In this document: positions 1 through 64,000 of the stretch, piece after piece
How the letters are laid out: each line of letters starts with the position of its first letter
Position numbering within the stretch: the stretch's first letter is position 1
NCBI GenBank assembly: GCA_951406725.2
Contig: OX597817.1
Span: forward strand, 6,324,001 to 6,388,000
Direction of reading: 5' to 3'
Source of the DNA: Octopus vulgaris
Lineage: Eukaryota
Length of the DNA: 64,000 nt
Program-made: the position numbers and the translations under genes
The notes under the pieces: model-generated
What the model was told of the DNA's origin: nothing
What the model saw: the letters and a program-made list of their open reading frames with translations, nothing else
Databases searched by the model: none

Positions 1-248
1 CGATGAGTCTACGATTTAAAAAAAGATTTACCACCATTTTTTTTCCATTTTAATGCATTTTTTCGCTATTATATAAGGGAAGTAACTCTCTAAAAATGTC
101 TACGATGAGTCAACGATTTAAAAAAATTACCATCATTTGTTTTCCATTTTTAATGCATTTCTTTGCTATTTTTTGTCTATAACTCTCTAAAAATGCTTAT
201 ATAGTTATTTCCCTTACAAACCCGAGCAACGCCGGGCGATACTGCTAG
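1..248 (+). mobile_element. Helitron-like element 3' end with ~100-bp internal tandem repeat
   Basis: Subterminal hairpin cccgagcaacgccggg (221-236), then a CTAG terminus at 245-248 followed by T, which is the canonical Helitron 3' end. Bases 1-101 and 103-195 are imperfect tandem copies. Confidence 0.65.
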
Positions 249-774
249 TTGATATTAAATGTTTCCATTCACATTAACTTTAGTAAGGAGAATTTGTAAA
301 GCACTATGAATATTTGTCACATAAAATAAAAACTTATTAAAACTACATATTTTGTGTTTGGATGTTTGTGCGTGAGTTTGTATAAATTTTTAATATTCCC
401 GCTTGTTCTCTAATGCAACGTCTTAATATTCCCATATATTTTCCCTGGTATTTTCAAGTAAAGGATGTAACGATATTACTCGACATTTTTAGTATAAAGT
501 TTGCACGAAGATTTAGTGTTTGCAAAGTTAAGAATAACATCAAAAATACACTAAAAATAAATAAAGATGAGTATAAAATAAACAAAAATATTTAGCAGCA
601 ACTGTTTTAATCTCAATAGATAAAAATGTGTCAGTAACAGATCTAAAAGCACTATGTATAATATCTACGTGCAGAAACATTGACAAAATTAAGATTGAGA
701 TCACTATCATATATTGATGGCAGTTTTCACTAAAGTACATACATCCTTTCTTTTTAATATGTGCCATAAGTGGG

Positions 775-818
<44 letters not shown>

Positions 819-2798
819 TTTTACCATAATTCTGGTGTAAGCTGTAAAATGTGGACAATAGTTTCAGAATGATACCAGTTCAAATATGTTCCAGATATAT
901 CTAAACATGTTAAAGGCTTTTCAATACTGTTTCTCGTGGAGAAAAGAACAATTCTTACTTCAGGGAAAACGTTACTCGAACACCTTAACCAGCTCAGAGT
1001 ACCCTGTATTGGCCTGATTGATGCATTTCAAACTCGTTTGTTCTCAGTATCAGCTATCAAAGAAGGCAACTCTGAATTCATTATCTCTTGTCTAGTAGCG
1101 GGAATTTTTTTCCATGGCCGTCATTCATAGAACGTCTATCTCACATCAGCTGCGAGACACATTTCCTCTTACACTTTATATTCTCAAAGGTTCAGACAAC
1201 TAGTGCATTTCTTGAGAGTCCACCCAATCATATATCGACTTCGCGTTAGAGGTAACCAAGGTCTCATGTTGTAGCCAAACATTCACTTTGCCCTATCCAT
1301 GCAATATTTGACATATGCAATATTTTACTCCGTACATTGGGAGGCTTTAAACCAATAACATTACCCGGTAGAGTCTTTTCGCTTTTCCTCTTAATCGTAT
1401 TTTTTATTTCAAGCTCAGATACATATGTCTAATGATAACCTACAATAGGTAGCGTAGAATCGTCTAGCTGACATTTGACGGCATAAATTATTACCTGTAA
1501 ATTTAATAATGCGCAAATAAATTTCCTGCTTTTCCGCGCTTGCTCAATGCCTGCAAGCAAAAAGAGGGCTTCTCATTATATAGCGCTGCCATTAGCTGTT
1601 CTTCAGCTAAATGGATTGTATCTAGTGTTCATATATTGCAGCAAATTTAAGAAAAGATCGATTCTACATTTGATTCAGTCACTGCTACCAAATAGGTAGG
1701 AATTATATTCGTTTATTCCATCCTAGCAGGTTCTTCTCGTGTGCATGTTCCCTCTCTTAGTGTTCATCTGCAAAGCAGGGATTTGGTCGTTGTTGCAAGT
1801 GCTGCCACTGGTGCTGTTGATAGTGTTATTTCGATGGAGACAGCAGAGTTTATTTCCTCACTCTGGAAGGGGAATCCGAGAAGTAAAACTTTCTGTCCTA
1901 TATTTCCGTTAATTGACATCTGAACATCTACACATCCGTTCCCAATGCAAAACACCTACCATTCGGTTTATCTATATTTTCGGAGATCTACTCCAGCTAT
2001 TACTGTAATATCCAAACAGGGAGCCTAAAACACAGCGTAGATCAGTAACTCATAGCAGAAAGTTTTGCACCGAATCTCTATTCTTCTTCTGACATACCTG
2101 TTAACAAATTATTAGATATTCATGTCGGCAAGTACATCTTTTACAGCAACTGTTTCTATGTTTCCATTTGTATGAGAATGACAATGATTTCGTCATTTCA
2201 GATTGGAGCATTTTAGTTCGTCTTCACTTCGGCTTTGTACGGAATATTGTCACAAGTTTATGAGCTGGTTACTCAAATACTTCTGGTATTGATGGAGAGT
2301 CATTGTTCTGAACTCACGTGCACCTAGTGGGGAGGACGATATGAGTCCTAGTGATTGGACTATATCTAGTGGCACTAGTGGCACTAGAGTCAACGCTAAT
2401 TGTCCTATTGTTTCTCCCTTCTTTATTGACGATACTTTTTTTTTTTAATGTTTTTCGGAACAACCCCTTCAAAGTATACCTGTGTTTGAAGGTGTTTTAG
2501 CTGTATTAATTTTGAAATTTCCCTCTATGCAACAGATTACAAGATATCACTCCTTTTCAAAATGGTAATGTGTCATTTGGAGGAATTATACTTGCAATTT
2601 CTAAGTAGGTATATAGATGGCATTTTTCAGCGGAAGTGGCAGATGTGTGTGTGTGAGTGGACGTGTGTGTGCATTTGTGTGTGAATGCGTATTTGTATGT
2701 GTTTCAGAGAGAGAGAGAGTGAGAGAGAGAGAGAAAGAGAGAGAGAGTATGTGTGTGCATGTGCACGTGTGTGCGTGCACGTGTGTGCGCGCAAGTGC

Positions 2799-2848
<50 letters not shown>

Positions 2849-4229
2849 TGCATCAATAGCCCTGAAACCGCTCATCTTGCAATATCCATATAAAATCTTC
2901 CACCGGTTCCGGAGGGTTAAGCAACTCATTTTGAGATGCATCACCTTATAGCAATTCTTTGAAAGCACATCAGGCATTTCAAATAAATAAATACCCAAAA
3001 TATAGTTCCTTTATATCATGTAGCAAATGGCTTAACTTTGATGACTTTGGAACTAATCAACCATACTGCTTTTTTTTTCCTGACCACCTCTTAATACTAT
3101 AGATGCTGATATAAGCAGTAATACTCGCGATCATATTAACTCCAATAATACATGAATTCCAGCATTACAGTATTTATGATTATCTGATTAAATACGCAAT
3201 TAAGCACCTGTTCAAATATATCTGCTTATTCCTTTTTTATTCTCTAAGCCCTCGTCTAATTATTAGGATATATAAAAGATCTTCGAAAGTGAAAGTTAGA
3301 TGGACTGGAAGTAGTCAAACAATTTCGACTATTATTTCAAAAGAATTCTCAATCTGCCTATGAATTTACATTTTTCAGCAAAGGCTCGACGAATGTGTAT
3401 CAGTTTCTGCACCAGCGGAAAGAAAAAGTACCTGCCAGCCGAGAAAATGTATGGATATATTCTAAGAACAGTCAAGTACTAGACATATTCTTAGAACAGT
3501 CAACACTAGAAACTGATCATGCTAAGAATAAATCCACATACATTAGGCTAAAACAATGTGCAGGATCTGAGGAATGATAGAAAACATTAACTCTTGACTG
3601 ACGTCTCACCAGGGATGAAAATGATTACAAGAATGGAGCCCTAATTTTATTAAATATATTTCCCTTCAAATCGTATTGACAATATACGAGGGCGGAATGA
3701 TTGATGATATTACTTTGATTGTTTCCATTTATTTATCTTTATTTGATGTTGTCTGCATTATATCTACATCATATTAATGTTTTGCTTCCAAGCAATGTTG
3801 TTATGGAAGATGCAAGAAGCTAATGCCATTATAACTTATGTTTAATTAGGAAACTGTTTTTTTTTTTCTCATTGTTTTTTCCGGAAAAACTCAACAAGGA
3901 AATTGGAAGTTAGGTTTGAGTAGGCGTAAATTTTATTTATTTCTTATAAGTGCATCAGCTCGCACAGCGAAAAGAACTGAAGTGAAAACTGATGAACTCA
4001 GAGGAAGAGGCATCAAACGCTAGACGCAATCACAAATATAGTGTTTGAATTCTTAGTACATACTGTGAATACCAACTACAGATATCAGTTCTAATTATCC
4101 GTCCATGCGTATATATGCTCTCAGACACGCGCGTGCAAACACATGGACCCATACAAACACACACTCACGTGTGCGAGCACAGGCTCGTATAATTCTCTCT
4201 CTCTCTCTCTCTGTGTCCCTTTGTGTGTG

Positions 4230-4266
<37 letters not shown>

Positions 4267-4351
4267 GTATGTATATATGTATATATATATATATGTATGT
4301 ATATATGTATACATATATATATATACATTTATATACATATATATATATATA

Positions 4352-4473
4352 TTTCCACACGAAAGCACGTGATTTCCGCCCTTGGCATGTAGCTTCAACC
4401 GTGCTTTCTGATGTAAATTTGCTACCCGGGTATCGGTTAACCGAATTATCCATACTAGGATAATTCATTCAAC
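4352..4473 (+). mobile_element. ~120-bp (TA)n-embedded insert, reverse complement of 12112-12245
   Basis: Flanked by (TA)n on both sides. ttcaaccgtgctttctgatgtaaatttgctacccgggtatcggttaaccgaattatcc matches the reverse complement of 12112-12245. Terminal 9-bp hairpin gaattatcc/ggataattc at 4443-4466. Confidence 0.65.
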
Positions 4474-4479
4474 TACATA

Positions 4480-4553
<74 letters not shown>

Positions 4554-5467
4554 AATACATATATATATATATATATAATAATTGTGGGAAAAACGTTGTT
4601 CCAGTTATAAAATAGAAATAATTTCGAACTTTATGCTGTTGCTCATCAGCTTTCTCAATGCTTAATTCTAGCTAATTTGAAATATCTATTCCGGGTTAAA
4701 CACATCATGCGTGACCATCCAACATCTTGTTATGAAGTCTTGAATATAAATGTATTTAAACAGTGTGTTTTGTAGTACTTATGTTTCTCTAAATTTCAGA
4801 TTTAATATATTATAAATGGTACAGTATCAGTTTCGCAAAGCGAACCTACAACAATATACACTATATGTATTTTGGAAAGGAAAGTTGGGAAGACAGCATG
4901 AAGTTCAACAAATTAATATACTGTTTATGGATCAGTGGGGAAAATAAAATCATATGCAAACTGATATCATAATCATAGGGAAGAGTAAGAAAATGACGAT
5001 ATAGTTTCATTAGCGGTGAGAGACGAGAAGATATCTCGAAAGATAATGTCAAAACCTTTTCAATTACTTATCAGCAAGTATTTCACACATCTGTAAAAGC
5101 AATAGAAGTTAAAGAAATTGAATGTCATTACGCTAGAATTTGGACACCTGAATATCATTACATCAGAATTACACTGAGAAAATTACACAACACAGTTCTG
5201 GAGTCATAAGACGAAAATAAGTGAATTGCTCCGAAAAAATAAACTTCTAACACTAATATTCAGAAATGTGCTATATGTTTCCTTGATACGTAATCAGCTT
5301 GTGTCACTTCAACAGAATGCCAGAAACTGTTAAGGAATAAAATATATATTACAACTGTATAGGAAAGACAATCAATATGATCATTGTATGTGCTTAAAAC
5401 GTGACACTACTGTCCAACCGGAGTGGATATATAATATGACAGTATATGTTCACGCCTGGTATGATTA

Positions 5468-5650
<183 letters not shown>

Positions 5651-5654
<4 letters not shown>

Positions 5655-6468
5655 GAAAGAAGGTTTGAAAATGCAATTTTAAAAGATGTTTATTTACTTT
5701 ACTGGTTTCACTCTTTGGAAAAAGATTGTCAAAAGTAACATGTAGAAGTTTGGTTGCGTTAATTATTGTTTGTTGCAAATTGCTACATTACATATATACA
5801 GTCTTTGGTAACAAGGACATGTTAAGGACATGGTGGACAGGTTAGTTCTAGCTTCCCTACTATTATAATGTAAACCTTTTTGAACTCATAATATTCTGTG
5901 CGTGTATAACAATATTTGACTGAACTTTTCACTAATTCCTTCTGGAAATTATCTTGAGAATATATAACATATTTGTTGTAATCTTTTGTGTCCAATATTT
6001 CAATGAACTTGTTAAACTTTTTTATGTTCTCAACATGCTCTTGTCACCAAAGAATGCATATATATGTATTGTAGTACTCTGTGTCAACCAATATTCTGTG
6101 CGTGTTTGAATATACAGATACAATACCAATATCCCACTGAACTTTTTAATAATTCCTTCTGGAAACTATCTTAAACATGTTCTTGAGAATGATTATTTAT
6201 GTAGTAATCTTTTGTGCCCAATATTTTAAGGAACTTGTTAAACTTTTTTATGTCCTTAACATGTCCTTGTTACCAAAGACTGTATATATGTAATGTAGCA
6301 ATTTGCAACAACCAATAATCAACGCAACCAAACTTCTACATGTTACTTTTGACAATCTTTTTCCAAAGAGTGAAACCGGTAAAGTAAATAAACATCTTTT
6401 AAATTGCATTTTCAAACCTTCTTTCGTATATAATTCCACTCGTGGCGGTACCCTACAACTCCACTTTG

Positions 6469-6470
<2 letters not shown>
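5651..6470 (+). mobile_element. Penelope-like non-autonomous element with inverted arms (5651-5831 / 6250-6430) and ~40-nt 3' tail, in (TA)n
   Basis: ~180-bp inverted arms. Internal ~200-bp direct repeat (5890-6075 / 6090-6298). The tail 6433-6470 is on one arm only. Hammerhead-like motif in each arm. Confidence 0.7.
6343..6387 (+). ncRNA. hammerhead ribozyme-like motif, U3-A8 variant, imperfect stem II (mirror copy 5694-5738 -)
   Basis: ttactt-TTGACAA-tctttttccaaagagt-GAAA-ccgg-TA-aagtaa: 6-bp stem I, palindromic stem III, GUA site. Confidence 0.55.
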
Positions 6471-6530
<60 letters not shown>

Positions 6531-6531
<1 letters not shown>

Positions 6532-6670
6532 TAGCTTACTTGCCAACTACATGGTTCCGGTTCAAGTCCCACTGCGTGACAACTTAGGCAAGAGTTTCCT
6601 ACTACTGCCTCGGGCCGACCAAACCTTCCGAGCAGATTTTGTAGACAGAAACTGAAAGAAGCCCGTCGTA
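6531..6670 (+). mobile_element. tRNA-derived SINE family A, partial
   Basis: Diverged match to the 5' half of 7156-7612. Confidence 0.8.
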
Positions 6671-7155
6671 CATACATACATAGAAATACTATATTTTTCG
6701 TAAAATGTGCAACACAAATTGACGCACATTTTCCAAATGCAAACTATTAGCGGAAAATAAATAGTTGTAAGAAATTTCAAAGATTCTCCATACGAGATTC
6801 TTTAGAGTGTGTGCATCAACACCTCATCCAACACACCAGCTCAGCCACATATTTACAAACACTGGGGACTCTTAACTAAAATGTGTTAGCCTTTTGATAG
6901 CAACCGCCTTGAACTCTCTTAAGAATTAAAAAAAAACTCATGGAAACAATTTACATCCATGTATGTTTCCAAGACAACAAATGTTTATAACTTATTGCAG
7001 CAAAGTAGATACAAATAGTGGAATAAACTTAATACTTTAATAAGAAAAGTTGATGCTTAAACACATTCAGGTTTTTAAAATGTGTCAAGAGACCCAAGAG
7101 TGTGGCATATTTCTGAGTTTCAATAAATTCATTACGAATTGTGTGAGCAATGTAC

Positions 7156-7321
7156 AGGCGCAGGAGTGGCTGTGTGGTAAGTAGCTCGCTTACCAATCAC
7201 ATGGTTCCTGGTTCAGTCCCACTGCGTGGCATCTTGTGCAAGTGTCTTCTGCTATAGCCTCGGGCCGACCAATGCCTTGTGAGTGGATTTGGTAGACGGA
7301 AACTGAAAGAAGCCTGTCGTA

Positions 7322-7394
<73 letters not shown>

Positions 7395-7612
7395 GTGTGT
7401 GTGTATATTTGTGTGTCTGTGTTTGTCTCCCTAGCATTGCTTGACAACTGATGTTGGTGTGTTTACGTCTCCGTCACTTAGCGGTTCGGCAAAAGGGACC
7501 GATAGAATAAGTACTGGGCTTACAAAGAATAAGTCCCGGGGTCGATTTGATCGACTAAAGGCGGTGCTCCAGCATGGCTGCAGTCAAATGACTGAAACAA
7601 GTAAAAGAGTAA
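7156..7612 (+). mobile_element. tRNA-derived SINE family A, full length with central (TA)n/(TG)n
   Basis: A-box TGGCTGTGTGG, B-box GGTTCAGTCCC, CORE-like catcttgtgcaagtgtc, tail gactgaaacaagtaaaagag. Near-identical copies at 15491 and 62962. Confidence 0.9.
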
Positions 7613-8511
7613 GTTAAACCCGCTAAGACGTTCAAACTATCTAGATTTTATATTACCATTTAAAAAAAAATAATTATGCTATTCAACTATTTCCTGTTGC
7701 GTTAAGCCTGTGCTATTTTCTTACGAATAACATACTAAGCACAAGTAGCACTTACTAATCAATAAATAACTCAAAACTACTATTGATACAATCCCCAGTC
7801 CACATCACTGTAAACGGAATCAAACTTGGGGAACTTTGTCTCAGCCTCGGAAACGATATTATTTCGTCTGTTGCAGGGAACGGACGAATGAGTATCCTAC
7901 TCTCTTCTTGACTATGAATTTTTTTATGTAAATAAATTTTCAAGCGCTGCATTCATAAAAGATAACATATTTCACAAATATGATGATTGTACCAGCGTGT
8001 GTTTACCATAGAATAACTATATCTTCATGAATTATTAAATAAATATGATGAGAAAAGAAAATATAATTAGATATAAATTTACATTTCCCACAAACTAATC
8101 AATGTAATGTGGAAGGTAGAGCATTTAGAATTAGTATGAATTGAAATTAAATCTATCATACTTGAAGAAAGTATCGAGCAAGCTTTCGTGAATACAGTAC
8201 ATATAAATAAACGGATTATATATCATGCAATCGCAGTATATTGGAAATACCAATCTAACGATGATTATTTCTAGGTTCTGCAGACGCCACACATTTTTGT
8301 GGCATAGTGCATTTAATCGATGTAATCGATTCGTCGACACTTACAGGTTCTTATTTTATCGATGTTTATGTAATAATTGCAAAAATGGCCGCAATGCAAT
8401 TTAAAGTGTTAAAGAATATAACCAAATGGTGCAACTGATTTTTCCGGGATTTTACTGAACGCAAAACAGTAGCGGATTAGAATACAGTTAAGGAAATATA
8501 AATCATAATGT

Positions 8512-8667
8512 GACTGGTTCATAATTTTATCGATCCTGAGAAAAAAAATATAAAAAAATTAAACGTCAGAATCGATTCGCAGGATTTTCGAAATGTTAAT
8601 GTGAGGGACGCATTTAAATACGTCGAGGTATTTTATCTGATGTTTTATCGATTCTGCCAGTTCACTC
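8512..8667 (-). mobile_element. degenerate SINE family B
   Basis: Weak similarity to 21036-21269 (actggt..attttatcga.cc; attctgccagttcac). Confidence 0.45.
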
Positions 8668-9288
8668 ATCCCGATTTTTGCCATAATAATGAATACTGCC
8701 AGTCAGAAAGCTGCACACTATAGACGGAGTCCTCAACAGTCGATTCAATAGATTCTCAATAACGGATGTAGCTTATTATAAGGATTCGGGAAATGAAAGA
8801 CAAAGTCGAACATTGCGAAATCTTACAAGTCATGTATCACTGATTCTATGATAATACTAAGATGAAATATGGTAATATTAATCACCAGTATATATATATT
8901 ATACTGTATCCTTCAGGCATGTTTTCACCTCTTTTGTAAACATTGACTTAGTGCTACACCAATGACTTATATGGGTGTATGGAATTAATGGAAGATGTAC
9001 ATATAAGAAATTATATCTCCCTAAAAGTTCGCAAGTTACCAGAGAATACCCCCAATTTCCTTAACGACATTTGTCTATTTCTGTGGCAATTCCTGGTTCT
9101 GAAATTTAAAACATTCTTGACATGTAATTTCCTGGTAAACATTAGGCTCAACGTATTCTTTGTATGCCATTTCCGGCGCAAGACACATCGAATCTTCTGT
9201 ACATGCTTTATTTGGCGCCGATATATTATAAAACTACAACTTATAGACCCGCAAGTATATTACGCATGTATGTATGTATGTATGTATG

Positions 9289-9319
<31 letters not shown>

Positions 9320-10001
9320 GTAAGTATGTACGATGTGTTATGTATGTGTGTAAACATCACTAAACAATCAATCACACCCCACACACATATAAATATGCGC
9401 TTATGTATATATTACATTTTAAATAATTTTAGATATCATTTTATCAGAACGACATATTTTTATTACAGTTAGTGTATATAATGTAGTTATGAAGATCAGT
9501 GTATACTGCATGCTATTCTCTTGTTTATATAACCAGCAGGTTGATAGAAATACTAATTATATATGGCCACATGGAATTTTCCATAATTTCTGTATAGTAT
9601 ATTGTCATAACAGACATTGAAGGTAAATATTCTTGTCATAAAATATTTGATGGAATATTGCATTCTGTCTGGAAGCTATAGACTGGAAATAAGGAAAGAA
9701 GTTTAGAGGTGGTCTTTTGATCTTACGTTGTAATGAATTTTCCTTATGCGATAGAAGTTTTGGGAGCCAATGACCATAACACCGAACAACCCTGCTTATA
9801 AAAGCAGCGTATATTACCACTGAGGATATTTTCTTTAAGTATTAGTTAAGCACAAAGGTCAGGGTGGAAGCTCAGTATTTAAAATAAAAACCAATGATTG
9901 AAATACGAAAGCAGAAAAGGTTGTAGCTTATAAAATTAAACACACCCCTGGAGAAACTATGCTATATATAGTACTATACTATGAATGTATGAATATTTAT
10001 A

Positions 10002-10054
<53 letters not shown>

Positions 10055-10474
10055 TGTGTGTGTTTGTGACTGTATGCATGAGTACGGATGCGTATACTTA
10101 CATATGTGTGTGCGTCTGTGTGTGTATCTGTGCAAAAGATATATATAATATTGTAAACGTAATGAACGTAAAACAAGAAAATGTCGACGCAGGAGTCACA
10201 TGATTTAACGAATATTGTAATAGCCTCACTCTTAAAACGATAGAAAAATAGTCTTAATGTTTAGGAAATCAGCCTTACATCAACAGATAGACATAGGAGG
10301 AGAATGATAGAGAAAAAGTGTTTGGAAGCAGAAAAAATAAACAGTAAGAGTTTAGAAATCCGATGAAAATATGCTTCTTTGAGATATTTAGAAGAGAAGA
10401 GAGTGGATGTCTATGGAATTACAGGACTCTATACGTGTTTAGAGATACACACGTGACGAATGTCACGTTCATTT

Positions 10475-10517
10475 ATTCTTTTACTTGTTTCTATCATTTG
10501 ACTGCGGCCATGCTGGA
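10475..10517 (-). mobile_element. SINE family A 3' tail fragment
   Basis: ttttacttgtttctatcatttgactgcggccatgctgga matches the family A tail. Confidence 0.7.
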
Positions 10518-11264
10518 AGGGACATATAGCTGAAAAGTGGTGAATGGGCTGTTTGTGTGTGTGTATATAATCGTGTTGTATGTTTGCAAGGTTAAAAGTG
10601 AATTAAAAGAAAAGGCATGAGGTATGCGGAGGATGTCATCGAAGTGTGTGCAGGGATATATGCTTAATATGCTGTTACAAACAAAAGAAACGAATAGGTA
10701 AAAGAATGTAAACCTCACTTTGAGGAGGAAAAGAGAAAAACTAAAAAACATAAATGAAATAACAATGGGAGTTCAGTGAGAGAAAATTAGAAGAGATACT
10801 GAGAATGAAAAGGAAAATGCGAAAGAGGTTTATATATAATTCGACGAGCGCGCGCACACAAACATACACGCATAAACACACACAAGAAGTCACACATAGA
10901 CGCGCGAACACACACATACACACACACTGAAAAATATGCACATATGTACGGTTGTATGATAAATTATGATTTATGTGAAGTAGCATATTAAAACACTCAA
11001 TATTTAGACTGAAGAATAACGCAATATATATTTAGAGGAGGATAATGCAAATTTATTTTAACAAGGAAAACATTTAGAGTGAGTTGAATGCGTCGTCGTG
11101 CATTCAGTTCTCGAAATGAGGACAAGCAGCCAACACTTTATTTTTTTAAAGCCTTGTAGTTATTCTATCGGTTTCATTTGCCGAACTGCTAAGTTACAGA
11201 TTCGTAAACACACAAACATCGATTGCCGAGCGGTGATGGGACACACACACACACGCACACACAT

Positions 11265-11317
<53 letters not shown>

Positions 11318-11343
11318 TATATATATGTATACATATATATAGA

Positions 11344-11403
<60 letters not shown>

Positions 11404-11552
11404 TATATATATATAGATATTATATTAAATTAGAGATAAAACCACTATTAGGCAAATCATACAATGAAAAACTCAAGCCAATACATAAGATTAATTAATT
11501 TATATTGTTTTAAATATATATCAAAATTATTAAAAAAAGATAATTAGTATAA

Positions 11553-11615
11553 CACTACGATCGTTTCATGGCTGTCCAATTCTTAAAATTTAGGGTTACA
11601 GTCATTCTTCAGGTG
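11553..11615 (-). ncRNA. minimal type-I hammerhead ribozyme, mirror copy
   Basis: Reverse complement of 11660-11721. Confidence 0.8.
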
Positions 11616-11659
11616 ATTTAAATATTTAACTTATCGAGCGATAAGTTAAATATTTAAAT

Positions 11660-11721
11660 CACCTGAAGAATGACTGTAACCTAAATTTTAAGAATTGGAC
11701 AGCCATGAAACGATCGTAGTG
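11660..11721 (+). ncRNA. minimal type-I hammerhead ribozyme, canonical core
   Basis: cac-CTGAAGA-atgactgt...acagccat-GAAA-cgatcg-TA^gtg. Predicted GUA cleavage after 11718. Confidence 0.8.
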
Positions 11722-11937
11722 TTATACTAATTATCTTTTTTTAATAATTTTGATATATATTTAAAATAATATAAATTAATTAATCTTATGTATTGGCTTG
11801 AGTTTTTCATTGTATGATTTGCCTAATAGTGGTTTTATCTCTAATTTAATATAATATAATATTTTACTATAAAATTGGATTCAATCCTAAATCTGATTTT
11901 TCCCTGTAAGTTTGGATTTATTCCCTAATATTTTATA

Positions 11938-12042
<105 letters not shown>

Positions 12043-12111
12043 TATAAGTTTAACCGTTAAAGGTATTTTTTAATATGCTGGCCACATTCGAAAATTTTGT
12101 ATATATATATA

Positions 12112-12525
12112 GGTGAATGAATTATCCTATGTTGATCGTCAGTATGGAAAATTCGTTGAACCGATACCAGGGTAGCAAATTTGCGTCAGAAACACGGTTG
12201 AAGTGACCTGTCCAAGGGTAGAAACTCCGGGTTTATTTGCAGAAATTTGTGTGTTATATATTAATAAATGAAAGAATGGAGTCGAACGAAGATGTTAACA
12301 AAATTCCTTTACTCTCGACATATGTTTCGAAGACCACATGGCTTCATTCCAAAGGAATAAAGGGTGTATGATGCAATCTTCTCATCAGGAAAGAAAGGGA
12401 GCCTCTCTCGGCAACAAGACAAACAAACATTTCGATGACTGCCTACAAGGTAAACAAAACGACAATATGTCGAGAGTAAAGGAATTTTGTTAACATCTTC
12501 GTTCGACTCCATTTTTTATTTATTC
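12112..12525 (-). mobile_element. Penelope-like mini-element with short inverted arm (12263-12323 / 12465-12525) and tail 12112-12262
   Basis: ~60-bp inverted arms, flanked by (TA)n. The tail is shared with the 4352-4473 insert. Confidence 0.7.
12313..12392 (-). ncRNA. type-I hammerhead ribozyme, canonical core
   Basis: Minus strand reads tttc-CTGATGA-gaaga...tcttc-GAAA-catatg-TC^gaga (GUC site, palindromic stem III). Confidence 0.8.
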
Positions 12526-12811
12526 ATATATATATATGTATATACATACATATACATATATATAAATATATATACGACGGTTTCTTTCATTTTCCACTCA
12601 CAAGGTTTGCTCAGCCCCAGACTATTGTAGAGGATATTTGCTCAAGGTGTCACGTCATGCAATGGGACTGAATCTGGAGCCATGTGGTTGAGAAGCCAAC
12701 ATTTTCTCAAACACACTCCCCGTCTTTGTCAATCTTTCCCCTGTAGAAAATGAGGAAAACATATATCGATATATTTATACGAAAACATATTTATATACTC
12801 TTTACGCGTTT

Positions 12812-13040
12812 TCTCTTTTACTTGTTTCAGTTATTTGACTGTGGCCATGCTGGGGCTCCGCCTTTCGTCGAGCACATCGATCCCAGGACTTATTCTTTGT
12901 AAGTCTAATACTTATGCTATCGGTCTCTTTTGCCGAACCGCTAAGTTATGGGGGCGTAAACACACCAGCATCGGTTATCAAGCGATGCTGGGGGACTAAC
13001 ACAGACACACAAACATACACACACACACATACACACACAC

Positions 13041-13113
<73 letters not shown>

Positions 13114-13170
13114 TATACGACGGGCTTCTTTGCGTTTCCGTCTACCAAATCCACTCAGAAGGCTATTGGC
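12812..13170 (-). mobile_element. SINE family A, 5'-truncated
   Basis: Reverse-complement match to the tail and central domain of 7156-7612. Confidence 0.85.
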
Positions 13171-13891
13171 TGTGTGTTTTAAGGAACAAACCGGAGTACA
13201 TATTCATTTAGCAGAGCTTATTTTTTTGTCTGAAAGTTTTATTTGTACCTTCCGAAAGAAAATCTCTGAGGAACAACTTATGTACCAATAGTTTAGAAGT
13301 AATGTTTTTGTCCCTTTTATTTGATGCATTTTTATGTGAACGCATCTTGTAATACAATGCAAAAGGGTTGGTTCCCATATTTTCCCTTTTGTAGTGATTG
13401 AGAATAATTTTTACATTTTAACTATCAAATACTTAGCTATAATAACGATGCACGCTATTCCATTATGTCACGTAAGATTATTTTAACAGCTTATATTTTA
13501 CCAGGAAGATATTTCAGTCGTTTGAGTTTTACCGTTATACTCTTGGGTGTTATAAATATTTTGCCAATGCATTGCTTATCTATCAATGAAACATAGCAAC
13601 GACACGGGTTATGTCGGAATGACGCTAAAGTCAAATGAAATATTTGGGAGTTGCCGTTATTAAATTTTCATCAACTCAATGCTCACCAGAAGTGAATTTC
13701 TAACATGCTTAGATGGCCTACTTTACATGTGGTATTCTTGCACTGCTTAGGTATGTCTTTTATTTTTTGGGACTCCAGAACATTAGTTAGAGCCCTGTTG
13801 TTCGGTTTTCTATTACTCTATTGCACTGAATGCTATCCCATTCTAAATATTCGTGTTCGCGAAATACAAACATGCACACACACACACACAT

Positions 13892-13937
<46 letters not shown>

Positions 13938-13940
13938 TTG

Positions 13941-13972
<32 letters not shown>

Positions 13973-13991
13973 TATGTATGTGTGTGTGTGT

Positions 13992-14113
<122 letters not shown>

Positions 14114-14589
14114 AGTTGGAGGTGTTAAGCCCTCAAAGTGATAGAAGAATCCAGAGGCACTCCTGGTAATTACTCAGTAAGTACGGTCATTGGTATAAGG
14201 TATACTGCAGCAGGTAATTTAAAAAGGTAATCTGGTAGTTTAATGTATATATAGACGATAAGAAAACGGAGAGAAAACAACAAATATATGTGTATCTGTG
14301 GTGTTAAAATGCTATTATTTAATTAGTTAAGCAAGGTGAAGCTAAGAATGAGTTTACATCTGTTTCTTTGTACCACGTTGAGGTAAAAATAAAAATAACT
14401 ATAGAAAGAAATATAATAATCATAATAGCAGCGCTTTACACTCTACACGAACACTGAGGATAGCTCCTACTCCAAAAATAATATGATTAAAAATGAACGA
14501 AATAGTGATAAGATCTGGTTAATAAATCCTCTTCGCGATAAAACTCAAATCTAATATAGTTCACTCCATAATGAGACTTACAGATAAAC

Positions 14590-15291
14590 ACTTAAACTTA
14601 AATAACACATACTCAGGAATCTTTAGGAATAAAATTAGTGTAGGCCATAGCGTAACTAGTAACCTAGCTACCATGATAGCCTCGATAAACAATAATAAGC
14701 TAGATGCCTTCAGCGAGACTAGGAGGGATACCAGCATAAAGGTAACTGCCAGCAGGCAAATGGAATAAATATCATCCCTAATAGTCCGCCCTCAAACAAC
14801 ACGGACAACGACCTGATAAATAATAACCCCCCACAACATAACACAAACACAGATAATCTGAATAATTTATGTGGCTGCAGAGACAGAAATATGTGTCAAT
14901 ACTCCAATAGATCTAAAGCAAAAGAAAACCTAATATACCAATGCGATGTACTCGCAAATAACCCTACAAAATCTTATATAGGAGACACGAAAAATGAAAT
15001 GATACTTAGATAAAAATTTCCACCAAGCTACCTTTAGAAATAAAGTAAAGCAAATTCTACAGGACTTAGTAGCTACATCTGGAAATTAAAAGACAAAAAA
15101 TCAACCATAGTTTAGAATGGGTTATCCTAGCAAAAACTTCGTCTTATACCATTAATAATAAGCGTTGTGAGCTCTGTATAATAGAGAAACTACTAATTTC
15201 AATGGCCAAATCACCTCCACTCAATAAAAGATATGAAAATAATAATTTTTGTTTGTATAAAGGCCGATTCGTATTCTCTAAGCTTCGTTAA
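14590..15291 (+). pseudogene. Penelope-like linker + GIY-YIG endonuclease C-terminus, frameshifted
   Basis: Manual translation gives GIFRNKISVGHSVTSNLATMIASINNNKL, CGCRDRNMC (CxCx5C, 14870-14896), ENLIYQCDV, STGLSSYIWKLKD and EWVILAKTSSYTINNKRCELCIIEKLLI...LNKRYE...stop at 15289-15291. Confidence 0.8.
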
Positions 15292-15490
15292 ACCCGCTCA
15301 TTCCTGTATACACCACCATTTCCTAGCTTAAATGTTATTAGCAGACATACTTATATCAGCGTATTACCTCCACTTGACCCTCTCGAACCTAACTAGCTCA
15401 CGCATACCCAACCCACATTATAAATAAATAAAAATTGCTGTATCTTACGCTAGCCTACCTCATTGCACATTATCAATAAATAATTCATAT

Positions 15491-15918
15491 AGGCGCAGGA
15501 GTGGCTGTGTGGTAAGTAGCTTGCTAACCAGCCACATGGTTCCGGGTTCAGTCCCACTGCGTGGCATCTTGGGAAAGTGTTTTCTGCTATAGCCCCGGAC
15601 CGACCAATGCCTTGTGAGTGGATTTGGTAGACGGAAACTGAAAGAAGCCTGTCGTATATATGTATATATATATATGTATATATATATATATGTATATATG
15701 TGTATGTGTGTGTGTGTTTGTCCCCACAACATCGCTTGACAACCGATGCTGGTGTGTTTACGTCCCCGTCTTTTAGCGGTTCGGCAAAAGAGACCGGTAG
15801 AATAAGTACTGGGCTTACAAAGAATAAGTCCTGGGGTCGATTTACTCGACTAAAGGCGGTGCTCCAGCATGGCCGCAGTCAAATGACTGAAACAAGTAAA
15901 AGATTAAAAGAGTAAAAA
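15491..15918 (+). mobile_element. SINE family A, full length
   Basis: Near-identical to 7156-7612, with a shorter central microsatellite. Confidence 0.9.
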
Positions 15919-16598
15919 GTATACCTAATCTACTTTCTACGCTAGTCCAGCACTACCAACTCTTTTTACACGTTAAATTACCCCTCTTCTATCTTTTTCT
16001 TTTCCTTTTCATTGCACTCCTCAAACCTAAATATTATTCCGATACCTTGTCTTTGCACGCTAAATCGTTCTCCTGCTAGATATAAACTTTAACCTTATTT
16101 ACGGCTTCCTTTGCAAATATACGAACTGACCACAACCTATAAATTAGTGACACATAGCGCGTATTAACCAAACCGGATATCCCTAATTAGGGATAACTCC
16201 ATCAGATTACACCGGCGATCAACTAGCCGAACAGGCGGATAAGTGGAAGTCATGCAAATAACTAAATATGAGACTTCAAATTCAACCTGCCTCTATTCTT
16301 CAACTGCCTCACAATGGATTTAATGAACTTTGAGCCTAACTAAAATATAAGACTTTCGAATCTTTCAGTCTATTCTTCTCTATCTTTCAGTCTATTCTCT
16401 TCTTTGTCTATCTCTGACTTTCTCCTTCTCATGACGTCTACCATTTGCAGCGAGGTAAATTCATACTTACCTAAACATGGTACACAGAAACAGCTACAAA
16501 CTCACTCTTACCTTCACCTTGCTTAACTAATTTAAAAAATGGCTTTTTAGCACCAGAGATACACTACTATTTGTTGTTTTTCCTCCATTTTCTTATCA

Positions 16599-16680
<82 letters not shown>

Positions 16681-17461
16681 TGTATGTATGTATGTATGTA
16701 TGTATGTATGTATGTATGTATGTATGTATGTATGTATGTATGTATACAAATACACATGTGGTCGTTTGAGCTTGTATTTATATGCATGTGAGTGTTAATA
16801 TTCATACATATAAGCGACTACACAAGAAATTTATATAAATGCTATCACATATTCTTCATACAAGCGTTACTGTCTAGCCTACTATTGACACGTGCTCTGT
16901 AAGAAATTTTAAGACATATTAGATCTAACACACCTCCGTCTCTGCTTCTTCGTTTTCTTACATCGTTAGTATTTCTCCAAAGATTACTATTATGAAGATA
17001 TAAATACATTGCGGAGATTCTGTTCAGGTAATTAATTTCAAGAAGGCTAGACTAATCAGTGTAATGTTACAAAATGGGGTTAAGTTAATTGGCATCGTTG
17101 TTTTTGTATTTATATATACATAGACACGCACATTCTTAGGAGGCCCTAAGCTGACACAAGCACACATACAGACTTCCTATCACACAAGCGTACAGATGTT
17201 CATTCATACGCGCAAACACAGAGGGACAAAATCAGAAGACAGCCCCCCCCCCGACCACTACCCACTACATTGGGTTTTGTGCACGTTGAAATATATACAT
17301 ACACATACGTCTACATAAATGTATTTATCTCAAAATTTTCTGTAGCTATTTATATATTGATCAATATTTACTCTCTCTCACTAAGTATATACATATTAAA
17401 TCTCATCACAATTATATTATATATATAAATGTAAGTATGTATGTATGTGTGTGTGTGTGTG

Positions 17462-18062
17462 TGATTGCTTCATCTTGAGAGATGATAGCCATCTCATCAA
17501 TACACACATCACACTCCATCACACAGTACAATCACTCCGTTGGTGAGTCGTTAGATGACTTTTAGACCCAACTGCTAACTGAAAGGGTTTAAAACACAAG
17601 TGACAAATATTATTCAAGATTTTTCTATACCTCTGCCCATTGGAATCTGATTCTGAAGGAATGTTATGTGCAGATATTGTCTTACAAGATATTTGACGTA
17701 TGACACAAGTCGTAAGAGGTAGTTGATGTCCAAGATCCTTACCTATCTGGGCATTATGATTGTCTTGTGACTTCATATGGTTCACATATCCTGCTTTTGA
17801 CAACAGAACATGGTCACATATAATACATATCCAATGTTCACTGTTGATCACAGTTCCAATTGTTCTTTTGAGACAGGTCCTTTGCGGTTCAGAGTGCTCA
17901 ATCATCTTTTCCTCCCAGGCATTGCAACCAGTCCTAACAGCACCTCTCCACTTGTCCCCATTCAGAACATCATTTTCCCAATCACTTTTGTTCATATCTA
18001 GTTTCTTCACACAGTTTTTATACATTTTCCTCGGCTTATGTTGTGCTCGCTTACCCCGCTGC

Positions 18063-18064
<2 letters not shown>
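17462..18064 (-). pseudogene. RTE-clade LINE 3' end (post-RT region plus C2H2-like zinc fingers)
   Basis: ORF 17519-18064: GKRAQHKPRKMYKNCVK..DWENDVLNGDKWRGAVRTG..CIICDHVLLSKAGYVNHMKS..CHLCFKPF..KSHLTTH, typical of RTE/BovB C-termini. Short 3' UTR ends in a (CA)n tail. Confidence 0.75.
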
Positions 18065-18110
<46 letters not shown>

Positions 18111-18259
18111 TCATTTTCCCAATCACTTTTGTTCATATCTAGTTTCTTCAGGTTTTCCTTCACACAGTTTTAATACATTTTCCTCGGCTTATGTTGTGCT
18201 CGCTTACCACACTGCAATTATATATATATATACATAACATTCATAAATACATTCATACG

Positions 18260-18433
18260 TGTTTGTATGTCTTTGTGTGTCTATTTGTCTCCCACCAGCG
18301 CTTCACAATCAATTACGTCCTGTAACTTTCGGTAAAAGAGACCTAGAGAATAAATTCTTCGTTCGACAAAAGGCGGAGCCCCATCAAGGCTGCAGATCCC
18401 TATGTGCTACGATTCAATTACTGAATGAAGTAA
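18260..18433 (+). mobile_element. degenerate SINE family A 3' half
   Basis: ttcggtaaaagagacc..gttcgacaaaaggcggagccccatc matches the family A tail. Confidence 0.6.
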
Positions 18434-18437
18434 CAGT

Positions 18438-18477
<40 letters not shown>

Positions 18478-19148
18478 CATAATAGATGGAAGTATGTGTG
18501 TGTGTCTATGTATGAGTATATTTGTGCTTTGTTTCTGTCTATTCAACTATACATGTATAAATCGAAATCTTCTACTGTCTTTACCACTCAGAACTTTCAG
18601 TCTCTCTCTCTTACATAATTTCTCACTACTTTTAGAAGATGACGGAAATAGAGAGACGGGGAGAATGAGAGAGGGAGAGTGAGAGAGAATGGGCGTATGC
18701 GTTAAAAGTAAGAAAAAATGAATGAAAAAAATAATACAAGGTGGGTAAAAATTAACGCACAAAATATGTTCAATGCGCTCTACACTTATCTGTGATACGC
18801 TTCCCTGAAATTGAATAAAATAAATAAAATGATGTTGAATACGCACGTACTTGTATATAAAGAGCAAAATGAATAGTAATTATAAAAACGACGTAATATA
18901 AATAAAATGTCAAATATTTTGGGTGCGTGACTTTTGACCCACCCTCTATATTATGGTGTTGGAGTAGAAAACAGAGCAGGGGCTAAATATTACATTTCTG
19001 AGAGTCTTATGTCTCGTATGTGCTACGTCTTTCACATTTTATTTTCTGACGTTAATGACTTGCTGAAGGATTTTCAGAATACGTACTGGAGATCGAAATG
19101 GACCTTCAGCTGATTTCAGTAAGAACAAATTTTCCTATTTTCCCTGTA

Positions 19149-19666
19149 CCGTAAATCCTCGAGTATAATCCGCACTTTTTTCCCAAAATTTAAAGGTCAA
19201 AATTCCCCGTGCGTCCTATATACGAGGTTAAAAATGAAAATTATTTTCTAAGCAATGTCCGAGTCTCTATTTGTTTTCCGGAAATGTTTATTCAAACACA
19301 TTTTGTTATGTTGGGCAAGAAAATCCCTTAAGCTAAGCCTGAAAGCCATGAAGTCATAAAGGAATCATCCATAACTTGCAGTAAGCAACATTTATTAAAA
19401 TAAAAGTATTCAGAACACAGAATAACATGTAACAAAAACAATTTGCAAACATATATTCCCATATAACAGTTGAGAAAATCACCATTATTGTATTACGCAT
19501 GCGCGGAAGTGTTTGTTCGACTAGTAGCTGCTGGCTTAATTACGCACGGCTCAAGATAGAGAAGGAGTGCGTATTATACACAAGGTTTAGGTTTTTTAGG
19601 GGTACAGCCCCCTAAATATCCCCTGCGTATTATACTCAAGAGCGGACTATACTCAAACATTCACGG
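19149..19666. mobile_element. Tc1/mariner (Tc2/pogo-like) MITE
   Basis: Imperfect TIRs CCGTAAATCCTCGAGTATAATCCGC / GCGGACTATACTCAAACATTCACGG. TA target duplication at 19147-48 and 19667-68. Internal gcgtattatac subterminal repeats. Confidence 0.8.
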
Positions 19667-21035
19667 TAACTACCTACTTAATTAAAATGCATTTAATTTA
19701 CTCTTTTAATGCATATTTTTCAAGTAAACCTCTGTGAAAATCCACCCAAGCATACTGTGTAATAAATGTGTCCAGTTTCTTCATAGATATATTCAATATA
19801 ACGAGATTTACAATTATTTCACCTTTCCAATTTCAGTGACAATACTAGTTCTTAACGTCGACTCTTCTTGCAAACATTTGTCTGATTTCCACAAGATTTT
19901 ATCGAACTCGAGGGCACAGGAACTCTTGTAAGCAACACAACCTCTCTGTCATACTGCGCCTCCTGTTTAAATATAAGCTTCTTGATTAATTAGTAACGCG
20001 ACTAATGAAATTTAGATGTACTCTATTGTTGAAAGACGTAGTGTTCTATATCAAAATGTCCAACTGTTTATGACACAGCATTGTTTGAAACGCCTTTCTC
20101 AGATATGACTTTAGATATAAGTACAACTAATTCTAGCATGTACGTGATACTATCAGTTGTTCCAGTTATGTCAAAAACATGCAGACAAATTTGCTTTATG
20201 AGTGGGAAGTGATGGTTGGGGTTGTTATAACACCGTTTTCAAAACAGCCAAGTCCAAGAATGGTCCAAAACATAACCACGGCTTTATTTTACAAAAATAT
20301 AAATAAGGAAAAAAGCACATTTTCAAACACATAGACACACACACACTCACTCTCTCTCTCTCTCTCTCTCAAACACACACACACACATATACGCATAAAC
20401 TAAGCAATAAATTAAACATTAAATTCAAATTTTTCTCCGAAAATCTTATAAGTAGGTAGAATGTTTGTAAGTATAGAAATATGCATTATATATTTCGTGA
20501 AAAACACTACGTGCACTAGCTGAAACAATAAATTGGAAAATTAAATTATATCTTTTTGTTAATATTGATATTGAATGTAAACAATTAAATAATTCAAACA
20601 ATCATAGTTCAATAACATATATATTAATTGTTTAATTGAATAATTATTGGATCTTAGATGTAAAAAGTATTATTTGAATTTTAGTAATATTTTTTTAGAA
20701 TGGTTTATATTATCAACACACTAATTATGTTATGAGTTCGTAATTAGTGTAGAAGGACAAAAGAAAATATTTTATCGCAAAGTATTTAGATTTATTTCAA
20801 TACAATACAGTTAGCAAAGGATTTACTAAAAAATGAGGTAGGGTTGAAATGTTAACAGATTATGTGTGCTAAGTAGTAGAGAACAAATTTCGGACCGGTG
20901 GATATTTCAACAAATGTAAAAATGCATAAACGTTCGATTTATCACATGCTATTCATGAGTTCTTCGTCATAACCGTCAAATATTGGGTTGTCTAATAAAT
21001 ATGTTCGCTCCCCGCTCCTCGCTACTAAGTATACC

Positions 21036-21269
21036 TATTTCTTTACTACCCACAAGGGGTTAAACAAAGAGGGGACAAACAAGGACAGACACACGGATTA
21101 AGTCGATTATATCCACTCCAGTGCGTAACTGGTACTTATTTAATCGACCCAGAAAAGATGAAAGGCAAAGTCGACCTCGGCGAAATTTGAACTCAGAACG
21201 TAGCGGCAGACGAAATACCGCAAAGAATTTCGCCCGTCGTGCTAACGTTTCTGCCTGCTCGTCGCCTTT
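21036..21269 (-). mobile_element. SINE family B, full length, with 17-bp TSD
   Basis: TSD tcgctactaagtatacc at 21019-21035 and 21270-21286. tRNA-like head (B-box gagttcaaattt). Conserved central gaggtcgactttgcctttcatc..gtcgattaaataagtaccag domain. Confidence 0.9.
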
Positions 21270-21554
21270 TCGCTACTAAGTATACCATCGTCATATTACT
21301 GCAACATAGTGAAATTTATTTAAATTTGAAAGCGTTAAGCATGTTTTTTTTTTTTAGATGAAAGCCATAAAGCATTACGATAAAAATATGTTTAAAGTTA
21401 ATCCAAATAGACTTGGAAAGGATTAAAATAAATGGAAAAAACACACGAATTGTTTGCATTTACGAATAATACATATACACAGCCAGGAAAACATGCATAC
21501 ACACGGATACACATTCCATTATCTGTTGGCCTCACATTCATTCACCTCTGTCTT

Positions 21555-21556
21555 TA

Positions 21557-21622
<66 letters not shown>

Positions 21623-21733
21623 ATCTAGTTATATGTCTGTCTATGTATTGTTTATCTATCCTATCTGTCTATCTGTCTGTTTGTCTGCCCCATCCTCTCT
21701 CTCTCACTCTCTCTCAATCTATCTATCAATCTG

Positions 21734-21812
<79 letters not shown>
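21555..21812. repeat. (TCTA)n/(TCTG)n compound microsatellite
   Basis: Read directly from the sequence. Confidence 0.9.
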
Positions 21813-22696
21813 CTGTATAGAATTTAAGCGTGATGAAACTAGGCACACACCTGATGAGAGCTGTTCCGTGCTTCTTTTCACGTAGACATTTTTCCGTTTA
21901 TATTTTACATATTTCACTTTCATTTTCATTACTAGATTTCCAGCGCACACAGTATCCGACTCTTACTATTTATCTGTACACGCTTTCCACTCTCGCTCAT
22001 ATGATTCTCTCTTTTCCTCTTCCGTAATGATATCTTGCTGTCCTGTTCTCACAGCCAATCATGATTCCTACTTTATATATTTTCATTGCCCAATGTTTAT
22101 GACATGTTTAACCTACTCACTCTCACATTTACTCCCCTTCTCTGTCTGTCTGTCTGTGTGGTCTCTCTCTCACCCCCCCCCCCCCCCACACACACCATAC
22201 ATCTTTCTAATTTCATCTATTACTCTCAGTTCGTTACTGAACTACAGCCACCGTGGTCTCAATCACAAAATTCACTTCACTCAGTCTGAAGTTTCTATCA
22301 TGCACGTTGTTCAAGTCAATGTTCTGAAACTTCCCGCTCTTCCTGTTGTTTAAAATGAGATATATTTGCACAGGGAACATTGCTTTATCCTGCCTAGTCG
22401 AAATACTACTACTACTACTACTACTACTACTCAGACAAATGCTCAAACATATGCATGTATGTATATATGTGCGCATGAATATAGAACTGTTACATATAGT
22501 TGCCTGAAGGCTTCCGTCAACGTTGTATATTTTTGTTCCCTTCTTTCTGACATCTCACACCATCCTAATATAGCTATCACGGGTGCAACAAGCGAAGTAG
22601 TACCATGAGACAACAAGGATAATTGCCTCCGTGGCAGATGAGCTATGAGTTTCAATCTTTCACTGCCATTTTCAAACGCGCATACACTGTAATAGA

Positions 22697-22765
<69 letters not shown>

Positions 22766-22769
<4 letters not shown>

Positions 22770-23597
22770 TAAAAACGGTAAGATAACAAAAGAAAGAAAG
22801 AGTACTCAATATTATGTGAATAGAGGAAATTTATCTGTAAATTAATATGTTACCATTATTCAATAGCAAAAATAAAACTCTGAATTTCGGATGCCGAAGT
22901 GGAAATCCACAACACCATCTCTTCGGTTATCTGGCCATGTGAAAAAACGCTAACAAAAAATACCGTTATATAAAGGGAAATTACTGTGTTATAATTCCGC
23001 TACTTATATAAATTAAGGTTAAAAGTTCATAGTAAACACGTAAACATGGCTACCCATACGCTCATGTGTGCGCTCGCGCATCCACGTGCGTAACGTATAC
23101 GTCACTATGAAAACGTACACATCTTTACTCGCATTTTTCGCCAAATGTATATGCATATATATACAAACTCATATATACGCCCCACCAAAAAAAACCCGGA
23201 AAGAATTGTAAAAATACTAATTAAAAACGTCTATATATATGTATTCTTATGCGCGCGTGTGTGTATGAGTTTGTATATATATGCGTATACATTTGACGAA
23301 AAATGCGAGTGAAGGCGTGTACGTTTTCATAGTGACATATACGTACGCAAGTGGATGCGCGAGTGCACATATGAGCGAATGAAGAGCCATGCTTACGGGT
23401 TTACTATGAACTTTTAACCTTAATTTATATAAGTAGCGGAATTATAACACAGTAATTTCCCTTTGAATAACGGTATTTTTTCACAACGTTTTTTCAGATG
23501 GCCAGATAACCGAAGAGATGATGTTGTGGATTTCTACTTCGGCATCCGAAACTCAGAGTTTTATCTTGGCTATTGAATAATGGTAACATTAATTTAC

Positions 23598-23602
<5 letters not shown>
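22766..23602 (-). mobile_element. palindromic Penelope-like mini-element, same family as 60590-61942
   Basis: Inverted arms ~22835-23180 / ~23255-23602. Tail 22766-22834 on the left arm only. (TA)n flanks. Hammerhead-like motifs at 22872-22930 (-) and 23506-23564 (+). Confidence 0.8.
23506..23564 (+). ncRNA. variant hammerhead-like motif (C4 core)
   Basis: ataa-CCGAAGA-gatg...catc-c-GAAA-ctcagag-TT-ttat. Conserved in four copies in this window. Confidence 0.5.
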
Positions 23603-23632
<30 letters not shown>

Positions 23633-23946
23633 TACGTATGTCAGTGTGTATGCATGCTTGTAAGCTTTCACTGCGCGCACGCGTAAGTGTTCCAGTGTGT
23701 CTGTCTGTGTGTCTGTGCATCTATGTTCAAATGTGTAAATGAATAAGAGAATTGCTCTCCTGTCCCCGTTCATCAGACCGCTTAATTTAAGTTTATATAT
23801 TTCTGTCTTCCACGAAAGGACACACACACGCACACACATACACACACACACATACACACACAAACGCACACACATACGCACGCACACACACACACACAAA
23901 CGCACACACACGCGCGAACACGCACGTTCATATGTATAAATACATT

Positions 23947-24002
<56 letters not shown>

Positions 24003-24459
24003 ATATATGTGTGTATGTATGTATGAATGCATGTGCTTGTAGGAGAGATACAGATAAAGCCAGAAACACTTTCAGATGCCCCAACAGATAACGAGATGAT
24101 TACATTTTACACTGGGGCGACAAGTCCGGATTTCATTTTAACTGTATTCATAATTTATAAAGTTATTTCCCGTCATGTATTCTACTATTCTTTACAGAAA
24201 ATATAGATGCCTTTATTTTATTGAGTCACATTTCCGGTCGTAATTTTCTGGGTCATAAACGGCGAAGTATATTAACTTTTTTTATTACCGAACTCGTAGG
24301 TGTATTTTAAATTAAACAGTAACATCACCTTCGGATTTTAGCTAATCAATAAGTACCACAGGAAATGGGGATTCATGTATATGCACGAATACAGATAGAG
24401 CGCAAAATAGGTTGCATAGACATATACGTAATAAATATATATATATATTTATATACATG

Positions 24460-24501
<42 letters not shown>

Positions 24502-24592
24502 TATCTATATATACTCACATATATCTATCTATCTATCTATCTATATATATATATATATATATAAATATATATATACATATATATATATATAC

Positions 24593-24629
<37 letters not shown>

Positions 24630-24650
24630 CATATATACACATATATATAT

Positions 24651-24710
<60 letters not shown>

Positions 24711-24711
24711 T

Positions 24712-24776
<65 letters not shown>

Positions 24777-24778
<2 letters not shown>

Positions 24779-25470
24779 AAAAATGTATATATGTACCTCT
24801 GCAAGTATATGTCTATGCATGTATATAAAAAATGTAAACATGTATGTGTACAAGCACACATCAATATGTTGTACATGTGAATGAATACGTATATATGAGT
24901 AGTTCTCTATGAGTGTTGTTAATTATGTTTTATTGGCTGCTATTCAACCTGTTCATATATGAATAATAATTTATGAGAATCTAAACAATTATCAATACCA
25001 TTAATCTATTTGAGAGCAAGCAAAAAAATCCACACTGATTTACACTTTTACATAAAATCCAAGAGATATATCTTCAGGCTCGAAATTATTATTGGCATAC
25101 AACTAACACACACACACATACACATAGAGGAACGCACGCACGCACACATACACAATTTACACATACATTTTTGCGCTTAGCAATTCATAAGAATGTAATT
25201 ACGTTATCGTAATCTCAGGCAACTCCTGCGACCTCAGCATCATTGTTCAGTAGATTCACGTAATCGTCAATCAAAATAGAACTCCTGCCGCTTTAGCTAT
25301 AATCCTATTCTCCTCGAAATCTATCTTTCTGCTTAGCTATATCTTTTACTGTTTTACTTGTTTCAGTCATTTGTCTATGGCCATACTGGGGCACCGTCTT
25401 TTAGTCGAGGAAGTCGACCCCAGGACTTATTGTTTGTTAGCCTAGTGCTTATTCCATCGATATATTTTGC

Positions 25471-25533
<63 letters not shown>

Positions 25534-25591
25534 TAAATTGGAGATAAAACCACTGTTAGGCAAATATATATATAATATATTATATATAATC

Positions 25592-25626
<35 letters not shown>

Positions 25627-26383
25627 AAAAATGTATATATGTACCTCTGCAAGTATATGTCTATGCATGTATATAAAAAATGTAAACATGTATGTGTACA
25701 AGCACACATCAATATGTTGTACATGTGAATGAATACGTATATATGAGTAGTTCTCTATGAGTGTTGTTAATTATGTTTTATTGGCTGCTATTCAACCTGT
25801 TCATATATGAATAATAATTTATGAGAATCTAAACAATTATCAATACCATTAATCTATTTGAGAGCAAGCAAAAAAATCCACACTGATTTACACTTTTACA
25901 TAAAATCCAAGAGATATTTCTTCAGGCTCGAAATATTTTTCGGAAATTACAACTTATTCACCGAAAATTTTACCCAAATATTTTTCGTAAATGTTCACCG
26001 AAATTTTACCAAAATTTTTTAAAAAGTTTTCGAAAATTTTACGCATCAAAAATTTTTCAAAAATTTTGCCCAGATATTTTTCGAAAATTTTCACAATTCA
26101 TAAGAATGTAATTACGTTATCGTAATCTCAGGCAACTCCTGCGACCTCAGCATCATTGTTCAGTAGATTCACGTAATCGTCAATCAAAATAGAACTCCTG
26201 CCGCTTTAGCTATATTCCTATTCTCCTCGAAATCTATCTTTCTGCTTAGCTATATCTTTTACTGTTTTACTTGTTTCAGTCATTTGTCTATGGCCATACT
26301 GGGGCACCGTCTTTTAGTCGAGGAAGTCGACCCCAGGACTTATTGTTTGTTAGCCTAGTGCTTATTCCATCGATATATTTTGC

Positions 26384-26434
<51 letters not shown>

Positions 26435-27415
26435 TAAATTGGAGATAAAACCACTGTTAGGCAAATCAAACAGTGAAAATCATAAGCCAATACATAGAAA
26501 TAAAATTAATCAAAAAATTTTCGGTGAATTTTCATAGTTTTCAAGTGTAAAGCAGAATCTGGTGTATCGTTGATGGTGAGGCATCTTGACTGTAGTAGTA
26601 AACTAGAATGCACTCTGTATATACTCAGAAAGCAGCAGCAGCAGCCAACTAAAATTCTATTTTTAGACATAACATAAATCTATTTGTAGCTCCGGAAAAT
26701 TTTCGAAAAATTTGAGGAAAATTTCGCTGAAAATTTTCGAAAAATTTTTGGGTAAAATTTTTGGGTGAAATTTTCGGTGAAAATTTTCGAAAATTGTTCA
26801 CCGAAAATTTTACCCAAAAGTTTTTCGAAAATTTTGCCCAAAAACTTTTCGAAAATTTTCACCAAAGATTTTTCGAAAATTTTCACAGAAAATTTTACCC
26901 AAAAATTTTTCGAAAATTTTCCCCCAAAATTTTTCGGAAATTTCCACAAACATTTTTTAAAAAATTTTCACCGAAAATTTTACCCAAATATTTTTCGTAA
27001 ATGTTCACCGAAAATTTTACCCAAAAATTTTTTAAAAAGTTTTCGAAAATTTTTAAAAAAGTTTTCGAAAATTTTCATCAAAAATTTTTCAAAAATTTTG
27101 CCCAGATATTTTTCGAAAATTTTCACAATTCATAAGAATGTAATTACGTTATCGTAATCTCAGGCAACTCCTGCGACCTCAGCATCATTGTTCAGTAGAT
27201 TCACGTAATCGTCAATCAAAATAGAACTCCTACCGCTTTAGCTATATTCCTATTCTCCTCGAAATCTATCTTTCTGCTTAGCTATATCTTTTACTGTTTT
27301 ACTTGTTTCAGTCATTTGTCTATGGCCATACTGGGGCACCGTCTTTTAGTCGAGGAAGTCGACCCCAGGACTTATTGTTTGTTAGCCTAGTGCTTATTCC
27401 ATCGATATATTTTGC

Positions 27416-27478
<63 letters not shown>

Positions 27479-28158
27479 TAAATTGGAGATAAAACCACTG
27501 TTAGGCAAATCAAACAGTGAAAATCATAAGCCAATACATAGAAATAAAATTAATCAAAAAATTTTCGGTGAATTTTCATAGTTTTCAAGTGTAAAGCAGA
27601 ATCGTTGATGGTGAGGCATCTTGACTGTAGTAGTAAACTAGAATGCACTCTGTATATACTCAGAAAGCAGCAGCAGCAGCCAACTAAAATTCTATTTTTA
27701 GACATAACATAAATCTATTTGTAGCTCCGGAAAATTTTCGAAAAATTTGAGGAAAATTTCGCTGAAAATTTTCGAAAAATTTTGGGTAAAATTTTTGGGT
27801 GAAATTTTCGGTGAAAATTTTCGAAAATTGTTCACCGAAAATTTTACCCAAAAGTTTTTCGAAAATTTTGCCCAAAAACTTTTCGAAAATTTTCACCAAA
27901 GATTTTTCGAAAATTTTCACAGAAAATTTTACCCAAAAATTTTTCGAAAATTTTCCCCCAAAATTTTTCGGAAATTTCCACAAACATTTTTCAAAAATTT
28001 TCACCGAAAATTTTACCCAAATATTTTTCGTAAATGTTCACCGAAAATTTTACCCAAAAATTTTTAAAAAAGTTTTCGAAAATTTTTTAAAAAGTTTTCG
28101 AAAATTTTCATCAAAAATTTTTCAAAAATTTTGCCCAGATATTTTTCGAAAATTTTCA
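24777..28158 (+). repeat. nested local tandem duplications (~310 bp x2, ~385 bp x3, ~1030 bp x2)
   Basis: 24777-25090 = 25624-25930. 25181-25565 = 26094-26465 = 27124-27510. 26094-27123 = 27124-28158. Confidence 0.85.
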
Positions 28159-31100
28159 CAGAAAATTTTACACAAAAATTTTCGAAAATTTTCACGGAAA
28201 ATTTTGCCCAAAAATTTTTCGAAAATTTAACCCAAAAATTTTGCGAAAATTTTCATGAAAAATTTTTAAAAAATTTTCACTGAAAATTTTCTCCCCAAAA
28301 GTTTTTCGGAAATTTTCACTGAAAATTTTACCCAAAAATTTTTCTAAAATGTTCACCGAAAATTTTACCCAAAAATTTTTCGAATATATCCACAAAACAT
28401 TTTCCCCAAAACTTTTTCGAAAATTTTCCCCAATAAATTTTTGAATATTTTTACCGAAAATTTCCCCCAAAAATTTTTCGAAAATTTTCATCAAAAATTT
28501 TCCCAGATATTTTTCGAAAATTTTCACAGAAAATTTTACCCAAAAATTTTTCGAAAATTTTCCCCCAAAATTTTTCGGAAATTTCCACAAACATTTTTCA
28601 AAAATTTTCACCGAAAATTTTACCCAAATATTTTTCGTAAATGTTCACCGAAAATTTTACCCAAAAATTTTTCAAAAAGTTTTCGAAAATTTTCACTGAA
28701 AATTTTACCCAAAAATTTTTCGAAATTGTTCACCGAAAATTTTACCCAAAAATTTTTCGAAAATGTTCATCGAAAATTTAACCAAAAATTTTTCGGAAAT
28801 TTCCACAAACATTTTTCAAAAATTTTCACCGAAAATTTTACCCAAATATTTTTCGTAAATGTTCACCGAAAATTTTACCCAAAAATTTTTCAAAAAGTTT
28901 TCGAAAATTTTCACTGAAAATTTTACCCAAAAATTTTTCGAAATTGTTCACCGAAAATTTTACCCAAAAATTTTTCGAAAATGTTCATCGAAAATTTTAC
29001 CCAAAACTTTTTCGAAAATTTTCATCAAAAATTTTTAAAAAATTTTGCCCAGATATTTTTCACAGAAAATTTTACACAAAAATTTTCAAAAATTTTTCAA
29101 AATGTTTTCGAAAATTTTCACTGAAAATTTTACCCAAAAATTTTTCGAAATTGTTCACCGAAAATTTTACCCAAAAATTTTTCGAAAATGTTCATCGAAA
29201 ATTTTACCCAAAAATTTTTCGGAAATTTCCACAAACATTTTTCAAAAATTTTCACCGAAAATTTTACCCAAATATTTTTCGTAAATGTTCACCCAAAATT
29301 TTACCCAAAAATTTTTCAAAAAGTTTTCGAAAATTTTCAATGAAAATTTTACCCAAAAATTTGTCGAAATTGTTCACCGAAAATTTTACCCCAAAATTTT
29401 TCGAAAATTTTCATCAAAAATTTTTCAAAAATTTTGCACAGATATTTTTCGAAAATTTTACCCAAAAATTTTTCGAAAATTTTCATCAAAAATTTTTAAA
29501 AAATTTTGCCCAGATATTTTTCACAGAAAATTTTACACAAAAATTTTCAAAAATTTTTCAAAAAGTTTTCGAAAATTTTCACTGAAAATTTTACCCAAAA
29601 ATTTTTCGAAATTGTTCACCGAAAATTTTACCCAAAAATTTTTCGAAAATGTTCATCGAAAATTTTACCCAAAATTTTTCGGAAATTTCCACAAACATTT
29701 TTCAAAAATTTTCACCGAAAATTTTACCCAAATATTTTTCGTAAATGTTCACCCAAAATTTTACCCAAAAATTTTTCAAAAAGTTTTCGAAAATTTTCAA
29801 TGAAAATTTTACCCAAAAATTTGTCGAAATTGTTCACCGAAAATTTTACCCCAAAATTTTTCGAAAATTTTCATCAAAAATTTTTCAAAAATTTTGCACA
29901 GATATTTTTCGAAAATTTTCATCAAAAATTTTCCCCAGATATTTTTCGAAAATTTTCACAGAAAATTTTACCCAAAAATTTTTCGAAAATTTTCCCCCAA
30001 AATTTTTCGGAAATTTCCACAAACATTTTTCAAAAATTTTCACCGAAAATTTTACCCAAATATTTTTCGTAAATGTTCACCCAAAATTTTACCCAAAAAT
30101 TTTTCAAAAAGTTTTCGAAAATTTTCAATGAAAATTTTACCCAAAAATTTGTCGAAATTGTTCACCGAAAATTTTACCCCAAAATTTTTCGAAAATTTTC
30201 ATCAAAAATTTTTCAAAAATTTTGCACAGATATTTTTCGAAAATTTTCATCAAAAATTTTCCCCAGATATTTTTCGAAAATTTTCACAGAAAATTTTACC
30301 CAAAAATTTTTCGAAAATTTTCCCCCAAAATTTTTCGGAAATTTCCACAAACATTTTTCAAAAATTTTCACCGAAAATTTTACCCAAATATTTTTCGTAA
30401 ATGTTCACCGAAAATTTTACCCAAAAATTTTTAAAAAAGTTTTCGAAAATTTTCACTGAAAATTTTAACCAAAAATTTTTCGAAATTGTTCACCGAAAAT
30501 TTTACCCAAAAATTTTTCGAAAATGTTCATCGAAAATTTTACCCAAAAATTTTTCGGAAATTTCCACAAACATTTTTCAAAAATTTTCACCGAAAATTTT
30601 ACCCAAATATTTTTCGTAAATGTTCACCGAAAATTTTACCCAAAAATTTTTCAAAAAGTTTTCGAAAATTTTCACTGAAAATTTTACCCAAAAATTTTTC
30701 GAAATTGTTCACCGAAAATTTTACCCAAAAATTTTTCGAAAATGTTCATCGAAAATTTTACCCAAAAATTTTTCGGAAATTTCCACAAACATTTTTCAAA
30801 AATTTTCACCGAAAATTTTACCCAAATATTTTTCGTAAATGTTCACCGAAAATTTTACCCAAAAATTTTTCAAAAAGTTTTCGAAAATTTTCACTGAAAA
30901 TTTTACCCAAAAATTTTTCGAAATTGTTCACCGAAAATTTTACCCAAAAATTTTTCGAAAATGTTCATCGAAAATTTTACCCAAAAATTTTTCGGAAATT
31001 TCCACAAATATTTTTCAAAAATTTTCAACGAAAATTTTACCCAAATATTTTTCGTAAATGTTCACCCAAAATTTTACCCAAAAATTTTTCAAAAAAGTTT

Positions 31101-32244
31101 TCGAAAATTTTCACTGAAAATTTTACCCAAAAATTTGTCGAAATTGTTCACCGAAAATTTTACCCAAAAATTTTTCGAAAATGTTCATCGAAAATTTTAC
31201 CCAAAACTTTTTCGAAAATTTTCATCAAAAATTTTTCAAAAATTTTGCCCAGATATTTTTCACAGAAAATTTTACACAAAAATTTTCAAAAATTTTTCAA
31301 AAAGTTTTCGAAAATTTTCACTGAAAATTTTACCCAAAAATTTGTCGAAATTGTTCACCGAAAATTTTACCCAAAAATTTTTCGAAAGTGTTCATCGAAA
31401 ATTTTACCCAAAAATTTTTCGAAAATTTTCATCAAAAATTTTCACAGAAAATTTTACGCAAAAATTTTCGAAAATTTTCACGGAAAATTTTGCCCAAAAA
31501 TTTTTTGAAAATTTAACACAAAAATTTTTCGAAAATTTTCCCCAAAAATTTTTCGAAAATTTTCACTGAAAATTTTACCCAAAAATTTTTCGAATATTTC
31601 CACAAAAAATTTTCCCCAAAACTTTTTCGAAAATTTTCCCCAATAAATTTTTGAATATTTTTACCGAAAACTTCCCCAAAAATTTTTCGAAAATTTTCAT
31701 CAAAAATTTTTCGGAAATTTTCACTGAAAATTTTACCCTAAAAATTTTTCGAATATGTTCACCGAAAATTTTATCCAAAAATTTTTCGAAAATGTTCACC
31801 GAAAATTTTCCCCAGATTTATGTTATGGCTAAAAATATATTCTAAGGTGGCTGCTGCTGCTTTCTGTGTATATATAGAGTGGATTCTGGTTTACTACTTC
31901 AGTCATGATGCCTCACCATCAACGATACATCAGATTCTGCTTTACACTTAACAACTATGACGATGTCGACGTTTATAGACTTCAGCATATGGAGCATATT
32001 CGTTATATGGTTTTTCGAAAATTTTACCCAAAAATTTTTGGAAAATTTTACCCATAATTTTTCGAAAATTTTCACCGAAAATTTCCCTCAAAAATATTTC
32101 GTGCAAATATTTAAGTGTAAAGCAGAATCTGATGTTTCGTTGATGGTGAGGCATCATGACTGAAGTAGTAAACCAGAATTCATATACACAGAAAGCAGAA
32201 CATTTTTGCCGAAAATTTACCTACAAAATTTTTCGAAAATTTTC
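26695..32244 (+). repeat. A/T-tract satellite built from ~11-13-bp units (ttttcgaaaat, tttcaccgaaaat, tttacccaaaaat) with higher-order periods
   Basis: Read directly. Identical ORF starts recur at 219-bp (30401/30620/30839), 328-bp (29745/30073/30401) and ~460-bp spacing. Bracketed by an inverted ~135-bp unique segment (27587-27716 / 31814-31949). Confidence 0.9.
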
Positions 32245-32327
32245 ACCGCTAAGTTACGGGGACGTAAACACACCAGCATCGGTTGTCAAGCGATGCTAGG
32301 GGTACAATCACAGACATACAAAAATAT

Positions 32328-32358
<31 letters not shown>

Positions 32359-32526
32359 CATATATATACGACGGGTTTCTTTCGGTTTCCGTCTAACAAA
32401 TCTACTCACAAGGATTTGGTCGGCTCGAAGCTATAGTATAAGTCACTTGCCCAAGATGCCACGTAGTGGGACTGACCCCGGAACCATGTGCTTTGTAAGC
32501 AATCTACTTAACACACAGACACTCCT
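27288..32526 (-). mobile_element. SINE family A interrupted by the satellite complex (halves 27288-27418 and 32245-32526)
   Basis: The consensus ..ttttgccga|accgctaag.. is split exactly at the bar. The left half is also duplicated at 25343-25473 and 26256-26386. Confidence 0.8.
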
Positions 32527-32622
32527 AAGATTTTTATTGAAAGTGACCGAAAAATTGGGAGTGTATTAGTAGAGTCGAACCCAAAACAAGAAGAGAGGAA
32601 TGAAGAACGGGAAAAAATGAGA

Positions 32623-32660
<38 letters not shown>

Positions 32661-35497
32661 GAGAGAGAGAGAGAAAACGAGAGAGAAAAAGAAAGAGAGA
32701 GAGCGAGCGAGAGAGAAAGAGAATAATGTAAGAAGAAAAGTAATAAAATAATAAAATATAATACTAAATAAAAATCCCCGAAGAAAGGGATAAAGGAAAG
32801 AAAGCAAAAAGAAAAATGAAGATATAGATAAGTCAGTGGTCAGTGGAGATAATTTGAAAGTAGGAGTGGGGAGATGAAGGGTGAAAGAGAGAGAAAGGCA
32901 TTATAGTGTAAAAAGATAGAAGAAATGGGTGGTGGTGGTAAAAGGTAAAGGAATGACAAATGTGTAGTGGTAAGTCTAAGTGTACGGGCAGTGATAGGGG
33001 TGAGTAGTATGAATAATTAAGGAATTTATAAGGTTTAGCAGGTCAGTGCTTAGTAATATAAGAAAATATATATGTGAAAATATATACACATGTATATGTC
33101 AGACATGTATATATATATTTATACATGTTTATATAAATCTCAATATTCACACATACAACTCTTACACATACAATCCTTACTCGCATGCATATGCATACAT
33201 GCGCACTCACGTATATGTGCACCTGCATGTATCATCGTTCCTGTATACGCAGGTATATATATCTTGCATGCATACGTATATTTACACATACCCACATACA
33301 TACATATACGCATACACGCACACATGGGTGTATGCACATACATACAAATATAATTAGATGGTTGAATGTGTGAGAAACTAGATAGGGATTAGTAGTTAGA
33401 ATGTAGATTTATAAGGTTATTGGGATTACCTGAAGGGTAGTGTGGAAATGTACTGCATGGTCATTCTGGCATTTGGATTTGTTATAGAATGTATGATAAA
33501 AGCGGTGCTTGCATGTGCTTAGTGCCTCGTTATGTTTATGTAGTAGTGTTGGAGAGTTGTGCTTTAGTATCTGCAAGGGATCGTGCTCACGTTGATTCAC
33601 CTTCGAGCCACAATCCAACTCATTTATTAGTAAACATGCCTTTCTTTATTTTCGTTCGTTCTATATGTATCTCATTTCAAACATTTCAATTTCCTTACTA
33701 TTTTTGCTACGCTATTAGTAACCTCTCTCACTCATGGCATTTATAATTGTGCTTATCTATGCGCAGACGTATGATGGTATTGATGAATGACGCACTGAAT
33801 TTTATTTAATATCAAATTGCATAAGCATAATTAATATATTTTCTAGCTTGCTGAATGATTTTTCCATGCTTGCCAGTTAGTGAAACGAGCTTAACCGATA
33901 GTAAAAGTGTTGTCAATACCTCCATTCCTTTGTCATATATTTATAAACAACATTTAGATTCGTTAAAATATGTTTGTGACATATTTTAACTGCTAAAAGG
34001 CAAGTTCCCTGCAGTTGCCGCAGAGAAAATATATCTTTTATTGTAAAAAGGAATCCCAAATATCGATGTTTCGAGTTTGTTTTTTTTATTCTTCCCCATG
34101 GTATGTACCTAAGAGACTCAACTCTGAACAAACTTACAAAGTAATAGCTTGGTCGCTCGATCGAGGAAAATGATGAAATGTCTGTTCAGAGTTGTTCAGG
34201 TTATAGTTCATCAGCATTTTTGAGGTTATATTTCATCACCATTCTATATTATATATCTATGGTTGTGTTCCAGTTATACTGGTTTTACACAGACTGACTT
34301 ACAAGACAAGGCATAAATAACGGTCATTACAGTTTTCTTTATACAACACATTTGAATTACATTTGTTTCCAATAGACATTATAAAGTCGATATTGATTAG
34401 TTTACTCAATCGTCCCATTAGGAGGCTGAGAAAAGTTGAACAACATAGAGAAAGCAATGTTTACTGAATAATTGACAGATTATCACAGTTGTATGCCAAA
34501 TATTGCTGGCTGGAGTGCCTTTATATAACGGTATCCTCTCTATCCAACAAGCTAATCATCAACAGTAGAATACTCCATGATATTTCTGAATCTGGTTATT
34601 GTAGACCTATATGGTCTGACTATATTTTTCTGAAGTGCCGAATTTCCTTAAACGGAAATTACACCAGTGATGCAGTTGGATATTTTATCGATCGAGTGGT
34701 ATATATTGCATTTTTGATATATAAAATATAAAATATCTTTGTAAACAAAACTGGCAATTTTTCTCTATCATTTTGTGTTGGTTTGCTTCATCGACGCTGT
34801 TATGTTTTATCATTCCTCTCTTTGATAGCTAATAATTCAAACAAGTTGTGAGGAATATTTCTGAGTTGCAATTTACTGGAAAAAAATTGATATAGGACCA
34901 TATAATGGAGTTGAAGCTATTATATCGTGGGAAAGGAAATTTACAAAATAGAGATATTGAGGATACTTTGTACGGAATTCTCTAACTCACCTTTCCTCGA
35001 GTTTGTGCACGCTTGGGTGAGAATCAACGCATGCAAATATACAAATGCCAAGATAATAATAAACATTTGGAAATCACTCTTATAGCTTAATGGGGTTTTT
35101 TTATGGATGAGGATCGAAAGGATTGTTATGCTTCATTCTAAACCTCTGTAACGCCTGTTATGGAACAGCTATAGTCTAACTAATTTAAGAACTTTGAATG
35201 AAATATATCAGTACAAATTTAGCAATAGCGAAACTCTATCATTAAAACGATGGGGAGCACTTACGCAACTGAAATTCATGTGAGAAAATAATATATACAT
35301 TCAAAATTTCAACATTTACCTTAGCGTAATCAGAAGTATTGCTTCTAGAAAGTGTAGAAGAGTCACTTATCTGTCATCGATCAGTAAAGTGTTGACGAGA
35401 ACCTCTTCTACTATAAATAATCTTTCATACAGATGAATCTGTGGTTATTCAAATTGATGATTTATGGAGTGTATACAACGCCACTGGTTGGTAAATA

Positions 35498-36354
35498 CAT
35501 GTTGGAGGAGAGAGGATGGACGTTTTTGACAAATTCCCAAAATCGTTAATTTTAGCTGCAAAGAAATCTTATTGACATCAATGTGTTCGTATTGAACTTG
35601 CATTTGTCAAAAATCGAGTGTGGAAAGCAACATCCATAGTGTGCTGTCCGTTTTCATTGATGCATTTCTGAAAGCGTTCTTGAAAGTTGGCCTCCACTCT
35701 CTCCAGCATTGTTCTCTCGGATTTTCAACAGTCCACTAAGGACAGCTATGTTGCTTCGCCATGCCATTGAGATGAAAATAGGCTTCATCACTCATTAGTA
35801 AAATGAGGTTATCATTTGCCTCAAAAATTGCTTCCATCTGACGTGAGAAGTTAAGCCTCTGTGCATAGTCCTATAGTTTCAATTGTTGCCAAATGACCAA
35901 CTTGTACGGGTGGAAATGCTGGTATTCATGCAAAATACACCTTCCCAAACGGTTACCAATGCCAAGTTCAGTGGAACGCCTCCGAGCTGAGTGATTCGGA
36001 CTCCGTATCAAAGCTTATCTGACGTTCTCACCGTTCGTGGTGTCCCCACCGGTATTCTATTCATTAGTGTATCTCGTGTACGCATTCACACCACGTAAGA
36101 GTGTGTTACGGGTGGGATTTCGATGAATGTTGAAGAGGCGCCGAAGCTTATGCTGAACTGCTGTGAAAGACTCTTTATTCTTCACGTAAATGCCATAGGC
36201 AAACACGCGAAGCTCTATTGTTCGCGGCGCTATGGCTTCACGTGAAAAGAAAAGAAAATGCTAACACATCACGGACGGAATGGTACCTCTCGGACATATG
36301 TCCCTCCCATTGGGTTTGAAGCATTAAAAAAATGTCCGTTTTCTCTGGCCTACC

Positions 36355-36356
<2 letters not shown>
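35498..36356 (-). mobile_element. internally deleted Tc1/mariner (rosa/DD41D-like, DUF4817-type N-terminus) transposon
   Basis: Minus-strand translation gives ELRVFAYGIYVKNKESFTAVQHKLRRLFNIHRN..HFHPYKLVIWQQL..AQRLNFSRQM..LLMSDEAYFHLNG..WTVENPRE, joined to a C-terminal ERVEANFQERFQKCINENGQH. Degenerate TIRs at 35498 and 36356. Confidence 0.8.
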
Positions 36357-36417
<61 letters not shown>

Positions 36418-36420
36418 AAT

Positions 36421-37075
36421 AAAATTAGAGATAAAACTACTATTAGGCAAATCACAGTGAAAAACATAAATCAAAACATAAAAATAATAATAATTGATAT
36501 AATATACAAAATATATAAAAAAATATAAAATTTAAAAATTTAAATCATTTAAATTTAAATTTAAAATTAAAATTATTAATTTATATTTATATTCATAATT
36601 TTTTTAAAAATTTATTTATTATTTATTTATTTTTTTAAAATTTTATATTTCATATTTGTATTTTATTTTTTTAAAAAATAAATATATATAACTATCAAAA
36701 AGTATTAAAAAGTTTTATATAATATATATATAATACTATCAAAGGGTAATTAGAAATGTCCAATACCAGTGGCTTAGTGTGTATAAATTTTTGTCAACAG
36801 ACTATATATTATTCATATAAATACTGTGTACACTTAAACACATTTAGATGGTAAATGTTTTTATTTTTCATTCCCTTCGAAATTTTATCCCTAATAGTGG
36901 TTTAGAATTTAAATGTCTTCTCTAGCGTACTAAGAGTCCTTTGATGGATGGCTTTTATGTGTTTAAATATACACTGTATTTATATGAATAATATGTAGTC
37001 TAGTGACTAAACTTTTACACGCTGTGCCCCTGGTAATGGAAACTTCTAATATTTCTGATTACCTTTTGATATAAT
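36421..37075. mobile_element. degenerate member of the 11417 family with AT-rich patchwork and inner inverted repeat (36733-36843 / 36959-37072)
   Basis: The terminus aattagagataaaactactattaggcaaatcac follows (TA)n. The reverse piece cctaatagtggttt is at ~36890. Confidence 0.55.
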
Positions 37076-37112
37076 TAATTATTGGTAAGTTTTTTCTCTG
37101 GATAATTTTCGA

Positions 37113-37815
37113 AACAAAAGACGAAGACAGGTAGAGTACAAAACAAACGGATGTATTAGTATAACGCTCAGGTATAGAAAAAGTCTTTTACGTTTCGAGC
37201 CTACGTTCTTCTACAGAAAGGTATACTGAGAAAACAAGGAGAGAAAAAATGTGTGTAGTGGCTAATATATATACATATATATAGGGAAAATATCCAAGTA
37301 GAAAATGCTAAAGTAATTTTATAAAAAACCTTTCAGTACCGGTTTCAGTCATTGAGACTTTTCTACTGTAAGTATGGAAAACACTTAAATTTTGGAAAAA
37401 TTAAATGAAAAGTTTTTGAAAAGAATATTTGCATCGTATTCAAATACAAGGGGCATTTTCCTTGTATTTGAATACAATGCAAATATTCCTTTCAAAAACT
37501 TTTCATTTAATTTTTCCAAAATTTAAGTGTTTTCCATACTTACAGTAGAAAAGTCTCAATGACTGAAACCGGTACTGAAAGGTTTTTTATAAAATTGATT
37601 TAGCATTTTCTACTTGGACATTTTTCCCATATATATATGTATATATATTAGCCACTTCACACATTTTTTCTCTCCTTGTTTTTTCTGTATACCTTTCTGT
37701 ATAAGAGCGTAGGCTCGAAACGTAAAAGACTTTTTCTATTCCTGAGCGTTATACTAATACATCCGTTTGTTTTGTACACTACATGTCTTCGTCTTTTGTT
37801 TTTTTCATAAACTTT

Positions 37816-37820
<5 letters not shown>
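37113..37820 (+). mobile_element. ~700-bp composite palindrome of two different hammerhead-bearing modules
   Basis: 37113-37451 is the reverse complement of 37460-37803, including a mirrored internal (TA)n spacer. Hammerhead-like motifs at 37185-37220(-), 37334-37368(-), 37543-37577(+) and 37693-37728(+). Confidence 0.8.
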
Positions 37821-37867
<47 letters not shown>

Positions 37868-37868
<1 letters not shown>

Positions 37869-38660
37869 TCAATAAATGGTGGGGTTGTGTTGACCGCACG
37901 TGGAGAAATGATAAGCAAGGAAAAATTGTAAAAATGCAGAATGCCCGATTGAAAGAAAATTTTAATGAATTGAGAAAATGAAAAAATATATAAATATATA
38001 TTTATTCAAACCGGTTTTCGTCATAGTTTGACTTATCAAGAATAGTTAGGTGAAAAGGTTTTTTAAAAATGAGAAAGGGGAAAAAAGTTGCATTGTTTTT
38101 TGCAAAAGAATAATAGTAAAAAATATGTATAAAAATTAAAAAATAAGTACTCCGATACATTGTGAGTTCGTTGTGTATCTTGAGTTTAATGATTGTTCAT
38201 GAAAAAATTACCTTGAGGTATTAGGATCCAATGGGATTAAGGCCATGTGTTGTTTGGTTTAATTTAGGATGTTGGCAAAACAGTACTACTTCCTGTTTTG
38301 CCAACATCCTAACTTAAACCAAACAACACATGGCCTTAATCCCATTGGATCCTAATACCTCAAGGTAATTTTTTCATGAACAATCATTAAACTCAAGATA
38401 CACAACGAACTCACAATGTATCGGAGTACTTATTTTTTAATTTTTATACATATTTTTTACTATTATTCTTTTGCAAAAAACAATGCAACTTTTTTCCCCT
38501 TTCTCATTTTTAAAAAACCTTTTCACCTAACTATTCTTGATAAGCCAAACTATGACGAAAACCGGTTTGAATAAATATATATTTATATATTTTTTCATTT
38601 TCTCAATTCATTAAAATTTTCTTTCAATCGAGCATTCTGCATTTTTACAATTTTTCATTG

Positions 38661-38665
<5 letters not shown>
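37868..38665 (-). mobile_element. ~750-bp palindromic Penelope-like mini-element (arms 37911-38283 / 38293-38665, tail 37868-37910)
   Basis: Near-perfect 373-bp arms, (TA)n on both flanks, hammerhead in each arm. Confidence 0.85.
38003..38044 (-). ncRNA. minimal hammerhead ribozyme, U3-A8 covariant (mirror 38532-38573 +)
   Basis: tattc-TTGATAA-gtca aacta tgac-GAAA-accggt-TT^gaata: 5-bp stem I, 4-bp stem II, palindromic stem III, UUU site. Confidence 0.7.
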
Positions 38666-38697
<32 letters not shown>

Positions 38698-39441
38698 CAA
38701 ACTGAAATAAAAGCATTGTAATTCGTTATCAGTAATATTTTATTTACTCTCATTCAAGGAAAAGATTTCACTGAAAGGAAAACTTCATAATTTCTTCCTC
38801 ATTCGTCTGGAAACTTCCGGATAATGTAATGTAACACTGTTCAATTATATGAACATGTTAAAGTCAATATATACTTTACTGTATCAGAAATCTATAGATC
38901 TTTATCTATGTAAAGACTCTATTTCAACAGAGACCAGAGATCTTTCTAATCGCCGCAATAAGATTCCCACTGGAATAGCTTTGAAGGATTGCCGATGGAA
39001 AACTACAAGAATCAGATCTGTCAAGTCCTGCAAAACAGTTTTGGTTCGGTGCTTTATAGGCTTCCGTCAGACGATATTTCAGTCAGCAATATTTCTGGCA
39101 TGTAGTAATTAAACAGGAACTACCATGATGTTTATAAATTGATTTAGCTTGTGTGACTTCGACTCACCTTCAGGTATTCCACACACAATCTGAACAACCG
39201 TGCACATAAGATACGTGCGTAAATCCCAATTAGTATCAGACCAAACATCAACAGAGTGACAGAAAATTTAACCTCTCCAACATGTGCGCGCACACATGTA
39301 TGCAGGCACAAAATATATTCATACACAAATACACAAACGTACATACATAGAGAAGAGTGATGGATTGATTAATAGATAGATAGATACACAGACAACAGAA
39401 AGATAAATAGATAGACACACACACACACATATATATACATA

Positions 39442-39499
<58 letters not shown>

Positions 39500-39530
39500 T
39501 ATGTATATATATATATGCATATGTATATAT

Positions 39531-39604
<74 letters not shown>

Positions 39605-53619: not shown

Positions 53620-54598
53620 ATCCTGTAAAATTGTTTGGGGTTATGTTGTTACCCTTGAGGAATCTAACGCGCTTTTCACACCTTGCTATGCGGGCGGCTT
53701 TAGCACATACCTTTTGCTTGATGGTTTCTAGGGTGGTATCGATGTCAAACATGGTTTTCATATATTTTTTTCTTTAATTTTCGACTTTTCGTACATTTGA
53801 TAGTCTTGTTAAACTTAAAGTTTTACAAACATTCTATGTCAGATCTAAGTAGCTTAATTTGGTGTTGAATACACTCTTGCCAAGGAGGCTTTTTGCGGGA
53901 ATGTTATAGTTTTCTTATCTTTTCACAACATAGAATCGTTGAGACTTTCGCGGATGCATAGTACAGGTGGTCGAGATCTGTAATATTAAAATCATTCGCT
54001 AAAAATGTTATCCTTAAGTGCAAGGCGGATTTTACCAATTATTTTCAGGTTTTGGTTAGAATTGCAACTTCTTGAGAGAGTATCGCGTTCATTCATACTG
54101 GTTTCTTTAATTTCCAGACATTCAATCATGGTTTGATGTTTTAGATCATGTAGTTCTGTTGCATCAATTTCTGTGTTACTTCCTTCATCTATTTGATTTC
54201 CATCTGCCTTAGTGTTTATGGTTGGTTCAGAGAGTACTTCACTTTGCTCATTAGTTATATTAACTCTTTCAATCCTAACTGCATGTTCATCAGCCGTGGG
54301 CTGGTCTATAATTATTTCCTCTGTAGAATCTTCTTTAGCTGCAGCTTCATCCTTTTTATCCCTTACTGCTTGTTTAATTTGGTCAATCTCCTACTTCAGT
54401 TAGTAAATTTTTTTTCATAACGTTTCTTCTGACGTTGGCAAGTTTGTTACTATGTAGGGTCTTACTTCAAGGTGTTTCTGGCTCCAGTTTAAGTAGGTTT
54501 GTACAGTATTAGATTTATGCGTGGGGAAATATATGGCAAGGTAGAAGGCCGTAAGAACTTTATTATCTTCCTTAGACCATTTTCCATTCTTTTCTTTT
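53620..54598 (-). pseudogene. R4/Dong-like LINE N-terminal region, degenerate
   Basis: KWSKEDNKVL..AFYLA..LANVRR..NLLTEVEIDQIKQAV; PPWQECIQHQIKLLRSDI; TTLETIKQKVCAKAARIARCEKR. Confidence 0.6.
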
Positions 54599-54674
54599 GG
54601 AGCATATGGCGTAGTGGCAAGAGCGTGGGCTACTAACCCCAAGATACCGATTTCGATTCCAGGCAGTGGCCTGA
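54599..54674 (+). mobile_element. tRNA-like SINE head followed by (AAT)n
   Basis: A-box TGGCGTAGTGG, anticodon-like arm gggctactaaccc, degenerate B-box gatttcgattcc. No proper acceptor stem. Confidence 0.6.
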
Positions 54675-54735
54675 ATAATAATAATAATAATGATAGTAAT
54701 AATGATAATAATAATAATGATGATGATGATGATGA

Positions 54736-54820
<85 letters not shown>

Positions 54821-54841
54821 GTTATTATTATTATTATTATT

Positions 54842-55803
54842 CAGTAGTTTATTTTCATAACGTCCTTTCACTTCACTACCTAGTGCAACTCTGTGTGTCT
54901 TGGGTATGTGCTGTGGTTTGCTGTGATGCTCTTATGGTTATTGTATTGAAAGTGTTTTGAGTAGGATGTGTGCAGTGCCCAATATATTTGTAAGTTCTAG
55001 TATTTTTATTATGTATTTGTCTGAATATTTTTCATCATATATAATGCGCCTACTATGATAGGAATTGTTTCTGTTTTAGATTCCATGTTCGAGTTACCTT
55101 TATTTGCAGGTCTTTGTATTTTGAAAATTTCTCCATTTCTTTTAGAGAAACGTTGTCGTCTGCTAGTATTGATACATCAATTAGAAAGCATTTTGTTTTC
55201 TTCATGATCCCTGACAACTATATCTGGCCTATTTGCCTTAATTTCTCTATATGTGTGTATTGGCATATCCTATAGTATGATTGCTTTCTCGTTTTCTGTG
55301 ACTTTTTCTGGCGTGTCTTTATACCCTCTTGTTTCTGCTCTTATTCCATAATGTTGGCGTAGCTTCCAGAGTAGGTAGGTCCCAACTCTGTCGTGTCTGT
55401 AAATATATTCCTTCTTAGCCAGGACTGGGCAGCCAGAGATAATATGATTTATTGTCTCTAGTCCATTTCCACATATTCTGCAGTTACTTGTTATTTTTCT
55501 TTTCATTATATGTTTTTGGTACTTTCTGGTGCGGAGGCTTTGGTCTTGTGCTGAAATTAAAATCCTTCAGTCGCTGCTTTGAGTCCTGAGCTTCTCAACC
55601 ATAGATGGGATTTTCTCTGTCTATTCTTTTGCATTTCGTTTAGCCCAGTATTTACCCTTAAGTGGCTTTCCTTACCATCGTTTTATTATGGTCCGTTGCT
55701 GTTCTAGTTTTAGTTTGGATTTAATTTGTTTTATAATTTCTGTTTCTTCTTTTTCATGTTTGTTAGGTAGTATGATTTCTCGTTTATAATTGTCAGCTTC
55801 CTC
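54842..55803 (-). pseudogene. second, frameshifted copy of the 46531-47716 R4/Dong-like LINE 3' end
   Basis: CRICGNGLETINHIISGCPVLAKKEYIYRHDRVG and the same 3' UTR, abutting (ATT)n. Confidence 0.85.
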
Positions 55804-55871
55804 AGAATTTTGCTTCGTAATCACATCGTTCTGGATTCAGTTCCACTGCATGGCTCCTTGAGCAACTTTAA

Positions 55872-55998
55872 TGTGGCGAACTAGCAGAATCGTTAACACC
55901 CCGGGCAGAATGCTTAGCGGTATTTGTTGTGCCTTTACGTTCTCAGTTGAAATGCCTCCGATGTCGCCTTTGTCTTTCAGCCTTTCCAGGTCGATAAA
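55872..55998 (+). mobile_element. SINE family B 5' part, degenerate
   Basis: tggcgaactagcagaatcgttaacac..ctttcagcctttccaggtcgataaa matches the reverse complement of 21036-21269. Confidence 0.65.
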
Positions 55999-57191
55999 TT
56001 TTTATTTTTGTTGTTGTCGCTGCTGGTGTTGCTACTGTTGCTGTTGTTGTTATTATTGTTGCTGTTGCTGTGGTTGTTGTCGATGTCGTTGTTCTAGTTA
56101 GAATTATTGTTTTTACTGCAGCTGTTATATAGGAATATCATAAATATAGTAATTATTGCGGCTAGAATAGCTTCTTATGTATACTTCATTTATTATTTTT
56201 TTAATTTTAAAACATGTTGCTAGGAATGACTATCATATTACCGATATTAGTATTGTTGTTGCTGGCGTTATAGTTTTTTCCCTATATATTATCTGCCATC
56301 AATTTGGCGATAAACACGAAACATTATGACTCAGTAATATTTATATATAGATAACTGCTACCAATATATTTGCTTCATTAACTACGCTTATTCAATGGAG
56401 ATTATTTGCAGATGCCTTCTCAAATATATCCCCACATCCTAATGTATACGTGGCCGTGTATGTGATACGCCGGCGTTTTGATACTGTTGACATTATAGAT
56501 TTTCCATACTGTGATATGATTTCGCTTCCTGTGTTAAAATGATAACACTTCAGGAAAGCGTGCAAATGAAGCTGTAACTCCGCTTTCATGCATATAGGTT
56601 GATGCTGGCTCTAGGGAACTATATTACGTAGGTTTTCATACAGATGTAGTAATGCAACATTTCAATACTGGGCTTTACTCTGATCTACCTGGAGAAATCA
56701 ACCTTGAAAATATTAATTCAGTAAACCACTTGTTCATATAGCGTATCCAGCACATTCCAATGTATGCGTTTATTGATTTGTCAACACATTCCCACGGAAA
56801 CCTTGATATGATTAAGGGGAAAGAGCGACAAGGTTAAATCGTAAAGTTCAAGCTCGCTATTTGAGAGGTGCACATAAGGTTATTTAAATACCCCTAACAT
56901 TAATAGGAGAGCACATATCAGGCAAATGACTGTAACTCGTTGTAAGATGCGGTGCTAAAAAATGATACGCATTTGTGAATATAATTCGAAATGTTTATAC
57001 ACCTATAAGCTGATCCTTCCTCGTTATGTAAACAACTCCAAACTATTACTGTAACTCATAGAATGCCCATAGTTTCAAATAGAATTTTGTCTACGTTATT
57101 ACTCTGTAGTCTCTTTGATATATCCAGTATACAGAAATATATCTTGATCTGGTTTCCTACTTCTCTCTTTTCTCTTCTCTTGTCATCTCTT

Positions 57192-57223
<32 letters not shown>

Positions 57224-59509
57224 CTGTAGTTAATTACCGATTTTTATAGTCATAAATTCATTGAAATATACACATGTAAAGTGGTCAGTCGCAATACAAA
57301 TCATTATACTAAATTGCTTGAAACTGCAACAATTTATCGTTTTTCAGTTACGTTAATTGGATTTACTCTAAAACTGTGTGAATCTGGTGTAGATGAGCTA
57401 ATCTGAATTTCCCTCAAGTGAAAAAAAAAAAACAACAAAAAAGAAACAGTATGCATTAAATTTTCTTCTACGGCATTCACTAAACAGACACAGTATTGAG
57501 GGATGTCTCGTTAGATATATTATGGCAACTATTCCTTTAATGGCGAGTATTCTAGAGCAGTCTGGAAATATAATGCATTACACTAACAATGTTGAGTAGA
57601 ATTATATAAATATGTAGAAGCAAAGCGTAATATGACTATGTGTAGTAACAAGGAATGATTACTGTATTATCAAGAGATTAAATGAATGCTATTCTCTATT
57701 ATTTGGTAACCGAAAATAGGCTACTGTTCCAAATTCTCGATACTTTCATAACTGCTGAATCTAATACTTTTGTATGAATTTAGTAGACATTGATTCAGTG
57801 GCATTCCTCTTTCTAGATGTCATGCCCTGGTTCAGGAAACATCTCAATAGACTAAAATCTATTCTTTAACGCTTCGTAATAGAGTAAGATTCCATTGATC
57901 AGAAATTACATGTGCTGTATAGAATAAACTGCATCGATTCTTAAAATGTGAACTGCCACTGAGTTTCTCGAATTAAAGTGATTATATTAGTTTACTCTCG
58001 CTAATCAGTTCAATTTTCCTTGGTTATGTTAAATTGTTAATCTATAACATTAAAGTTAATATAAACATAGCGTATTAATTTTAGAATGTACAGAGAAAAC
58101 AGAGTTGAACAAAATGTTGGGAAAACATAATGGCTTTTGAAAGAGATTCGTAATACACATCTTTGGAATTCATTTTCAGATATATACACTCCGCTTAAAT
58201 ATGTATTGATTATAAGGTTTATTTTATTCTAATAATTGTTTTATGAGGTTTCTATGATGTCAAGGAATGCTCTGGTTACTAATGAGATGGTTTTAAAAAT
58301 TATGCTGGTCGATAAAATATGATCGATCTTCGTGCGGCAAGTTTTCCTAGAGCTTGTCGCATTAATTGCTTTGGCTTTCTGGTCAAGCGCAGAGGAACAA
58401 TGGTTGCCTGTTTTTCACGATATTTTAATTCGATAACTTACATTTTCTATACAAGCAAATCATCAGTATTATATCCAATATTGCATTTCTTCGTGGATTT
58501 GTGGAATCGGCGAATATGTTGCACTGGTTACGTTAGATAGCAAGAGATTGGGGACAAGATGATTATATTGCTTAGGATAGATCTCTATCTCACCGGAGTT
58601 TATCTCATATATATTTTAAAATATGGTACATTCGTTTTACAAACATCTGAGTAGCTTACTTCTGCCTACACACTTTGGTTACTGACCAATTTTCAAATCT
58701 CATCACAAGACATTTACGCACGTATACACACATATATATGCACGTGTGCACAAGACCAGTGTAAATTGCCCGCCTAAACTCCTCGTGCGATATGGTCAAA
58801 AAACCAACGTAGTGAATATAATGACGAAGAACATATATAAATTTATATAAATAAGGATAAGATCGTTATTTACAATACCGATAATATCAAGTGGCTAGCA
58901 TGGGAATTATTACCTCATAGGTAATAATTATTATTAAAATTATAATTAAGGGTATATAAAAGACACCACCATGCTAGATATAGCAGCCAAAACTTGACTC
59001 TAAAACCACAGCACCAAGAGAAAAGACAATGAGACAAAATAAACTAGCAAAACATTATTGGATAATTCCAGATCCCACATTTATGACTTTGCATAAGAAA
59101 TGTTTTGCCTCATCAGTGGAATACATGCAAAATAGTACGTAAATAGAAATATATATATATTAAATCCCATGTTTCAAATAAGTGCTGAGAATTGAAGATG
59201 ATTGCAAGGACAGAGAACTACCTGGTTTTTAAGAGTGAGAACATCGGGTAAAACATGTTACTGACATTACTAGCTTGTACCCCAGCTAATTACTGTATGT
59301 ATGGACGTATGTTGAGAAATGCATAATCCATATTTCATTTTATTTAGAGATTTAAAAGGCATACTTAAATTCCACTATTTTCAATAACCTGGTAAACGCC
59401 GGGTTATTAACGTATAAAGTTTGTATCTCAGGTACTAGGAGGTAAGACCTGCGTAGACTTTGTTTCATGTTAGAGATCTAAAAGGCATTTTAAAATTTCC
59501 TTATTTTCT

Positions 59510-59542
59510 TTAGCCCGGGCAACGCCGGATGTTTCAGCTGGT
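59510..59542 (+). mobile_element. Helitron-like 3' end
   Basis: cccgggcaacgccgg hairpin then cagCTGG|t. Similar to 221-248. Confidence 0.5.
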
Positions 59543-60336
59543 ATATATGTATATGTGTGCGTGCACGCACGTATGTGTATGTGTGTATGTATATATATGT
59601 ATGTAATCTATTCCCCATATATGTCATTTCAAAATTCGAATGAGATTTATGTCGACACACTCTGTCGTGGTGTATAAGCAAGTAGCAACACAACACTTAT
59701 GTCTACATATTATTAAATACTGCACATCTCTGAAGTACAACTCGCTATAAAAACTATAATTTAATGCATGAAGTTCAGCATGTTATACTATAAATAGCCA
59801 ATGTACAAATTGCGGTCATATGCAATATAAACATTGTATATGTGATTTTGCAATACTATTTAGCCTCATGTGGCATGCATCCAGCTCCATGATATATGAA
59901 ATTCAATTGAAATGAAGCAAGAAATGCAATTGTTTTTGTTGTACTTCATTACAGAGTGAGAATGTGTTCGTATGCTTAATGATTGAACTACCTTTTATGC
60001 AGTTGCCTGTATGTAAGTATCTTGAACTATTTAGCAATATGCTTCATTGTAATAATATTTGAAAATATGTACTAAGATAACTCCATTTTATGTTAACGTT
60101 CTAATTGTTCTATGCTCCTGCTAGTAGCTGACAAATAGAAACAAAGTCCTGCTTTTACAAAAAAAAAAAAAAACAGAAAAAACAGCGCAGTATGTTATAG
60201 ACTATAGAAAATTGGTACAGAAATAAACGTCTTTTTATTAGGTATATTCTTTCAAAGCCAGTTTGCGTTTATATACGTATATAAAAGCAAACTAAGTAGT
60301 TAAGAAAATCTCCATAAGAAATCAAGGCAGCACTTA

Positions 60337-60378
<42 letters not shown>

Positions 60379-60432
60379 TAGATATAGATATATACATATA
60401 TATAAATATAAATATAAATATAAATATATATA

Positions 60433-60565
<133 letters not shown>

Positions 60566-60589
60566 TTATATATAAATATATATCATATA

Positions 60590-61942
60590 TTGATAAAAAC
60601 GGTAAGATAACAAAAGAAAGGAAGATACCTCAATATTATGTAAATAGAGGAAATTTATCTATAAAATAATATGTACAATTACTCAATGGTCAAGATAAAA
60701 CTCTGAGTTTCAGATGCCGAAGTGGAAATCCACAACACCATCTCTTCGGTTATCTGGCCATCTGAAAAAACGCTATGAAAAAATACCGTTATATAAAGGG
60801 AAATTACTGTGTTATAATTCTGCAACTTATATAAAATAAGATTAAAATTTCATAGTAAAATACGGCTAGTCATACGCTCACATGTGCGCTCGCGGACCCA
60901 CGTGCGTACTTATACGTCACTATGAAAACGTACACATCTTCACTCGCATTTTTCACCAAATATATACGCATATATATATACAAACTCATACACACACACA
61001 TGCGTACCGTAAAAGTTCATACATACGTCTAAAGACGCAGAAGCATAAGAAAACCCATGGTTAAAGGTAACAGAAAAAACATAAGGAAGTATACAAAGCA
61101 TAAAAACCACGTTCATATACGGACATGCCTTTATGCACTCATACACACGCACGCCCATATATGTACATATCCGCACATGTTTATATACGCATACATACAC
61201 ACTCATATATGAAAAACGTCTATATATATATGCATTCTTATACTCGCACACACGCACACATCTAAAACTGCCCATTCATACATATTCACAAACGTGTACA
61301 AAAAAATCTATATACACGTCTATAGAAAGGCACAGGAAAAAATGCAGGATAGAAAAGTACAGAAAAAAATTAATATGTGTGAAAATATAAAAATATATGA
61401 AATAATAAAAGGTATAATGAGATAAAAAACTTTTTGGGACATAATATAGAAAGCAAGTTCTGTCTGTTTTCTTTAGGGGACCAAAAACGTAACAAAAATT
61501 TTGTCACATATGGGCATGATCCGAAAAGTTCTGTCCTTGAGTTTAGACATGTAGTAGGGTCTAAGCTGCTTTTCCAGATAAGCCATCTCTCCATGTCGCA
61601 TAGACCGCACTTTCCGCTGCCGTTGGTGTAGGGCTTACATTTGGCCAAAATCTTCCAATGGAAAAATGCAAGTGAAGATGTGTACGTTTTCATAGTGATG
61701 TATAAGTACGCACTTGGGTGCGCGAGCAAACATGTGAACGTATGACTAGCCGTGTTTTACTATGAAATTTTATATAAGTAGCAGAATTATAACACCGTAA
61801 TTTCCCTTTATATAACGGTATTTTTTCATAGCGTTTTTTCAGATGGCCAGATAACCGAAGTGATGGTGTTGTGGATTTCCACTTCGGCATCTGAAACTCA
61901 GAGTTTTATCTTGACTATTGAGTAATTGTACATATCATTTAT
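60590..61942 (-). mobile_element. 5'-truncated Penelope-like retroelement with inverted pseudo-LTR
   Basis: Arms 60660-60954 / 61661-61942, tail 60590-60659, (TA)n flank. The GIY-YIG C-terminus starts exactly at the inversion junction. Hammerhead-like motifs at 60695-60753 (-) and 61851-61909 (+). Confidence 0.85.
61370..61660 (-). pseudogene. Penelope-like GIY-YIG endonuclease C-terminus
   Basis: HWKILAKCKPYTNGSGKCGLCDMERWLIWKSSLDPTTCLNSRTELFGSCPYVTKFLL, homologous to the 15115-15291 peptide. Confidence 0.85.
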
Positions 61943-61949
61943 ATATATG

Positions 61950-62300
61950 AAAGACCACTTATGAGGGTCATGTAAGTTTTACTGGTAATGCATAATCCAA
62001 TACCTGTTGCATGGTCGGGATGTCGGCGACTAAATCGGCGCCCTCACCTGGCATCCCTTGTGAGGAGGGTTATTAGAAACCCAGCAGGATTAAAAATAAA
62101 GACCTGTTGAAAGGTCGGATGAACCTAATGCAGGATCAACGGCTATCTAGCAGAATTTTCAGGATGGTGTCCGGCGTGCAAGAAGACTTCTAAGAGTGAG
62201 GCACCCCTCAGCTTCAGTTGAAGCATATCTCTAGGAGAAGGTCACTCTGATATAAAACCAGATATACAGGGAATGGCATTGGACATTTTGGGGATCTTTA
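61950..62300 (+). mobile_element. probable RTE-type LINE 5' UTR
   Basis: The tctaggagaaggtcactctgatataaaacc motif recalls RTE 5' UTRs. A GC-rich pseudoknot-forming segment lies at 62017-62082. Confidence 0.45.
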
Positions 62301-62961
62301 GTTTGTGCTAGAGATCTTGGCGCTCCTACATCTCTGAGCAAGCGACTCATATTGGTACCAGACATATCGCTCCGGCTTGTCTCTGGATAGCGTCCTTAGA
62401 GTGGAGTGGCTCTTTGAGGTGTCGGGCAAATCTTACTGGACCTAAAACTCTGCACAAGCACTGCTGACCTCTGCCCGATATGTGCTGCATTTTTTCCCAA
62501 TATATACTTTTTTCCTTTTCCGTATATATGTAACTTTATTTTTAGTATATATTTATTTATTTTTAGTATATAGAAGAAGGGAGTTTATAATTATGAACAA
62601 ATCACAACTATAACTATGAGGGTCTGAAAAACCCTTACGTGTTTAGAAATAACAGTCAAAAACCACTATAAAGCCACTACTATTACTCCTATTGTATACC
62701 CTAACACAATACATGTTGTCTGCGGGCGACATGACTTGTAAAATCTACAACTTATAATTAAAAGATTAATTCACCCGCGGAACAGCATTTATTATGAAGA
62801 GGCATAGCATGAGTGTTAATAGGGGCTTTATAGAGATTTTTGACTGCTATTTCTAAACATGTTAGGGTTTTTGAAACGTTCTTAGTTATAACTGTGACTT
62901 GCTAATAATTATAAACACTCTTCTTCTATGTATTTTATGATAAAATGTTTGGCCATTGATA

Positions 62962-63370
62962 TACTCTTTACTCTTTTACTTGTTTCAGTCATTTGACTGC
63001 GGCCATGCTGGAGCACCGCCTTTAGTCGAGCAAATCGACCCCGAGACTTATTCTTTGTAATCCCAGTACTTATTCTATCGGTCTCTTTTGCCGAACCGCT
63101 AAGTGACGGGGACGTAAACACACCAGCATCGGTTGTCAAGTAATGCTAGGGGGACAAACACAGACACACAAACACACACCTACATATACATATATATACA
63201 TATATACGACGGGCTTCTTTCAGTTTCCGTCTACCAAATCCACTCACAAGGCATTGGTCGGCCCAGGGCTATAGCAGAAGACACTTGCCCAAGATGCCAC
63301 GCAGTGTGACTGAACTCAGAACCATGTGGTTGGTTAGCAAGCTACTTACCACACAGCCACTTCTGCGCCT
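62962..63370 (-). mobile_element. SINE family A, full length
   Basis: Reverse complement of the 7156/15491 copies. Confidence 0.9.
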
Positions 63371-63635
63371 ATATATTCATAAATAATTATTAATTGTTTA
63401 ATATATATTCTCAGTAATGTGTCATTATATTACTTTTTAATTATTTAATTTTCCCTACTCATATTTGGTGGTTCGCCGTGGCTCGAATGAACCGGTCTTG
63501 TCTCATAAACGCTGTGCATGACGTTTGGATTCAGAATTTGAGATTGTAGATAGAAGTTGACACATTATTCTTGCCGGTCAGGGTACATGTAAGCCCCAGA
63601 GTGAGATCTTGTATCTAATTCTATCTATAGGAATA

Positions 63636-63697
63636 TTCTCCTGAAGAGACGAATGGGACCCTTAATAGGTTCCTAACGTCGAAATTACTATAGAGAA
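63636..63697 (+). ncRNA. type-I hammerhead ribozyme, canonical core
   Basis: ttctc-CTGAAGA-gacg...cgtc-GAAA-ttacta-TA^gagaa: 5-bp stem I, extended stem II, weak stem III. Downstream 63698-63750 is inverted at 62717-62772. Confidence 0.7.
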
Positions 63698-64000
63698 ATT
63701 ACCTTTTTATTTTTAAGTTGTGGATTTTATAAGTCATGTCACCCGCAGACATAATTTATTTTATGATGACCTGTTTGGCCATTGACACATTCATAAATGA
63801 TTATTAATTGTTTTAATTATTTTTAGTATATATTTATTTTATTTTTATTCGGAAGTTTTGCGGCGAAGGGAAGGTGGTGACGCATGCAGATCTGACGGGC
63901 TTGAAACATGTCGTCAGCGACGTGCACGCTGGCAGGCCGTGCTAGATATAAAGTCGTCTCCTTGTCGCCCCTTTTGTGCACTCATAAAGCATCATGTGCC

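Follow-up and report, generated by a model that had tools for sequence, protein, structure and literature searches.

The segment at 60590..61942 of the window (the whole stretch of 64,000 nucleotides that was analysed) is a 5′-truncated copy of a Penelope-like element of the Hydra clade, lying on the minus strand (Table 1). The window is AT-rich animal sequence with numerous microsatellites and holds two insertions of this family, at ~60.6-61.9 kb and ~22.7-23.6 kb, both two-armed, with a main copy (A or C) beside an inverted one (B or D). The arms of the first insertion, 60654-60954 (minus) and 61661-61951 (plus), are 91% identical over 302 aligned bases in a BLAST comparison of 60560-62000 with the window, while in the second the truncation of main copy C falls within the 3′ UTR. 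An earlier note on this DNA had described an endonuclease frame cut at 61660 and fused to an inverted copy of the element's own 3′ end, so that one locus ties endonuclease coding sequence to the hammerhead-bearing end. This description holds: the minus-strand frame matches endonuclease C-termini from 61657 downward, the inverted copy begins at 61661, and the arms lie on opposite strands. Two of its terms need narrowing. The "GIY-YIG coding sequence" is the C-terminal part of the domain, the GIY-YIG motif itself belonging to the lost part outside the window, and the inverted end, though real, is the standard arrangement for these elements (Craig et al. 2021).

Table 1. Features of the two family insertions and the hammerhead motif. 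Columns: feature, coordinates, strand, remarks, basis.
Target-site (TA)n array	60345..60589	.	receives the element's long 3′ end	sequence, contig loose ends
Optional 3′ tail	60590..60657	-	~70 nt	alignment, end sequences
Copy A, pLTR-like 3′-terminal segment	60654..60954	-		alignment to the other arm
Hammerhead motif type I, copy A	60693..60755	-		descriptor scan, folding, covariance model
Copy A, stem I	60750-60755 with 60693-60698	-		
Copy A, core C3-A9	60749-60743	-	position 4 is C (60748)	
Copy A, stem II	60742-60739 with 60713-60716	-	pyrimidine at 60712	
Copy A, G12-A15.1	60711-60708	-		
Copy A, palindromic stem III	60708-60700	-		
Copy A, predicted cut	after 60699	-	GUU	
Remaining 3′ UTR	60955..61459	-	AC/AT low-complexity tracts; 22.8 kb insertion shares part	sequence, repeats
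GIY-YIG endonuclease C-terminal remnant, Hydra clade	61460..61660	-		phmmer, alignment, fold of best relative
Truncation/inversion junction	61660..61662	.	~2 nt (61661-61662) common to both sides	
Copy B, inverted and 5′-truncated second 3′ end	61661..61942	+		BLAST, end sequences
Hammerhead motif, copy B	61849..61911	+	C4 and private A9-to-U; predicted misfold	
Second insertion, main copy C	22767..23250	-	hammerhead 22870-22932; long end in (TA)n	
Second insertion, inverted copy D	23257..23600	+	hammerhead 23504-23566; short end in (TA)n	

The element ends are of two kinds. The terminus is long (~60590) in the main copies and short (~60657-60664) in the inverted ones, and every end lies in (TA)n: three of the four lie in long (TA)n tracts and the fourth, the short terminus of copy B, in a (TA)4 at 61940-61947. 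The ~70-nt tail is present on the main copies (60.6 kb and 22.8 kb) and missing from both inverted copies. Contigs from four public runs, representing four organisms, have loose ends at 60585 that read (TA)n (87, 95, 74 and 35 contigs); the long terminus thus appears in all four runs, and the short terminus running into (TA)n near 60660 in two of them (X3 and X7). No target-site duplication is readable in the (TA)n array at 60345..60589. Several of the longest family contigs in these runs lose alignment at 61661-61662, where the shared letters of the junction suggest a microhomology of ~2 nt. An inverted, 5′-truncated copy beside the 5′ end is described as frequent by Craig et al., together with a tail that is optional and found on a single end (PMC8557442). 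That tail is 30-40 bp, against ~70 nt in the window family. Within the window the inverted-end layout is routine, being found in five insertions (two of this family and three of other families), and the element layout brings nothing new.

The three other insertions, whose inverted ends likewise lie in (TA)n, are as follows. At 11420-11854, two 3′ ends from a further element family meet head to head in a near-perfect palindrome within (TA)n, each arm with a canonical U4 hammerhead (11548-11620 minus and 11655-11726 plus). At 12040-12530, an insertion of another family combines a canonical hammerhead (C3 at 12388, minus strand; long stem II) with an inverted 3′-end copy of 53 nt, which starts 7 nt ahead of the predicted cut site. 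The third, at 14105-16600, is an older Hydra-clade insertion of a different family. Its endonuclease remnant lies at 14870-15294 (plus) and its inverted 3′ end at 14254-14400; near 16425-16500 there is a decayed hammerhead-like stretch, and ~15480-15920 is occupied by a SINE-like insert. The latter belongs to a repeat with an internal microsatellite, which we take to be SINE-like, whose other copies are at 62960-63370 and 12810-13170. A frame at 55270-55566 (minus) has a weak zf-RVT match (E 6e-5) and is probably the end of a non-LTR retrotransposon, and two similar stretches at 26700-26870 and 27740-27900 form long hairpins of short repeated units with weak matches to microRNA models. Beyond the window, seven metagenome loci among the matches listed (L092, L102, L104, L132, L160, L167 and L192) each carry two Hydra-type hammerheads at close range and on opposite strands, so that the inverted-end layout recurs in other hosts.

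The endonuclease remnant and its clade

The endonuclease remnant comprises the last 65 codons of the frame. A phmmer search of 1.84 billion representatives with 62 of its residues (61472-61657, minus) retrieved 174 proteins with E<=0.001, of which the best is 52% identical (E 2.5e-13). These relatives have in common a CxCX5C linker, a YIG strand and a C-terminal WKI..PY..CxLC..E..LN.R.E...C.H pattern, and the long ones encode a YRDD reverse transcriptase with a C-terminal endonuclease. The linker occurs in the closest relatives (P0001, P0002, P0151 and P0153), the matching segment being cut off in the window copy; DKT/DKS and YRDD motifs occur in the long relatives P0152 and P0153. The model of the best relative aligns with the GIY-YIG domain of I-TevI (Z 9.5, rmsd 2.4, 90 aligned) and also matches T4 EndoII and UvrC. 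The Pfam GIY-YIG model gave zero matches on the remnant alone and matches under the curated cut-off in its relatives. A word-indexed search with the remnant among longer proteins likewise gave zero matches, and no relatives of P0001 were found in viral contigs.

The Hydra clade is described with a reverse transcriptase bearing a DKT motif, a CxCX5C linker and a C-terminal endonuclease that lacks a CCHH motif (Craig et al. 2021, PMC8557442), and the linker, YRDD reverse transcriptase and C-terminal endonuclease of the relatives fit this clade of Penelope-like elements. The nearest named element is Hydra-1_Obim of Octopus bimaculoides: by eye, 31 of 61 ungapped residues are identical, and the window family is therefore its sister family. 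Like the clade at large, the window family has the C-terminal GIY-YIG type of endonuclease, (TA)n targeting, a sense-strand hammerhead close to its 3′ end and an inverted 5′-truncated copy, as noted for Penelope-13_HM. Unlike Hydra-1_Obim, it has a 3′ UTR of ~870 nt rather than ~200, and a different stem II, stem III and tail.

Contigs placed on 60584-61720 number 9,911, 8,766, 5,938 and 3,022 in the four runs, and this coverage by thousands of contigs per run marks the family as abundant. Differences in contig depth along the element were left out of the evidence on conservation, since such depth is unfit for ranking parts of a sequence and is distorted by private changes of the window copy. 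In the contigs of the four runs the family's frame stops at codon 61462-61460, and the longer window frame is a read-through; the variant rows of the four runs likewise give a conserved His at 61510-61508 that reads Tyr in the window copy. On this comparison, the longer frame and the Tyr of the 60.6-61.9 kb copy are taken as private decay.

A hammerhead-derived motif with C at position 4

A hammerhead descriptor places C3 of the four motif copies at 60749 (minus), 61855 (plus), 22926 (minus) and 23510 (plus) for copies A, B, C and D, respectively. All four have C at positions 3 and 4, and the pyrimidine before GAAA is U, U, C and C. Single-copy deviations are a U at position 9 in copy B and a U at 15.2 in copy C. 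The core is thus kept apart from U4, which is C in four of four, and A9, which is U in one of four. Stems I, II and III surround the core as a three-way junction, with stem III forming solely between two molecules. Since C4 departs from the canonical core, C3 U4 G5 A6 N7 G8 A9 with G12 A13 A14 A15.1 and U16.1 H17, the motif is classed, from its letters, as a hammerhead-derived variant. With a stricter descriptor that permits one core mismatch, the window gives four matches (three family copies and one of another family), whereas 40 shuffles average 0.1. The earlier note had listed CCGAAG(A/T), GATG/CATC, one extra pyrimidine before GAAA, ctc-a-gag and GUU as common to all four copies; the list is right except that the 22.9 kb copy reads ttc-a-gag. 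Two further matches lie elsewhere in the window: a decayed Hydra-type look-alike at 42817-42862 (plus), with C4 and without G12 (E 0.32), may be due to chance, and a decayed minimal hammerhead with a canonical 5′ core lies at 51523-51574 (plus), right after a (TAA)n tract.

Folding gives pair probabilities for stems I and II of 0.75 and 0.94 in copy A, 0.62 and 0.96 in copy C, and 0.01 and 0.00 in copy B. Stem I has 6 bp plus an extension, and the stem III palindrome self-pairs at -7.4 kcal/mol (-2.8 in copy C), compared with -7.0 for the motif with a canonical core at 12388. The core can also pair with a CUUCGG in loop II. This rival helix has a pair probability of 0.47 in copy B and 0.50 in copy D, falling to 0.11 and 0.00 with U4, but is negligible in copies A and C (0.01 and 0.00). 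For copies A, C and D, the open-core hammerhead fold is computed to be no cheaper with U4 than with C4. When the two family insertions are folded whole, their arms fold back on each other through 265-320 long-range pairs.

The foot of stem II can be read equally in two ways: either the pyrimidine before G12 is unpaired, or Y11.1 pairs with G10.1 and the C that comes next is bulged. For copy D, a Hydra-type covariance model takes the second reading, with a G10.1-C11.1 pair. The same model places the four copies among the top 9 of 23 matches with weak scores (12.4-16.9 bits, E 0.028-0.57), probably because loop II is much longer than in its training set. No Rfam hammerhead was among the 150 of 201 window matches listed, nor among the 3 matches in the 191-base stretch 60640-60830.

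File S2 of Craig et al. (PMC8557442) allows a comparison with the clade. It tabulates 26 Hydra rows from 25 families, whose letters we counted by hand; the table was built with a canonical descriptor, which filtered out little, since it holds 25 of the 27 listed Hydra families. U4 is present in 25 of 25 of these families, Hydra-1_Obim included, against C4 in the window family. Before GAA, 15 of the 25 have an unpaired pyrimidine facing an extra U after A9, and the stem II foot of the remainder consists of G-C (7), G-U (2) or a bulged G (1). Position 11.1 in Hydra hammerheads is thus C or U opposite G or U. In Penelope-3_HM, the 3′ core, stem III and cut site equal those of the window motif. 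Both Penelope-3_HM and Hydra-1_Ajap share with it the pyrimidine before GAA, a palindromic stem III with a one-base centre, and U17. In these two, however, the pyrimidine stands opposite an additional U that follows A9 or forms a pair with G, whereas in the window motif it has no separate partner unless the C is bulged; the window motif also has C at position 4 and a longer stem II, whose loop can pair with the core.

A scan of metagenome contigs with a pattern open to C or U at position 4 gave at least 120 loci. Among the 129 matches listed, 62 have stems I and II that are both 3 bp or longer, every one of them with U4, and all 20 C4 matches listed are without stems; the 62 are not independent, as few families stand behind them. 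Nine of these 62 structured matches have a Hydra-type endonuclease within the flank. The 28 distinct motifs with a stem I of at least 4 bp among the matches listed have positions 10.1-11.1 as G-C in 14 and unpaired in 14, covariation counts that are inflated because selection was on pairing. The Hydra-type covariance model described above was built from these motifs. A family-specific pattern gave no matches in the metagenome contigs. Separately, 75 viral loci of the Hydra-type pattern were set aside as chance matches, none having stems or an endonuclease.

On these letters, the "insertion" that the earlier note counted as part of its variant amounts to an imbalance of one base at a site where the whole clade is loose: the extra pyrimidine is present in four of four copies, but it is mostly a clade trait (11.1 as C or U), and C4 is the real departure. 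What sets the window family apart from the clade would be C4 together with the lack of a partner base after A9. The element class, inverted end, (TA)n targeting, stem III and loose position 11.1 are already published, and the one unusual trait is the family-wide change at a key core letter. C4 as a family state contradicts the universality of canonical hammerheads in the Hydra clade stated by Craig et al. 2021 (PMC8557442). The text of the literature searched describes no Hydra family in which C4 is the common state, though the family may be catalogued already in a repeat library (Repbase, Dfam). The available portions of a 2026 retrozyme preprint, of PMC3376415 and of PMC13282606 with its supplement hold nothing bearing on the variant.

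Inheritance of C4 and conservation of the motif

C4 is inherited as a family trait and does not reflect the decay of single copies: both insertions carry it though they are 87.5-90.8% identical to each other. None of the 40 of 118 variant rows listed for the four runs falls between 60689 and 60793, and the rows listed include a private change at 60688 (>99%) and rows whose share peaks at ~0.38 or whose depth is very low. Judged from these 40 of 118 rows, most contigs in each of the four organisms appear to carry C4. The earlier note's view that the motif is not random decay is borne out by these two observations. CpG decay was rejected as an origin of C4, as that process gives C to U, not U to C; CpG-type changes account for 5 of 36 singleton changes, and CpG positions for 30 of 293. 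Rescue of C4 by A-to-I editing was likewise rejected, since such editing leaves C unchanged.

Whether the motif is more conserved than its flanks depends on how changes are counted. Pooled, variable columns number 6 of 63 in the motif and 42 of 217 in the flanks (p=0.046), a marginal difference. It loses significance once changes are split: those shared within an insertion affect 1 of 63 motif columns and 10 of 217 flank columns (p=0.25), those private to a copy 5 of 63 and 32 of 217 (p=0.11). The 65 nt directly upstream are conserved much as the motif is (9 of 65 variable). The four copies stem from two insertion events; their agreement therefore means common descent, not selection, and gives no basis for a claim of covariation.

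Likely activity of the C4 motif and proposed origin of the insertion

Published data suggest a strong loss of self-cutting upon this change, and C4 probably weakens cleavage. U4C "considerably decreases activity in vitro" (PMC3088659), and a pairwise mutational scan found low activity for single and double CUGA mutants, except for the C3-G8 swap (PMC9901934). A natural viroid hammerhead with the same U4C substitution nevertheless stays infectious, as cited in Perreault et al. 2011 (PMC3088659), its much reduced in vitro activity being sufficient in vivo. There the change is a viroid variant, whereas in the window it is the family-wide state of a retrotransposon. The minimal metazoan Penelope hammerheads (Cervera and De la Pena 2014, PMC4209133) resemble the window motif in being type I, in their short palindromic stem III that requires a dimer and in their low expected activity, cleaving poorly in vitro despite a normal core. 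They differ in their consensus, CUGANGA, the core variant reported among them being U3-A8 and not C4; a bulge in helix II like that of the window motif is described for Drosophila virilis Penelope. In a Poseidon element, hammerhead mutants had no effect on in vitro insertion, for which the main substrate was uncut RNA, and hammerhead cleavage required added element protein; this protein cuts and extends both target strands, and the element has two reverse-transcription start sites (PMC11167929). Naiads thrive without canonical hammerheads, and Craig et al. 2021 consider that Penelope hammerheads may be dispensable, even parasitic (PMC8557442).

The reading we lean towards, with somewhat better than even confidence, is that a successful retrotransposon lineage carries along a ribozyme that is weakened or dead, and the 60.6-61.9 kb copy is best read as a dead insertion of a high-copy Hydra-clade Penelope-like retrotransposon whose host is probably an octopus. 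The strengthening of the rival helix by C4 in copies B and D argues for this reading, as does the count of C4 in none of the 25 tabulated families and in none of the 62 structured metagenome matches among those listed. Set against it are the intact fold, the pooled variability of the motif below that of its flanks, the absence of the rival helix from copies A and C, and the lack of a fold-cost gain from U4 in copies A, C and D. Moreover, the infectivity of the U4C viroid and the protein dependence of Poseidon suggest that weak cores can work in vivo.

Those last points lead to the main alternative, a functional non-canonical hammerhead in which C4 and the stem II bulge are tolerated through the stem III dimer or a protein, with slow or conditional cutting. 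The other core letters are kept in three of four copies, stems I-III are intact, and the sole difference between insertions within the motif (60712, U or C) is still compatible with pairing to G. The apparent majority of C4 in four organisms, the infectious U4C viroid and the known protein-assisted cleavage of a Penelope hammerhead (PMC11167929) point the same way. The loss of the selection signal after the split, the similarly conserved upstream 65 nt, the absence of C4 among the structured Hydra-type matches listed and the low activity of CUGA mutants (PMC9901934) count against it, and we regard it as possible but on balance unlikely. Its strongest form, an octopod Hydra family with a working C4 hammerhead that has a bulge beside the general base G12 and is active only as a dimer or bound to protein, would be slightly more doubtful still.

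C4 could also mark an abundant derived, largely non-autonomous subfamily whose intact masters carry canonical U4. The 40 of 118 variant rows listed leave room for a minority U4 class, and endonuclease-matching contigs could come from sister families with other 3′ ends. In the 60.6-61.9 kb copy, however, C4 is physically linked to endonuclease coding sequence, and the two insertions share C4 despite their divergence, which makes this improbable. That the motif is a chance hairpin of no hammerhead descent, as the weak model scores and the lack of a listed Rfam match at 60640-60830 might suggest, is very improbable and largely refuted by its position on the sense strand near the 3′ end, the usual site of Hydra hammerheads, and by a 3′ core and stem III equal to those of Penelope-3_HM, with a shuffle expectation of 0.1 per window and low scores traceable to the long loop II.

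For the weakened or dead ribozyme, the course of events may have been as follows. The element's GIY-YIG endonuclease would have cut both strands of a (TA)n site, as established Penelope biology suggests, and reverse transcription would have been primed from each side on the 3′ region of the RNA, one side using the long start and the opposite side the short one. The long and short termini parallel the two reverse-transcription start sites of the Poseidon element. The two partial cDNAs could then have been joined at the ~2 nt of microhomology. The ancestor of the hammerhead was presumably an ordinary Hydra-type, dimer-dependent ribozyme; the master lineage would have gained C4 and the one-base imbalance at the stem II foot, and its ribozyme most likely lost much of its speed or all activity. 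Transposition would have gone on in this lineage, since insertion does not need cleavage. Both 3′ ends are downstream of the predicted cut, by ~40 and ~110 nt, which makes uncut (or rejoined) RNA the source of the copies. In a transcript reading through the 60.6-61.9 kb locus, the two arms would pair with each other and the motif would be buried.

The C4 family is a real but modest novelty within a known element class. The role of hammerheads in Penelope elements is debated, and this family offers a natural comparison, since it has a fixed core change and shares its genome with families of canonical core (at 11.6 kb and 12.4 kb). Should the C4 form prove dead, the lineage would have spread with no need of cleavage. 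Should it prove active, the core would be more tolerant than is assumed in searches, and whole families would escape CUGANGA descriptors; a working C4 hammerhead would then be a natural high-copy exception both to the near-invariant CUGA turn and to the rule that Hydra elements are always canonical.
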